Part shown: positions 1 to 64,000 of the stretch, piece after piece
Layout of the letters: each line of letters starts with the position of its first letter
Position numbering within the stretch: position 1 is the first letter of the stretch
Source of the DNA: Gemmatimonadota bacterium
GTDB taxonomy: Bacteria; Gemmatimonadota; Gemmatimonadetes; Gemmatimonadales; GWC2-71-9
Length of the DNA: 64,000 nucleotides
Assembly: GCA_036679605.1 (NCBI GenBank)
Contig: JAZDCZ010000040.1
Location: forward strand, 1-64,000
Direction of reading: 5' to 3'
Translations under genes and position numbers: made by a program
Notes under the pieces: model-generated
The model's database searches: none
What the model was told of the DNA's origin: nothing
The model's input: the letters and a program-made list of their open reading frames with translations, nothing else

Positions 1-542
1 GTCACGCTCTTCGCTAGAGGGTTCGGCGGCTTTGACTGATGCTAATGCGGGATTTCGGCGATTTACTGGTGATTGGAGGGCGAAATGTCGCGTTTTGACT
101 ATGGCGTGTCGCGTCTTGCTGATGCGCGGGCCGGTGGGGTTACCCTATCATATAATCCGTTCGGGAAGGCAAGGCCCTCGTTCAGCGGTGTCGACCCCGG
201 GCAGGCAACCGTGAAGAGCCGAGTCTTCGGGGATGGGGAGCGCATGTACAGTGAGTCTAAAGGTTGGATGCCACGAGTGCTGTTCTGTGGGGGTCTCGGA
301 GCCAAAGAGACAAGTTGATCAAACGACGTCATGCGAAAGTCTAGCGAACTTGTCCCCAGACGACAGAATGGCAAAGATCGGTATGGCGACAAAATTCCAC
401 CGCGTCATACGACAGGCATGCCTGGTCGCCGATCAAATGGCACTGGACGAGTGTTGCCCGCCGTGGAGCGAGTGAAGCGGCGTTCGCGATGAACTGTGTT
501 GCGCGATCTATCGGTAACAATCCCAATCAAAAGGAGGCAGGT

Positions 543-758
543 ATGAAACACAGACGAATTCGGTTACTTGCGAGCGTAGTCATGGCGATGGCTTCGGCTA
601 CGGCACTTACACCAGAGGTCGCGATGGCGGAAACAATCTGCCAGTGTACGCCAATTTCAGGACTATGCAACTGCTGTTCGTGGAATGGAGACGAGTTCGA
701 GGGCTGCGGCATCGTCGGTGCGTGTAGCCTTCCCCCCTGCAGGGAGGAGCCACAATAA
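543..758 (+). CDS. Small secreted cysteine-rich peptide (71 aa; ~29-aa signal peptide, 42-aa mature part with 8 Cys)
   Basis: AAGGAGG RBS upstream of ATG 543; basic N-terminus MKHRRIR, hydrophobic stretch, AMA cleavage site; mature ETICQCTPISGLCNCCSWNGDEFEGCGIVGACSLPPCREEPQ. Confidence 0.8.
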   Translation: MKHRRIRLLASVVMAMASATALTPEVAMAETICQCTPISGLCNCCSWNGDEFEGCGIVGACSLPPCREEPQ

Positions 759-840
759 TACACATCATTTGGAAGGCGTGTCCCTCTTAGGGCCACGCCT
801 TCCGCACCTTCCAACGACGCAACGCCCGAGAGGTCTCCAA

Positions 841-1485
841 TTGAAAAAGGAAATCTTGTCGAATGTGATAACGGGTGCGCTAGTTGTTGCAGCCCTCGTT
901 ATGAGTGTTAGCGCTGTAAGGCGCAGTCTGATAACTAACCGCCGTGGTCCATCCATTTCAGAACCCCGCAAGCTCGACACGGACTACGAGCTGACGTCAG
1001 TTGGTCATGTGATCGGCCCGGAAAAAGCATCGGTGAAGATTGTCGAGTTCTCTGATTTTCAATGTCCCGGCTGCGGGGCCATGCAACGCATACTCGCCGT
1101 ATTGCGTGAGCGACACCCAGATGTGGCTGTTGTCTTTCGGCATTGGCCATTACGGCGCATCCATCCGCATGCTTACTCAGCAGCGCTCGCCGCCGAGTGT
1201 GCAGGCGAGCAGGGACGCTTCGAACCATATGCGGATGCGTTGTATGGCGAACAGTGGAGAATCGGAGTCAAACCATGGGATGCGTTCGCTCGCGATGTGG
1301 GTGTTCAGGATCTCGCAGGGTTTCAGCAGTGTCTTGATGAGGCTCGTTACGCGAACATTGTGACACGAGACTTGGAAACAGCAGAGGAATTGCAGCTGTC
1401 GGCGACGCCGACTATAATTGTGAACGGGTTCGTTCTTGTGGCACCCCCGCTTGCAATGATCGAGGACTATATCCAACGGAGGTGA
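841..1485 (+). CDS. DsbA-family (thioredoxin_4-like) membrane-anchored thiol-disulfide oxidoreductase
   Basis: N-terminal TM helix; IVEFSDFQCPGC active site; HWPL and ATP cis-Pro motifs; TTG start inferred. Confidence 0.85.
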   Translation: MKKEILSNVITGALVVAALVMSVSAVRRSLITNRRGPSISEPRKLDTDYELTSVGHVIGPEKASVKIVEFSDFQCPGCGAMQRILAVLRERHPDVAVVFRHWPLRRIHPHAYSAALAAECAGEQGRFEPYADALYGEQWRIGVKPWDAFARDVGVQDLAGFQQCLDEARYANIVTRDLETAEELQLSATPTIIVNGFVLVAPPLAMIEDYIQRR

Positions 1486-2729
1486 CAGTGCCGGCGCAAC
1501 GACGAGGCTTGCGGCGACAGGCTGTCATAGCGTTTGCGACGGCCACGCTGCTTGGTTGTAATCGGGCAACATCGGAGAGTCGGTCTGCTCGAGTCCTTAG
1601 TTACGATGCTCCGGACACAGTGATCAATTCGCTCCGAGGAGTGTGGTCTAAGGGATCCGCTTGGCAGGTTGTAGAGGATCTGGCTATTGGGACCCGAGAC
1701 GGTCCCCCGGAATACTCGTTCTTCGGCCCCCTGCTAGTGAATGTTGATTCGCAGGGGCGAGTCTATGTCCTGGTCGTGACGGCCGGTCAGGTCCATGTCT
1801 TCGACACAGCAGGCGAGTTTCTCTATGCGTTCGGCGGCATCGGGAAGGGACCCGCGGAATTTCAAGTGCCGTCAGGGCTCACGATCATCGGCGACACAAT
1901 GCTTGCCGTCATCGATCAACGCCTGCAAAAGCTCGCTTTGTTTACTATGGCTGGCGAGCTGATCAGTACGGCCGAGACCGACATTCGTCCTTTTCGGGAT
2001 GGCTGGGTGAGACGCGTGATGGGACTGGACGGGCGAACAGTGCTTGTCGAAACTTTCCATGGTTGGCTGTACCCGAGTCCAGGCAAACACGATGGCATGG
2101 GCCGGCTCATTGTACTCGCGCTAGACGGTGCAGTGGTTGACACGTTCGCCCTATTCAGCGGTCCCGCTGTCACGATAGATCGTGAGCATAGCCGTCACCC
2201 GGAAGTCTTTTTTCGGCCGTTTGCACCCGCCGTCTACTGGGGAGTTACGACGGAAGGTCATGTAGGCTTCGGCCGAAGTGACGAGTACCGGATTACCGAG
2301 TACACTAAAGATGCCCAGCCAGTTCGGATGGTCCGACGAGATGTTGCACCGCGCCCGGTATCCAAATCAGATGTCGATGTTTATCGAGACGAATTTCCGA
2401 ACGGAAGAGGCAGGGACGGGCTCAAGCCACGAGATCGTCGCTTCGTTGAAGGTATACTGACACAGATGGATATGCCGTTGGCGTGGCCGGCGTTCGATGC
2501 TATCGAGTATGATGACCTCGGGAATCTGTGGGTGCGGCTGTCGGGAGGATCTGCCGAGGCCGTTAGGAAATGGGACGTGTTTGACAACCAGCGTCGGTAT
2601 CTCGGTGTCGTACAGGTCCCCGCTGACCTGAAGATCCACAAGATCTCGGCGAGTGCCATATACGGTGTGTCGCACGATGAATTGGGAGTTCCTTACGTCA
2701 AGCGTTACCGAATCAAACAAACGCCATGA
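1482..2729 (+). CDS. 6-bladed beta-propeller (NHL/TolB-like) lipoprotein
   Basis: Lipobox LLGC; GKGPAEFQVP, VDSQGRVYV, DDLGNLWV and WDVFD..RYLG motifs; C-terminal DELGVPYVKRY; GTGA overlap with the DsbA gene. Confidence 0.85.
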   Translation: MTVPAQRRGLRRQAVIAFATATLLGCNRATSESRSARVLSYDAPDTVINSLRGVWSKGSAWQVVEDLAIGTRDGPPEYSFFGPLLVNVDSQGRVYVLVVTAGQVHVFDTAGEFLYAFGGIGKGPAEFQVPSGLTIIGDTMLAVIDQRLQKLALFTMAGELISTAETDIRPFRDGWVRRVMGLDGRTVLVETFHGWLYPSPGKHDGMGRLIVLALDGAVVDTFALFSGPAVTIDREHSRHPEVFFRPFAPAVYWGVTTEGHVGFGRSDEYRITEYTKDAQPVRMVRRDVAPRPVSKSDVDVYRDEFPNGRGRDGLKPRDRRFVEGILTQMDMPLAWPAFDAIEYDDLGNLWVRLSGGSAEAVRKWDVFDNQRRYLGVVQVPADLKIHKISASAIYGVSHDELGVPYVKRYRIKQTP

Positions 2730-2829
2730 TAATGTTGCTGCCAGAGAGTGGCGTCCTCTTAGGACGCTTTGCTCGGCCGAGCCCGGTCTCGTCAGGCCGA
2801 GACTCCTCTCGCAGCCCAAGCACTTCATT

Positions 2830-2870
2830 ATTCTACATTCCCTGTTCCCTGTTCGATATTCGATATTTCG
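2830..2870. repeat. Heptamer tandem tract (RTTCNNN: ATTCTAC ATTCCCT GTTCCCT GTTCGAT ATTCGAT)
   Basis: Read directly; three similar units recur at 5889-5909. Confidence 0.7.
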
Positions 2871-2894
2871 TCACTCCGACACCAACGGCACCCC
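2850..2894. repeat. Direct repeat copy A of the HAD nucleotidase gene 3' end plus downstream heptamers (copy B at 5888-5933)
   Basis: TGTTCGATATTCGATATTTCG-TCACTCCGACACCAACGGCACCCC vs TGTTCGAGATTCGATATTCAACTCACTCCGACACCAGCGGCACACC; both encode GVPLVSE* on the minus strand. Confidence 0.85.
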
Positions 2895-2895
2895 C

Positions 2896-3171
2896 GTGTT
2901 CGTGCCGGCAACGATCGCTCGAAGAGCTGCATGGGTCGAAGCGGCCAAAACAAGCCGTGCGCTTGAGCCTGCGCTTGCGTCACACGCCAGTCTCACTGCG
3001 GCCGATCGTTTCGAGCTTAGGAGGATCGAGGAGTTGGACGCAGTACCGTCTTCCTTCAATCAGTTCGGCGTAGACGTCTCCGGGTTCACCCAGGTGGACG
3101 CGGGAACCGTGCGGCTTGCTTCGGATCATGGCTCTGAGTGGTCCGCGCTTCGAATACGAGTCCGAAAATGA
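2896..3171 (+). pseudogene. 5'-truncated gene remnant of unknown function
   Basis: Protein-like frame ending ...EWSALRIRVRK* whose TGA overlaps the next ATG (ATGA 3168-3171); no plausible start right of the repeat junction. Confidence 0.45.
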
Positions 3172-4267
3172 CTGTCACGGTACTTCGCCTGCTCGGCAGC
3201 CTTGCGGTCGCCGCGCTGGTGGTTGCGTGCGACGATTCATCCCGCCTTTCTGCGTTCCCGGAACTCGCGAGTGCGGGTATGTTGGACGCGGGCGTGATTC
3301 CAGAAGCGGATTCCAACGACCGGATAGCACTCGGCGCACGATTGTTCGAGGATGTAGGTCTTTCGCGCGACTCAACGATCAGCTGCGCCACGTGCCACAT
3401 GCCTAGCCACGCCTTTGCGGAGCCGCGGGCCGTGAGTCATGGCATCGGCGAGCGCGCTCGAAAGCGCAATACTCCGTCACTCATCAACATAGGGGTGTTT
3501 CGATCGAGCTTCGATTGGGATGGCCGTGCGGCCACGCTGGAGGATCAACTGCACGGCGTGTTTGCGGTCACCGGCGATATGGGCATTGACCTGGGTGAGG
3601 CGGTGGCGCGAGTGAGGGAAGACAGCAGCTACGACATGGCTTTTCGCCGCGCCTACGGACGACGTCCGGACGTCGATGCCTTCCTGGACGCTCTCGTAGC
3701 CTTTCAGAGATCTCTGGTGGTAAGCGAGTCGCGGTTCGATCGATTCTATCTCGGTGGAGATTCCACGGCGCTTTCGGAGTCGGAGAAACGAGGTTGGCGT
3801 CTGTTTCGGAGCAATCAGGCGGGCTGCGCGGGTTGTCACGTTCCGCTACCGGATCGTGAGGTTTCGGGCGTGATGATCTTTAGGGACGCCAGGGTTCACA
3901 ATCTTGGCGTCGGGTATGAGACGGGCGTATGGAGGACGTCGGTCGCTACGGAGTGACTCGCCAGCCGCACGCTTGGGGCGCATTCATAACACCCCCTCTT
4001 AACAACGTCGCTTTGACTGCACCGTATATGCATGACGGGAGCCTGGCAACGTTGGAGGATGTTGTGGAGTTCTATGAGCACGGGGGCACTGGGAACCCAA
4101 ACATCGACCCGGTGATTGTTCGTAGAGAGCTCACAGAGCAGGATCGGGCGGATTTGGTGGCATTTCTTCGTGCGCTCACTACAGAATGGCTTGCCGATTC
4201 CCTCGCAGTTAGAGAACGGTTTCTCCGGTTCGATCGACACGCAGGCACGAATATGGATATTCAGTGA
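3168..4267 (+). pseudogene. Diheme cytochrome c peroxidase/MauG-family lipoprotein, frameshifted near 3920-3929
   Basis: Lipobox VVAC; CATCH and CAGCH heme motifs; RNTPSL and WDGRA; after the frameshift GAFITPPLNNVALTAPYMHDGSLATLEDVV; could be a sequencing error. Confidence 0.85.
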
Positions 4268-4323
4268 GATAGCTTCGTTGGCCAGATGCGGCTTTGACAT
4301 GGACAGAGGTTTCAGGAGAGACA

Positions 4324-5418
4324 ATGAGAGTCACGACGGTTTTGATGATGGCGGCGGCAACCACCGCACTTGGCTGTAACATGGCGGGTGACCAGGACGT
4401 GGGAATAGGCTCCGAAGTATCATGCCCGTCGTGCTCCATCGTCATCAATACGGTCGTCACGCTCGAGCATGTCTTCTTCACCGGGCCCTCGACGGCGATA
4501 GCCCGGGACTCGATCGGCATGTTCTACGTGGTAGACCGCACCGATGGTCTCTTGAAGGCCTTTGGCAGTGACGGCCGCCTCGTGCGGTCGATCGGCCGGC
4601 ACGGCGGAGGGCCCGGCGAATACGAGATGGTCCGCAATATACTTGTCGCGCGGGACGGCTCGATCCAAGTCCTAGACATGGTGTTGGGGCGTCGTAGCGT
4701 GTTCGGACGGGACGGTGAGGTCGTCAGCACCACCCGAGTCCCCCTTCCGCCAGCGTTTAGCCACTCTGCCGTGCTTCGCTCGGACGGTCAACTGGCCATC
4801 AGCGCAGTGAGCACGGCCGCCGCGGCGGGCTGGGTTAACGCGGTACAACTTATCGACGCAGAGGGGAATGTCACCAGTTCAGTCGATAAGACGCTGTTTG
4901 ATCGCAACGCACAATGGCGCCAGGAGCGCCTCCTGTGGGGACGGCAAAATGGCGAGTTGTTGGTGGCACGACCCTACTCCCTCACCATAGACGTGTACAC
5001 CTCAGATCTCACCAAGAAGGGGTCAATTACGCGAGTTGCAGATTGGTTTCCCTCGCGGGAACCCGAAGGGGAGCCAAGCGATGGACTGTTCGACGAGCCC
5101 TTGACGCCCCGTTTGATGGCGATCTGGGAAGACGGGCGGGGACTGCTTTGGTTTGAGGTGGTGGTGCCGTCTCCTTCATGGACGCCAAAGAGACGGGTGG
5201 CAGACCTAAGCAAGGAGGCCTATGCCAAGCTAGGCAGCAGGCCTCGGTTTGAGACGATCATCGAGGTTCTGGACGTGGAGCGTCGACGCGTCTTGGCTCG
5301 TTCCCGCTTTAACGATCACGTCGGCGTGGCCTTCGGAAGGGGCTTCTATGCAACCCCTGTGGAGGATTCGATCGGCGAACCCCATCTGCGCATCTCACAC
5401 ATTGAACTCAAACAATGA
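4324..5418 (+). CDS. 6-bladed beta-propeller lipoprotein
   Basis: AGGAG RBS; lipobox ALGC; CPSC; GRHGGGPGEY; EDGRGLLW; IEVLD; C-terminal DSIGEPHLRI. Confidence 0.85.
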   Translation: MRVTTVLMMAAATTALGCNMAGDQDVGIGSEVSCPSCSIVINTVVTLEHVFFTGPSTAIARDSIGMFYVVDRTDGLLKAFGSDGRLVRSIGRHGGGPGEYEMVRNILVARDGSIQVLDMVLGRRSVFGRDGEVVSTTRVPLPPAFSHSAVLRSDGQLAISAVSTAAAAGWVNAVQLIDAEGNVTSSVDKTLFDRNAQWRQERLLWGRQNGELLVARPYSLTIDVYTSDLTKKGSITRVADWFPSREPEGEPSDGLFDEPLTPRLMAIWEDGRGLLWFEVVVPSPSWTPKRRVADLSKEAYAKLGSRPRFETIIEVLDVERRRVLARSRFNDHVGVAFGRGFYATPVEDSIGEPHLRISHIELKQ

Positions 5419-5427
5419 GGAGGAGAC

Positions 5428-5885
5428 ATGAACAAGAAGAAGAGAGTCCTGGCCACTGCTGCCATGGTCGGAGTCCTGTATGCCGGGAGCGCTATTAGAC
5501 CAACCGTTGGAGAGGCCACGCTATGTTTCGCGTGCATAGACGGGTGAGACGAGTATGAGCAAGAATGGACGCATATTGACTTCTTTAACTTCATAAACTC
5601 CTTTCATGACGTTCAAAAGCACTCCGGCGAGACTATCGGCAAGTGCAATGTGCACTCCAATTACGAAGGTAGCGGTGTCCCCGAATGATGACCAACGAGG
5701 CCAATCGCTCGCGGAGGCGGCACTAGAGAGACACAACGAGGTTCTCCTCAATGTGCTCCTGGAGAAAGCACCTGCAGCGCTTAGCGCTGCAGGTGCTCGG
5801 CAACGGTGGAGCAACGGTCCTGCATGTACCGCTTACGGTCAGGCGAGATCGTGCAATCGCAAGAGGCGCTCTCGCAGGCGAATGA
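5428..5885 (+). pseudogene. Small secreted Cys/His-containing protein, interrupted by an in-frame TGA (5545-5547) and probably two frameshifts
   Basis: GGAGGAG RBS; MNKKKRVLATAAMVGVLYAGSAIRPTVGEA signal; TLCFACIDG*DEYEQEWTHIDFFNFINSFHDVQKHSGETIGKCNVH; protein-like continuation in +1 and +2 frames to TGA 5883-5885; absent from the ORF track. Confidence 0.6.
5767..5797. repeat. Perfect inverted repeat (15-bp arms, 1-nt centre)
   Basis: AGCACCTGCAGCGCT-T-AGCGCTGCAGGTGCT. Confidence 0.9.
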
Positions 5886-5909
5886 GGTGTTCGAGATTCG
5901 ATATTCAAC

Positions 5910-7388
5910 TCACTCCGACACCAGCGGCACACCATCCGGATCGTGTGGTAAGCTTCCCCGCGGCGCACGCAGATATACGAAGGGCGTGTGGTAAAGGAAG
6001 TTGGAGACCCGGGACAAGTAAATGTCTGCGTAGCGCTCGACCTGCCGCGCTAGATGGCTCTTGTCGTTGCCGGCACGCATGAGCGGCCCCCACCGGGAAT
6101 TGCCGATCGTAGCCGCTGCGGTCGCCAGCGGAGCGATCTCCTCGTCGAGTGCGTTGAGCTTGTTGCGCACCTGTGAAATTCGTTGATCGATTTGTTTGAT
6201 GGAGGTCTTCCGGGTAGGTCCGTAAGCACGGCGCTTGCGCTGAATGTCCAACCGCAGGCGCGATGACTGAAACTCGAGCCGCTCCTTCTGAATCATCAAT
6301 CGCGAGAGATGCTTCTGCTGATTTTCGAACGCGGCCATCTCCGACAAATCCGATTCCAACTCGCGCAACACGAGCGCCGTACGCCATTGCAGGATGTTCT
6401 TGGAGACGTGGACGTCGGTGAAGAGATGGTCCCCGACGTAGAGAATCTCGTCGCCCGACAGGCCGAGGTACTGTTCGACCAACGACGCGCTGCCGCCGAG
6501 GTATATGCCCGGTGACTCGAGGCCCAATGGACAGATTTCCAGAAGACCTTCTTCGCTTACGACGCGGAATAACGGGCTGGGTGTGGTGAAGAAAGCAGGC
6601 TTCCTGGACGCCACGATCACCACTTCGAATAGATCCCGCCACGTCATCTCGCCGGGCAGGTACTCGTTGAACGCGTAGTCCATCATCGTTCGCGTGTAGT
6701 ACCACTCGGAGTTGGTGATCAACAAGAGTTTCTTGCCGGCGTGTAACTGATCGAGCAACGTGAGCGGAGTGTCCGGGTCCAGCTCGATGAAGCGATCGGG
6801 GTCGGCGATTATCTCGGCCTTCAAACGGCCCTCCATGTGGGCCTCGTCGATCGACGATCTGCAGCGGCGATATAGATCGAAGTATCCCAACACTCCGGGC
6901 AACTCGCCCGCGTCCAGCAGATCGACCAATTGAGCGAACATCGAGGCTTCGGATACCGAAAAGAAGGTGTTCAAGAACACCCAACGCTTCTCCGCTAGAT
7001 CCACCAACGTGCCCCCGTATTGCGCGCGCAGTTCGTGATGCTCGAGTCTGCGCGTACCGTGATACGCTCGCTTGATATAGCCGAACCGGTTGGCCTTGAG
7101 CGTGTTCCCCGACTCTACATCGAGTACCAATCCGCGAATCACCAGGTCCGGATCGAACTGCAAATCCTGAACGGGCCACTTCAAATCCTGCAGCTTGGCT
7201 TTCAGGTACTCGTAGGCTCGTCGTTCCCATTCCTCCACTCGATAGTGGACCAACGTGTAGTCCATGTCATAGCCGATCGCCCTAATCGAGCGGAGATTGA
7301 GCGTGCGGTTGCAGAAGATCCCGCGTTCGCGATCGATTTTGAGTGAGATTGCGCGGTGGCCTGATGTGCGTTGTGCCACTCTGTTCAT
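5910..7388 (-). CDS. HAD-IG family 5'-nucleotidase (cN-II-like)
   Basis: IGYDMDYTLVHY, LITNS, ASRKP and YVGDHLFTDV motifs; RYADIY. Confidence 0.93.
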   Translation of the reverse strand: MNRVAQRTSGHRAISLKIDRERGIFCNRTLNLRSIRAIGYDMDYTLVHYRVEEWERRAYEYLKAKLQDLKWPVQDLQFDPDLVIRGLVLDVESGNTLKANRFGYIKRAYHGTRRLEHHELRAQYGGTLVDLAEKRWVFLNTFFSVSEASMFAQLVDLLDAGELPGVLGYFDLYRRCRSSIDEAHMEGRLKAEIIADPDRFIELDPDTPLTLLDQLHAGKKLLLITNSEWYYTRTMMDYAFNEYLPGEMTWRDLFEVVIVASRKPAFFTTPSPLFRVVSEEGLLEICPLGLESPGIYLGGSASLVEQYLGLSGDEILYVGDHLFTDVHVSKNILQWRTALVLRELESDLSEMAAFENQQKHLSRLMIQKERLEFQSSRLRLDIQRKRRAYGPTRKTSIKQIDQRISQVRNKLNALDEEIAPLATAAATIGNSRWGPLMRAGNDKSHLARQVERYADIYLSRVSNFLYHTPFVYLRAPRGSLPHDPDGVPLVSE

Positions 7389-8188
7389 GCCTCCGGTTTC
7401 GCTCTGACGAAGTGGTTGAGTGGTCCGTGCCCCTGCCCGTTCCCGATGCCGGGTGCCGTTGCAATGCCTCGTTGGACGAAATCTACAGCGGCGGCGGTCG
7501 CGGTCTCTACATCTGCCCCCAGTGCCAACCCTGCGGCAATGGCTGCGGAAAGAGTGCAGCCGGTACCATGAGTGGATGTCGTGTCAATCTTCTCGTGCGT
7601 GAAATGTCGCGTCACATTCTCCGCAACAAGAACGTCTACGATCTCATCGTCTCTCAGATGACCTCCCTTGATTAATGCCGCACCGGCGCCCATGCCGACG
7701 AGGGCCTTTCCCGCTTCCTCCATTCGTTCCACGGTATCGACTTGGGCTTCCACGAGTATTGTTGCCTCGGCGAGGTTCGGGGTCACCAGTGTGGCAAGTG
7801 GCACAAGAGCATCCCTTAACCTACGCTCCGCTGCCGCATCGAGGAGACGGTCGCCCGATGTTGCTACCATCACCGGGTCGAGCACGTAGTTGGCGAGTTT
7901 ACGCTCAGCCATTTCACGGGCTACCAATTCCACTATCCCCAAAGTCCCGAGCATGCCGGTTTTTACTGCGTCCGGCTCGAGATCGTTGGCAACTGCTTTC
8001 AGCTGAGCCGTGACGGTTTCCTCGGGAATGGAGTGGATTGCGAAGACGCCCAGTGTATTCTGTGCCGTCACTGCAGTCACAACGCATGTGCCGAATACAC
8101 CGAATTGATGGAACGTCTTGAGATCGGCTTGGATGCCGGCCCCGCCCCCGGAGTCGGAACCGGCGATGGTAAGTGCTATCTTCATCAC
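7385..8188 (-). CDS. thiD: Hydroxymethylpyrimidine/phosphomethylpyrimidine kinase
   Basis: [39 protein letters not shown]. Confidence 0.96.
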
Positions 8189-8287
8189 TAGTGCTTGGCG
8201 AGTAGGCCTGTTCGCAACAGATTGACTGGTTTCCTATCGTGGACCGGCATGCCGAACCGCATCTGATAAATGCATGGAGCGAGTTTC

Positions 8288-9055
8288 ATGGCGTCGAGTC
8301 TGGTTACACTGGCACGGAATCTACAACAGCGGAAGGTCCGGAAGCGCAAAGGTCTTGCGGTGGCGGAGGGAGTGCGCTTAGTAGAGGAGGCGCTTCAGTC
8401 CGGCATATCTATTCAGGGTGCTCTCGCCAGCAGGTCCCTTGAGACCGCGCAGCGGGGAGCCGAGTTGCTGGAAGAACTGGCGGCGCGCAGCGTAACCATC
8501 GACCGGGTAGACGACAGTACTCTGGCCGATCTAGCCGACACCGAGACGCCGCAGGGTATCCTGGCGATTGTCGAGCCGCCGATCGTTTCGGTGGACTCGA
8601 TCCTGCCCAGACCCGGCGCGCCCGTCATCGTGTTGGATGCTGTGCAGGATCCGGGCAATGCGGGTACGCTGTTGCGAACTGCGTTCGGGTTGGGCGCAGG
8701 AGGAGCGATCCTGCTCAGAGGATCCGCAGATCTGACCAATCCCAAGGTCTTGCGGGCGGCCATGGGTGCGAGCTTCCAACTACCCGTGGCGCGTGCCACG
8801 CAGCTGGAATTCGCCGAGTGGGTGGAGACAACCCAGACGGACATTTGGGTTGCCGCCATCAGCGGTACGCCACTAGAGCAGATAGCAAAGCCCATTCAAG
8901 TCACCTTCGTGGTGGGCAACGAAGGCGCTGGCGTGCGCGACGAGATCGCCCGGCACGCAAGCCAGCGGGTTGCGATCCCGCTCGCCCGGGGGGCCGAGTC
9001 ACTCAACGTGGCGATTGCCGCGGGGATCATTCTCTATGAGATCCAGCGTGGTTGA
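8288..9055 (+). CDS. TrmH/SpoU-family RNA methyltransferase
   Basis: DAVQDPGNAGTLLRTA, VGNEGAG, ESLNVAIA. Confidence 0.93.
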   Translation: MASSLVTLARNLQQRKVRKRKGLAVAEGVRLVEEALQSGISIQGALASRSLETAQRGAELLEELAARSVTIDRVDDSTLADLADTETPQGILAIVEPPIVSVDSILPRPGAPVIVLDAVQDPGNAGTLLRTAFGLGAGGAILLRGSADLTNPKVLRAAMGASFQLPVARATQLEFAEWVETTQTDIWVAAISGTPLEQIAKPIQVTFVVGNEGAGVRDEIARHASQRVAIPLARGAESLNVAIAAGIILYEIQRG

Positions 9056-9815
9056 ATCATTGCCTCTTGCGTTCGCCGGTGTCTTGGGCGCCATGATCGG
9101 GAGTTTCCTCAACGTCATGATCGTGAGGCTGCCGGCCGAAGAGTCGATCGTCCGGCCGCGGTCCAAGTGCCCTAGCTGCCAGAAGCAAATTGAATGGTAC
9201 GACAATATTCCCGTCTTGTCTTGGATAATCCTGGGTGGAAAGTGCCGTCGCTGCAGGGCGTCTGTCTCTATACAATATCCATTGATCGAGCTTGCGGTTG
9301 CGGGAATCTGGGCTGCCAGTTTATGGCACTACGGTATTACTTGGACCGCCCTATCTGGGGCGGTGTTCGGGACCATTCTAGCCGGAATCGCTGTCACCGA
9401 TGCGCGACATTATCTGATACCCGACGAGTACACCTGGGGTGGGCTGGCGATAGGGTTGCTGCTCGCTGTGTCCCTGGGGTCGAACGGGTTGATCGATGCA
9501 GGAATAGGTGCCGCGGTGGGATTCGGATTGCTGTACCTGGTGGCCGTTCTGGGCGAGAAGGCGTTCGGCAAGGAGGCGATGGGCGGTGGCGATATCAAGA
9601 TGATGGCCATGGTAGGCGCCTTCGTCGGGTGGAAAGGCGTGCTGCTCACCATTTTCGGCGGTTCGCTTCTGGGAACTCTCATATTTGTACCCCTCTCACT
9701 GAAGAAGAAGAAACTGGTTCCTTTCGGGGTCTTTCTGGCCCCAGCGGCAGCACTCACCTTCGTCTTCGGTGACGATCTGCTCCGGTGGTACCTGGGGTTT
9801 GTGATCGGTGGCTGA
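9048..9815 (+). CDS. pilD: Type IV prepilin peptidase (A24)
   Basis: GSFLNV, RSKCPSC, WYDNIPVLS, KCRRC, MGGGDIKM, VPFGVFL; GTG start inferred. Confidence 0.93.
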   Translation: MVESLPLAFAGVLGAMIGSFLNVMIVRLPAEESIVRPRSKCPSCQKQIEWYDNIPVLSWIILGGKCRRCRASVSIQYPLIELAVAGIWAASLWHYGITWTALSGAVFGTILAGIAVTDARHYLIPDEYTWGGLAIGLLLAVSLGSNGLIDAGIGAAVGFGLLYLVAVLGEKAFGKEAMGGGDIKMMAMVGAFVGWKGVLLTIFGGSLLGTLIFVPLSLKKKKLVPFGVFLAPAAALTFVFGDDLLRWYLGFVIGG

Positions 9816-9824
9816 CGTGGGTGT

Positions 9825-9844
9825 GGGCGACGCATGCGTCGCCC
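9825..9844. repeat. Perfect 20-bp palindrome, REP-like
   Basis: GGGCGACGCATGCGTCGCCC just after the pilD stop. Confidence 0.65.
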
Positions 9845-9888
9845 CTTTCAGCACTTCCGTTTCCCTTTTCCGATCCCCAGACTCCCTC

Positions 9889-9916
9889 CAACCTTTCCCA
9901 TCATTCTGCTATCAAA
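9889..9916 (+). promoter_or_regulatory. Possible ECF sigma autoregulatory promoter
   Basis: CAACCT-N16-ATCAAA upstream of the ECF gene resembles the AAC...TC pattern of ECF promoters. Confidence 0.3.
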
Positions 9917-9947
9917 CGGGGTGTAATGGCTAAGATGGGTCCCCAGG

Positions 9948-10502
9948 GTGGCCGTACTGCATAGCAGTCGGGACCCGACGCAGGCCGACGCAGATGCGGC
10001 GGACGCAGTGCTGGCGGCCAGCGGAGACGCAAAGGCCTTCGAGCGGCTGTACGAGGGCCACGTTGCCAGAATCCACAGCTTGGCGCGGCGGATGATCGGT
10101 GTCGATGAGGCTGACGATGTAACGCAAGACGTGTTCGTGCGAGTCTGGGACAAGCTTGGAAGCTTCCGCGGAGACGCCGCCTTTGGCACCTGGCTCTATC
10201 GTCTGGCGATCAACGTGATCTTAGGAAAGAGAGAATCATTGGCACGCCAGCGTGGTCGAATTCAGGAAGGCGAAGAGATGCTGGATCGGGCGGAGACCAG
10301 GCGCAGCCATCCGGAATTGGTCATGGATTTTGAGGTGGCGATCGAGAAGCTGCCGCCTCGGGCACGACAGGTGTTCGTGTTGCACGATGTAGAGGGATTC
10401 AAACATCAGGAGATTGCAGCACAGTTGGGCGTTACGACGGGCACGAGTAAAGCGCAGTTACACCGAGCGCGGATGGCGCTCCGAAAACACGTTGATCGGT
10501 AA
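9948..10502 (+). CDS. ECF RNA polymerase sigma factor
   Basis: GDAKAFERLY, DVTQDVF, FGTWLYRLAIN, LHDVEGFKHQEIA, GTSKAQLHRAR. Confidence 0.95.
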   Translation: MAVLHSSRDPTQADADAADAVLAASGDAKAFERLYEGHVARIHSLARRMIGVDEADDVTQDVFVRVWDKLGSFRGDAAFGTWLYRLAINVILGKRESLARQRGRIQEGEEMLDRAETRRSHPELVMDFEVAIEKLPPRARQVFVLHDVEGFKHQEIAAQLGVTTGTSKAQLHRARMALRKHVDR

Positions 10503-10514
10503 CGGAGTGAGTTC

Positions 10515-11201
10515 ATGAGCGATAATTGGACAGATAGGCTTTCCGAATATTTGGATGAAACCCTCGCTGACGCAGAACGGGCGGGGCTAGAAGCCCATCT
10601 GCAACGGTGCACGGACTGCGCAGCAGTGCTAAAGCAGTTGCGGAGCGTGGTATTCCGCGCCGAAGTGCTCGAGGATCGCCCACCGACCAAGAATTTATGG
10701 CCCGAGATTGCACAGCGGATCAAGGTGGGTCCAGAGGCCGGCATAACGGACATCGAACAACGTCGATCCAGAAACCGCAGAACGCTGTCCGTTTCCGTTC
10801 CGCAACTCTTGGCGGCGAGCGTGGCTCTGATGATGATGTCGGGTGGAGCAGTTTGGTTCTCGTTGTCAGGTGGGCAATCGAGCAACCAGGTGGCGGTTGC
10901 GCCCGATCTGCGAACGGGTACGGCTGTGGCAGTATTGACCGGGTTCACCACGACCGAATACGACGAAGCTGTAGCTGAGTTACAAGAAATTTTGGGGAGC
11001 GCCAAGGATCGGCTGGATTCCGGCACCGTTCGGGTGCTGGAGGAGAGCCTGGCCACGATAGATCGTGCGATAAACGAGGCCCGCGCCGCGATAGACGCGG
11101 ATCCGGAAAGCGATTACCTGAATTCTCACCTCGCGGCAACAATGAAACGCAAGGTGCAACTATTGAAACGGGCTGCGACGATCGCTGCCGCAGCTGCCTA
11201 G
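10515..11201 (+). CDS. Zinc-finger (zf-HC2) anti-sigma factor
   Basis: LSEYLD...HLQRCTDC; TM helix; follows the ECF gene. Confidence 0.9.
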   Translation: MSDNWTDRLSEYLDETLADAERAGLEAHLQRCTDCAAVLKQLRSVVFRAEVLEDRPPTKNLWPEIAQRIKVGPEAGITDIEQRRSRNRRTLSVSVPQLLAASVALMMMSGGAVWFSLSGGQSSNQVAVAPDLRTGTAVAVLTGFTTTEYDEAVAELQEILGSAKDRLDSGTVRVLEESLATIDRAINEARAAIDADPESDYLNSHLAATMKRKVQLLKRAATIAAAAA

Positions 11202-11221
11202 TTAGGAAGGATCGATTAGAG

Positions 11222-12070
11222 GTGTTGACAACGCTACTGACAGCGGCACTCATGAGCGCTGCTGTTGCTCAACAGACCGATACGGTGTTCGCGGTTCGGC
11301 AAGGATCGCGGCTCACCATAGAGAATTTCAGCGGGCGAGTAGTAGTGCGCACTTGGAGCCGCAACGAGATGCGAGTGGTCGCAGATCATTCCAGTCGTAC
11401 TGCGATAGCAATCAATATGCGCGGCGCAGATGTCGAGTTGGAGGCAGAGTCGCGCCGCGGCGTCCCCACCGCCGTTGACTACGAGATCACAGTTCCCGTG
11501 CAGACAGATGTATCGATTGAAGGAACCTTTACCGATGCCGATGTAAGAGGCGTGCAAGGTGAAGTCACGGTGGAAACGGTCCAGGGGCAGATCGTTGTCG
11601 AAGGTGGCAGTGGTTTTGTAAGTCTGGAGTCGGTGCAGGGCGATATAGAACTGACGGGCGCAACTGGAAAAATCGACGTCCAGTCGGTCAATGGAGTCAT
11701 GCGACTGACGAGTGTTGCTGGGGAGATCTACGTCGAAGGGGTAAATGGTAGCGTCATCCTTACTGACATCAACTCCTCGGATGTCGAAGCCACGACTACC
11801 AATGGCAATATCAGTTACGACGGATCGATTGAAGACGATGGCAGGTACTCGTTTTCGAATCACAACGGCGACGTGACGGTTGCGATACCTGCCGGAACCA
11901 ACGCCACTGTCAACGTATATACGTTCGGTGGCGATTTCGAAACCACTTTTCCTGTGACTCTTGCGGAGACGCGGCGTCAAGGACGGCGCTACAGGTTCAC
12001 GATCGGCAAGGGTGGTGCAAGGATAGAACTGGAGTCATTCAACGGCAGGCTGCGACTGCGCCGGCGGTAA
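11222..12070 (+). CDS. DUF4097 beta-strand repeat (adhesin-like) exported protein
   Basis: Signal peptide; repeated (T/S)V(N/Q)G.I motifs. Confidence 0.85.
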   Translation: MLTTLLTAALMSAAVAQQTDTVFAVRQGSRLTIENFSGRVVVRTWSRNEMRVVADHSSRTAIAINMRGADVELEAESRRGVPTAVDYEITVPVQTDVSIEGTFTDADVRGVQGEVTVETVQGQIVVEGGSGFVSLESVQGDIELTGATGKIDVQSVNGVMRLTSVAGEIYVEGVNGSVILTDINSSDVEATTTNGNISYDGSIEDDGRYSFSNHNGDVTVAIPAGTNATVNVYTFGGDFETTFPVTLAETRRQGRRYRFTIGKGGARIELESFNGRLRLRRR

Positions 12071-12106
12071 CGGGCAACGCGGCCGAGCCAAGGGAGAGCA
12101 AACAAG

Positions 12107-12937
12107 ATGCATGTGCTAATAATTTTGGGACTGATGGGAAATTCGATGCCTACAGTTGTGCCGGCCGATACCGGCGATGTAGTTCGAGCATCGCGTATTG
12201 AGGTGGTAAGGCACGCTCTACAAGACTTCGAGTGGAGTGGGCGCCTAGGGCAAGGCAAGAGCATTGAGATAAAGGGAATAAACGGCGGAGTTTTTGCTGA
12301 AGCCAGCGATGGAGACGAGGTAGAGGTAACTGCGGAGCTGGAGGAGGGTCGCCGAGGTTATGCGGATGAGATCTCGTTTGAGGTCTTGGAACACGAGAAC
12401 GGCGTAACGATCTGTGCGATGTATCCCTCCGACAGGCGGCGTGAGCCGAACGAGTGTCGCGCCGGATCACGAGGCAGGATGAACACGCGTGATAACGACA
12501 CGAAAGTCGAGTTCACGGTGCGCGTTCCCAAGGGAGTCAATTTCGTGGGACGCACAGTCAACGGTAGCATCACAGCAGAATCGCTCGATGGGGATGTCGA
12601 AGCTCACACGGTCAATGGCCGCATCGAAGTGAGCACGAACGGGTTTGTCCAAGCTACTACGGTCAATGGATCGATCCGGGCGTCACTGGGGCGCGCCGAC
12701 TGGACGGGCTCGCTCGAGTTCGAAACGGTAAACGGGAGTATCACGGTTGAGCTGCCCGACGGAGTTGGAGCCGATGTAACCGCAAGGACGTTGAATGGAG
12801 GAATCGACACCGATTTCCCACTTACCATTAGTGGAAGGTTTTCCTCCAAACGCCTGACGGGAACGATCGGCGGCGGCGGTCGACGGGTGCGTCTCGAGAC
12901 CGTCAACGGCGCGGTCCGCATTCTTCGTAGAAATTAA
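12107..12937 (+). CDS. DUF4097 beta-strand repeat protein
   Basis: Repeated TVNGSI motifs; GTIGGGGRRVRLETVNG. Confidence 0.85.
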   Translation: MHVLIILGLMGNSMPTVVPADTGDVVRASRIEVVRHALQDFEWSGRLGQGKSIEIKGINGGVFAEASDGDEVEVTAELEEGRRGYADEISFEVLEHENGVTICAMYPSDRRREPNECRAGSRGRMNTRDNDTKVEFTVRVPKGVNFVGRTVNGSITAESLDGDVEAHTVNGRIEVSTNGFVQATTVNGSIRASLGRADWTGSLEFETVNGSITVELPDGVGADVTARTLNGGIDTDFPLTISGRFSSKRLTGTIGGGGRRVRLETVNGAVRILRRN

Positions 12938-12965
12938 TCTCAGGGCTCAGATCTATAGACTCATA

Positions 12966-13004
12966 TCGGGGTAGGAGGCCGGCGTCTCCTACCCCGACTT
13001 TTTT
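12966..13004 (+). terminator. Rho-independent terminator
   Basis: TCGGGGTAGGAG...CTCCTACCCCGA stem followed by T6. Confidence 0.85.
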
Positions 13005-13261
13005 CGACTAAGACACCGTGCTCTCTCCGGCCCACTATCCGTTACCTTCTATCGGCCAGTGGAGCGTATCTGTTAGCACACGACTGCCGCTTCGCATGCC
13101 GTCAGTGTCCCTCTACGCGCTGTGGTTTGCATGCAGAGACCGGGCATCCCAAGTGGGGCTACCGCTTCACCAACGTGCGCTCCGGGACACCAGCGGCATG
13201 CTGCGCGGCAGACACCTTGGATACGGTCCACTACTGACGTATTGACTGATGGGGGAACCAG

Positions 13262-14530
13262 ATGGTTATGGGACATAAGGCGTCATCCGGTGCGCGCCGG
13301 TTGGGTGGTCCGCCCGTCAACAAGGTAACGGCAGTGCTGCTTGCTGCTCTGGGCCTCGGTGGCTGCGGTGACCGCGGGCAAGCCCAGACGGACGAAGCAA
13401 CCCGAGACTTGGCCATCAGTGTCATTCCGGATGTCGAGCGGGCCGTCGGATTGCAGTTCAAGACCCCGCCGGAAATAGCCGTCCGTAGTCGGGCCCAAGT
13501 CCAGGCTTACCTCGAGGCGAAGATCGATGCCGAACTACCGCCCGAGGAACTGGAGCAAGTCGCGCGAGCCTATCGGATGCTGGGCCTCATTCCGGACACC
13601 CTGCAGCTCCGAGAGCTGTTACTGGCGCTCTACGGGGAACAGGTGATCGGATTCTATGATCCCGACTCGTCAACGCTGTACATAGTCGAAGGTGCCGATC
13701 GAGTGACGCTACGTCTGACGGTAGCTCACGAACTGGTGCACGCGTTACAGGACCAGTACATGTCGCTGGGGCCTATTCTTGCAGCGAAGCGCCAGAACGA
13801 TCGACGCCTTGCCGCTCAGGCCGTGCTGGAGGGACAGGCGACACTAGCCTCACTGGTTGCGATGATGCCCGAACGCGATTTCGATGGGCTCGGCGATTTC
13901 TGGACCGATTATGGAGCCATGGTGAGGCAGCAGCAGGACCAGATGCCGGTGTTTGCGTCGGCACCGCTGATTATTCGCGAAGGCTTGATATTCCCATATC
14001 TCGCGGGCGCCGACTTCGTCCGTTGGTTTCGCAGGCTGTATCCGGATACCGTGCCATATGGCCCGAGGTTACCGGAATCAACAGAGCAAGTTCTTCATCC
14101 GGACCGTTATCTCAATTCCGACGCGCCGACAGAACTCAGGTTTCAAGATACGACTGGTGCTGTTTACACTGACGGACTGGGAGAATTCGAAATCCGCATT
14201 CTGCTCAATGTGCTGAGTGGGAGTGAGACGCTGGCGAAGGCCGGCGCATCCGGCTGGGCCGGCGATCGTTACACGGTGTTCGAGGCCGGTGGCGATCACG
14301 CAATCGTTTGGTGGAGCGTCTGGGACGACGGCCGCCAGGCGAAACAGTTTGCCACGATCTTGGAACGGGAATGGACGAAGCGGGCCAAACCCGGACGGCG
14401 CCACTTAGTGGAAAGGCTCGATGTCGGGACTATGCCGGGGGTGTTGTTCGTCGACGGTCCTGTTGGTTGGGAGCGTTGGGGCAGCATTCCAACGGTGGTG
14501 ATCGCCTCTGGGTCGACGGACGTCAAATGA
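13262..14530 (+). CDS. Lipoprotein with HExxH motif (putative zinc metallopeptidase-like)
   Basis: LGGC lipobox; GFYDP; AHELVHALQDQ; EGQA; FPYLAG; PESTEQVLHP; start uncertain. Confidence 0.8.
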   Translation: MVMGHKASSGARRLGGPPVNKVTAVLLAALGLGGCGDRGQAQTDEATRDLAISVIPDVERAVGLQFKTPPEIAVRSRAQVQAYLEAKIDAELPPEELEQVARAYRMLGLIPDTLQLRELLLALYGEQVIGFYDPDSSTLYIVEGADRVTLRLTVAHELVHALQDQYMSLGPILAAKRQNDRRLAAQAVLEGQATLASLVAMMPERDFDGLGDFWTDYGAMVRQQQDQMPVFASAPLIIREGLIFPYLAGADFVRWFRRLYPDTVPYGPRLPESTEQVLHPDRYLNSDAPTELRFQDTTGAVYTDGLGEFEIRILLNVLSGSETLAKAGASGWAGDRYTVFEAGGDHAIVWWSVWDDGRQAKQFATILEREWTKRAKPGRRHLVERLDVGTMPGVLFVDGPVGWERWGSIPTVVIASGSTDVK

Positions 14531-16085
14531 GGAGTGAAATACCGTAGGCGGCCGCCCCGACAATAGCGCCAAGCACGTACCCCAGTCGCACGATCACGTC
14601 GAGTTCGCGCTGAGTCGTTCGGCGAACTATCTCCTCCATTTTCTCCAGTGAAAAACCGAGTACTTTTTGTTCCACCATATGCTCGATGTCGATCTTCTCC
14701 ATCACGCTGGGGAGCTGTTGCTGTATCCAATCCCACAGTGCGGGAGAGAGCTGATCGGCAACACGCTCAGATGTCTTGTCCGGTAACACATCGGCTGGTC
14801 GCCCAATGCGTCGGTCCGTCAAACTCTTTATCGCAGTCGACGTTCCGTCGGAGATCCAACCTCGTGCCTTGGGATCCTGCAACCCCTGTGCGAGCCAGTC
14901 CACTGCTTGCTCCGGTGGAATATGCTGGAGCAGGTCCCCCCAGGTGCGGCGCTCGGTTGCCTGGAGCGCCTGGTCTAGCTTTTCAATGCCGTAGCTGGCA
15001 GTGGTGGGATCCCTCAGTATCGACGTTACATGGTCTGCTGCCGTCTGCTTGAGACCCTCTATGCGCTCCACCCCAAGTCGCTCGATATGGTCGGACATTG
15101 GGCGGCGCAGGAAATTCACGATGGCATCGTTCACGCTACGCGCTACCTGAGCGCGCATCTCCGGTTGATCCAGGAGCTGAGCTAGCTGGTCGGCTCCTTC
15201 GCGTTCGAAACTGTCGAGCAGACGGGTGACCGTGTTCTCCGTAACGACGAGCCGTGCCACGATTCGTTGATGGATCAAGAGGTCGCGGACGAAGCGCTCG
15301 AATAGCTGGTGCAGCGCGCTCTGGATCTGGTGGCGGGCGTCGGGGTCGCCTAGAATCGACGCCAGCCGGTCGATCGCTGCAGGCAGATAGTCGGCAATTT
15401 CCTTCTCGACCGCAGCTACGAGCCCGGGTGGAAGCCGCTCGAGCAATGGAGTCTTGTCGGCCGCCAGCCGCACGATCTGCCGGTCCATCCACTCTCCGAT
15501 GATCTGATCCAACTCCGGGCTCGATACCGCGTCGGAAACCCATTGTTCGACCCGTTCACGTATCGCCCCGCGTCTGGCTGCGGTGAGAATAGAACTCATG
15601 GGTTGATCCGATACCTGGTCTCGCGCGCGCTCGAGAAACGCTATGGCAGTTTCCCGGAACGATTCGGTGTCTGCATACTCAACGACGCGTTGGGCTACCG
15701 AATCGCCAACATGTTCGATTATGGCATCTATCTCGCCAAAAATGCCCGCCGGTAGTTCGTCGCGCAGTGCTCCTCTCTCGGATTCGAGCACGCTGGCAAC
15801 GAACCGCCTGACTGCGCCGTCGAACGCCTCCTTCACGCCCGGCGCACCCAATTGCCGGGCTAGATCGTCTGACGCTAGGAGACGCTGTCCCACGGTTCTG
15901 CCAATCGTCTTTGCTAGCCGGGGCTTGTTTTTTGGGATGGCACCGTGGAGCTTGAAAAACTTTGGTCCGCGGGGTTGGTAGGGGTGGAACAGCATCCAGA
16001 TGGCCACGGCGTTCGTTATACCGCCGGCCATTGCACCGAAAAATATCGTGATGGCTGCTCTGGGCAGCGAGGGATCGGAAATCAC
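14523..16085 (-). CDS. DUF445 family membrane protein
   Basis: GGITNAVAIWMLFHP, GAIPKNK; C-terminal ELDVIVRLGYVLG. Confidence 0.85.
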   Translation of the reverse strand: MISDPSLPRAAITIFFGAMAGGITNAVAIWMLFHPYQPRGPKFFKLHGAIPKNKPRLAKTIGRTVGQRLLASDDLARQLGAPGVKEAFDGAVRRFVASVLESERGALRDELPAGIFGEIDAIIEHVGDSVAQRVVEYADTESFRETAIAFLERARDQVSDQPMSSILTAARRGAIRERVEQWVSDAVSSPELDQIIGEWMDRQIVRLAADKTPLLERLPPGLVAAVEKEIADYLPAAIDRLASILGDPDARHQIQSALHQLFERFVRDLLIHQRIVARLVVTENTVTRLLDSFEREGADQLAQLLDQPEMRAQVARSVNDAIVNFLRRPMSDHIERLGVERIEGLKQTAADHVTSILRDPTTASYGIEKLDQALQATERRTWGDLLQHIPPEQAVDWLAQGLQDPKARGWISDGTSTAIKSLTDRRIGRPADVLPDKTSERVADQLSPALWDWIQQQLPSVMEKIDIEHMVEQKVLGFSLEKMEEIVRRTTQRELDVIVRLGYVLGAIVGAAAYGISLLI

Positions 16086-16111
16086 TGTGTTGTCATTGCC
16101 ATGGATCGAAT

Positions 16112-17392
16112 ATGAAACTACACACTAAGATCTTCGTCGGCCTCGTTGGGGGCGCTGTCTTCGGCGTCGGCGCCAATCTGCTCCAGGCGGGGACGGGTCA
16201 AGCTCTGCTGGTCGACGTGGCCAAGACAATTGAGCCGCTGGGTACCGCCTGGATCCGTGCCATCACCATGATAGTCATCCCGCTGGTGGTCGCGAGCCTG
16301 TTGCTCGGCGTGGCCAGCCTGGGCGATCTGAGGACCCTAGGCAGATTCAGCGGTAAGACGGTGGCATACTATATCGCAACCACCGCTATTGCCGTTACGA
16401 TCGGTCTCGTTCTGTCCAACCTCGTGGAACCGGGCAGCGGTCTCAGCGAAGCCTCGCAGACTGCCCTGCGCGAGTCCTACGCCGGCGCCGCTCAAGGCCG
16501 GATCTCCCTGGCGCAGGAAAAGCCCGGCATCGTCCAGTTGCTGCTGCGGATGATACCGACCAATCCGATCAAGGCCGGCGCCGACGGCGATATGCTCCCT
16601 CTCATCGTCTTCACGTTGATCTTTGGAGCGGGTGCTTCGTTGTTGTCGGATGAACTCAAGCAGCCCTTCGTCGGCTTCTTCAAGGCGGTCAACGCCATTT
16701 CCATGACCGTCATCGGCTGGATCATGAAGTTGGCTCCCTATGCGGTGTTCGCATTGATAGCGGCCGTTACCGCTCAATTCGGTCTCGACATCCTCAAGAG
16801 TTTGGCTCTGTACGTTCTCACGGTGGTGGCGGGTCTATTGATCCACGCATACGGTACGTACGCGCTGTCAGTCAGGTTTCTGGCCAAGTTGAGTCCAATG
16901 TACTTCTATCGCCGAATTAGGGAGGTCCAACTCCTCGGTTTTTCCACTTCGAGTTCCAACGCCACACTGCCGGTTACGATGACGGTGGCGGAAACGAAAA
17001 TCGGTGTGTCCAAGCGGGTGTCGAGTTTCGTATTGCCGCTCGGGGCGACGATCAACATGGACGGGACGGCGCTCTACCAGGGGGTCGCCGTAATGTTCAT
17101 CGCACAGGTATTTGGCATCGACCTGCACTGGTCGGCTCAGCTCATGGTGGTGCTGACAGCTACCCTAGCGTCAATCGGCGCAGCGGGAGTGCCGAGTGCC
17201 GGGATAATCACGCTGGTACTGGTACTTCAGCAGGCGGGAGTTCCTGAGACCGGGATCGCCCTCATACTGGGAGTGGATCGGATTCTGGACATGCTTCGTA
17301 CGTCGGTCAACATCACGGGAGACCTGTCGGCAGCGGCCTTTGTTGCCCGATCCGAGGGGGAACTCGTCGAGATGGAGGCAGCCAGCATCTAG
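16112..17392 (+). CDS. Dicarboxylate/amino acid:cation symporter (DAACS, GltP-like)
   Basis: FSTSSSNATLP, LGATINMDGT, VDRILDMLRTSVN. Confidence 0.95.
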   Translation: MKLHTKIFVGLVGGAVFGVGANLLQAGTGQALLVDVAKTIEPLGTAWIRAITMIVIPLVVASLLLGVASLGDLRTLGRFSGKTVAYYIATTAIAVTIGLVLSNLVEPGSGLSEASQTALRESYAGAAQGRISLAQEKPGIVQLLLRMIPTNPIKAGADGDMLPLIVFTLIFGAGASLLSDELKQPFVGFFKAVNAISMTVIGWIMKLAPYAVFALIAAVTAQFGLDILKSLALYVLTVVAGLLIHAYGTYALSVRFLAKLSPMYFYRRIREVQLLGFSTSSSNATLPVTMTVAETKIGVSKRVSSFVLPLGATINMDGTALYQGVAVMFIAQVFGIDLHWSAQLMVVLTATLASIGAAGVPSAGIITLVLVLQQAGVPETGIALILGVDRILDMLRTSVNITGDLSAAAFVARSEGELVEMEAASI

Positions 17393-17452
17393 GAACAGAG
17401 AAGGATTGCCGGATAGCGATACAGACAAGTCCTTTCTATATTACGAGGCTAT

Positions 17453-18769
17453 ATGTTTGACGTCCTATCGGATCGGTTGGCCCAGGCCTTAAAGAAGCTC
17501 ACCGGCCGTGGAGTGCTCACCGAAGAGGTGATAAAAGAAGGCCTCCGCGAGATACGGCGGGTGCTCCTCGAGGCCGATGTGAGTTACGAGCTTACTCGCA
17601 CGTTCATGGAGAACGTGCGCCAGAACGCTGTCGGACTCGACAAGATCAAGTCGGTGAGCCCGGGCCAACAGCTGGTCAAGATCGTTCACGAAGAGTTGGT
17701 TGTGCTGTTGGGTGAGGAGAGGGCGACACTTTCGTTCGCGCCGGTGCCGCCCACGGTTGTGCTCCTGGTCGGACTGCAGGGTAGCGGCAAGACGACTACT
17801 GCGGCGAAGCTCGCTCGGAGGCTCAAGGGAGAGCAGAAGGCTCCGTTCCTGGTGGCTGCCGACGTCTACCGGCCCGCGGCCGAGGAGCAGCTGGTGCAGT
17901 TGGGCGGCAAAGTGGGCGTGCCGGTTTTCGGACCTCGTGACCGGAGTGGCGATAGGAAGGACGTGGTAGGACTCGTCGAGGCCGGGTTGGTCCAGGCGGT
18001 TCGTGAGAAAAGCAGAACTGTGCTCGTCGATACGGCGGGGCGGTTGCAGATCGACGAAGAGATGATGGCCGAATTGCGCGATCTGAAGGATGCGGTCCAG
18101 CCGCACGAGATCCTTTTGGTCGCGGATGCCATGACCGGTCAAGACGCGGTCAAGAGCGCCACAGGCTTTCACGAGGCGCTGGGCATTACGGGCGTGATCT
18201 TGACCAAACTCGACGGCGACGCGAGGGGCGGTGCGGCACTCTCGATTTACGGGGTAACCGGGGCGCCCATCAAGTACATCGGCGTGGGCGAGGGACTGAA
18301 CGATCTGGATGTGTTCGATCCCGAACGGATGGCCGGACGCATTCTGAGCCGCGGTGATGTGGTGGGCTTGGTCGAGCGAGCCGAACAGGCAGTCAAGGCA
18401 GAGGACGCCGAGCGGCTGGCAAGAAAGGCCGTGTCAAAGAAGGGGATGGATCTGGAGGACTTTCTGGTGGCGATGCGCCAGATCCAGAAGATGGGGCCGA
18501 TCGAGTCGCTTTTGGGAATGCTCCCGGGTGTGAGCGGAAAGGCGCTGAAGCAGGCGAAGGTAGATCCGAAGGGGCTGGGACACGTCGAGGCACTGGTGCT
18601 TTCGATGACACCGCAGGAGCGTAGGCGTCCCGAGCTTCTCAACGGATCGCGGCGGCTCAGGATCGCAAAGGGTTCGGGACGAACTGTGCAAGAACTCAAT
18701 AAGCTGCTGAAACAGTTTCAGCAGATGAAAAAGATGATGAAACAGATGGGCAAGTTCGGCTTGCAATAA
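17453..18769 (+). CDS. ffh: Signal recognition particle protein
   Basis: GLQGSGKTTT, DTAGR, TKLDGDARGG; Met-rich C-terminus. Confidence 0.98.
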   Translation: MFDVLSDRLAQALKKLTGRGVLTEEVIKEGLREIRRVLLEADVSYELTRTFMENVRQNAVGLDKIKSVSPGQQLVKIVHEELVVLLGEERATLSFAPVPPTVVLLVGLQGSGKTTTAAKLARRLKGEQKAPFLVAADVYRPAAEEQLVQLGGKVGVPVFGPRDRSGDRKDVVGLVEAGLVQAVREKSRTVLVDTAGRLQIDEEMMAELRDLKDAVQPHEILLVADAMTGQDAVKSATGFHEALGITGVILTKLDGDARGGAALSIYGVTGAPIKYIGVGEGLNDLDVFDPERMAGRILSRGDVVGLVERAEQAVKAEDAERLARKAVSKKGMDLEDFLVAMRQIQKMGPIESLLGMLPGVSGKALKQAKVDPKGLGHVEALVLSMTPQERRRPELLNGSRRLRIAKGSGRTVQELNKLLKQFQQMKKMMKQMGKFGLQ

Positions 18770-18784
18770 CCAGAAGGCAGAGAT

Positions 18785-19045
18785 ATGGCTACACGCATTC
18801 GTTTACGCAGGGTCGGTCGCAAGAAGCAGCCGATATACAGAATTGTGGTTACGGACAAGGCCAAGGCACGTGATGGCCGGTTCGTCGAGGTGTTGGGACT
18901 TTACAATCCCCGGACTGAGCCGGTGACTATAACGGTCGACGCCGAGAAGGCTCGAGATTGGATTGCTAAGGGAGCAACTCCGTCGGACACGGTACGATCA
19001 CTGCTCAAAAAGGCCGGCGTCTTCGAGGCTCCGGCAAAGAGCTGA
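18785..19045 (+). CDS. rpsP: 30S ribosomal protein S16
   Basis: RIRLRRVGRKKQPIYRIVV; GATPSDTV. Confidence 0.98.
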   Translation: MATRIRLRRVGRKKQPIYRIVVTDKAKARDGRFVEVLGLYNPRTEPVTITVDAEKARDWIAKGATPSDTVRSLLKKAGVFEAPAKS

Positions 19046-19049
19046 GGCA

Positions 19050-19574
19050 GTGGTGGAGGCAGCCTACCTCGCGGTAGCGCGCTTCCGTAAGCCACACGGA
19101 CTCAAGGGTGACGCGCTCATGTGGGCGCTCACAGATGAGCCCGAGAGCATTCTTACAGTTGGCCGCGAAGTGATCCCGATTGACGAGGCGGGCTCCCCTA
19201 TAGGCGAACCACTCGAGATCGAGCGGGCCAGATCTTACAACAGGGGTTGGCTGGTCAAGTTCAAGTCGATCGATCACCGCGGTGTTCTGGAGGAGTGGGG
19301 CCAACGGCTGATCGGGGTAGCAGCGGCAGATTTGAAGGCTCCGAGCGACGACGAGATGTATTTGCACGAGATACCCGGAGCGGACGTTGTGGCTCGAGGA
19401 AGTTCGATTGGAAAGGCGATAGAAATCTTGGAGATTCCGGGTGGCCGGCTGCTTTCAGTTGATGTAGATGGAAAGGAAGTGTTGGTCCCGTTTAGGAAAC
19501 CTATTCTGGTCGGTATTTCCAGATCCAAGAGAACGATCGAAATCGATCCGCCGCCGGGACTCCTGGATCTTTAG
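19050..19574 (+). CDS. rimM: Ribosome maturation factor RimM
   Basis: KPHGLKG; EVLVPF; IDPPPGLL; position between rpsP and trmD. Confidence 0.92.
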   Translation: MVEAAYLAVARFRKPHGLKGDALMWALTDEPESILTVGREVIPIDEAGSPIGEPLEIERARSYNRGWLVKFKSIDHRGVLEEWGQRLIGVAAADLKAPSDDEMYLHEIPGADVVARGSSIGKAIEILEIPGGRLLSVDVDGKEVLVPFRKPILVGISRSKRTIEIDPPPGLLDL

Positions 19575-19577
19575 GAC

Positions 19578-20303
19578 GTGCAGGTAAACGTAGTAACGCT
19601 TTTCCCGAATCTTTTTCGGGAGCCGTTCACAACCAGTATTTTGGGTCGGGCGGCGGCGGCGGGCCTGGTGACCTATCGAGTCGTGGATTTACGTGATTAT
19701 GCCCACGACCGGCACCGGACGGTTGACGATTACGCGTATGGCGGTGGGGCCGGAATGGTTCTAAAGCCGGAACCGTTCTTCGAAGCGCTGGACGGCTTGG
19801 GTGCCGGGTCAACCACCTTGCTGCTGTCTGCACGTGGCAAGTCGTTCTCGCACAGCGACGCCGTGCGCTACAGCCTGGCCAATGAATTGACGTTGCTGTG
19901 CGGCCACTACAAGGACGTAGACCAGCGTGTCGCGTCTTGGCCGGGAACAGAAGAGGTGTCGGTTGGCGATTTCGTTCTATCGGGAGGCGAGTTTGCAGCT
20001 TTATCTGTTATAGATGCGGTTGTGAGACTACTTCCAGGTGCGTTGGGTGACCATGAGTCGGCGGCGACCGACTCCTTCTACGAAGGCTTGCTGAGTCCGC
20101 CGACGTATACTCGGCCACCAGAATATCGCGGCCATGCTGTACCAGAAGTATTGTTAAGCGGAGACCACGCTAAGGTGTTGGAGTGGCGCCGCGTGCAGGC
20201 AGAAGAATTGACCAAGAATAGGCGGCCCGACCTTTGGGCTCGACATGAAGCAGAACAGCGGTCCGGTGGGGCCGAGGAATCAGAGGTTTGTGACCATGAA
20301 TAG
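19578..20303 (+). CDS. trmD: tRNA (guanine37-N1)-methyltransferase
   Basis: [35 protein letters not shown]. Confidence 0.97.
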
Positions 20304-20643
20304 ACTGACTGCCCTTCGGAGAGAGGGACTCCGAGAAGATATTCCGGAGTTTCGCCCCGGAGATACGCTGAGAGTATCAGTGCGCATTCGTGAGGGAAAC
20401 AAGGAACGATCGCAGAGGTTCGAGGGCGTGTGCATTGCGCGGCGCGGCGCCGGTGTGAGCGAGACGTTCACAGTCCGAAAGATTTCATCGGGTATCGGCG
20501 TTGAAAGGATCTTTCCACTGCATTCGCCTAACGTCTCGGAAATAAAAGTAGTGCGACTCGGGAGGGTGCGACGCGCCAAACTGTATTATCTGCGCAAGCT
20601 CTCCGGCAAGGCCGCTCGTATTCGGGAGCGCCGCGAGTTCTGA
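20296..20643 (+). CDS. rplS: 50S ribosomal protein L19
   Basis: [34 protein letters not shown]. Confidence 0.98.
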
Positions 20644-21261
20644 GTGCGGTTCCCCACGCTTGAGCGCGAGGTGGCGCTCTGGGCACAGGGGCACCGCATC
20701 GTTGCCGGCGTCGACGAAGTGGGGCGCGGGCCACTAGCTGGTCCGGTCGTAGCCGCCGCGGTAGTGTTTCCACCAGGACAGGACCCCATCGAGGGTCTCA
20801 GAGATTCCAAGAAAATGACCGCCCGGAACCGTGAGAAAGCGGCCCGGGAGGTCCGTTCAGTTGCGCTCGCCTGGGCTGTCGGGGCTGCTTCGGTGCGCGA
20901 GATCGATCGAGTCAACATCCGGCTAGCCACCATATTGGCCATGCGCCGCGCGATCGCTCGGCTTGCGGTTGTCCCAGATTATGTACTGTTGGACGGGAAT
21001 CCGGTCCCCGAGTTGGGTCGTGAGCACGAGGCGGTTGTGCAAGGCGATGGTCAATGTCTAACGATCGCGGCAGCCTCAGTAGTGGCGAAGTGCATTCGTG
21101 ATCGTCTGATGGTGCTTCTCGCGCGGAAGTATCCCGCCTTCGGATGGGATGAAAACAAGGGGTATGCGACGACCGGTCATCTTCACGAGTTGGACCGATC
21201 CGGCCCGACACCTCACCACAGAACCTCTTTTGCGCCGGTGGTACAGCCCCGGCTGCTCTAG
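20644..21261 (+). CDS. rnhB: Ribonuclease HII
   Basis: GVDEVGRGPLAGPVVAAAV, DSKK, IAAASVVAK, NKGY. Confidence 0.97.
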   Translation: MRFPTLEREVALWAQGHRIVAGVDEVGRGPLAGPVVAAAVVFPPGQDPIEGLRDSKKMTARNREKAAREVRSVALAWAVGAASVREIDRVNIRLATILAMRRAIARLAVVPDYVLLDGNPVPELGREHEAVVQGDGQCLTIAAASVVAKCIRDRLMVLLARKYPAFGWDENKGYATTGHLHELDRSGPTPHHRTSFAPVVQPRLL

Positions 21262-22268
21262 CCGGTCCGCAGGGCCGTTTCCCGCTGTCGCATCTCCAGG
21301 GCTCGTGTCTCGGCACCGAGTTGCGTGAAGGACTCAGCGGCGATAGCAAAAGCTGCCGCGGCCTCGTCGACATGTTCACCTGCCGAGTATATCTCGCCCA
21401 ATTCACGCTGGACCTCGGCCTCTTGAAATGGGTGCCTCAGGTCGTGGACCATCGCGAGCGCATCTTTGCCCAATTGTTCTGCTCTCTCTAAATCTCCGTC
21501 GAGGCGCTCCAGCGTCGCCAGTACGCGCAATGCCTCGACCTCAGCCAACCGATCTCCACGTGACTGCGCGAGCTTCTGTGCCCGGGCCAACTGTGCCCTT
21601 GCGAGCTGGGTGTCTCCCAAGAGAGCATGTGTCTCAGCCCAGCCTGCCAAGACCTCAGCTAACAATCGGAGGTCATTGGTTGCCTCGGCTGCGTCTACCG
21701 CCCGCTCGTACGATTCACGGGCGACACCGATTCTGCCCATCTCGCGCCAAACGTGGCCCGTGTTATTCCAACTTTCCGCCTGCCCGCTGAGTGAGGACAC
21801 CCGCTCAAACAACGTCGTTGCCAGCCGGTAGTAGCTCAGTGCGCTGGAGTACTGCGCCTTGTAGAATGCCACGTTACCCAGATTGTTTGCCGTGCGTGCC
21901 CTCAAGAGTTGATCCGAGAGTAAGTTGGCCAGTGCGAGCGCGCGCTGGAATCCGTGCTCCGCCTCGTGCAGTTCGCCGAGCGCGAACGCGCCGGCGGCAG
22001 CCACATTCTCGGCCCGCATCTCACCGTCCGAATCGCCCAGCGTCCGGAACTGATCTCGGGCAGCGAGCGCCGCTGCACGGCTGCGTGCAAATTCTCCGAG
22101 CCTCCAGTTCGCCATTGCTCCAAGCAATCGTCCTTCGGCAGAATCGCGAGCCGCATCGGGCGCGTGTTCGAGTGCCTCACGCGCCTCCCTGAACCGTCCG
22201 GTCCGAACGGCCATGCGCACTTGGCGGAGAGCGTCGTCTCGCTCTGCGAATCCGGGCGTGGCGATCAT
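21258..22268 (-). CDS. Tetratricopeptide repeat (MalT-like TPR) protein
   Basis: Ala-rich helical repeats (ARTANNLGNV, AESWNNTGHV); ATGA overlap with the upstream gene. Confidence 0.8.
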   Translation of the reverse strand: MIATPGFAERDDALRQVRMAVRTGRFREAREALEHAPDAARDSAEGRLLGAMANWRLGEFARSRAAALAARDQFRTLGDSDGEMRAENVAAAGAFALGELHEAEHGFQRALALANLLSDQLLRARTANNLGNVAFYKAQYSSALSYYRLATTLFERVSSLSGQAESWNNTGHVWREMGRIGVARESYERAVDAAEATNDLRLLAEVLAGWAETHALLGDTQLARAQLARAQKLAQSRGDRLAEVEALRVLATLERLDGDLERAEQLGKDALAMVHDLRHPFQEAEVQRELGEIYSAGEHVDEAAAAFAIAAESFTQLGAETRALEMRQRETALRTG

Positions 22269-23605
22269 GTCCGAGCTTCCTCTCCCCGTTCCAGCAGCCG
22301 CTGCAGTCGCGCCCGCGATATGTCGAGTTGGCGTGCAGCCGCACTCCGATTGCCTCCGCAATGATCGATCGCCATCTGTGCTACGGCGGCCAGTATTTCC
22401 TGAAGTGGGGCTGGGAACGGGATTCCCTCTGCTGATGCACTCTTTGACAAAGCCGGTGCCGACACCAAATGCTCGGCCTCGAGAGTGCCTGGTGCTGAGA
22501 GCAAGAGAGATCGTTCCACGGCATGGCGCAGTTCGCGCACGTTGCCATGCCACGGATGATCGAGTAAAAGGTCCCGAGTATCTGCTGCAATCGTTGGTTT
22601 GGGCAGTTCGTAACGGTCGGCAAGAGCCGCCACGAACGACTCGGCGAGGATGATGACGTCGTCTCCTCGCTCTCTGAGTGGTGGAAGGGTCAGGCTGACT
22701 ACGTTCAATCGGTAGAATAGATCTTCGCGGAACTCGCCTCTCTGCACCGCCTCGCCGAGATCCACGTGCGTGGCAGCCATGATTCGTACGTCGATTTCCT
22801 GACTCTTGGTGGCTCCTACGCGCCTGATCCGTCGGTCGTCCAGTGCGCGCAGCAGCTTTCCCTGGAGCGGCAACGGCAAGTGTCCGACTTCATCTAGAAA
22901 CAGTGTGCCGCCCTGGGCCTCTTCGAATAGGCCGGGTTTGGATGTATGTGCATCAGTGAACGCACCCTTCTCATGACCGAACAGTTCGCTCTCCATTAGT
23001 TCGGAAGGAATCGCGGCGCAATTCACTGCGACAAAGGGACTGAGGCTGCGAGGTCCGCCGTCATGTAGACCACGGGCCAGGAGTTCTTTCCCTGTTCCGG
23101 TTTCTCCTCCTATCAGCACCGTCACATCGCCGTGTTTGATTACGCGGGCAGCCTGCTCGAGGGTCTTGCGTAACGCTTCGCTCTCGCCCGTGAGGGCGGC
23201 GAAGGTTGTGCCTGCATCCTGTGAGTGTTTGGAGGTAGCTCGTCCCTTGGCCTCATCGGCTCGGGCGGTCAGGGTACGTCTCAGTAGATCTATGTCATCG
23301 GGCAGGGCGAAGTAGTCAGCGGCCCCGCGTCTCACGGCCTCTACGCCGAAACGGTGGGATACACGCCCACCCACCACGTAAACCGGGATCCGCTCGCCAT
23401 GCTGTAGTGAGGGCAGCAGGTCGATGGCGCGATCCTCTTCACCACCCCCGGCAACCAGGACCGCAATGCTTTCCGGCTTCGGAGTCTGGTCGGCATCGAG
23501 GTATTCGCAGTCCAATTCCAGCTCCTGACCGAACTCGGTCCACAGGGTACTGAAGGAATCAGTGAGTTTCACGATTCCCAGAGTCCGCCTGTCAGACACG
23601 GTCAC
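22265..23605 (-). CDS. Sigma-54-dependent transcriptional activator (bEBP) with degenerate receiver domain and Fis-type HTH
   Basis: GETGTGKE, ESELFGHEKGAFTDA, LFLDE, FREDLFYRLNV, WHGNVREL, GNRSAAARQLDISR. Confidence 0.95.
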   Translation of the reverse strand: MTVSDRRTLGIVKLTDSFSTLWTEFGQELELDCEYLDADQTPKPESIAVLVAGGGEEDRAIDLLPSLQHGERIPVYVVGGRVSHRFGVEAVRRGAADYFALPDDIDLLRRTLTARADEAKGRATSKHSQDAGTTFAALTGESEALRKTLEQAARVIKHGDVTVLIGGETGTGKELLARGLHDGGPRSLSPFVAVNCAAIPSELMESELFGHEKGAFTDAHTSKPGLFEEAQGGTLFLDEVGHLPLPLQGKLLRALDDRRIRRVGATKSQEIDVRIMAATHVDLGEAVQRGEFREDLFYRLNVVSLTLPPLRERGDDVIILAESFVAALADRYELPKPTIAADTRDLLLDHPWHGNVRELRHAVERSLLLSAPGTLEAEHLVSAPALSKSASAEGIPFPAPLQEILAAVAQMAIDHCGGNRSAAARQLDISRARLQRLLERGEEART

Positions 23606-24378
23606 CCTTCGTCGCTTTCGTCGCCGTCCTCATCCTCGTCCTCGAAGGCCTCCAGCGACTGCTTGATGTTGTCTCTAATGAGGTTCCGGTTGATCCCACC
23701 CTCGTTTCCGGTGGCCGGGTGCACCAGTCCGCCCGTCAGTGACCGGAACCAGGTTGCCAAATCGACCCGGACCGTGACGTTCGTACCAACTCCCTCTGTC
23801 ACGACCAAGGCCGGCACGAGCCTCAGTTCCTGCGCCACATTGAGATCGCTCTCGAACAGGAACGCGTCTCCGTTGAAGGTTCCCTGTACACGGATGCTCT
23901 TGTCGATGAAGTCGGGGTTGGCCTGCCGGAACGCCGCATCTTCGGGATCGTCGCCGCTCACCTTGTGGATCTCGAACTCAATCTCCATGTACGTGCCGGC
24001 CGGCAGAGTTACAACGAACCTCCGGGCGGCACCGGGTACGAGAGGCAGATCTACTAACACGGGCCCTAACTCGACCTCTTCACACTCGGCCGGTTCGGGC
24101 TCGACATCACAGTCGACTGACGTGGCGCGCTTCAGGTCGATTTCCCGGAGCACCATCTGCGCGCGCGTTATGATCAGGGTGTCGGAGCCGCTGGTGAGCG
24201 TGTCGTCCAACATGGCGGCAGTGGCCAGTGTCAGGGCAGCAGTAGGTGTTGGAGCCGCCGCACTCTGAGTTGAGAACGAAACCGACACGTTGCTGCGGAG
24301 TTCTTCCGTACCCGTAGTGTCATTGCAGGCGGCTGAGGCCACCGCGGCGATAATCGTTATTAAGAGTTTCTTCCTCAT
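23602..24378 (-). CDS. Hypothetical lipoprotein (acidic, beta-rich)
   Basis: MRKK-hydrophobic-SAAC lipobox; GTGA overlap with the bEBP gene. Confidence 0.8.
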   Translation of the reverse strand: MRKKLLITIIAAVASAACNDTTGTEELRSNVSVSFSTQSAAAPTPTAALTLATAAMLDDTLTSGSDTLIITRAQMVLREIDLKRATSVDCDVEPEPAECEEVELGPVLVDLPLVPGAARRFVVTLPAGTYMEIEFEIHKVSGDDPEDAAFRQANPDFIDKSIRVQGTFNGDAFLFESDLNVAQELRLVPALVVTEGVGTNVTVRVDLATWFRSLTGGLVHPATGNEGGINRNLIRDNIKQSLEAFEDEDEDGDESDEG

Positions 24379-24522
24379 AAGACTGTCTCACGAGCTAGGA
24401 TCGTTTTGCGGCCAGGTTGTCCTCGGCTACGCAATCTATTCGGTCCCACTGCCGGTCGAATTCGTTTTGGAGTCACGCCGCCCCGGGAAAAAGGGTGAGT
24501 AACGCCAATCGGCTGGTACTGG

Positions 24523-24539
24523 TGCAACGGGGGTGCCAG
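24523..24539 (-). promoter_or_regulatory. Sigma-54 -24/-12 promoter
   Basis: Minus strand CTGGCACCCCCGTTGCA matches TGGCAC-N5-TTGC, about 145 bp upstream of the lipoprotein start. Confidence 0.8.
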
Positions 24540-24736
24540 TGTGGACCGAGCGGGCGAAGATCTGGAAATTGGTTTCTGATAGGGGTTTACGACGTTTTGT
24601 GTGCGACATCACCTTCGCAAAACACGCCACGAAACGATGCAGGTACGCTGTTTTGGGACACCCCCGGTTGGGGGTCGGCGAGCGCGCCGACCCCCCTTCG
24701 AGTGCATGGCTGGGACTGCCTTTTGCGACGTAGTGG

Positions 24737-25348
24737 CTATTTGATATGCTTGCTTACCAACTTCGTCATTTCAAACATGCTCACTTGACCCTTGCCGCCG
24801 AATAGCGGTCTAAGCTTCGAGTCAGCGTTGATGTTTCTCCGGTTCTTACTGTCCTGCAGGTTGTTACGCTTGATGTAGATCCACAGTTTCTTCGTGATCT
24901 GTGTTCGCGGCAATGGACCGTTACCCACTACCGCTGCCAGAGCCGCATCAAAACTTACCGGCGCCATGAAAGCGGCGTTCGGCTTACGCTTGCTCTTTTT
25001 CTTGGCGGGCTTCTTCTTCTTGGCCGCCTTCTTCTTTGCCTTCTTCTTCACCTTCTTCTTGGCGGGCTTTCTCTTAGCCGCCTTCTTCTTTGCCTTCTTC
25101 TTGGCGGGCTTTCTCTTAGCCGCCTTCTTCTTTTTTGTGGCCTTGCGCTTGGTCTTCCTCTTTGTGGCCTTGCGCTTGGTCTTCCTCTTTGTGGCCTTGC
25201 GCTTGGTCTTCCTCTTTGTGGCCTTGCGCTTGGTGGCCTTCCGCTTTGTGGCGCGCCGCTTCGTCTTCTTCTTAGCGGCCTTTCTCCTCACGGGCCGCCT
25301 CTTCGCGGTCCGCTTCTTCGCCTTTTTTTTCTTTCTCTTGGCTGCCAT
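24737..25348 (-). CDS. SWIB/MDM2 domain protein with Lys/Ala/Arg-rich histone H1-like N-terminal region
   Basis: RKPNAAFMAP...LPRTQITKKLWIYIKRNNLQD...VSMFEMTKLVSKH; GAGG before ATG. Confidence 0.92.
   Translation of the reverse strand: MAAKRKKKKAKKRTAKRRPVRRKAAKKKTKRRATKRKATKRKATKRKTKRKATKRKTKRKATKRKTKRKATKKKKAAKRKPAKKKAKKKAAKRKPAKKKVKKKAKKKAAKKKKPAKKKSKRKPNAAFMAPVSFDAALAAVVGNGPLPRTQITKKLWIYIKRNNLQDSKNRRNINADSKLRPLFGGKGQVSMFEMTKLVSKHIK
25134..25234. repeat. 27-bp coding tandem repeat (3 copies plus partial; RKTKRKATK)
   Basis: TTTGTGGCCTTGCGCTTGGTCTTCCTC repeated exactly. Confidence 0.9.
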
Positions 25349-25608
25349 TGGTACCTCAGAGAAGGGTGGATTAGGGTTAAGACCAGTCCATGCGCTTCCC
25401 AAGGTAAGAAATTCTCTCTATAGAACAAGCGTTTTTGGCTTCGGAGTTCGACGGGTTCTCACTCCGAGGCATTGCCGACGAAAAATTCGCCTCCTATTTA
25501 GCATGTGTTCGCGGGGGGAACCAAGCTACCTATTGAAGCGTTATAGGCTATACGTACGACCCCTCCTCATGGGGATCGTTGCGCGGGCCACCTGTCCACG
25601 GAGTGATT

Positions 25609-26787
25609 ATGGCTTCAAGAAATACGGTGTTCTCTAGAGTTTCGACGGCATCCAGATTTGCGTGGACAGCTGTGGCCGCGGCAGTGCTTGCGGGTGCGTG
25701 CGGCGGTGGAGACGAAGGGGGGCGCAGTAACGCTCCAACTGGTCTAGGTCCCGATCCGACAGGCTTTGATCCGGGCAGCAACTTGAGTTGCGATCTGCCG
25801 GCAGAACTGCTGTTTGACGGCGGAGCCGCGCGGGACGGAATTCCTTCTCTGATCAATCCCCCACTGGTGCCGGTCGGCGATCCCGCACTTGCCTACCTCG
25901 ACGAGTGGGCGGCTATCAAGGCTCAAGTGCCGCAGTTGCCGGATACCCGTGTGATAGGCATGGTGGTAAACGGCGAGCCGATCGCGATACCGCATAACAT
26001 CCTTTGGTGGCACGAAATCGCCAATTTTGATCTGGGAGGAACACGACTGGCGATCACTTTCTGTCCGCTGACCGGCAGTGCCATCGTATTCGACGCTACG
26101 GCTGCTGGAGTCAGCCGCTTCGGAGTGTCGGGACTGGTCTGGTCACAGAACCTGCTGATGTTTGACGACGAGACCGAGTCCCTCTGGCCACAGATGTTCA
26201 TGCAAGGTCGGTGCGGCCTTCGTACGGGCAAGAATCTGACTTCTGTGCCGGCGATCGAAATGCGCTGGGAGGTTTGGAAACAACGGCATCCGGATACACG
26301 TGTCGTCTCGGGAGATCTTGGGTTTGGTCGCGACTACGCTCGCTACCCCTACGATCTCTATGAATCCGGCGAGTTCACGCTGTTTCCTCAGCCAGGACTC
26401 GATCGAACCCTGGGAGTCAAAGAGCGGCTGCTGGGCATTCCGGACGGCTCCGGTGGAGTCGCATTTCCGTTTGCCGAGCTAGATGCAATCGGGCCGCTCG
26501 CGGTAGTAAACCGAACCGTCGCGGGGCTAGAGACCACTGTTCTGTGGGACAGAGAGGCGTTTGCCGCGCAGGGCTACGAACCCCGGACAGCGACTGGTCC
26601 GGCCACGCTTGAAGTGAACGGCAATACTTTGGTCGATCGTGAGACCAGTAGCATTTGGACTGTCGAAGGAGACGCGATCGAAGGTCCCCGCCAAGGAGAG
26701 AAACTCATCGGGATCCCGCGAGCGTTCGTGGCATTCTGGTTTGCGTGGGCTGAGTTTCATCCGGATACCGAGATTTGGATCAACTAA
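25609..26787 (+). CDS. DUF3179 family lipoprotein
   Basis: AGAC lipobox; RDGIPSL, ILWWHEIAN, TFCPLTGS, FGVSGL, TESLWPQ, FWFAWAEFHP. Confidence 0.9.
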   Translation: MASRNTVFSRVSTASRFAWTAVAAAVLAGACGGGDEGGRSNAPTGLGPDPTGFDPGSNLSCDLPAELLFDGGAARDGIPSLINPPLVPVGDPALAYLDEWAAIKAQVPQLPDTRVIGMVVNGEPIAIPHNILWWHEIANFDLGGTRLAITFCPLTGSAIVFDATAAGVSRFGVSGLVWSQNLLMFDDETESLWPQMFMQGRCGLRTGKNLTSVPAIEMRWEVWKQRHPDTRVVSGDLGFGRDYARYPYDLYESGEFTLFPQPGLDRTLGVKERLLGIPDGSGGVAFPFAELDAIGPLAVVNRTVAGLETTVLWDREAFAAQGYEPRTATGPATLEVNGNTLVDRETSSIWTVEGDAIEGPRQGEKLIGIPRAFVAFWFAWAEFHPDTEIWIN

Positions 26788-26809
26788 GGAACCGATTTCC
26801 CCGTTCCAC

Positions 26810-26840
26810 GAAAATGCCACCCGGGATGGGTGGCATTTTC
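26810..26840. terminator. Hairpin, probable terminator
   Basis: GAAAATGCCACCC-GGGAT-GGGTGGCATTTTC. Confidence 0.7.
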
Positions 26841-26894
26841 TGTATGTAGCGGGTTGTGAAACGGTCCGGTCCTGCCGAACTTTGTCCCTCGCTG

Positions 26895-26967
26895 GACCGG
26901 GTAGCTCAGCTGGGAGAGCAACGGACTTTTAATCCGTAGGTCGTGGGTTCGAGACCCACCCCGGTCA
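26895..26967 (+). tRNA. tRNA-Lys (anticodon TTT); CCA not encoded
   Basis: Acceptor GACCGGG/CCCGGTC; D arm GCTC/GAGC; anticodon arm ACGGA-CTTTTAA-TCCGT; T arm GTGGG-TTCGAGA-CCCAC. Confidence 0.95.
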
Positions 26968-27010
26968 TCGTAGTGCACCCATCGTTCCGGGGCGTGATCG
27001 TGTCTTGCAC

Positions 27011-27119
27011 GGTCGTGGGTTGATCTGCGGCGGCCTGCGGCCGTCCTCGATCCGCTCGCTTCGGGTCGGACGCTATCGCGGCCTCGCTCAGCTCCGCGTC
27101 GAGACCCACCCCGGTCATC
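27011..27119 (+). repeat. Second copy of the tRNA-Lys 3' end, split in the T-loop by a ~77-nt structured insert
   Basis: GGTCGTGGGTT (27011-27021) and TCGAGACCCACCCCGGTCATC (27099-27119) match 26939-26969. Confidence 0.85.
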
Positions 27120-27326
27120 CAGTTAGCAGATCTTCCCAGGTGCATCTACGACGGCTGAAGCCGCCGCTCGGCTGTCTGTCGCTTAAAGCGACGTGGGAGC
27201 GTCAGTTTACTCGTGGGTTCCCGCAGGAATCGAAGACGGGACCGACGGCACCGCCGAAACAATCCCCACCTGCACTTCGTAGATCAGAGAGATTTGGCGT
27301 GTTGCACTAGTTACCCCGGGGGCAGA

Positions 27327-29765
27327 ATGGGCACCTTATTACGAGATCTCCGCTACGGCATCCGGATGCTGTACAAGACGCCCGGCCTATCGGCCGTGGC
27401 GATCGTGACCATAGCGCTCGGCGTGGGACTCACGACTCACACATTCAGCATCGTGTACGGCTCTGTGATCCGGGGGCTCCCCTACGAAGGGGCAGACCGT
27501 CTCATGTTCTTCACCGAGGACAAGCTCGTCGATGGCAATAACGGTATGCGGGTTCCCATTCACGACTTCGTGGACTGGCGGGACCAGCAGACGACCTTTG
27601 AGGAACTTGCAGCCCTGTACTCCGGCACGGTGAATCTGGCTGACGAAGATCAGCGACCTGAGCGATTTCTTGGAGCCTTCGTAACCTCGAATACGTTCTC
27701 TCAGGCCGGGGTAATGCCGATTCTGGGTCGAGGATTTCGCGAGGGTGAGGACCTGGCGCAAGCCGCACCGACGATGGTGCTGGGGTACGAGGTCTGGCAG
27801 AATCGGTACGGTGGCGATCCCGATATTGTCGGCAAGACGATCCGGGCCAATGGGAGCATGTACACCGTGATCGGTGTGATGCCGGAGCGGTTCAAGTTTC
27901 CCTTCGACTCCGATGTTTGGTTGCCGTTGGCGATGAATCCAACCGAACTCGAGCGAGGTGACGGCATCAGGCTCGACGTCTTCGGCCGCCTGAAGGTAGG
28001 TGTTTCGATGGATCAGGCCGAGGCCGAGTTCGCCACAATCGCGCAACGGCTGGCTCAGGAGTACCCCGCCACCAACGATGGTGTGACCGTTGAGATAAAA
28101 CCGTACACAGAAGAGTACATGCCGCGCCAGATCACGGCCGTTTTGTGGGCCATGTTGGTAGCCGTCTTCGGCGTGCTGCTCATCGCGTGCGCGAACGTGG
28201 CGAACCTGTTGCTCGCCCGTGCAGCCGGCCGGAGTAGAGAGGTCGCGGTCCGATCCGCGTTAGGCGCCAGTCGCGCCACGGTCATTCGCCAACTACTCGT
28301 GGAATCGCTAGTTCTTGCGGTCGTTGGTGGTGTCATAGGTGTGGGACTGAGTTATGTCGGCATCGCAGTGTTCAACGCGTCCATCATCGACATCCAAAAA
28401 CCCTTCTGGATCGAGATCGACTTGTTTCCGCCCGTACTCGTATTCGCGATTGCGGTGACACTCGTCGCGAGCGTCGTGTCCGGCATGATCCCAGCGTTCC
28501 GTGCTTCTGGGACGCAGGTCCACGAAGTGCTCAAAGATGCCAGTCGGGGCTCGTCAGGGCTCCGGATGAGTCGATTCACCACCGCACTCGTCATCGGCGA
28601 AATCGCCGTCTCGTGCGCCTTGCTCGTTGCCGCGGGGTTTATGGTGAAGAGCATCATCAATGTGCAGAACGTCGAGATGGGGTTCGCGACCGAACAGATC
28701 TTGACCGCGCGGGTGGGGTTGAATGAGAACGACTATCCGGACAACGAGAGTCGTTTGCGCTTCCACGAAGAACTCGTCCTAGGACTCGAAGCCCTTCCGG
28801 GGGCGCGGTCGGTCTCCCTGACCTCCAATCTTCCGGCGAGCGGAGCGGGAATGTTCTGGTACGGTGTAGAGGGGGAGGCGTATTCGACCGATCAAGACTA
28901 TCCGTTCGCCAATCGGTCGGTGATTACCCCTGGGTTCTTCAGCACGTTCGGTGTGAGCGTCTTGGAGGGCCAGGATTTCTCCGATCACGATCGTGCCGAG
29001 AGCATACCGGTGGCCATCGTGAACGAGAGCTTTGTCCGGCGGCATTTTGCAGATGGTTCGGCAGTGGCCAGACGGATCCGGTTCGGCCGGTCAGATTCAG
29101 AACAGGCATGGCTTACGATCGTCGGTGTCGTTCCTGATCTGCACGTGGGCGGAGGTGTGGGAGGAATCGGCAGTGACGATCGAATCCAAGAGCACGTGTA
29201 CATTCCCCTCGCTCAAAACGCACGCGCCTTCATGAGTATCGCTATCGCGACCGGAGCCGATCCGATGGCTCTAGCGCCATCCGTTCGCGGCGTGATCGTT
29301 GGGATCGATGCCAACCTACCGATCTACAATGTGGATACCATGGAGGGTGTAATCGAAACTTCTACCTGGGCATTTGGTCTGTTCGGGTCTCTCTTCGCCA
29401 TGTTCGGCGGGATCGCGCTGTTCATGGCGGCAGTCGGACTGTATGGAGTGATGGCGTTCTCGGTGAGCCGACGGACTCAGGAAATGGGTATCCGGATGGC
29501 CATGGGTGCGCGTCCGCACGCCATCGTGGGTCTGGTGCTCAAGAAGGGTTTCACACAACTCGTGATCGGTATGACCGTTGGGCTCGGGCTGGGCGCGGTG
29601 CTGTCGAGCCCGCTGCGGGTGATGTTGTTCGAGGTCAGCACCGCCGATCCGACGGTCTATCTGACGATCGTGCTGACGCTGTGCCTGGCCGGGTTTCTTG
29701 CCTGTATCGTGCCCGCCCGGCGCGCCACGCGTGTAGATCTTGTCGAAGCGTTGAGACAGGAATAG
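27327..29765 (+). CDS. Duplicated ABC-type permease (MacB_PCD/FtsX x2, ADOP-like)
   Basis: LRDLRYGIRML, LIACANVANLLLAR, EVAVRSALGA, RTQEMGIRMAMGA, PARRATRVD; no adjacent ATPase gene. Confidence 0.93.
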   Translation: MGTLLRDLRYGIRMLYKTPGLSAVAIVTIALGVGLTTHTFSIVYGSVIRGLPYEGADRLMFFTEDKLVDGNNGMRVPIHDFVDWRDQQTTFEELAALYSGTVNLADEDQRPERFLGAFVTSNTFSQAGVMPILGRGFREGEDLAQAAPTMVLGYEVWQNRYGGDPDIVGKTIRANGSMYTVIGVMPERFKFPFDSDVWLPLAMNPTELERGDGIRLDVFGRLKVGVSMDQAEAEFATIAQRLAQEYPATNDGVTVEIKPYTEEYMPRQITAVLWAMLVAVFGVLLIACANVANLLLARAAGRSREVAVRSALGASRATVIRQLLVESLVLAVVGGVIGVGLSYVGIAVFNASIIDIQKPFWIEIDLFPPVLVFAIAVTLVASVVSGMIPAFRASGTQVHEVLKDASRGSSGLRMSRFTTALVIGEIAVSCALLVAAGFMVKSIINVQNVEMGFATEQILTARVGLNENDYPDNESRLRFHEELVLGLEALPGARSVSLTSNLPASGAGMFWYGVEGEAYSTDQDYPFANRSVITPGFFSTFGVSVLEGQDFSDHDRAESIPVAIVNESFVRRHFADGSAVARRIRFGRSDSEQAWLTIVGVVPDLHVGGGVGGIGSDDRIQEHVYIPLAQNARAFMSIAIATGADPMALAPSVRGVIVGIDANLPIYNVDTMEGVIETSTWAFGLFGSLFAMFGGIALFMAAVGLYGVMAFSVSRRTQEMGIRMAMGARPHAIVGLVLKKGFTQLVIGMTVGLGLGAVLSSPLRVMLFEVSTADPTVYLTIVLTLCLAGFLACIVPARRATRVDLVEALRQE

Positions 29766-29962
29766 GCAACCCTGGCGCGACAGCCCACCCGCAACCATTA
29801 GGACGGGGGGGCTCGTAACACCCAGTTGTCCCTACCCGTATGCGCCGCCCCCGCGAAGGACAAATCGTCATCGTGTTTAGTTGATTCAGACGTTCACTAC
29901 TACGACAACTGCCCAGTCGGCGTCTTGCGCCGCTTCTCAGGGTGGCTCTTCCGCCTTAGTTT

Positions 29963-31840
29963 GTGGTACCGATGCCTTCCGATGCCCGTGATCAACCGCG
30001 CAAACACGACATGCGCCCCGCCAGCAACGTCACCGCCCACTCCGATCATCGCGCGCCGCGAGATGAATCGCGAACTCCGGCTTCCGACATTCCGAGGCCT
30101 TTTGGATGGCTCGAGATCGGGCTGTGGTTTGCACTGGTGTTCGGCCTCGCCGAGGTGGCCATCCTGACTGTCCAGTACCTAGGCCTGGGAAAGATCATTA
30201 ACCGCAGTATCTATTACGTCTGGATGACCCCAGCCTCGTATCTAATAGTGATGATGATCCCAGCGGCCGTTCTCGCCGGGGTCGGTCGCTTGTGGGCACG
30301 TGCACGCCGACTGGAATCGGGTGTATGGGTCTTCGTGCTGGTCGGTGTGACGAGCATCACCGTGCTGCTCCTGTTGAAGCGTATCCACAATTGGGCACTT
30401 ATCCTGTTGGTGCTCGGGGTGGCGGTACAGGGGACCAGAGCGATCGTAAAGCGACGGGTTGGCTTCTGTGCTCTGGTGCGAAAGACAACGCCCTGGCTCG
30501 TGGCGGTAGTAGCAGGGCTCGGCCTTACAGAGCATGGCTGGAAAGCATGGTCAGAGAAACGAACTCTTGCCGGACTCGAGTTCGGAGTTGGCACTCAGCC
30601 CAATGTTCTTCTGATCATGTTCGACACTGTACGCGGAGCGAATCTCGGTTTGTACGGATATGAGAGATCGACCACGCCACAGCTCGAGCGTCTTGCCGCA
30701 AGCGGCATAGTTTTCGAACGCGCTTTGAGCCCCTCGCCGTGGACGCTGCCCGCCCATTCAAGCATGTTCACCGGTCGACTTCCCATGGAGCTGTCGGCCG
30801 ATTGGTTCGTGCCTTTGGACGACGAGTATCCCACGATCGCCGAGGTTCTGGCCGATCAGGGATATACCACGGCGGGGTTCGTCGGGAATCTGGACTACGG
30901 TACCTACCAGCACGGATTGAATCGTGGCTTCATCCATTATGAGGACTACCGTATTTCCCTCGGCGAGATATTCCTGAGTTCTGGTATGGGGCGTTGGATC
31001 GGTGAGGCACCGGCCTTACGGCCACTGATCGGGACCGATCAGCGTCTTGGATTCAAGACGGCCGAAAGAGTAACAAACGACTTCCTTGACTGGGTCCGCC
31101 GCCCACGAAGCCAGCCATTCTTCGCGTTCCTGAACTTTTACGACGCTCACGATCCCTATCTGCCGCCGGACCGGTGGTACCGGATGTTCGATCCCGAACG
31201 GCCTAATCGCCTGTCCAGATACGAGCGGGGCGATCTCGCCGACCTCACCGATGATCAGATTGCCTCTGAGATGGCGGCGTACGATGGCGCCATTGCCTAC
31301 ATGGATTATCAACTAGGGCGCCTGATCAAGGAACTGTCAGTGCTAGGTCTCGACAGCAACACGATCATGATTGTTACGTCTGACCATGGCGAGGAGTTCG
31401 GTGAGCATGGGCTATTTCGGCACGGTCATTCTCTGTATGCCAACCAACTGTGGGTACCTCTGGTGATTTCCTTCCCCCCCCATGTCCCGGCGGGCATTCA
31501 TGTCCAATATCCTGTGAGCCTCCAAGACATCGCGTTGACAGTGCTCGATCTTGTGGACGTGCCGGCGGGGCCGACCTTCCGGGGCTCATCGCTAACAACC
31601 ACCTGGAGCGACTCGTCACGCACCGCCGGCGTAGTCATCTCGGAGTTACGCGGCATTGAGAACGGTCCGCAGCGTTACCCGTTCGCCCATGGCGATATGC
31701 AGTCAGTGGTGAGGGAAAACCGTCACTATATCGTTTATGGGACTGGGGTGGTCGAAGTATTTGACTGGTTGACGGATTTGGCCGAGCAAGCCGGCTCGGT
31801 AGCGGGAGTTTTGCCGCGCGCGGCGGTTACCGGCAACTGA
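29963..31840 (+). CDS. Membrane-anchored sulfatase-like hydrolase/transferase
   Basis: N-terminal TM helices; PNVLLIMFDTVR, SPWTLPAHSSMFTG, TSDHGEEFGEHG; start uncertain. Confidence 0.9.
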   Translation: MVPMPSDARDQPRKHDMRPASNVTAHSDHRAPRDESRTPASDIPRPFGWLEIGLWFALVFGLAEVAILTVQYLGLGKIINRSIYYVWMTPASYLIVMMIPAAVLAGVGRLWARARRLESGVWVFVLVGVTSITVLLLLKRIHNWALILLVLGVAVQGTRAIVKRRVGFCALVRKTTPWLVAVVAGLGLTEHGWKAWSEKRTLAGLEFGVGTQPNVLLIMFDTVRGANLGLYGYERSTTPQLERLAASGIVFERALSPSPWTLPAHSSMFTGRLPMELSADWFVPLDDEYPTIAEVLADQGYTTAGFVGNLDYGTYQHGLNRGFIHYEDYRISLGEIFLSSGMGRWIGEAPALRPLIGTDQRLGFKTAERVTNDFLDWVRRPRSQPFFAFLNFYDAHDPYLPPDRWYRMFDPERPNRLSRYERGDLADLTDDQIASEMAAYDGAIAYMDYQLGRLIKELSVLGLDSNTIMIVTSDHGEEFGEHGLFRHGHSLYANQLWVPLVISFPPHVPAGIHVQYPVSLQDIALTVLDLVDVPAGPTFRGSSLTTTWSDSSRTAGVVISELRGIENGPQRYPFAHGDMQSVVRENRHYIVYGTGVVEVFDWLTDLAEQAGSVAGVLPRAAVTGN

Positions 31841-32224
31841 CTAGAGGGTATCTAGTAATTGTAAGTTGTTGTAAGACAGCATGTTAGCGCGTATGGCGCC
31901 AAGTTTCGGCTGTACCTCGACCGAATTCGGCTGCCCCTTGTCCGAATACTGGGAATGCCGTGCGGGGTTGACGCCAAGCCGTAGAGGTTTCAGATTCAGG
32001 GTCCCAGGAGCCAGGGCCTTCCCTTCAGAGGGGCTCGGCTCCTGCCAAATAATGTTGACGGTGTTGTGAGAAATACAACAGCCGGGAGAGTGCGCGCGCC
32101 TCCCCCGCACGTTGTGTTGCATGGCAGTATGGTTTTTTGTTGGAAGCGCTTCAGCAATAGTTGTGGCGCTGCGGGGGGAGTTCCCCGCACACAGATGGAT
32201 CACACTTTCCCGAAGGAGGAATGT

Positions 32225-35200
32225 ATGTTCCGAAAGTTGTTGTTAAACCGTGGCAGAGTGCTTGCACTCACCACACTCGCCTTATTCTTGAGCGTGGGTT
32301 CTGCGTTTGCGCAGCAGGGCCGCGTCGAGGGTACGGTGAGGAATGCTCAGACTCGCGATCCGGTGGCTAACGCGCGGGTCACGGTCGTAGGCACCAGCTT
32401 GTTCGCGACGACGAACGAGAACGGCTACTACTCGATCGAGACAGTGCCGGTTGGGACCTACGACGTGCGAGTCCAGGTCATCGGCTTCCAGTCGGTGATT
32501 TTTACCAGGCAGCGTGTGGCAGTCGGTTTGCCCACCACCGTCAACTTCCAATTGCAGCCGAGTATTCTGCGAATTGAGGGGGTGGTGGTGACAGGGGTAG
32601 CCGAGGCCACGCTGGGAATTAAGCTGCCATTCACCGTTGACCAGATCAAGGGTGAGGATCTCCCAGTGCCGCAGGTCAATGCTGCCGAGTCCATACGGGG
32701 CAAGATAGCCGGGGCTAAGGTCATCAGGGGTGAGGGAACCCCGGGTAGTGGCGTGCAGGTTCTGCTGAGAGGCGCCACCAGCATCAACACCGCCGGCCGC
32801 AGCAATCAGCCGCTGTACGTGGTTGACGGTGTCATCCTCGGTGCCAATATGGTAGACGTCGATGCCTTGGACATCGAGACCATCGAGGTCGTAAAGGGTG
32901 CCGCCGCGGCCGCACTGTATGGTGCCCGCGCGGCCAACGGCGTCGTCTCGATCAGCACGCGTCGTGGAAAGAACATCCCGGACGGTGAATCTAGGATCTC
33001 TGTTCGCTCGGAGTTGGGCTCCAGCAGTATCGAGCACTTTATTCCGGAGCAGCGGTCGCACTGGTTCACGGTAGATGCTTCGGGGAACTGGCTCGGCAGA
33101 CTGAGCTTGCCGGCCTCTGATCCTCGCTGTGGTGGCACTGCTTGCACCATCGACAGTACTGTGTCGGCAAGCGATCGCGCGTTGGCACTGCGCACCAACC
33201 CCAATTGGACCGTGCCGGACGACAATCAAATGAGCATTACGGACTGGGATAACGACGGCGTCCCAGACACTAGCTTTTTTGCCGTGTCCGACAAAGCGTA
33301 CGGTGGTAGGACGGTCTCGCAGTTGCGGGAGTTCTTCGACCCCGGCCAGTTCTTCCAGAACAGCGTGGCGATATCGCACCGTACGGGTTCGACGAATTTC
33401 CGGGCGTCCGCCCATGAGCTGAACGAGGACGGCGCCATCCAAGGTCTCGACGGTTACGTGCGGCGTGGAGCCCGCGTGAACGTCGATCACAAGGTCGGCA
33501 CTACGTTCGACTTCAGTGCGAGCGGCTATTATTCGCAGTCCATAGCCGACGATCCGCAGGGTGGTGAGAATGCGTTCTTTGGGTTGAACTTCTACCCGAT
33601 CGATGTGGATTTGACCGAGTTGAACCCCGATCCGCGCGATGACAATGACTTCCTGATCAACCCCGATCCCACCATTGTGGAATCGAACCCGCTTTATTCA
33701 GCTCGGAACCAGGACGAAACCAGAACGCGCGGTAGGATTCTGGGAAGCTTCGGGATCCGCTGGCGGCCTGTTTCGGACTTCGACATTCAGGTTGCCTTCA
33801 GCTTCGACCGATCGGATAGGAACAGGACGGAGTTCTTCTTCAAGGGGTTTAGGACCACCGACGCTAGTTCCCTAAACTTCGGCCGCCTGACAAAGAGCAA
33901 CGACATATCTCAGGCGATCAACGCCAGTATCGCCGGGACATACCGGAAGGCATTTGGCGACCTAAGCACGACTTTCAAGGCGCGTGCGTTGTTTGAGCGC
34001 GACAAGACCGAGTTTATCCGAGCCCGGGCCCAGAACCTGGTTGTTGACAACACGAGAGACCTGGACGTCGGTGACAATGCCTTGAGCACGATCACCGGAA
34101 GTAGTTCGGACAATCGTTCGTTTGGGTGGTTCGTGAGCGAGCAGTTGGACTACAAAGATCGTTACATCGCTGACGTGCTGATTCGGCGTGACGGCAGCTC
34201 GTTGTTTGGTGAAGATCAGCGCTGGCACTATTACTACCGGGTGAGTGGAGCGTACCGGATCTCGGAAGAGGACTTCTGGCCGTTCGGTGTTTTCGACGAG
34301 TTCAAGCTCCGCTATTCCAGAGGTACTGCGGGTGGTCGACCTAGATTCAGCGCACAGTTCGAGACATTTGCTATTAACTCCGGTGCGGTTAGCAAGGGCA
34401 ATCTGGGCAACAAGAATCTCAAGCCCGAAAAGGCGACCGAAGACGAATTCGGCGTCGACTTCATCGTTGGTGGCAGAGTATCCGTAGAGATTACGCATGC
34501 CCGGAGCGAGGTTGAAGATCAACTTCTGCTGGTCCCGCTGGCCGGCTTTTTCGGGTTCAATAACCAGTGGCGGAACGCCGGCACGCTTGAGTCCCGGACC
34601 TGGGAAGGCACAATTCAGGCCGCGATTATTCAGAAGCCTGACCTGGGGTGGACATTCAACTTTGTCATCGACCGTACGCGGCAGACGATCACGAAGTTCA
34701 ACCTGCCGGCGTTTAGGACCGGTCCCGGCAATTCCTTCTTCGTACGCGAGGGCGAGAAACTGGGAACGATGTACGGAGATAAGTGGGCTAGCAAGTGCAG
34801 TGACCTGCTCACTACGACGGGATTCGGATCTGGCAACTCTTGCCTTGCCGAGAATGGCGGCAACTTCGACGTCAACGACGAAGGTTTCCTCGTTGCCGTT
34901 GGCACCGGAAACCAGTTTACCGACGGAATCGGCAAGAGCTTCTACGGTTCGAAGATCGACATCGACGGTACGACGTTCACGTGGGGTTATCCGATCAGGT
35001 CCAATGGCATCACCGTGACGACGTTGCCTGACGGCACGGTCTTCACCGATACGACGCAGTTCCTACAGATCGGTCGTTCAACGCCTGACTTTAATTTCGG
35101 AGTCGGCAACACGGTGCGCTACAAGGGTTTCTCGCTGTACACGCTGTTCGATGCCCAGATTGGCGGAGACGTGTACAACAACACGAGACAGTGGCCTCAC

Positions 35201-35572
35201 CGCGAGTTCAACGCGTTTGAAGTAGATCAGCTCGGAAAGACCGACAACCTCAAGAAGCCGCTGGACTACTACGCCACACTGTACAACGTGAATGCTACGA
35301 ACAGCCGCTTCGTTGAAGATGCTACGTACTTGAAGTTCCGTGAGCTGTCGTTCCGGTATTCGTTCAACCGCGGCCAGCTCGAGGGCATCGCCAACGGTCT
35401 CTTTAATCGGATCTCCTTATCGCTGGTAGGCCGCAACATCAAGACCTGGACCGGTTATAAGGGCTACGATCCTGAAGTGGCCGAAGGTGGTGACCAAGGA
35501 GTCTTCCGGTTTGACGGATTCGAGTATCCGAATTTCAAAACCTGGACTGGTTCCGTTGAAATCGAATTCTGA
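32225..35572 (+). CDS. SusC/RagA family TonB-dependent outer membrane transporter
   Basis: AAGGAGG RBS; N-terminal carboxypeptidase-regulatory-like domain; PLYVVDGV, IEVVKGAAAAALYGARAANGVV; YKGYDPE; C-terminal Phe. Confidence 0.95.
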   Translation: MFRKLLLNRGRVLALTTLALFLSVGSAFAQQGRVEGTVRNAQTRDPVANARVTVVGTSLFATTNENGYYSIETVPVGTYDVRVQVIGFQSVIFTRQRVAVGLPTTVNFQLQPSILRIEGVVVTGVAEATLGIKLPFTVDQIKGEDLPVPQVNAAESIRGKIAGAKVIRGEGTPGSGVQVLLRGATSINTAGRSNQPLYVVDGVILGANMVDVDALDIETIEVVKGAAAAALYGARAANGVVSISTRRGKNIPDGESRISVRSELGSSSIEHFIPEQRSHWFTVDASGNWLGRLSLPASDPRCGGTACTIDSTVSASDRALALRTNPNWTVPDDNQMSITDWDNDGVPDTSFFAVSDKAYGGRTVSQLREFFDPGQFFQNSVAISHRTGSTNFRASAHELNEDGAIQGLDGYVRRGARVNVDHKVGTTFDFSASGYYSQSIADDPQGGENAFFGLNFYPIDVDLTELNPDPRDDNDFLINPDPTIVESNPLYSARNQDETRTRGRILGSFGIRWRPVSDFDIQVAFSFDRSDRNRTEFFFKGFRTTDASSLNFGRLTKSNDISQAINASIAGTYRKAFGDLSTTFKARALFERDKTEFIRARAQNLVVDNTRDLDVGDNALSTITGSSSDNRSFGWFVSEQLDYKDRYIADVLIRRDGSSLFGEDQRWHYYYRVSGAYRISEEDFWPFGVFDEFKLRYSRGTAGGRPRFSAQFETFAINSGAVSKGNLGNKNLKPEKATEDEFGVDFIVGGRVSVEITHARSEVEDQLLLVPLAGFFGFNNQWRNAGTLESRTWEGTIQAAIIQKPDLGWTFNFVIDRTRQTITKFNLPAFRTGPGNSFFVREGEKLGTMYGDKWASKCSDLLTTTGFGSGNSCLAENGGNFDVNDEGFLVAVGTGNQFTDGIGKSFYGSKIDIDGTTFTWGYPIRSNGITVTTLPDGTVFTDTTQFLQIGRSTPDFNFGVGNTVRYKGFSLYTLFDAQIGGDVYNNTRQWPHREFNAFEVDQLGKTDNLKKPLDYYATLYNVNATNSRFVEDATYLKFRELSFRYSFNRGQLEGIANGLFNRISLSLVGRNIKTWTGYKGYDPEVAEGGDQGVFRFDGFEYPNFKTWTGSVEIEF

Positions 35573-35684
35573 TCGCTTGGTAGCGCTCCAAGCGTGGTTT
35601 AGGTTCGCCCGACCTGCCCCAGCACTTTCGCTGGGGCAACGGGGGATCCACCTGATTCACTACCAAGTGAGGGAGAATTGATCC

Positions 35685-37370
35685 ATGAGACTGTTTAAGC
35701 TTGGGTCGGTTTCGTTGCTCATGTTCGCCGTTGCTGCCTGCAACAGCTTAGATGACCTAACTGACCTTGAAGTAACAAATCAAAACAACCCGGACCGTGC
35801 CCGTGCCTTGGCAGAGGCACAGGATATCGAGGCCCTCATTGGGGGCGGTTTCCTGGCGTGGCACGATGGAACGCAGAATGACGATCCTACCAGTCCGTTG
35901 AGCACTGCCGCTGACGAGGGCACGGCCTCTTGGGGGAACTACGGAGCCCAGCAGATTTCTTCGGAGCCCCGCGTGGCCTGGCCGAATAGTTCCTCGTGGC
36001 GCTATGCTCGGTTTACCGAGAACCCGTGGTTCCGCCTCTACGGCGGCCTGTCCGCGGTTTTTGATGGCCTTCAGGCCCTCGATGCCGATGATGGGACCAT
36101 ATGTTCCGAGATCGACTGCGATCGGGCCAGGGCGTTCGCCAAGTTCACTCAGGGCATTACGTTGGGCTTTCTCGCGCTGATGTACGACTCGGCGTTCATT
36201 CTCGAAGAATCAGTCGATCTTGCGACTGATGTACTTGATTTACAGGGCTACCCCGCAGTCATGGCGGCGGCAATCGGTTTGCTGGACCAAGGGATTGCGG
36301 CATCGGCAAACGCCGGTTGGAGTACTCCTTCGTCTTGGTATGGCTTGGTTACGGTGAGCGGACCTGAACTAGCAGAGTTGGGCCACGCGCACCGCGCCCG
36401 GCTGTTGAGTTCGGTCGGCAGGACACCTGCCGAGCGGGCCAATGCACCATGGTTGCAGATCATACAGGATGTCGACCAGGGCGTAACGGAAGACTTTTGG
36501 ATTCCGGGCGATGGAGAGGTCCTCTGGTATCATTCCGGTGCATGGCTTGGCGCCCAGCCTGGTACGACCTGGCACAGGGCCGACTACAAGTCGATCGGCT
36601 GGACAGATACCGGTACTGATTATGCCAATTGGCTGGCCACACCGGTGGCACAGCGGAAAGAGTTCGACTTCCAGCCGCTGGACGAGAGGATCGTGCCGCC
36701 GGGCGATGTTCAGGGAGTAGGTGTCGACTTCAAGTGGCAAGGTAATTCGAGGTTCCGGGCCGATCGTGGAACCTATCATTTCTCTCGCTATAAGGGACAG
36801 AGGTATAAAGATTACGCGGAAAGCGACGGCCAGACGCCCGAGCCGCACATTAACTTCAACGCCCAGCAGGCGCTCAAGGCCGAGGGGCTGTTGCGCACCG
36901 GCGATGCTGCTGGGGCAGCCGCGCTAATCAATGTGTCGCGTGCAAGAGGAAATCTGCCAGCAGCAACGGCTGGCGATGCAGACTTGATGCAGAAGATTTT
37001 CTACGAGTACCAGATGGAGAATTACTACACTTGCGGTGGTTGCCTCTACTTCGCTAGACGAGGTTGGGGTCCGCTGTCGCCGACAGGACCGGCCCACCAT
37101 TTCGGTCTTGTTGAGGGTACGCCGCTGCACTACGCGGTTCCAGGTAAGGAACTCGAGATTTTGCAGAAGCTGCAGTATACCTACGGCGGCGTTGGCGAAG
37201 AGGGAAGCTCGCTCGCTCCGGCCGCAGTATCGGCTGCTAGCCGCGTTGACGGTGTGCCTGCACGGCTGGTCTACTCCTTCGATGGCTTGACGACGCTGAA
37301 GGAAAAGCTGGCCAAGCTTCGGGAGGGTCAGCGTATTCCGCATCATGTGTCCCGGATGGTGAGGCATTAG
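35685..37370 (+). CDS. SusD/RagB-like surface lipoprotein
   Basis: VAAC lipobox; directly follows the SusC gene; N.N.PD..RAL; LKAEGLLR...LINVSR. Confidence 0.8.
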   Translation: MRLFKLGSVSLLMFAVAACNSLDDLTDLEVTNQNNPDRARALAEAQDIEALIGGGFLAWHDGTQNDDPTSPLSTAADEGTASWGNYGAQQISSEPRVAWPNSSSWRYARFTENPWFRLYGGLSAVFDGLQALDADDGTICSEIDCDRARAFAKFTQGITLGFLALMYDSAFILEESVDLATDVLDLQGYPAVMAAAIGLLDQGIAASANAGWSTPSSWYGLVTVSGPELAELGHAHRARLLSSVGRTPAERANAPWLQIIQDVDQGVTEDFWIPGDGEVLWYHSGAWLGAQPGTTWHRADYKSIGWTDTGTDYANWLATPVAQRKEFDFQPLDERIVPPGDVQGVGVDFKWQGNSRFRADRGTYHFSRYKGQRYKDYAESDGQTPEPHINFNAQQALKAEGLLRTGDAAGAAALINVSRARGNLPAATAGDADLMQKIFYEYQMENYYTCGGCLYFARRGWGPLSPTGPAHHFGLVEGTPLHYAVPGKELEILQKLQYTYGGVGEEGSSLAPAAVSAASRVDGVPARLVYSFDGLTTLKEKLAKLREGQRIPHHVSRMVRH

Positions 37371-37424
37371 GCCGAGAGGTCATTGCCTTCCTTTCGAAGG
37401 GTCCATATGATGGGTAGTAATTGA

Positions 37425-37467
37425 GGGAAGGCCACCATGCTTTTCGCATGGTGGCCTTCCCCGTTTG
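37425..37467 (+). terminator. Hairpin terminator after the susCD-like pair
   Basis: GGGAAGGCCACCATGC-TTTTC-GCATGGTGGCCTTCCC followed by CGTTTG. Confidence 0.75.
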
Positions 37468-37495
37468 TCGCCGTTTCGGCAGGGAACTCAAATTG

Positions 37496-37999
37496 ATGCG
37501 AAACCTTTTTGCTCGCGCGTTGTTGCCCGCCGCCATCTTGGTGGCGGTCGCGTGTGCTTCCTCTGGCGCAAGGGAGACCGGGGGCGGGGGCATATCGATC
37601 TATCAGAAACAGGTCGGGAAGGCGACCCGCGGAGATCTCGCGAGGAAGAGTCGCCTCATTTTCGATCGCTACCGTTTCACGATGGCTCGCGAGGATTCGT
37701 CTGTCAGTCAGCAGTTCTTGCAGTCCCGGTGGGAAGGCAGATTTCCGTTGCAGGACGAACTGGATAGCGGTGTGGTCGAAGTGCAGACCAGACTGACCGT
37801 CAGGGCGCGCGCGCGAGGTGCAGGAAGCCGGGGTGTCGCCGATACAAGAGTAGTCCAACTCACTATCGAAAACATGGTGCGCATGGCGCCCGACGCCACA
37901 TGGAGAAGGGGATTCATGACACCTATGTTCCTTGCGTATGCCAAAAGGATCACGGAAGATCTAAGATCGGAGATTCTCCAGGGCGTTCGAGTCTTTTGA
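37496..37999 (+). CDS. Hypothetical lipoprotein
   Basis: AVAC lipobox; plausible ORF in intergenic space. Confidence 0.7.
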   Translation: MRNLFARALLPAAILVAVACASSGARETGGGGISIYQKQVGKATRGDLARKSRLIFDRYRFTMAREDSSVSQQFLQSRWEGRFPLQDELDSGVVEVQTRLTVRARARGAGSRGVADTRVVQLTIENMVRMAPDATWRRGFMTPMFLAYAKRITEDLRSEILQGVRVF

Positions 38000-38118
38000 T
38001 GGAGCCGGCGGCACCCAAATTTTTCCTTCCCCACCTGGCTTCGTAATGTCGTCGTAGAAGCCCTCCACGCCTGGTTGCAGGAACTGCCTATACCTGTGCG
38101 GCGTTCTGACTAGGTACT

Positions 38119-39540
38119 ATGGAACAATACGATTTGATAGCAATTGGCGGCGGTACGGCCGGACTCGTTACCGCTGCGGGTGGAGCATCCTTGGGACTCA
38201 AGGTTGCCCTCGTGGAGCGGGAACAGCTCGGGGGTGACTGCCTGTGGACCGGCTGTGTCCCGAGTAAAGCTCTGATCGCCTCCGCGAAGCTGGCGCACCA
38301 GATGCGTCACGCGGAGCGGCTGGGCCTGGCGGGAGCTTCGCCACACCACGTGTTTGAATCCGTAATGGAGCGAATGCGTGCCGCTCGTGCTACCGTAGCA
38401 CACCACGACGACTCGGAGCGGTTTCGCAAGCTTGGCATCGATGTGGTGTTTGGAAACGCGACGGTGAAAACCCCCCGCGATGTGGTGGTCGACGGTCGGA
38501 CGCTTTCTTCCCCACGGCTGGTGGTCGCGACGGGATCCTCGCCGGCGGTACCTCCGATTCCCGGTCTTGCCGAAGCGGGATATCTGACCCATCTCGACGC
38601 GTTCGACCAGAACACGCTTCCGAGTAGGATCGCGGTTCTTGGAGCGGGCCCCATCGGGCTCGAGTTTGCCCAGGTCTACGCACGTCTCGGAGCGAAGGTC
38701 ACGGTCTTCGAAATGTTCCCGAGGGCCTTGCCGCGCGAAGACGCTGAGGCGAGTCAGGCGATCCTCAAAGCTCTTGTGGCGGAGGGAATCACAATTCACA
38801 CGGGCACGAAAGTGGAAAGTGTTGGGAGCGGAGCCGGCGCCAAGTCGGTACAAGGCCGAACGCAAAGTGGAGAGGAAATCTGCGAGGACGTTGACGAAGT
38901 ATTTGTCGCGACGGGCAGACGTCCCAACGGACTCGGTCTGGGGCTCGAATCCATTGGAGTGGAGCTGAGTAATGGGGCGGTTAAGGTCGATGCATCCCTC
39001 AGGTCCACGGTACCGGGAATCTGGGCCGCCGGCGATGTGGCTGGTGGTCTTCAATTCACGCACGTGGCGGACTACCAGGCTAAGCTCGTGCTGCGCAACT
39101 CTGTATTCCCGTTTTCGTCGAAGGCCAATTACGACGCGGTACCGTGGGTCACCTACACCGATCCCGAAGTAGCGCGTGTCGGACTGACCGAAGATGAGGC
39201 GAGTCAACGAGAGAAAAGCGTAAAGGTGTATCGTTACGATTTCGCAGACCTGGACAGAGCCATAGTGGACGGTCACGATAACGGGTTTGTAAAGATCGTC
39301 ACCAGAGCAAACGGCAAGATCCTGGGAGCGAGTATCGTAGCATCCGGTGCAGGGGAACTGATCATGTCGATAGTCATTGCAATGCAGAATGGAATACCGT
39401 TGAAGAAATTGTCGCGGGCGGTCTTTCCGTACCCGACAATGGCTGAGGGGATAAAGCGGACAGCCGACAGTTACTATCGAGAGAAGTTTGCCGGACGGAG
39501 CGGCGATATGTTGCGGCAAGTTGTGCGATGGCTCAAGTAG
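38119..39540 (+). CDS. Pyridine nucleotide-disulfide oxidoreductase (mercuric reductase/dihydrolipoamide dehydrogenase-like)
   Basis: IGGGTAG, GGDCLWTGCVPSK, GAGPIGLE, WAAGD, YTDPE, FPYPT. Confidence 0.93.
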   Translation: MEQYDLIAIGGGTAGLVTAAGGASLGLKVALVEREQLGGDCLWTGCVPSKALIASAKLAHQMRHAERLGLAGASPHHVFESVMERMRAARATVAHHDDSERFRKLGIDVVFGNATVKTPRDVVVDGRTLSSPRLVVATGSSPAVPPIPGLAEAGYLTHLDAFDQNTLPSRIAVLGAGPIGLEFAQVYARLGAKVTVFEMFPRALPREDAEASQAILKALVAEGITIHTGTKVESVGSGAGAKSVQGRTQSGEEICEDVDEVFVATGRRPNGLGLGLESIGVELSNGAVKVDASLRSTVPGIWAAGDVAGGLQFTHVADYQAKLVLRNSVFPFSSKANYDAVPWVTYTDPEVARVGLTEDEASQREKSVKVYRYDFADLDRAIVDGHDNGFVKIVTRANGKILGASIVASGAGELIMSIVIAMQNGIPLKKLSRAVFPYPTMAEGIKRTADSYYREKFAGRSGDMLRQVVRWLK

Positions 39541-40226
39541 CACACGGGCGAAGGTACATCAAGTTGGCCGCCTTGGTGATGGTCCTTGTTGCAGCCGCAG
39601 CGATAGTAAAGTTCACCCCATTCGGGAGCCACTTTACGCGGGACGGAGTGATCGCTGCATTGGGCGCAGCGCGTGGATCTCTTTGGGCACCGTTGGTGTT
39701 CGTGCTCGCCTACGCTGCGGCAACGGCGTTCGCGCTTCCGGGGTCGTTGCTGACAATAGCGGGGGGAGCCGTCTTCGGTTTTGGATGGGGAAGCCTACTC
39801 AATTCGATCGGCGCCAATATCGGAGCTAGCGCCGCCTTCGGAATGTCACGATTCCTGGGCCGTGAGGGTATCGAGGGTTTGGTGGGCGCCAGACTCGATG
39901 GTTTGAACAAGGCTACTGCACAGCACGGTTTCATGGGGCTCCTGATCCTGCGACTCATTCCGCTCGTCCCGTTCAATGCATTGAACTTTGGTTCTGGCCT
40001 TACGGCGATGCGCTGGCGCGATTACATATTGGCCACCGTTGTGGGTATCCTGCCGGGCACTCTGGTGTATACTTTTTTTGCGGATGCCTTGGTACAGGGC
40101 TCGACCGCCGCCAGCGAGACGGCACGCACTAGAATGTGGATCGCCGCAGGACTTTTCCTTGCGCTCTCGTTGGTGCCATTGATCGCTCGACGACTCGGCT
40201 TCGGAGAGCCAAGGAGTTCATCTTGA
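39528..40226 (+). CDS. TVP38/TMEM64 (DedA/VTT) membrane protein
   Basis: PGSLLTIAGGAVFG, LRLIPLVPFNALN, GILPGT. Confidence 0.92.
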   Translation: MAQVAHGRRYIKLAALVMVLVAAAAIVKFTPFGSHFTRDGVIAALGAARGSLWAPLVFVLAYAAATAFALPGSLLTIAGGAVFGFGWGSLLNSIGANIGASAAFGMSRFLGREGIEGLVGARLDGLNKATAQHGFMGLLILRLIPLVPFNALNFGSGLTAMRWRDYILATVVGILPGTLVYTFFADALVQGSTAASETARTRMWIAAGLFLALSLVPLIARRLGFGEPRSSS

Positions 40227-41047
40227 AAGGTTCAGCCATCAAGTGTTCTTGTGTCTTAACCATGTTGGTGGTTTCGGCTGTTTCGCTGGTCGCGCAGTCG
40301 TTACCAGATCACGCGGCATTCGAAAGCGTGTTGCAGCGTCACGTTCATGGCAAATTATTCGATTATGGCGCTTTGGCTGCGAACCCCGCAGACCTCGATC
40401 AATATCTCTCTCAACTTGGCGGCACCGGCGAGACAGCCCTCTCTGCGTCCGGGCGACATGACCAGCTCGCGTTCTGGATCAACGCATACAATGCCTGCGC
40501 GCTCAAGTTGGTGGCAGAACACTATCCGATAAAGAAGGCAGGCCTGGCCGCTTCGCTGGTCAATTCCCTCAAAGGTGTGCCGGCCAATTCCATTCGTCAG
40601 ATACCAAGCACCTGGAGCAATAAGTTTTGTGGTGTGGCCGGATCGGATCGCTCGCTAGACGAGATAGAGCACGAAATCATAAGACCCATGGGCGATCCGC
40701 GGATACATTTTGCGGTAAACTGTGCTTCGGTTTCTTGTCCGGTGCTCTCGTTCCATGCGTATACGGGAGAGGGCTTGGACGACCAGCTTGACGCTGCGGT
40801 CGAGCGGTTCGTAACCGACAGCTTGCAATATCGGCTCGACCGGAGCGAGCCCGTGCTTCGCGTCAACAAGATCTTGGACTGGTACAAGGACGACTTCGGC
40901 GGATCCGCGGGCGTCATAGAGTTTCTGATGCGGTACGTCGACGATGGTGACGCCGAGTTTCTCCGCATGCACCGAGAAATCGGTGTCGATTACAACAAGT
41001 ATGATTGGACGCTGAACGACACTGCGGTGTTTGGGTCCGGTGGATGA
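40223..41047 (+). CDS. DUF547 domain exported protein
   Basis: LAFWINAYNA, SLDEIEH, DPRIHFAVNCASVSCP, YDWTLN; start uncertain. Confidence 0.9.
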   Translation: MKGSAIKCSCVLTMLVVSAVSLVAQSLPDHAAFESVLQRHVHGKLFDYGALAANPADLDQYLSQLGGTGETALSASGRHDQLAFWINAYNACALKLVAEHYPIKKAGLAASLVNSLKGVPANSIRQIPSTWSNKFCGVAGSDRSLDEIEHEIIRPMGDPRIHFAVNCASVSCPVLSFHAYTGEGLDDQLDAAVERFVTDSLQYRLDRSEPVLRVNKILDWYKDDFGGSAGVIEFLMRYVDDGDAEFLRMHREIGVDYNKYDWTLNDTAVFGSGG

Positions 41048-41735
41048 GTCGAAACTCCTCAGCGTAATCATCCCGGCTCTCAACGAAGCAGAGAATCTTC
41101 CGGGCATCCTTCGAGATCTGAGCAAAATAGAGCTTCAATATGACGTCGTCGTTGTCGACGGCGGATCCGACGACGCAACACGTGAGACGGCTACGCAAGC
41201 GGGTGTGCGGGTGATATCGGCTCCGCGCGGACGCGCTGCGCAATTGAATGCGGGGGCGGCGGCAGCCGGCGGAGAGTGGCTCTGCTTTCTCCATGCCGAT
41301 GTGCGGATGTCGGATTCAGCACGTCTGGCTCTGGAGGAGGTTGTTTCGGACACTCGAACCGACGCCGCCGTGTGGCGTTTCGCAGTGGACGGATCCGGCT
41401 TGTGGTTTCGACTCGTGGAATTCGGGGCACTGCTGCGTGACCGCCTAGCGGGACTCTCCTATGGCGATCAAGGATTATTGGTGCGGCGCGATCTCTTCTT
41501 TGCGGTGGGCGGTTTTCCCCAGATTCCCGTTATGGAAGATGTGGCGATCGTGCGCGCGCTGAGGAGTCGAGTACGGATCAAGCGTCTTAGCGCTCCGCTC
41601 CTGGTGTCGGCGCGGCGCTGGCATCGAGAGGGACCCGTTCGCACCTGGCTTCGGAATGTTGCCTTGGTCATGGCCTATCTGGTCGGCGTTTCCCCCGAGC
41701 GCCTGGCCCACTGGTATCGACCGGAATCCGGGTGA
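41040..41735 (+). CDS. GT2 glycosyltransferase, TIGR04283-like
   Basis: SVIIPALNE, VVDGGSDD, GRAAQLNAGA, FLHAD, YGDQGL, MED, SARRW. Confidence 0.9.
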   Translation: MDESKLLSVIIPALNEAENLPGILRDLSKIELQYDVVVVDGGSDDATRETATQAGVRVISAPRGRAAQLNAGAAAAGGEWLCFLHADVRMSDSARLALEEVVSDTRTDAAVWRFAVDGSGLWFRLVEFGALLRDRLAGLSYGDQGLLVRRDLFFAVGGFPQIPVMEDVAIVRALRSRVRIKRLSAPLLVSARRWHREGPVRTWLRNVALVMAYLVGVSPERLAHWYRPESG

Positions 41736-42316
41736 CCAAGGTCTTGCTGTTCGCAAAGGCTCCCCGTGCGGGCTTCGTGAAAACGAGGCTGGCGAGGGAT
41801 GTCGGAGAGCGCCGAGCCGTCCAGCTATATCGGTTGGTGGGAGAGAAAGTCGCCTCGAGCGTGGCCCGCCGATATCCCATGGAAATTTGGTACGACCCGC
41901 CGGATGCGCTGGAAGAGATGAGATCCTGGTTGGGCGATCACAACTTCCAGCCGCAGGCAAGCGGTGATCTAGGCGCCCGGTTGAGGCACGCCTTCGAGGT
42001 CCACTTCGCCGATTCGAGCCTCCCGGCCGTGGCGATCGGAGCCGACGCCCCCGATCTAGGGGCGTCTACCATAGACTCCGCGGCCAGGGCGTTACAGGAT
42101 GTCCCGGTTGTGCTTGGTCCAGCCGTTGACGGTGGCTACTACCTCCTGGGTCTGACGTGCCCGCAGCCGGAACTTTTCGAGAACATTCCATGGAGTACCC
42201 CTAATGTGTGCCAGATCACTTTAGATATCTGCAAACGGTTGCATCTTGAGGTTGTGAAGCTCGGAACTCTCCGGGATCTGGACACGGCCGACGATTTGGA
42301 GTTTTTCGGTCTTTGA
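41732..42316 (+). CDS. DUF2064/TIGR04282-like glycosyltransferase A
   Basis: FAKAPRAGFVKTRL, GDLGARL, IGADAP, LGPAVDGGYYL, IPWST, DLDT. Confidence 0.9.
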   Translation: MTKVLLFAKAPRAGFVKTRLARDVGERRAVQLYRLVGEKVASSVARRYPMEIWYDPPDALEEMRSWLGDHNFQPQASGDLGARLRHAFEVHFADSSLPAVAIGADAPDLGASTIDSAARALQDVPVVLGPAVDGGYYLLGLTCPQPELFENIPWSTPNVCQITLDICKRLHLEVVKLGTLRDLDTADDLEFFGL

Positions 42317-42391
42317 CTACTTGACCGACTCGCTGAGGGGGGCCCATATTCAATTCCCCCCGTACGTTCAGACAGCAGAGGAATCGAGCCT

Positions 42392-42631
42392 ATGGCGTGG
42401 AGAGTGATCGACACGGATGGTGAGCTTTGGCATGTCCAGGCGGCAGCGGAGCGCCGAGCCGATGCCAATATCTGGCAGCTCGCGCTTTCCTTTCGCGCCC
42501 CGGGCTCGGAAAAGAGCGCGATTTGGGCGCAATTCCCACTGGAGGCGGTTTCGAAATCGTCTCTGTACCGGGCGGCCGAAAGTATCTCGGACGACGCGCT
42601 CAAAGAACTCCTGGCTCAGCACATTAGCTGA
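42392..42631 (+). CDS. Hypothetical protein
   Basis: GAGG RBS; protein-like composition; first of a same-strand run. Confidence 0.65.
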   Translation: MAWRVIDTDGELWHVQAAAERRADANIWQLALSFRAPGSEKSAIWAQFPLEAVSKSSLYRAAESISDDALKELLAQHIS

Positions 42632-42651
42632 GCCTGTCCCGACAATCCATT

Positions 42652-42909
42652 GTGTCAATTGCCCCCGTCCAGGATCTTCGCCGAATAGCCGAAGCAGTAG
42701 GCCAGCTCAGCGGATGTACCGTAGATGGAGTCGAGATCAGGTCCGATTGTCGTCTTCTGCGGATCAGTCTGGAGGAGGGTCGAATTCTTCTTGTCTCGGT
42801 CTTGTTGGATGAAATGGGCAAGCCTCGTCTAGACGTGGACTTTCTGATAGCGCCCGAGGAGGTTTCGCATCGCCAGCTCGAGGTACCGTTCGAGGTCGAA
42901 GAAGAGTGA
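42652..42909 (+). CDS. Hypothetical protein
   Basis: Stop overlaps the next start; protein-like composition. Confidence 0.6.
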   Translation: MSIAPVQDLRRIAEAVGQLSGCTVDGVEIRSDCRLLRISLEEGRILLVSVLLDEMGKPRLDVDFLIAPEEVSHRQLEVPFEVEEE

Positions 42910-43337
42910 TGAAAGAAAACGTGAGCGAACCATCGACGCGTGAGCGTCTCAGATTTGTCGAGTTTGACTTCGACTCTTTGCCCAACGGGCGGTGTACTTG
43001 CCGTGTCGTGTTGCAGTGGGACCCAGCGTCGCCGTTTGAAGGCACAGCCGATGGACTCAGTTCACCGACGGGCCAGCTGAGATGCGCCGCGGAAGCGGCG
43101 GTTGCAGCTCTCCAACAGGCGGTCGAGGGGAAGGTCGATTTGGAATTGTTGGGGGTGAAGGCGGTGCGGGCGTTCGACTCGGTGGTCGTGATCGTATCGC
43201 TGACATGTCACAACGGGGCACCGGCACAGAGGGTCGTGGGATCCTTTCTGGCTACAGAGGAGTTGCCGCGTGGTGCGGCTTTGGCGGTGCTGAACGCCAC
43301 GAATCGCATGCTGGGGAATATCGTTTTTTCCAGATGA
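42906..43337 (+). CDS. Hypothetical protein
   Basis: Coupled to both neighbours; C-terminal AALAVLNATNR helix. Confidence 0.7.
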   Translation: MMKENVSEPSTRERLRFVEFDFDSLPNGRCTCRVVLQWDPASPFEGTADGLSSPTGQLRCAAEAAVAALQQAVEGKVDLELLGVKAVRAFDSVVVIVSLTCHNGAPAQRVVGSFLATEELPRGAALAVLNATNRMLGNIVFSR

Positions 43338-44842
43338 CTAAGAATCTCTTGAGTAGCAGCCTGCGGGCGACGATAGCGCTCGCTGGAATGGGCGTGATCG
43401 GATGTTCCGGCGCATCCGTGGCTCCGGGAGGACTCGAGCCGCTGGCATCGCCCGCGCCCACCACCTCGACTCCGGTGGCGATTACACCGTCGGCGGCGAC
43501 GGCGGAAGATTCTGCGGCGGACATCGAAACTCTGCAGGCTCTAAGGGCGCTGGAGTTTCACGGTCTTGCCAAAGGGGCTGGTCACGTGCGGGGCAGTTTC
43601 GCTCCGCCCAACGTCAGGCCTGAAACCGTTCCCCTCGCGCCGCGGGGCGGAGCGGCGAGCGCCCGGCCCACATACGACATCGATGTCGAATCCTTCGCCA
43701 GTCACGACCGTGTGGAATACTTCGTGAGATTCTTCCAGGACGAGGCGCGAGATCGGTTCGCCATCTGGCTGGGTCGATTGAATCGTTACGAAGGCATGAT
43801 ACGGGCTCGATTCGCCGCTCTGGGTGTCCCAGAAGACCTCGTCTACATCGGGATGATCGAAAGCGGTTACAGTAACACTGCCGTGTCGCGCGCCAACGCG
43901 GTTGGCATGTGGCAGTTCATGGCGGCGACTGCACCTCGGTACGGGGTGACGGTGAACGAGTGGGTGGACGAGAGGCGAGATCCGTTCAAGTCAACGGACG
44001 CTGCGGCCCAGTATCTGGCGGATCACAACGATCGCTTTGGATCGTGGTACCTGGCGGCGGCGGCCTACAACGGTGGTGGCGGTCGTGTGTCGCGGGGGTT
44101 GCGACGTCTGTCGAGGCAAGGCGATTCCATTGCATCGGACGAGACGTTTTTCCGGCTCTCAGACCGACGGTATCTGAGGCGCGAGACAAGAGATTACGTG
44201 CCAAAGCTGATAGCCGCCGCCATTATAGCGAAGGATCCCGTCCGATTCGGCTTCGACAGCATACCATATCTCCAGCCGTTGGTCTTCGACGAGATTAGCG
44301 TGCCGGATGCCACTGGGTTGGACGTGCTGGCGCGACTGGCCGACACGACTACGAGAGCGATGGTAGAACTCAATCCCAAGTACTACAGGGGCGTGACGCC
44401 GCCTGGTGGGACGTCGATAGTGAGAGTGCCTCGTGGTTCGGGCAGTCTGGTGGCCCGGCGTTATGCCGAGCTTCCAGCGACCGAGCGGGTCAACTTCCTC
44501 GCGCATAAGATCAAGCGAGGTGAGACGCTGGGTAGGATCGGCAAGCGGTACAGAATCGAGGTTCGCTATCTGATCGCAGCGAACCCGGGCATCAAACCAC
44601 GACGGCTCAGAATAGGGCAACGGCTCGTGATTCCGGTCAGTGTTGCTGCCCAGGCCAGGCCGCGTTCCGCGCCGCGAGTTCTCCGTACTGGCACTGGGCG
44701 CTATCACACAGTTAGGTGGGGAGAAAGCCTGTCTGTGATCGCGCGTCGTTTTGGCGTTCGAGTCAGCGATTTGAGGCGATGGAACGACATGAATCCGGGC
44801 GACATACTCCGATCGGGGTCGCGGTTGATCGTACGTCGGTAG
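43334..44842 (+). CDS. MltD-like lytic transglycosylase lipoprotein with two LysM domains
   Basis: VIGC lipobox; IESG, AVGMWQFM, AAYNGG, ETRDYVPK; HKIKRGETL and HTVRWGESL LysM repeats. Confidence 0.93.
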   Translation: MTKNLLSSSLRATIALAGMGVIGCSGASVAPGGLEPLASPAPTTSTPVAITPSAATAEDSAADIETLQALRALEFHGLAKGAGHVRGSFAPPNVRPETVPLAPRGGAASARPTYDIDVESFASHDRVEYFVRFFQDEARDRFAIWLGRLNRYEGMIRARFAALGVPEDLVYIGMIESGYSNTAVSRANAVGMWQFMAATAPRYGVTVNEWVDERRDPFKSTDAAAQYLADHNDRFGSWYLAAAAYNGGGGRVSRGLRRLSRQGDSIASDETFFRLSDRRYLRRETRDYVPKLIAAAIIAKDPVRFGFDSIPYLQPLVFDEISVPDATGLDVLARLADTTTRAMVELNPKYYRGVTPPGGTSIVRVPRGSGSLVARRYAELPATERVNFLAHKIKRGETLGRIGKRYRIEVRYLIAANPGIKPRRLRIGQRLVIPVSVAAQARPRSAPRVLRTGTGRYHTVRWGESLSVIARRFGVRVSDLRRWNDMNPGDILRSGSRLIVRR

Positions 44843-44855
44843 CCGGTCTTTCTAC

Positions 44856-45566
44856 TCAACCACCTCCGCTATAGCCTTCCATCAGCGTAGACGGATACCC
44901 GTTATCCGGATCCTGTCCAGCACGAATCAACTTGCGCACCTTGCTGGGTCCTCTGTTGTAAGCCAGTAGTGCCAAGTTCATGTCATCGTAGGTTTCGATC
45001 AGGTCTCTCAGATAGCGGAATCCTAGAGTGAGGTTGCGTTCCGGCTCGTAGAGTTGCTCGACGGTAACGTGTGGGTCGTAAAATCGAGCTGTCGCCACCT
45101 GAACTTGGGTCAGGCCGAACGCCTGAGCGCGGCTCCGCGCACGTACATTGAACCCGCTCTCGACGTTCACGAGCCGGAATCCTAGTTCCGGTTGGATACC
45201 CTCGCGCAGCGCGGCATCGTAAACAAGCCCCGCCAGATCGGCCGGCACCCGGTACTTGGCCGAGTAGCCGAGTACCGATTCGGCCCGGCTGAGTCGGAGG
45301 AGTGTCAACTCCAGGTCGCCATCGGTGGTGTTGGTCTCAAGCCTGGGCAGGGCTCTCAGGACTGCCGTGCCGGTATATGTGTAAGTGTCACCCGAGTTTG
45401 CGGCCGTTGGCTCAGGAGCCCAGCCCCCAGTCAGAGTTCCCAGCGTCAGCAGCGCGGTGAACAAAAAACTCCCCCGAACCATGACACGTTGAGTTGCTGA
45501 TAATCGATCTCGGTGCGATCGTGCGAACACGACCATCTTGGTTGTAAGTGATTTTGTGTCAACCAT
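44856..45566 (-). CDS. SLT-domain lytic transglycosylase
   Basis: VESGF, AFGLTQV, LALLAYNRGP. Confidence 0.88.
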   Translation of the reverse strand: MVDTKSLTTKMVVFARSHRDRLSATQRVMVRGSFLFTALLTLGTLTGGWAPEPTAANSGDTYTYTGTAVLRALPRLETNTTDGDLELTLLRLSRAESVLGYSAKYRVPADLAGLVYDAALREGIQPELGFRLVNVESGFNVRARSRAQAFGLTQVQVATARFYDPHVTVEQLYEPERNLTLGFRYLRDLIETYDDMNLALLAYNRGPSKVRKLIRAGQDPDNGYPSTLMEGYSGGG

Positions 45567-45582
45567 TTATAGGTATCCTCAT

Positions 45583-46077
45583 CTATTGTTTAGAGGTCGC
45601 CTCGACCGGCGGGGGCCAACTGCCCTTCGTGCCACCGGTTTTCTCCACGAGGCGGATCTCTCCGATTTCCATATCGTGTCCTACTGCCTTCACCATGTCG
45701 TATACGGTCAGGAGCGCGATCGACACGGCTGTCAGGGCCTCCATTTCGACCCCCGTGCGGCCCGTGGCGCGGGCACTAGCCTCAATGCGGACCCCGGGAA
45801 GCAGAGGGTCCAACGAGGCTGTCACCTCTGAGTGGTCCAGGCTCACCGGGTGGCAAAGCGGGATCAGATCGGGGGTGTGTTTGGCCCCCATCGTGCCCGC
45901 TAGCTCCGAGGTAGATAGAACGCTCCCTTTGGGTCCAGAGTTTCGCTCGACCATCTCGAATGCCTCATGTGACATCCGGATCAGACCTTGGGCCCGCGCC
46001 GTTCGCAGCGACTCGGGTTTGTCTCCGACATTCACCATTCTGGCCCGTCCTGCCGGGCCGACGTGGGACAGGGTCAA
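45583..46077 (-). CDS. moaC: Cyclic pyranopterin monophosphate synthase
   Basis: ARMVNVGDK, LIPLCHP, TGVEMEAL, YDMVKAV, KTGG. Confidence 0.96.
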   Translation of the reverse strand: MTLSHVGPAGRARMVNVGDKPESLRTARAQGLIRMSHEAFEMVERNSGPKGSVLSTSELAGTMGAKHTPDLIPLCHPVSLDHSEVTASLDPLLPGVRIEASARATGRTGVEMEALTAVSIALLTVYDMVKAVGHDMEIGEIRLVEKTGGTKGSWPPPVEATSKQ

Positions 46078-47129
46078 AGTAGGCGCTCCAAATCGCCCGC
46101 CAGAACCGCGAGGGCAAGCTGTGGGTTGGCATTCCCCTGCGCCTCGGCTCTCGTCTCCTGGACCCGCTCCAGCGCCCTTAGGGCCCCTTGAACGTTGTCA
46201 CTCGTATCTGACTGCTCGATCAGGCGTTCTCGAAGCTCTACAGACGCTGCATCGAGCATGGCCGTGAAGTCGCCACGCGCCCCCCATGGGGCCTGTGCCA
46301 GGCCTAGAGGTGCCCAGTCCACCACACCAGCCTTGGCGGTCTCGATCAGTCGCCGGGCCCGTTCCGTCAGGCGGCTGTTGGAATCTTCCGTCCAGAGTGC
46401 CTTTCCGATGCTGCCCTCCGCCAGCAAGACGCGGCGCCGAAGCGCTGCGCCTTTGGGAGCCGGCTCGATCTCTTGGTGAAGAAACGCCTGCACCACGTCA
46501 TCTGGCACACGGCCGACCCTGAGCGGTACTAGGCGGGATCTTATGGTCGGCAGCAGAGCCTGTGGTTCTGATGCCGTCAGAATGATCACCGTATCGGCGG
46601 GCGGTTCCTCCAAGACTTTGAGGAGCGCGTTGGCCGCTTCCTGGCTGGCCTCTTGGACGACGAGACGCTCGGCGTCGCCGAGAATTATTACCTTCCGCGC
46701 CGCGGAAAACGGGGTAATGCCCGCAATCTGCTGGAGGAGCCGAATGGACCCCAGGGAATGGCTAGTCATGCCCTCGGCACGAGAGTACAATGGCTTTGCT
46801 CGCCGTTCCGCCATAGCCTCGGCCAGGAGGCCCTTGGCCTCTTCGGTCCGCTTGCGGCGATCCGTTGCCTTCGGCCTCGGGATCGGGACGAACCAGTGCA
46901 GATCCGGATGCGACAGCCCGAGCACCTTGTGGCACGCGTTGCACTCACCACAGGGCGCACCTGGGCCGCGATCGCAGAGGAGCCCCTGCGCTACCCACAA
47001 TGCCAGACGTTGCTTGCCCACACCAGGGGCGCCAGAGAACAGCGCCGCTTGTGGGAACCGGCTGGAGGCGAGAGAGCCTGCCAGCCGGTGCAACAAGGCA
47101 TCGTGCCCGTAAACTGGGCGTATTTTCAT
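46074..47129 (-). CDS. holB: DNA polymerase III subunit delta'
   Basis: GAPGVGK, PCGECNAC, HPDL, AANALLKVLEEPP, LLPTIRSR. Confidence 0.92.
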   Translation of the reverse strand: MKIRPVYGHDALLHRLAGSLASSRFPQAALFSGAPGVGKQRLALWVAQGLLCDRGPGAPCGECNACHKVLGLSHPDLHWFVPIPRPKATDRRKRTEEAKGLLAEAMAERRAKPLYSRAEGMTSHSLGSIRLLQQIAGITPFSAARKVIILGDAERLVVQEASQEAANALLKVLEEPPADTVIILTASEPQALLPTIRSRLVPLRVGRVPDDVVQAFLHQEIEPAPKGAALRRRVLLAEGSIGKALWTEDSNSRLTERARRLIETAKAGVVDWAPLGLAQAPWGARGDFTAMLDAASVELRERLIEQSDTSDNVQGALRALERVQETRAEAQGNANPQLALAVLAGDLERLL

Positions 47130-47424
47130 AGTGCTCAAATCTACCTGGCCTTGGTGATTTTGGGTACCCTGCACAGTGTAAGCTATTTGTTTATAAGATG
47201 TTAAACCCATTGCCGCCTGCCGGTCCAATGCTGCCAAGTAGGTTCATTTAATGAGTGAGCGCTCGCGCCATCTCTGGGTTGTTGTGAGTGGTTGCTCGCC
47301 TAATATGGACCACCTGGATGTCGTTCAACAGTATCGGTGTACCCTTTGGGAAACGTGTCGTCCGTTTAATGCAGACAGGGGCTGGATTGTGCGGATCTAG
47401 GCGAAACCGGGGACTCCTGACAGG

Positions 47425-48519
47425 CTACCTCCCCCGCCATATCCTCCACGTATCGATCACCTCGTCGTTGCGCGCGACGTGAAACTCGTCGAACTGCGCT
47501 ACCGTTAGGCAGGAGTGATTTGGCAGGATCCTCACGACCGATCCGACGGGTAGCCGTGTGTTCACCTTGCCATGTTCCTGATTGACTGACATGACCCTGG
47601 TGTCCGGATCGAGTGTACCGCTACGGTAGTCGTCGAATACTTCACCCATGGTCTGCTGCGGCGCGTCGCGTGGGCCCGGATCTTTGGACAGAGCCAATGC
47701 GCCGGCATCGACAATAGAGTGCCGAGAGCCGGGCTGTGATGACACGACGCTCGTCATCACTGTCGCGGCACAGTCGCGCACGGTGCACGAGCCGATCACT
47801 GTCTGTGTGAAATCGTAGAGCGCGTAGTTGCCGGGTCTGGCCTCGGTCACACCTTCCAAGTGCTCGACGGCACTCATCGCCGGAGTAGACCCCACGCTCA
47901 CACGGGATACGTCTATGCCCTCGGAACGCAGGTGATCGGCGAACTCGACCATGATCCTGCGTTCCTCTTCTGCGACTTGACGCAACTGCTGCGCACCACG
48001 CGCCTCATAGGCATGTCCGGAGTGGGTTAGGATACCGTCGAACGTGAGTCGAGGTGACTCATGTATGTCACGCACCACGTTCAACGCTATCTCACTGTGC
48101 GGATCGACCCCTGCGCGGTGGAAACCGCAGTCTACCTTGAGCCAAACGTGGAACGGGTACCCGGTCACGCGCAGCCGTACCAGCGCGTCGGGCGAATCGA
48201 CGACAATGCGCAGGGTCACTTGCTCCGCCAGCTCTCTGAGTTCGTTGATGCGGTTGAACATCACCGGAACCGCCCACGTGATGTCGTCGAACCCATGCTC
48301 GGCGAAGACCCTGGCCTCATGCAGAGTGGACACGGTTATTCCGGTCGCTCCCATTCTACGCTGCATCCGTCCGATCTCGATGCACTTGTGTGATTTGATA
48401 TGCGGACGCAGAACCACTCCTAGTCGGCGCGCTCGCGCTGCCATACTTGCGAGATTCGTCTCCAGTATGTCGAGATCGAGGATCAGGGCCGGTGTTGGGA
48501 GATCGGCAATCTGCGTCAT
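47425..48519 (-). CDS. PLP-dependent enzyme, alanine racemase fold (D-threonine aldolase/DSD1-like)
   Basis: PTPAL, LRPHIKSHK, HRAGV, SVGSTP, EARPGNY, QEHG, PNHSC. Confidence 0.9.
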   Translation of the reverse strand: MTQIADLPTPALILDLDILETNLASMAARARRLGVVLRPHIKSHKCIEIGRMQRRMGATGITVSTLHEARVFAEHGFDDITWAVPVMFNRINELRELAEQVTLRIVVDSPDALVRLRVTGYPFHVWLKVDCGFHRAGVDPHSEIALNVVRDIHESPRLTFDGILTHSGHAYEARGAQQLRQVAEEERRIMVEFADHLRSEGIDVSRVSVGSTPAMSAVEHLEGVTEARPGNYALYDFTQTVIGSCTVRDCAATVMTSVVSSQPGSRHSIVDAGALALSKDPGPRDAPQQTMGEVFDDYRSGTLDPDTRVMSVNQEHGKVNTRLPVGSVVRILPNHSCLTVAQFDEFHVARNDEVIDTWRIWRGR

Positions 48520-48649
48520 GTGTCCGTCTCGGTGCACGGTGCCTTAGGGTAACGGTTCATGAGACGCACGGTACTACAGTTTATGAAGTGAAGAAAGGGG
48601 ATGGCGGCGCGTCCTTCCCATGCAGGGTTCTTTCTGTAGAATCCGTGTC

Positions 48650-50101
48650 ATGGAGCCACCACTGCAGATCGAACAAGAGACCGCCCAAGTTGGACCATTG
48701 GAGCTTTCCGGTGAACAGATGCGGCTACTGGTTGACGCCGCAATGCAGAGAATAATCCCTCATATCGATTCACTTGCTAACCAACCGTCGGCGTACGCAC
48801 ACCGCGAGAGTGAACTCGCCCGATCGCTCATCGAATCGCTGCCGGAAAAGGGAGAGCAGCTCGACGATCTGCTCGATATGTTGTTCGAGCGAGTCATTCC
48901 CGAGAGTTTCAATACTGCCGGGCCGGGTTATCTGGCATACATACCGGGTGGTGGAGTCCTGCACGCCGCTGTTGCGGATCTTATCGCGAGTGCTGTCAAT
49001 CGGTATGTCGGTGTGTTTGTTGCCGCGCCAGGACTATCTCAACTCGAAGCCAACGTCATCCGCTGGTTTTGCGAGATCGTGGGATTCGGCAAAGGATCGG
49101 TCGGTTTCCTCACGAGTGGCGGATCGTTAGCCAATTTTTCTGCGGTAGTGACGGCACGAAGAGAACTGCTGCCGGAGAATTTTCTTTCGGGGACCATCTA
49201 CGCCTCCGATCAGACCCATCACTCGGTGATGAAGGCTGCAGTACTTGCTGGTTTCCCCGAGGGCAATGTACGGATGATTCCGTCGGACGACCTGTTTCGG
49301 ATTCGATTGGATGCGTTACAGGATCGTATTGCAGCAGACAGGTCGCGAGGCGAAGTGCCCTTCATGCTGGTTGGCAGCGCTGGGACGACCAACACCGGTG
49401 CCGTGGACGAACTCGACAAACTGGCCGACGTGGCGGGGCAGCATGGTATGTGGTTCCATGTGGACGCGGCGTACGGTGGGTTCTTCATGCTGACACAACG
49501 GGGCCGAGAAAAGTTGAGGGGAATCGAACGGTCTCATTCGGTAACGCTCGATCCTCACAAGGGTCTGTTTATGCCGTACGGATCGGGTTCGCTGCTGGTC
49601 AGGGACGGAGATGCGTTGCGGCGTGCCCACGCGATCGAGGCTGACTATCTCCCGCGAATGCAGGAAGAAGAAGACTTGGTTGATTTCTGCCAGGTCTCAC
49701 CCGAACTGTCTCGCCCGTTTAGGGGCCTCGCCATCTGGCTTCCGATAAAGATGCACGGCGTTGAACCGTTTCGAACGAACTTGGATGAGAAACTGGATCT
49801 GACCGAGTGGGCCACCGAGCAACTTCGTCAGATCGAGGGAATCGAGATCGTCGCCGAGCCGCAGCTATCGATAGTGGCGTTTAGGCTGTTGCGTCCAGGA
49901 GCGGGTCGAGACGAGCTGAACCGACTCAACCGTCAGTTTATCGACCGCATCAACGCTAGGAAGCGGATCTACCTGACCGGCACCGTTCTCGACGAACTCT
50001 TCACGCTCCGGATCTGCGTGCTGTCCTTCAGAACGCATATGGATCGGATGAAGGAGGGCTTGGGTGACATCAAGGCCGCAGCAGCAGAGAGTCTGCGGTG
50101 A
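48650..50101 (+). CDS. Group II PLP-dependent amino acid decarboxylase
   Basis: TSGGSLAN, AGTTNTGAVD, HVDAAYGG, DPHKGL. Confidence 0.92.
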   Translation: MEPPLQIEQETAQVGPLELSGEQMRLLVDAAMQRIIPHIDSLANQPSAYAHRESELARSLIESLPEKGEQLDDLLDMLFERVIPESFNTAGPGYLAYIPGGGVLHAAVADLIASAVNRYVGVFVAAPGLSQLEANVIRWFCEIVGFGKGSVGFLTSGGSLANFSAVVTARRELLPENFLSGTIYASDQTHHSVMKAAVLAGFPEGNVRMIPSDDLFRIRLDALQDRIAADRSRGEVPFMLVGSAGTTNTGAVDELDKLADVAGQHGMWFHVDAAYGGFFMLTQRGREKLRGIERSHSVTLDPHKGLFMPYGSGSLLVRDGDALRRAHAIEADYLPRMQEEEDLVDFCQVSPELSRPFRGLAIWLPIKMHGVEPFRTNLDEKLDLTEWATEQLRQIEGIEIVAEPQLSIVAFRLLRPGAGRDELNRLNRQFIDRINARKRIYLTGTVLDELFTLRICVLSFRTHMDRMKEGLGDIKAAAAESLR

Positions 50102-50217
50102 GCACCGCGCGGGTAGAACTCAAACGTTCGCTGAGACGGGTCTGAGCACGTAGTTTTCCTCCCGTGCGAAATATTTTTCCAACACCTATTCGAATTGGTA
50201 GCCTCCAGGAGTATTTT

Positions 50218-52827
50218 ATGAAATCGAGCGGCGTCTCATCCCGATTAACTTCCTTGTTGCTTGCCCTGACCGTCGTCTTTCCCTCTCTGGTACGGGGTCA
50301 GCAGATCCCGTCACCCGAATCCTTCTTCGGATTCCAGATGGGCGCCGACCGGAAGCTCGCGCGCTGGGACAAACTGGTCGAGTACTACAACCTCCTGGGC
50401 GATCAGAGTCCAAGGCTCGAAGTCGTGAACATGGGCCCCACGACGCTGGGGAACCCGTTCCTCGCGTTGTACATCTCGTCGCCCGACAATCTGGCCCGAT
50501 TGGAAGAGTTCAAGCAGTTGAACGCGAAGCTTAGCGATCCGCGCGGAGTGCCTGAGGCCGAGGTCGATAGAGCCATAGCCGAGGGTCGGGTCGTAGTGGT
50601 CCAGTCGATGGGGCTCCACTCGTCGGAGGTGGGCGCGAGCCAGATGGCCGCGGAGTTGATATACGACATGGTGACGCGCAACGATCAGGAGATGCTGCGA
50701 ATTCTGGACAACACGATTGCCATCATGATTCCGGCCTTTAACCCCGATGGCGAGATCATGGTCACCGACTGGTACAATGAGACCGTGGGGACGGAGTACG
50801 AGGGTGTGGGTCTGCCATGGCTGTATCACCACTACATCGGCCACGACAACAACCGCGACGCGTTCATGCAGAATACGATCGAGTCTTTTTACGGCGCAGA
50901 GATATTGTTCCGTGAGTGGTTTCCCCAGGCCTACATCGATCACCACCAGATGGGAGCCTACGGTGCCAGAATCTACGTACCGCCTTACGCGGAGCCGGTA
51001 CGTCCTGAAGGCGACCCGTTGGTGTGGCGAGAGATGAGTTGGTACGGTGCCCACATCGCCTACAAAGAGGAAGAGGAGGGGAAGTCTGGTGTTGTAAACG
51101 CAGCGATTTACTCTGGTTGGGGTCACTTCGGTTTCCACTGGATCACTCCGTTCCACAACATCGCGGGAATGCTCACCGAGTCGGCTAGTGCAAGGCTCGC
51201 GACACCACTGTTCCTGCATCCCGATCAGTTACAAGGCTCCCGGCGCGGCATGCCGGAATACGAAGAGCAGACGACGTTTCCAAATCCGTGGCCCGGTGGT
51301 TGGTGGCGCGTGCGCGACATCGTCGAACAGCAGAAGATCGCCGCGATCGCGGCACTCGACATCGCTGCGCGAAACCGGGCGACCGTACTCAAGAACGCCT
51401 ATCTCAAGGCCCAGCGGCAGACGGATCGTGGAGCAGCCGGTAAGCCGGCCGCGTTCGTCATACCGGCCGCGCAACATGACCTGCTCACCACGAAAAAGAT
51501 GGTGAACAAGCTGCTCGGTCAGGGGATCGACGTGCGACAGGCATCAGCTGGGTTCACGCACGAGGGGCGCGTGTATGATCCCGGTACGTTCGTCGTAACG
51601 ATGGCGCAACCTAAACGCGGCGTCATCCGCTGGCTGCTCGGCCGGACATTCTATCCCGACAATTCATACACCCGCGACCGGGAGGGCAATCCGATCCGTC
51701 CGTACGACATGTCGACAGACAACATTGCCGAGTACATGGGCGTTAGGGTGGACCCGGTCGACGCAATGGTTGAGGCGAACCTGGTTAGCGTGACCGACAC
51801 GATTGATCCGTCCGGGCAGGTGACAAAAGGTCGCTACGGTTATGTGCTTGACGGGCGTCTCAACGACAGCTTCAGAGCGGTGAACCTTCTGTGGGACAAG
51901 AAAGTCACGCTGCGGCGTGTAGATCGTGCATCCGTCGCTTTGCATCCGGGCGATTTCATCGTCTCCGCATCGGCGCCGGATGCACTGGTTAGCGAAGTGG
52001 CAAATGTGACTGGTGTGGACTTCGACGCGCTCGATGCCGATCCGTCAGGAGTTACCAGCCCGCTCGAACGCCGGCGGGTTGGGATGTATCAACGGTACTT
52101 CGGCGGAAACATCGACGAGGGATGGACCCGTTGGTTGCTGGAACATTTCAAGTTTCCGTACACCACCCTCAAAGATGCCGAGATCAAAGACAGCAAGTTG
52201 AGTGACAAGTACGATGTGATCATTCTCCCGGCCGATAACATTGCGCGGATGACGGGCGAGAGGCCGTCCGGTCGCGCGAGTGGAAGATTCTTCGGTGGTG
52301 GTCCCGATGCATATCCGCCGGAGTATCGCAGCGGGTTCGGGCAGGAGGGCGTCGACGCGCTGGAGGCCTTCGTAGAGAATGGCGGCACACTACTGACGTT
52401 CGCCGAGGCTAGCTCGCTTCCGATCGAGAAATTCGGCTTGCCGATCCGCAATGTGGTGGCCAATGTGCCGTCTAGGGAGTTCTGGTCACCCGGATCGACG
52501 CTCAGAGTGAAGGTCGACAACACAAACCCACTTGCGTACGGCATGCCGGGCGATGCGCTTGCGTTGTTCCTCAACAGCAATCAGGCGTACCGGATCCTCC
52601 CCAGCGACAGGAACCATCGCATCGAGCGGATCGTGACGTTCGTGGATCGCGACATCATGCAGAGTGGATGGCTGATAGGCGAAGACGTGATCGCCGAGAA
52701 GGCGGCGATGGTGTCGGTGGGGCACGGTCAGGGGAAGGTCGTGATGATCGGTTTCCGGGCGCAGCACCGGGCGCAGACGCACGGCACCTTCAAGCTGGTC
52801 TTCAATGCGCTGGTGATGGGGCGGTAG
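50218..52827 (+). CDS. Secreted M14-family zinc carboxypeptidase-like protein
   Basis: Signal peptide; HSSE, NPDG, GHDNNRD, DHHQMG; C-terminal GATase-like domain. Confidence 0.9.
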   Translation: MKSSGVSSRLTSLLLALTVVFPSLVRGQQIPSPESFFGFQMGADRKLARWDKLVEYYNLLGDQSPRLEVVNMGPTTLGNPFLALYISSPDNLARLEEFKQLNAKLSDPRGVPEAEVDRAIAEGRVVVVQSMGLHSSEVGASQMAAELIYDMVTRNDQEMLRILDNTIAIMIPAFNPDGEIMVTDWYNETVGTEYEGVGLPWLYHHYIGHDNNRDAFMQNTIESFYGAEILFREWFPQAYIDHHQMGAYGARIYVPPYAEPVRPEGDPLVWREMSWYGAHIAYKEEEEGKSGVVNAAIYSGWGHFGFHWITPFHNIAGMLTESASARLATPLFLHPDQLQGSRRGMPEYEEQTTFPNPWPGGWWRVRDIVEQQKIAAIAALDIAARNRATVLKNAYLKAQRQTDRGAAGKPAAFVIPAAQHDLLTTKKMVNKLLGQGIDVRQASAGFTHEGRVYDPGTFVVTMAQPKRGVIRWLLGRTFYPDNSYTRDREGNPIRPYDMSTDNIAEYMGVRVDPVDAMVEANLVSVTDTIDPSGQVTKGRYGYVLDGRLNDSFRAVNLLWDKKVTLRRVDRASVALHPGDFIVSASAPDALVSEVANVTGVDFDALDADPSGVTSPLERRRVGMYQRYFGGNIDEGWTRWLLEHFKFPYTTLKDAEIKDSKLSDKYDVIILPADNIARMTGERPSGRASGRFFGGGPDAYPPEYRSGFGQEGVDALEAFVENGGTLLTFAEASSLPIEKFGLPIRNVVANVPSREFWSPGSTLRVKVDNTNPLAYGMPGDALALFLNSNQAYRILPSDRNHRIERIVTFVDRDIMQSGWLIGEDVIAEKAAMVSVGHGQGKVVMIGFRAQHRAQTHGTFKLVFNALVMGR

Positions 52828-52937
52828 AACACAAAGACGGTAGGAAAAGGGCGGTAAAACTGGGCGGTAGAAAAGGCGGTAGGAACTGAGGCGGTAGGAG
52901 AAGAGGCGGTAGAACTGGACGGTAGGACAACCTACCG
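52820..52937. repeat. Eight imperfect copies of G(G/A)CGGTA(G/A) at 12-16 nt spacing, ending in a CGGTAGG/CCTACCG hairpin
   Basis: Read directly; the first copy contains the M14 gene stop codon. Confidence 0.85.
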
Positions 52938-52980
52938 GTGAGTGGTTGCGCCGGCGATTCATAAAATCATATGGTGAGAT

Positions 52981-53115
52981 ATGAAATACGAATCCAAAGG
53001 AACGACAAGCCCGCTCCGTGCACTGATTGGACTCGTCCGGCACAGGATGGATGTAGAGCGGTACCTTGATGAGGCGAGGGGTCCAGGATGGAGTGCGGAG
53101 CTGGACGAGGCATGA
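52981..53115 (+). CDS. 44-aa mini-antitoxin (AbrB/MazE paralog with the DNA-binding domain deleted in frame)
   Basis: MKYESKGTTSPLRALIGLVRHRMDVERYLDEARGPGWSAELDEA aligns with both termini of 57969-58235; may be a pseudogene. Confidence 0.6.
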   Translation: MKYESKGTTSPLRALIGLVRHRMDVERYLDEARGPGWSAELDEA

Positions 53116-53151
53116 CCACCGCCGCTCGACAGCTTGGAGAACCTAGTCGAA
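53112..53151 (+). pseudogene. Remnant of a PIN toxin gene 5' end
   Basis: ATGACCACCGCCGCTCGACAGCTTGG...CCTAGTCGAAG resembles ATGATCACCGCTGTCGACAGCTCGG...CCTAGTCGAAG at 58232. Confidence 0.7.
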
Positions 53152-53277
53152 GCGTAGCCGAATGCGGAGCGATCGTACTGCGCCGCACTTGCGATCGTAT
53201 GTCCGGAGCCCCATCCTGTCAGACAAAGACATACTACGCCGGTGGTTCTGGGACCCCGCCGCCGTACTGACGCCGTG

Positions 53278-53331
53278 TAGGACGCCCCTCTAGGACGCCC
53301 CTCTAGGACGCCCCTCTAGGACGCCCCTCTA
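53278..53331. repeat. 13-bp tandem repeat x4 (TAGGACGCCCCTC)
   Basis: Exact copies read directly. Confidence 0.95.
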
Positions 53332-53406
53332 CGCGTCCGGCCGACGACGACATCTCTGGGCTACAGACGACACCTGTTAGTCGATTGTTCGGCCTGGAGG
53401 TTCGTT

Positions 53407-53820
53407 ATGAAGATGTGGTCTGCTCTGGCCCTGACCTTCCTCGCCTGTGGCGGCGGGCAGAGCTTTGTTCCTGAGATTCCCGAGCTCCCACCAGCCCCGC
53501 TTGGGTTGGACCCCGACCTGGTTGCAACGCTTGGGAACCGACCTGTGTCGGCGGAGAAGGTGGCCTTGGGTTGGCAGCTATTCTATGACTCCCGCTTGTC
53601 CAAAGACGGGACGATCAGTTGCGCATCGTGTCACGTTGGGCGAGCCGGGTTCGCTGATCCGAGACAAGGCTCGGTCGGCGTCGGCGGAGCTGTCGGTGAT
53701 CGCAACGCACCAACGGTCATTAACGCCGCCTTCAATGCTTCACAGAGCGCCGCGGCTGCCATTCGACGAATCGGAAGCGACGATGAGGTAGCCGGATGTC
53801 CAGAGCAACTTGCTGAGTGA
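53407..53820 (+). pseudogene. N-terminal fragment of a cytochrome c peroxidase/MauG-family lipoprotein
   Basis: GGAGG RBS; FLAC lipobox; LGWQLFYDSRLSKDGTISCASCH, RNAPTVINAAF; then diverges with no second heme domain. Confidence 0.85.
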
Positions 53821-54707
53821 CCACACCGGTGCCTAAGACGCTACTTGTTGCCGGGGCGGCTGGTAACCTTGGTCGTCACGTCGTCTGCGAGGCTGTTGGC
53901 CGCGGACATCTTGTTCGCACGCTAGTCCACCGAACCCCACTTCCTGAAGATCTCGCTGCAGTTGTCACTGAGCAAGTCTGTGCTGACGCGCTCGACCAGT
54001 CACAACTCACAGGCGTGTGTGATGGTGTGCATACGGTATTCTCGTGTCTAGGCGCCAGCATCTCGCCCAGCTTCGCCAAAGGGCGACGGAGCTACACTCG
54101 CGTTGATGCGCCGGCAAACCGCAACTTGATCGATGCCGCACTTGCCGCAGGCGTCAAGAGGTTCGTGTATGTGAGTGTGGCGTGTCACGATCGGCTCGGC
54201 CACCTCAATTACGTTCGTGCTCACGAGCAAGTTGTTTCCGTATTGGCAGCGAGTGGTTTGGATTATTCGGTGGTTCGACCCACCGGCTTTTTCTCTGCAT
54301 TCGCCGAGGTTCTAACAATGGCCGCGAAGGGTCCGGTGCCGCTGATCGGGGAGGGATCGGCGAGGACCAACCCCATCCATGATGCCGATGTGGCGGCCGT
54401 GTGCGTTGATGCGGTCGAGGGCCAGGAGTGCGCGGAGGACGTGGGCGGGCCAGAGACACTTACTCGACGCGAGATTGTCGAGCTAGCATTCGACGCCCTT
54501 GGAAAGCGGGCCCGAATGCCGGCCATGCCGGCCGCCGTAGTTCCATTGGTTGCCCTCCTGATGCGACCTGTCAACCCGCGTATGTCACACCTCTCGTCCT
54601 TCCTTGCCGCAGTCTCGACACAGGATGTTCTTGCGCCGAGTAGCGGCAGGCGTACGCTTTCGGCCTACTTCGCTGAGCGAATGCGTCAGAGCGTTGGATC
54701 TGGATAG
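53817..54707 (+). CDS. Atypical SDR/NmrA-like NAD(P)-binding oxidoreductase
   Basis: VAGAAGNLG, GVKRFVYVS, VRPTGFF, NPIHDADVA, GGPE. Confidence 0.9.
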   Translation: MTTPVPKTLLVAGAAGNLGRHVVCEAVGRGHLVRTLVHRTPLPEDLAAVVTEQVCADALDQSQLTGVCDGVHTVFSCLGASISPSFAKGRRSYTRVDAPANRNLIDAALAAGVKRFVYVSVACHDRLGHLNYVRAHEQVVSVLAASGLDYSVVRPTGFFSAFAEVLTMAAKGPVPLIGEGSARTNPIHDADVAAVCVDAVEGQECAEDVGGPETLTRREIVELAFDALGKRARMPAMPAAVVPLVALLMRPVNPRMSHLSSFLAAVSTQDVLAPSSGRRTLSAYFAERMRQSVGSG

Positions 54708-54821
54708 CGCGGCCTGGCATACAGGTGCCTCGTGACGGCTGTACTGGCGTTCTTTGGTGTTGCCCCACATCATTCGAGAGGGGAACGTCGTCTTAGGGAC
54801 TACTAGTGGGAGGCCGCCCTC

Positions 54822-56192
54822 ATGGCCGACCAACTCGATCGTCTGCGGACTGCTCTACAGGCTGGGGCTACCGGACCGTTCGCCACCCGTTCCGACTGTT
54901 ACGCCATCGAGCGAGAACTCGGCCGCGGCGGGATGGCGATTGTATACCTTGCCGAAGATCTGAAGCACCACCGTAAGGTGGCGGTAAAAGTGCTGCGCCC
55001 CGACCTGGCAGTGTCGCTCGGGAGCGGACGCTTCCTTCGTGAGATCGAGATCGCGGCTCATCTCACTCATCCGCATATCCTTACCGTTCTAGACTCCGGC
55101 AACGCCGCGGGCTTTCTCTACTTCGTAATGCCATACGTCGAGGGAGAGTCTCTACGTGACAAACTCACACGAGAAATCGAGTTGCCGATCGTGGAGGCTG
55201 TCAGAATTCTGCGAGACGTTGTAGACGCGCTGGTCTATGCGCACGATCACGGCGTGGTCCACCGTGACATCAAACCGGCCAATATCCTCATCTACCAAAA
55301 ACACGCCATGCTCACGGACTTTGGAGTTGCTAAGGCACTGAGCCACGCGTCTTCGGAAGAAGAACTGACTTCGGCTGGGATTGCGATCGGGACGCCCGAA
55401 TACATGGCCCCTGAACAGGCTGCAGCCGATCCACACATAGACCACAGGGCGGACATCTACTCAGTGGGGGCCGTTGCATACGAACTCCTGACAAGTCGTC
55501 CTCCATTCGCCGGAACGTCACCGCAAGCCGTACTTGCCGCTCAAATAACTGAGGCTCCCGAGCCGGTGATGAACCGGCGTGCGACTGTACCGCCGGATCT
55601 GGGCCAGGCAGTGATGAAATGTCTGGAGAAGAAGCCGGCTGATCGCTGGCAATCGTGCAACGAACTACTTACACAGCTCGAGTCACCGGAAATTGGAGGG
55701 CCATCAGGTCGCTCAGTACCCGCCTCAAGCGGGGTGGGTGCTGCAAATCCACGACATTCGATTGCAGTTCTGCCTTTTATCGATTTGAGTTCAGATGGAA
55801 ACAACGATTGCTTTGCAGATAGCATTGCAGCAGCGGTGATTGGGGAGCTTGCCAACGTGAGTGGTATCCGCGTAACTGCACGGACTTCCGCTTTTGCGTA
55901 CAAGGGTAAGAACCAAGACGTGCGCAGGATCGCAGCCCAACTCATGGTGAAGACTGTGCTCGAAGGAAGTGTGCTGCGGGTAGGGAACCGTGTCCGGATC
56001 TCTGCCCAGCTCATAGATGCAACGGATGGGTTCCAGCTTTGGTCGCAAACCCATGACCGAGAATTGAACGACCCCCTTGCAGTGCACGAAGAAGTGGCGA
56101 GGGCAATAGCAGAAACCGTGCGCGCTGAGTTATGTGGCGAGGACGCGGTTGAGACAGATGCAGCCGTCATTCATGGTGACGGAGAAGACTAG
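54822..56192 (+). CDS. Ser/Thr protein kinase with C-terminal TolB-N-like (SIAVLPF) domain
   Basis: LGRGGMAIVY, VAVK, HRDIKPAN, DFG, GTPEYMAPE; SIAVLPF...EGSV...RVRISAQLI. Confidence 0.92.
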   Translation: MADQLDRLRTALQAGATGPFATRSDCYAIERELGRGGMAIVYLAEDLKHHRKVAVKVLRPDLAVSLGSGRFLREIEIAAHLTHPHILTVLDSGNAAGFLYFVMPYVEGESLRDKLTREIELPIVEAVRILRDVVDALVYAHDHGVVHRDIKPANILIYQKHAMLTDFGVAKALSHASSEEELTSAGIAIGTPEYMAPEQAAADPHIDHRADIYSVGAVAYELLTSRPPFAGTSPQAVLAAQITEAPEPVMNRRATVPPDLGQAVMKCLEKKPADRWQSCNELLTQLESPEIGGPSGRSVPASSGVGAANPRHSIAVLPFIDLSSDGNNDCFADSIAAAVIGELANVSGIRVTARTSAFAYKGKNQDVRRIAAQLMVKTVLEGSVLRVGNRVRISAQLIDATDGFQLWSQTHDRELNDPLAVHEEVARAIAETVRAELCGEDAVETDAAVIHGDGED

Positions 56193-56244
56193 GAAAAAAC
56201 AGCAAGCACGTATCTGCTTTTGCGTGTGTAGAAAGGAGGTAGCA

Positions 56245-57087
56245 GTGGGAGGATACGCACATCCCGAGGCTTTGGTTTCAACGCAGTGGGTGTCGGATCA
56301 CATCGACGATGCCAACGTTAGAGTCGTCGAAGTGGATGTTGACACCGAGGTCTACAAAGATGGTCACCTGCCCGGGGCAATCGCTTGGTCGTGGACCACA
56401 CAACTTCGTGACAGCGTGCTCAGAGATATAATCCCGAAGTCAGATTTCGAGGAACTCATGAGCTGTTCGGGAATCGCGAACGATTCTATCGTCGTGCTAT
56501 ACGGCGACAACAACAACTGGTTCGCAGCTTGGGCGTTCTGGCAGCTGAAAATCTATGGCCACGAGGAGGTACGTCTCATGAACGGTGGTCGCAACAAATG
56601 GATAGATGAAGGACGTCCGATTGCCGAGGAAGTTCCAGAAACCTCGATGACTTCTTATCAAGCCACAGGGCCCGACAGCGCGCTACGCGCGTTCCTGGGG
56701 GAGGTTAGAGCTGCGGTCGAGGAACGGGTTGTAGAACTTGTCGATGTGCGCAGTCCGCAGGAGTTCAGCGGAGAGGTGCTGGCTCCCCCCGGAATGCCCG
56801 AGACATGTCAGCGCGGTGGCCACATTCCGGGAGCCCGCAACATTACCTGGTCCAGGGCGTGCAACGAAGACGGTACCTTCAAGAGCTTTGAGGCACTGTC
56901 GCAGCTATATGAGGATGAGGGCATTACCGGAACGAAACCGATCATCACGTACTGTCGGATCGGCGAGCGGTCGAGCCACTCGTGGTTCGTCCTGAAATAC
57001 CTCTTGGGATTCGATCGGGTCGCAAACTACGACGGGAGTTGGACCGAGTGGGGCAATCTCGTAGGGGCACCGATCGAAAAGCCGTAG
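56245..57087 (+). CDS. Thiosulfate sulfurtransferase (tandem rhodanese)
   Basis: AAAGGAGG RBS with GTG; GHLPGA, GGHIPGA, YCRIGERS, YDGSWTEW. Confidence 0.95.
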   Translation: MGGYAHPEALVSTQWVSDHIDDANVRVVEVDVDTEVYKDGHLPGAIAWSWTTQLRDSVLRDIIPKSDFEELMSCSGIANDSIVVLYGDNNNWFAAWAFWQLKIYGHEEVRLMNGGRNKWIDEGRPIAEEVPETSMTSYQATGPDSALRAFLGEVRAAVEERVVELVDVRSPQEFSGEVLAPPGMPETCQRGGHIPGARNITWSRACNEDGTFKSFEALSQLYEDEGITGTKPIITYCRIGERSSHSWFVLKYLLGFDRVANYDGSWTEWGNLVGAPIEKP

Positions 57088-57183
57088 CCGCCAAGTACGG
57101 CTACATGCGAACGGTACCCGCCAAGAAGGTGAGATCATCTTGCTGTTAGGTCATCGAAGTTGCCAGGATAAGGAGCAGACCAG

Positions 57184-57603
57184 ATGCCACGCGTTCGCGG
57201 CATTCTAGAGACCGCGCTTTATGTGAATGAAATGGACCGAGCTACCGAGTTTTATCAGCGGGTGCTCGGGTTCGGCGTTTTGGATTCATCCGAGAGGCTC
57301 ACTGCGCTACGGGTTGCGACCGATCAAGTTCTCCTAGTCATCAAGAAGGGGTCCTCTGTCCGACCAACCGAGAAGCCGTTTGGCACGATTCCCCCCACTG
57401 ATGGAGACGGGCAACTGCACCTGGCCTTCGGGGTCGCGAAATCGGAGCTGCAAGATTGGGAGAACACCTTGCGGGCGAACGGGATCGAGGTGGAAAGCAA
57501 GTTGGAGTGGCCAGAAGGGGGATACAGTCTCTATTTCCGTGATCCGGACGGCCACATCTTGGAGCTCAAGACATCGGATTGGGGAGGGGCAGAGCTCGCG
57601 TAG
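57184..57603 (+). CDS. VOC/glyoxalase family protein
   Basis: ILETALYV, HLAF, SLYFRDPDGHILEL. Confidence 0.92.
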   Translation: MPRVRGILETALYVNEMDRATEFYQRVLGFGVLDSSERLTALRVATDQVLLVIKKGSSVRPTEKPFGTIPPTDGDGQLHLAFGVAKSELQDWENTLRANGIEVESKLEWPEGGYSLYFRDPDGHILELKTSDWGGAELA

Positions 57604-57791
57604 GGTGTTCTGTAGCGGCCTCCAGTACCATTCATCCCGTTCAGTCCCCGCCAATCCGTCGAGTTGCTTCCTGTTGGTTGGCAGATGCTTTGCATAAGAC
57701 GTTCCGAGACTTGCAGGGCCTTTCTCATCTTCATAAGCGACGGTTGGCCTCCTAGACTCGGCTGGGGGGCGAATCGAGGAGTCGTTAGGTA

Positions 57792-57893
57792 ACACGAGGG
57801 ATCATCATCGGTGGGGGTATCGGCGGGCTTTGCGTCGCCGACTCGCTGCAACGCGTCGGGATAGACGTCCGCGTCTACGAGGTCGCAGCGGGC
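57792..57893 (+). pseudogene. N-terminal remnant of an FAD-dependent oxidoreductase/monooxygenase
   Basis: Frame TRGIIIGGGIGGLCVADSLQRVGIDVRVYEVAA is a full Rossmann beta-alpha-beta unit; GAGGAG upstream but no start codon. Confidence 0.7.
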
Positions 57894-57968
57894 GGTAAGC
57901 ACTGGGAGGTACAACGGGCTACCGGTGGAATGGTTGTGCTTCCGATTCATAAATCATATATTCAGAAT

Positions 57969-58235
57969 ATGAAATATGCATTTAAAAGTAGGAAAAGCAG
58001 AGTCGGCGAGCGCGGTCAGGTCACGATTCCCAAGTCGCTCCGCACCCGATATGGGGTCAAGCCAGGGCACGAGGTCGTGTTTGAAGAGCACCGGGACGGT
58101 CTGCTGATCAGGAAGATCCCGCGGGAAGACCCGCTCCGTGGGCTGCTTGGACGGGTGCGACTCAAGATGGATGTAGATAAGTACCTCGAAGAGGCAAGGG
58201 GTCCGCGGTGGAGTGCTGAGTTGGACGAGGAATGA
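57969..58235 (+). CDS. AbrB/MazE/SpoVT family antitoxin
   Basis: VGERGQVTIPKSLR..YGVKPG.EV.F; ATGA overlap with the toxin gene. Confidence 0.92.
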   Translation: MKYAFKSRKSRVGERGQVTIPKSLRTRYGVKPGHEVVFEEHRDGLLIRKIPREDPLRGLLGRVRLKMDVDKYLEEARGPRWSAELDEE

Positions 58236-58630
58236 TCACCGCTGTCGACAGCTCGGTGCTGTTGGACGTCCTAGTCGAAGGGTCGCCGCATTCGGAGGCG
58301 TCGTATAGCGCCCTTGAGGAGGCGTGCAGATCCGGCCGGATGATTGCATGTCCGGTGGTTTGGGCGGAGGTGCGCGCCTTGTTCGGCCGGCAAAGTGAGA
58401 TGGACGCATTGATCGACGCAGGAGTCGAGTTCGACCCGTTCGATCGAGAGACATCGGAGACCGCTGGTCAGTTCTGGAAAACCTATTGGAGAAAGGGCGG
58501 TCGACGTACGCGATTGATCCCCGATTTTCTTGTGGCAGCACATGCACTGGTTCGGGCTGACGCATTGCTGACTCGGGATCGCGGATTTACTCGGCGATAT
58601 TTTTCGAAGCTGAAGTTGATCACACCCTAG
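58232..58630 (+). CDS. PIN-domain (VapC-like) toxin
   Basis: AVDSSVLLD, VWAEV, IPDFLVAAHA, LLTRD. Confidence 0.93.
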   Translation: MITAVDSSVLLDVLVEGSPHSEASYSALEEACRSGRMIACPVVWAEVRALFGRQSEMDALIDAGVEFDPFDRETSETAGQFWKTYWRKGGRRTRLIPDFLVAAHALVRADALLTRDRGFTRRYFSKLKLITP

Positions 58631-58821
58631 GTAACGATCTCGATACCAGAAAACGCGTCGCCTTAAAACACGCCGCATCCCTTCACATAGATCTCATCAT
58701 TCCTTCAAGAAGTGCAGTCGAGCTACGCGGTACGCTTGATCTGCGCCAGTTGTCGGTCCCCTGGCATCCCTCACCTCTTATCTGCATCTTAGTTGAGCCG
58801 TTCGACTCTTCGAGGTCGTAA

Positions 58822-61524
58822 ATGACTGATCCTCTGGATCGTCTCAAGAACTCACTAGCTGACCGCTACTCAGTGGAGCAGGAACTTGGCCATGGTGGCA
58901 TGGCCACGGTTTACCTGGCCCACGATCTAAAACACGACCGCAAGGTCGCCGTGAAGGTCCTACGTCCCGAACTCGTTGCTGTGATCGGAACCGAGCGGTT
59001 CCTTCAAGAGATCCGTGTCACCGCAAACCTCCAGCATCCGAACATAGTGCAGCTCTACGATTCCGGCGAAGCCGACGGAGTTCTCTATTACGTGATGCCT
59101 GCCATCGAAGGCGAGTCGCTGCGGGACAAACTCGATCGCGAGAACCAACTATCCATCGAGGAAGCCGTGGAGATCACGCGGGCCGTGGCCGGCGCACTCG
59201 ATTACGCGCATCGGCGCAACGTAGTCCACCGCGACATCAAGCCTGAGAACATAATGCTGCAGGAGGGCACGCCGTTGGTTGCGGATTTCGGCATCGCGCT
59301 GGCGGTCACGAAGGTGGCGGGTGATCGCCTCACGGACACCGGGATGTCGCTGGGAACACCCTCCTACATGAGTCCGGAGCAGGCAACCGGCGACCGCGAA
59401 CTCACTGCTCGAAGCGACGTATACGCACTGGGGTGCGTGCTGTACGAGATGTTGGCAGGCGATCCGCCGTTTACCGGTTCCAACGTGCAGGCCGTGATCG
59501 CGAAGCTGCTGGTAGAAAAACCGCTCGGGCTTCGAGCGATCCGCGACACCATACCTGCCAACATCGAGGCAGTCGTCGACAGGGCACTGGCAAAGGTACC
59601 GGCAGATCGTTTTAAGAGTGCTAAGGATTTCGCCGAAGCGCTGACATCCACTGGAACGCACGTGACGTGGACGCCGGAAACGCCGATGCCGTTCCGGACC
59701 GGACGGAGGAGAACAGCGAGCTGGATTCGGACGCTCGCGCAGTGGAGGAATATCGTGCCGGCTGGAGCCATAGCGCTACTCGCGTGGGCCTTGCTGACGC
59801 GTGGTGGCGGTTCGTCATCGGCTGACACGGCCGGCAGCACCATCAGGCCAGTCACGAGGTTTACCGGATGGGAGATGGGCCCGAGCTGGTCACCCGACGG
59901 CACGATGATTGTCTACACTCACATAAACGAAGGGAGTGCAGAGATCGCTACGCTGTCGCTGGGTGGTGGTGATCCTCATATCCTCACCGCCGAGCCGACA
60001 GACGAAATCAACCCCCGTTGGTCGCCCGACGGGACGAAGATCGCCTTCCTTTCCGATCACGGTGCCGGAACCAACGTCTATTGGATCCCGCCCACCGGAG
60101 GAGCCGAGCGGAAGCTGGTGGAGACCGACATTCCATTCCTGGACAAGCCGTGGGACTGGTTTGGCGTAATGGGAGCCACTCCCTGGTCGCCCGATGGGCA
60201 GGAGCTGCTGTTCGCGAGGCGGCACCAGACCGGAGAGGTGGCTCTTTGGAAAGTGAATCTTTCGACTCGCGAGCAAACACAGCTCACGACTCCGCCACGT
60301 GGCGCCTCGGATTTGTTTGCGTCGTGGTCGTTTGACGGAGAGTCGATCGTGTTCACGCGCACTCAGATAGCAGGGAACAACTTATGGCTGTTGTCGGCCG
60401 CGGGTGGTGAGGCGTCGCTGCTTCTTGGAGACGAGCACTTCAACGGCATGGGAGCGTGGTTTCCCGACAACCAACGGCTCGCGTTTACGTCCACCAGGGG
60501 CGGTGCCATGAACATCTGGGAGATCTCTCTGGGCACCGGCGCGCTGCGCCAGTTGACCATCGGGGCGGCGGGAAACGACTATCAGCCTGTGGTCGCTCGG
60601 AACGGATTGATCGCCTACGCGAACTACGATCATCAGGTCGACATCCACTGGATGCGGCTGGACGCAATCGAAGGGAAGCACGAGCGTCTCACTGCATTCG
60701 TGGGAGATTACTTCGGGGCCCGAGTAGCGCCCGACGGCGGCAGCGTACTGTATTCTTCCACGCGGGAGGGCCTCTATAACCTGTGGTTGCTTGACCGCAC
60801 GACGGGCCAGCACCAAAGGTTGATCGACTATCCAGCCAACGACAGGCTGCCGGACTGGTCTCCGGACGGGAAGGAGATCGTGTTCTTGTCGGATCGGGAC
60901 GGGGCCGTCAAGCTCTGGGTCTTCGAGATGGAGAGCGGCGCCGTGCGGCAGCTCACCGACCATGTGCTTCCCTGGTCAATGCATCCTGCAGAAGCGGGCG
61001 GCCCACGCTGGGCGCCCGACGGGAGCGCGATCGGGTACATCGCGTCCACGGAGGAGGGCAACACAATCTGGCTGGTTGCGCCGGACGGTAGCAACCCACA
61101 TCCCTCTGTGGTACAGAGTGCGCTCAGTTTTGGTTGGTATCTGGATGGTCAGCGGGTCGTGTACACCCGTGAGGCTCCCGACGGTTCCGGTCTGGTGGAG
61201 TTACGCGCGGCACATTTTGGGACGGGCGAGGATGTGTTATTGAGGTCCGGTGCGATAGCCGAATTGGAGGTGTCACCGGACGGCAAGACGCTGTCTTTTG
61301 TCGACGCGGTTAGCCACCTAACGATGAATCTCCAACTGCTACGCTTGGCTCCGCCCGCGACGCCGAACGGGCTGCCCCGTCCCGTGGGTGGGCCTCAACA
61401 GGTGACCTTTGGTGGCGGCATTTGGCATGTCCACAACGGAGGATGGGCGCCGGACGGACAGGGCCTCGTCTATTCGCGGGACAGAGACTTCGGCGACATC
61501 TACCTCATCGAGTCGAATCGGTAA
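58822..61524 (+). CDS. Ser/Thr protein kinase with TM helix and PD40/TolB beta-propeller repeats
   Basis: HRDIKPEN, DFG, GTPSYMSPE; repeated WSPDG. Confidence 0.93.
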   Translation: MTDPLDRLKNSLADRYSVEQELGHGGMATVYLAHDLKHDRKVAVKVLRPELVAVIGTERFLQEIRVTANLQHPNIVQLYDSGEADGVLYYVMPAIEGESLRDKLDRENQLSIEEAVEITRAVAGALDYAHRRNVVHRDIKPENIMLQEGTPLVADFGIALAVTKVAGDRLTDTGMSLGTPSYMSPEQATGDRELTARSDVYALGCVLYEMLAGDPPFTGSNVQAVIAKLLVEKPLGLRAIRDTIPANIEAVVDRALAKVPADRFKSAKDFAEALTSTGTHVTWTPETPMPFRTGRRRTASWIRTLAQWRNIVPAGAIALLAWALLTRGGGSSSADTAGSTIRPVTRFTGWEMGPSWSPDGTMIVYTHINEGSAEIATLSLGGGDPHILTAEPTDEINPRWSPDGTKIAFLSDHGAGTNVYWIPPTGGAERKLVETDIPFLDKPWDWFGVMGATPWSPDGQELLFARRHQTGEVALWKVNLSTREQTQLTTPPRGASDLFASWSFDGESIVFTRTQIAGNNLWLLSAAGGEASLLLGDEHFNGMGAWFPDNQRLAFTSTRGGAMNIWEISLGTGALRQLTIGAAGNDYQPVVARNGLIAYANYDHQVDIHWMRLDAIEGKHERLTAFVGDYFGARVAPDGGSVLYSSTREGLYNLWLLDRTTGQHQRLIDYPANDRLPDWSPDGKEIVFLSDRDGAVKLWVFEMESGAVRQLTDHVLPWSMHPAEAGGPRWAPDGSAIGYIASTEEGNTIWLVAPDGSNPHPSVVQSALSFGWYLDGQRVVYTREAPDGSGLVELRAAHFGTGEDVLLRSGAIAELEVSPDGKTLSFVDAVSHLTMNLQLLRLAPPATPNGLPRPVGGPQQVTFGGGIWHVHNGGWAPDGQGLVYSRDRDFGDIYLIESNR

Positions 61525-61554
61525 ACGGCCCACCAAGGCGCGGAGGGTTGCGCA

Positions 61555-62439
61555 ATGAGAATCAACGTCGTGATAACAGGTCTGCTCTTCATTGGTAGTA
61601 CGCTACTCGTGCCGCAGAGCCTCGAAGGCCAAGCTGCAACCGTTGAAGTGAACGGAGTTTCGCTGCGCTACGAGGTCGAGGGTAGCGGCAAGCCGTTGGT
61701 TCTGATTCACGGGTGGGCGTTGAGCCGCACCGAGTGGGACGGCCAAGTGGAACTACTCTTGCCTTACTACCAGGTTATTCGCTACGACCGCAGAGGTTTT
61801 GGGGAATCCAGTGGAAAGCCGGACGGCACCGCGGATCCCGCCGATCTCAAAGCGCTGATCGAGACTCTCGGCTATGCTCGAGCACACATTCTGGGCCACT
61901 CACAGGGTGGCTCTGTGGCGCTCACGTTCGCCGTCCGTTACCCAGAGATGGTCGACGGACTGATCCTGTTTGGTCCGGGCCCACCGGCGGATGGATTCGG
62001 CCTCGCTTGGGACGGAGCAGACGCGTTCCCCTTCGCGGAGTGGACTGAGATAGCGAGAACCCACGGAATCGATTCACTCAGGGCAGCGATGTCTTCGTTG
62101 GCAGACATAATGTTTCCCGGCCAGCCGGAGGGTGCCCGACGTGCCCGTCAGCAAATCGCAGCGTATCAAGGACTCGATCTGATCGCGCCTGCTGCACCTT
62201 CGAATCTCGTTCAACCGGCACGAATAGACGAACTACGGACGGTGCGCGCGCCAACATTGGTCATCGTGGGGCAATACGAGATGCCGTACAATCAGGTGTG
62301 GGCGGATGCGCTCACCTACGGAATCACCGGAGCGAAGAAAGTCGTCGTTCCCGGCGGTGGGCACGCCGTGAACTGGGTCGAGCCGGAGCGGTTCGTTGCT
62401 GAGATACTGCGGTTCCTGCGGGAGGCGGAGTTCCCGTAA
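61555..62439 (+). CDS. Exported alpha/beta hydrolase
   Basis: LVLIHG, YDRRGFGES, GHSQGG nucleophile elbow, GGGH. Confidence 0.92.
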   Translation: MRINVVITGLLFIGSTLLVPQSLEGQAATVEVNGVSLRYEVEGSGKPLVLIHGWALSRTEWDGQVELLLPYYQVIRYDRRGFGESSGKPDGTADPADLKALIETLGYARAHILGHSQGGSVALTFAVRYPEMVDGLILFGPGPPADGFGLAWDGADAFPFAEWTEIARTHGIDSLRAAMSSLADIMFPGQPEGARRARQQIAAYQGLDLIAPAAPSNLVQPARIDELRTVRAPTLVIVGQYEMPYNQVWADALTYGITGAKKVVVPGGGHAVNWVEPERFVAEILRFLREAEFP

Positions 62440-62454
62440 TGAACCCCGAGGTGC

Positions 62455-62664
62455 CTAGCGACGGTGCCAGTGCCCGTGGGCCGCCGACCAGACACGGCCC
62501 TCGTCCCGATCTTTGCTCCCGGTTCTGAAGATCAGCGCGGTCGCGATCACGAGCAGCGCACCCACGACGAGCACTGCCACCGCCAGCTTACCTCGGCGCC
62601 GACTGTCATGCCGCTCTTTCTCTCGTTCGGCCCGCCGCGTGCGGGCCATCTTCTTGGTGGACAT
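62455..62664 (-). CDS. Small single-pass membrane protein with His/Trp-rich C-terminus
   Basis: GAGG RBS; basic N-terminus, TM helix, GRVWSAAHGHWHRR. Confidence 0.7.
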   Translation of the reverse strand: MSTKKMARTRRAEREKERHDSRRRGKLAVAVLVVGALLVIATALIFRTGSKDRDEGRVWSAAHGHWHRR

Positions 62665-62678
62665 TTAGCTACCTCTAG

Positions 62679-64000
62679 TCAGCCGCCCTTCAACGCGACA
62701 TCCACCTCGCGCCGTGCCTCTAGTTCGAGGTTGATCCGCTCGCCGATTTCTTTGGCGCGTTCCAGATGGAGAGTCAAGTCTTCCACCGAGCCATTGCCCG
62801 CCCGCAGCCGCATTAACGCCAGGCGCACGTTCTCGAGTGCCGCGACTGTCATCGTGAGCCGATCTCCCGTGTCACCCTGTTCACGCAGCCGTTCCGCGTG
62901 ACGCTCCAGACGGTGGACCAGGCGCGGCACGTCACTCACGCGGGTCCGGTCGGCTGCCTCCAGCGCGTTGTACAGGTCTACTGCGGCCCTGCCGAGCACG
63001 AATTCTGTGGCATCCGTCGAGGCGTGGGCCGGTACTGCCGGCGGTTTGATTCCGGTGCCTGCAACGCGGAAGAACCAGCGGCCGAACTTGCCTGCCCACA
63101 TCCGGTGCCACAGGCTGTCGAGGCGACGCAACCAGCGGCGCTTCAAAATGACCTCGGCCTCCTCTTCTTGTACTTGCGCCTCCGCCAGTAGGGCTGCTCG
63201 GATATCGTTGAACGCGTACCCCTCTCGCAGCAGCCGACGGGCAAGGAGGACCAGTTGAAAGATGAGAATTGAACCGATGATGCCCGGGCCGCCAAATGAG
63301 ATGGTCACATCAGTGCCCACAGTCGTGGTCTGCCCTGCGAGAGCGACGGCAAGCACTACCATGGTCGACACCTCAGCATTGCGCACGAAGCTCCGGATGA
63401 GAGGCGGTGCACGGAAGTCCCGCCCACGAGCCTCGCCCACGGCGCTGGCAACATCGTCCCCGGTCTGGATCCGATCGGCGGGGTCCTTCTTGAGGCACTG
63501 GTCTATCACCGACGCTAGTCGGGCGGGCACCTCGCGTCGGACTGTTTGCACCGCCGGCGCGGTCTCTGACACCTGCTTTACTAGGATCGCAGGCATATTC
63601 CTTCCCTCGAACGGTGCGCGACCGGAGAGCGCGTAGAAAAACGTCGCAGCGAGGGAGTAGAGATCGCTTCGGGCGTCCACCGTATCACCGCACGCCTGTT
63701 CGGGACTCATGTAACGGGCAGTGCCGACGATCTCACCCGTTGAGGCTTTCTCGCCCGCCCGTGCCACCTGGGCGATCCCGAAGTCCGTAACCAGGGCGCG
63801 ATCGGTGCTCTGTTCGATCATGATGTTGTCAGGCTTCACGTCGCGGTGTACCACGTTGCGCGAGTGCGCATACCCGAGCGCCCAGGCGACTTCCTGCAAT
63901 AGCTTCATTGCGTAGCGTGGCGAGAGCGAGCCGGCACGCTCCACGCGTTCACGCAGCGTCTCGCCGTCGACGTACCCCATTACGAAGAAGACCAGATCGC
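62679..64000 (-). CDS. Ser/Thr protein kinase (5' end outside the window)
   Basis: HRDVKPDN, DFG, GTARYMSPE; TM segments and helical C-terminus. Confidence 0.92.
   Translation of the reverse strand, partial: DLVFFVMGYVDGETLRERVERAGSLSPRYAMKLLQEVAWALGYAHSRNVVHRDVKPDNIMIEQSTDRALVTDFGIAQVARAGEKASTGEIVGTARYMSPEQACGDTVDARSDLYSLAATFFYALSGRAPFEGRNMPAILVKQVSETAPAVQTVRREVPARLASVIDQCLKKDPADRIQTGDDVASAVGEARGRDFRAPPLIRSFVRNAEVSTMVVLAVALAGQTTTVGTDVTISFGGPGIIGSILIFQLVLLARRLLREGYAFNDIRAALLAEAQVQEEEAEVILKRRWLRRLDSLWHRMWAGKFGRWFFRVAGTGIKPPAVPAHASTDATEFVLGRAAVDLYNALEAADRTRVSDVPRLVHRLERHAERLREQGDTGDRLTMTVAALENVRLALMRLRAGNGSVEDLTLHLERAKEIGERINLELEARREVDVALKGG

Follow-up and report, generated by a model that had tools for sequence, protein, structure and literature searches.

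A recurrent gene cassette of Gemmatimonadota encodes a likely disulfide-bonded mini-protein beside a DsbA-type enzyme and a beta-propeller lipoprotein

The left end of the window (the whole 64,000-nucleotide stretch of Gemmatimonadota DNA analysed here) carries three genes in a row on the forward strand, which encode a small protein with a predicted Sec signal, a thiol-disulfide oxidoreductase and a beta-propeller lipoprotein (Table 1). A preliminary description had read these genes as a 71-aa ORF with a strong ribosome-binding site, a Sec-type signal and a 42-aa, 8-Cys mature part, a membrane-anchored CPGC protein of the DsbA family, and a translationally coupled six-bladed propeller lipoprotein. 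These assignments were confirmed, with the leader judged by a crude filter, the anchor taken from a hydrophobic N-terminus and the six blades from Pfam and Atlas labels. All three genes are real and intact.

Table 1. Features of the three-gene cassette and its edges (window coordinates).
Feature	Position	Strand	Details
Left anchor common to contig C223 and to X2 contigs with differing contents behind it	1..127	.	Joints 127->2885, 118->534, 135->2751
Shine-Dalgarno AGGAGG of the mini-protein gene	532..537	+	Sequence
71-aa mini-protein: predicted 29-aa Sec signal (543-629) and acidic 8-Cys 42-aa mature part (630-755)	543..758	+	Ortholog with Cys kept; single-sequence model; three-stranded beta-sheet modelled
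RNA hairpin between the mini-protein and DsbA genes	771..803	+	-29.4 kcal/mol, z -3.73, 0/200 shuffles
Cassette-type DsbA/ScsC-like thiol-disulfide oxidoreductase	841..1485	+	TTG start; PF13462; CPGC at residues 75-78; predicted N-terminal hydrophobic anchor
413-aa DUF5128-like (NHL-type) beta-propeller lipoprotein	1488..2729	+	Start 3 nt past the DsbA stop, or at 1482 overlapping the stop
REP-like palindromic repeat near the cassette right edge; copies on other contigs	2751..2805	.	z -3.3
3' remnant (~95 codons) of a 485-aa ORF	2885..3171	+	ORF whole in C223; 5' part replaced by the cassette

In the mini-protein leader, a basic N-terminus precedes a hydrophobic stretch and a cleavage-type A-M-A site, as judged with a crude in-house filter rather than SignalP; export through Sec and cleavage after residue 29 are likely. 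The mature part has exactly the Cys spacing Cx1Cx6Cx1CCx9Cx5Cx4C, bears a net charge of -5 and contains neither His nor Met. A sediment run from a separate study (X2) yielded a 3581-bp contig that spans 534-2733, and with it the whole trio, at 237 differences. Of the 19 changes listed within the mini-protein ORF, third codon positions account for 12, first positions for 5 and second positions for 2 (hand count); there are no indels, 8/8 Cys are kept and protein identity is 87%. Moreover, these changes match the ortholog P0006 exactly, in which eight of the nine residue changes lie in the mature part and every Cys is retained. Across the genome, the crude filter picked out 24 small secreted ORFs of 6 or more Cys. 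Three hexamer shuffles gave counts of 5, 6 and 5, which sets the false hits of the filter at 5-6 per shuffled genome. Because the X2 ortholog keeps both the frame and all Cys, and because the filter count exceeds that of the shuffles, the mini-protein gene is more than a chance ORF. Its sequence relatives are few: among 5.8 billion clusters there was no homolog outside its own cluster, in which P0006 also sits, 40 relatives gave no convincing homolog (best E 0.006), and Pfam, NCBIfam and PDB sequences gave zero matches. The best Atlas score, 0.84, is a lead only. A sigma-70 scan found no site upstream of the gene and Rfam gave 0 hits on positions 1-6000.

Modelled alone and from a single sequence, the mature mini-protein was folded by AlphaFold2 into three strands (residues 2-7, 12-19 and 22-31) with no helix, at a pLDDT of 86. 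The best match of this model among 48,161 chains had a Z of 3.0, which is noise level, and the search therefore establishes neither a new nor a known fold; weak rows at Z 2.7-2.8 include the anemone toxin Ms13-1 and laterosporulin3. The suggestion that the peptide is defensin- or knottin-like is not supported by these comparisons. PMC11561630 gives the CS-alpha-beta pattern of cis-defensins as CX(2,18)CX3CX(2,12)CX(4,17)CXC, which the mature mini-protein fails, and the single-sequence model lacks a helix on a beta-hairpin. Nor does its spacing match that of the inhibitor cystine knot, or knottin, in the loose form of that pattern used here. The mini-protein is likely folded into a four-disulfide acidic product.

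The second gene matches PF13462 (E 6e-24, 85.5 bits over a cutoff of 23.2) and PF01323 (59.4 bits over a cutoff of 25.6). Residues C75, C78 and T189-P190 are invariant across the 7 cassette DsbA paralogs of this genome, as is a second Cys pair (C120, C164), and the cis-Pro loop reads T-P-T. The nearest solved relatives of the DsbA profile are of the ScsC, DsbA and BdbD type, and also include 'copper resistance' proteins. According to PMC11634996, ScsCs have both oxidase and reductase activities and bind copper only in the reduced form. Since the closest solved relatives are ScsC/DsbA-like, an oxidase and an isomerase role are both possible for the cassette enzyme. Between this gene and the mini-protein gene lies a strong hairpin (Table 1). 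Within it, the listed X2 changes are confined to three loop bases and one mismatch that is now a pair, and the stem is kept. A strong hairpin follows 12/34 cassette peptide genes compared with 7/69 control genes, and the hairpin likely sets a ratio in which the peptide is in excess.

The lipoprotein has the lipobox LLGC and matches PF17170 over residues 90-170 only (E 2.4e-7, 30.7 bits against a cutoff of 22.9). Its Atlas neighbours at 0.97 are from Gemmatimonadota and carry PF17170 in 30-76% of members. The alignment invariants are G53, G82, G84, P85, E87 and W311, with no obvious catalytic set among them. Across the phylum many DsbA-propeller pairs are spaced by -3 to +7 nt. Moreover, six full-length DsbA-propeller fusions occur in 4 genomes, all belonging to family f7 with a mutual identity of 29-66%, and they may represent one or two events. 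The fusion proteins at L222, L239, L268, L270 and L273 are 583-616 aa long, one of them ending at the locus edge, and 3/5 of the fusion loci lie beside peptide genes; a shorter, partial fusion of 453 aa is found at L219. In view of this tight coupling, and of the fusions in 4 genomes, we read DsbA and propeller as a putative maturation module.

The propeller had earlier been offered as a receptor or immunity protein, which now appears less likely than a role as partner of DsbA. In addition to the coupling and fusion of the two genes, similarity among 35 triples revealed no covariation of peptide and propeller (r -0.03, p 0.67) and a weak tracking of peptide and DsbA (r 0.12, p 0.03), in sequences that are near saturation. 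Most propellers of this family in the genome have no detectable Cys-peptide neighbour; such a neighbour was seen for 8/51 or, in a second count, 5/37. The propeller is itself dispensable or replaceable in cassettes: in a set of 60 loci, 37 bear a peptide and 10 of those lack a propeller. Other cassette neighbours include CarboxypepD_reg/Plug, PDZ and outer-membrane barrel proteins. Elsewhere in the genome, contig C427 carries at least 8 propeller paralogs on 24 kb, with 0 peptides by the crude filter.

The genome encodes 10 DsbA-like genes, 7 of which form the cassette-type subfamily. The remaining 3 include a VKOR-adjacent DsbA and a DsbC; general DsbA+VKOR and DsbC are thus encoded elsewhere and the cassette copies are therefore extra. 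Of the six other cassette-type DsbAs, five have an unrelated secreted ORF of 6-8 Cys no more than 3 kb away, and the sixth lies where its contig ends. By comparison, a secreted ORF of at least 6 Cys lies near 0/3 of the other DsbA-like genes and 81/4408 background ORFs. A profile of the seven cassette DsbAs matched 53/301 phylum genomes at E<=1e-45. Taking the best locus per genome in 29 other genomes, we found a peptide within 1.5 kb at 15, a propeller at 21 and both at 9; once loci were widened, a peptide was recognised by eye in 17/20. Another 60 loci not used before gave a peptide at 37, a propeller at 43, both at 27 and either at 53, in each case among loci picked with the cassette-built profile. 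Every peptide in this set (42/42) is on the DsbA strand. The preliminary description had proposed to look for small ORFs with even Cys numbers in the flanks of homologous DsbA/propeller pairs, and the scan recovered them.

Loci of other DsbAs differ. Generic GTDB DsbA loci (n=58) gave 1 peptide and 0 propellers, and 80 metagenome loci, retrieved with a single DsbA query that returned generic DsbAs only, gave 0 propellers and 2 plausible peptides. Outside the phylum, 151 genomes of the Acidobacteriota side and 101 of the Myxococcota side yielded 11 equal-scoring loci, which contained neither peptide nor propeller. In a quick DsbA tree (SH-aLRT only; L094, L158 and L178 left out) a generic clade of 68 rows (SH-aLRT 95) holds 1 labelled row, compared with 44/48 on the other side, where the named loci are from Gemmatimonadota. 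The trio is one copy of a recurrent, swappable Gemmatimonadota cassette. The recurrence of such ORFs at homologous loci also supports the earlier proposal of a dedicated DsbA-type enzyme adjoining a small, likely secreted and likely disulfide-bonded protein, and we consider a disulfide mini-protein with its own DsbA highly probable.

The cassette peptides have several traits in common. Even Cys counts were found in 31/34 clusters (p 8e-7; one of the odd counts includes a leader Cys) and in 39/42 peptides of the 60-locus set (p 6e-9), p-values that are overstated as related genomes are not independent. Net charge is zero or below in 34/34 clusters and 40/42 peptides. There is no common Cys framework, and none of 22 cassette peptides tested reached a Pfam or NCBIfam cutoff. 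Even Cys numbers, non-positive charge, unshared frameworks and the lack of family matches together support the view that these are probably disulfide-locked, non-cationic and rapidly varying products.

Two further observations concern peptide genes. Homopolymer runs (G/C of 7-13; one T8) lie upstream of 12/66 cassette peptides, at loci that include L225, L236, L237, L253, L269 and L282; the frequency of such runs in these loci at large is ~0.057 per 450 bp. Phase variation is a possible explanation of these runs; the peptide gene of this window has no upstream run longer than G5. Secondly, contigs C415, C270, C347, C282, C18 and C89 of the same genome encode 8-Cys secreted peptide families that end in CCxC or CCCxS. 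Their leaders are nearly constant while their cores vary, and the C415 representative fits the CS-alpha-beta pattern.

The site of insertion is variable. Contig C223 carries bases 1-127 and resumes at 2885, with the 485-aa ORF whole. Because it shares both flanks in this way, positions 128-2884 replace the rest of the older ORF in the window, so that the cassette has displaced the greater part of an older gene. With 6.3% contamination recorded for the genome, C223 may have been co-assembled from a relative. In X2, the space between these anchors is filled in two other ways. Near the right edge of the cassette, positions 2751-2880 contain the REP-like palindrome together with short tandem units. 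At least 8 further contigs carry copies, and by our own reading some of these flank toxin-antitoxin-like small genes. Downstream, the three intact ORFs of the trio are followed by an operon that is decaying in the window. This second peptide operon (3138-5688, forward strand) comprises an MbnH/MauG-like di-heme gene, a DUF5128 propeller (4324-5418) and a small signal-peptide ORF from 5428. A frameshift near 3929-3956 splits the di-heme gene, which is whole in C223 (paralog locus L094). Codon 40 of the small ORF is an in-frame TGA; beyond it the frame is open to a stop common with C223, whose version encodes a His/Cys-rich protein of 95 aa. The operon is possibly a di-heme-modified secreted peptide system.

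The reading that we favour, with a probability of roughly 0.55, is that of an exported, four-disulfide, acidic mini-protein that has its own DsbA and a propeller as folding partner. The mini-protein would be exported by Sec and its signal cut after residue 29, and would be made in excess owing to the hairpin. The cassette DsbA would form and/or shuffle its disulfides and be re-oxidised through the separate VKOR of the genome. The propeller lipoprotein may handle the peptide as the predicted substrate-holding partner of DsbA. Least certain is the last step, in which the finished mini-proteins would serve as polymorphic protein-binding ligands for strain-level recognition or competition and would not be membrane-lytic.

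Several other readings were weighed. The mini-protein could be a strain-specific pheromone or envelope signal, with the propeller as a receptor that signals to a kinase or anti-sigma factor whose gene lies elsewhere. Compact, acidic, hypervariable peptides do suit ligands, and on contig C422 a peptide and propeller pair adjoins an anti-sigma-like zf-HC2 protein that also has a redoxin domain. However, a regulator lies neither within nor beside the present cassette, peptide and propeller do not covary and the propeller is fused to DsbA in 4 genomes, and we regard such a signalling pair as unlikely. The C422 locus (L091, C422:3000-12221) consists of a 5-Cys peptide, a propeller and the zf-HC2/redoxin protein, and a DsbA-propeller-peptide-Plug cassette lies back to back with these genes.

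Mobile, multi-copy and polymorphic cassettes at a variable site, each with a dedicated oxidoreductase as at bacteroidetocin loci, could also encode narrow-spectrum toxins against an envelope protein of competitors, from which the propeller protects the producer. Bacteroidetocins reportedly hit BamA, which offers a precedent for such a target. Set against this, hardly any cassette peptide is cationic, the propeller is missing at many peptide loci, and fusion to a membrane-anchored DsbA would be unusual for an immunity protein. Moreover, the leader is of the Sec type, and neither a double-glycine leader nor a C39 peptidase-ABC exporter was found in positions 1-12000 of the window or in 36 neighbours scanned. 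A bacteriocin with its immunity protein is thus quite improbable. That the Cys-rich protein chelates copper or shuttles periplasmic electrons, kept reduced by a ScsC-like enzyme, is very unlikely: the enzyme's solved relatives, the redox and copper-binding behaviour of ScsCs and the MbnH-like di-heme gene downstream point that way, but the Cys counts are strongly biased to even numbers with no common metal-binding motif, the mature mini-protein is devoid of His and Met, copper genes number 0 among the 36 neighbours scanned and the di-heme gene is part of the older operon that was displaced.

Disulfide-rich mini-proteins are known mainly from animals, plants and fungi. The mini-protein cassette is real, conserved, mobile and apparently undescribed, and relatives of it bring dozens of unrelated 6-10-Cys frameworks (34 clusters, and 42 peptides from 60 further loci) to a little-cultured phylum, each with a candidate folding enzyme. 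More tentatively, we hypothesise that they could constitute a phylum-wide counterpart of the Cys-rich peptide libraries of venoms and plants, in which mobile cassettes with differing acidic scaffolds and an NHLRC2/SOQ1-like DsbA-propeller foldase, encoded alongside the gene of its substrate, would supply polymorphic ligands for recognition or conflict. Such cassettes may be a new source of stable scaffolds and oxidative-folding catalysts, and this one offers DUF5128 propellers and thioredoxin-propeller pairs a candidate substrate that can be tested.

Lastly, we compared the cassette with known systems. In agreement with the preliminary description, which did not recognise the trio as a named system, it matches no named family or paper within the literature searched, and no description of the cassette was found there. 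In Bacteroidota, small NVEALA (PF14055) proteins pair with DUF5128/BF3164 propellers. These resemble the present cassette in that small signal-peptide Cys proteins adjoin the same Pfam propeller family, and differ from it in that a dedicated DsbA is the core partner here. PF14055 had 0 matches in this genome at E<=0.1 and 0 among 22 cassette peptides, and no paper on the NVEALA-propeller pairing was found in the literature searched.

The cassette is likened to sublancin and bacteroidetocin loci because a dedicated oxidoreductase serves a Cys peptide there. Production of sublancin 168 is said, in work by Dorenbos in 2002, to require the thiol-disulfide oxidoreductase(s) BdbA/BdbB. In PMC2765640, such an enzyme is likewise needed for making the disulfide peptide, which is glycosylated and ABC-exported, and BdbB is a DsbB-type membrane enzyme; the cassette enzyme is DsbA/ScsC-like, and a modifying enzyme and exporter are absent. 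Bacteroidetocins (class IIf bacteriocins of Bacteroidales) come closer, as PMC6671954 describes a compact locus with a small Cys peptide (42-aa mature) that needs a dedicated thiol oxidoreductase, a gene that is also found here. Those loci have a GG leader, a C39-ABC exporter, a 5-TM protein, 4 Cys and known killing (PMC6671954), in contrast to the cassette with its Sec-type signal, no exporter, 8 Cys, acidic peptide, propeller lipoprotein and relatives without a shared framework. Bacterial cis-defensins and actifensins are also small, secreted, disulfide-rich peptides with signal peptides, and their paper (PMC11561630) has 0 hits each for DsbA, propellers and Gemmatimonadota in its main text; unlike them, the mini-protein is without the CS-alpha-beta motif and without a helix. 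For the enzyme and the propeller, the nearest likeness is with NHLRC2 and SOQ1, to whose chains there were weak profile hits. According to PMC6107167, NHLRC2 joins a thioredoxin domain to an NHL propeller with a cleft, so that a thioredoxin-fold CxxC domain stands beside an NHL-type propeller, as it does in the fusions found in relatives of this cassette. NHLRC2 and SOQ1 are eukaryotic, have a thioredoxin-like domain with CCINC in one chain and stand without an adjacent peptide gene, whereas the fusions in relatives combine the propeller with a DsbA that has a helical insertion, and the window encodes the two as separate genes, with a CPGC motif, directly behind the mini-protein.
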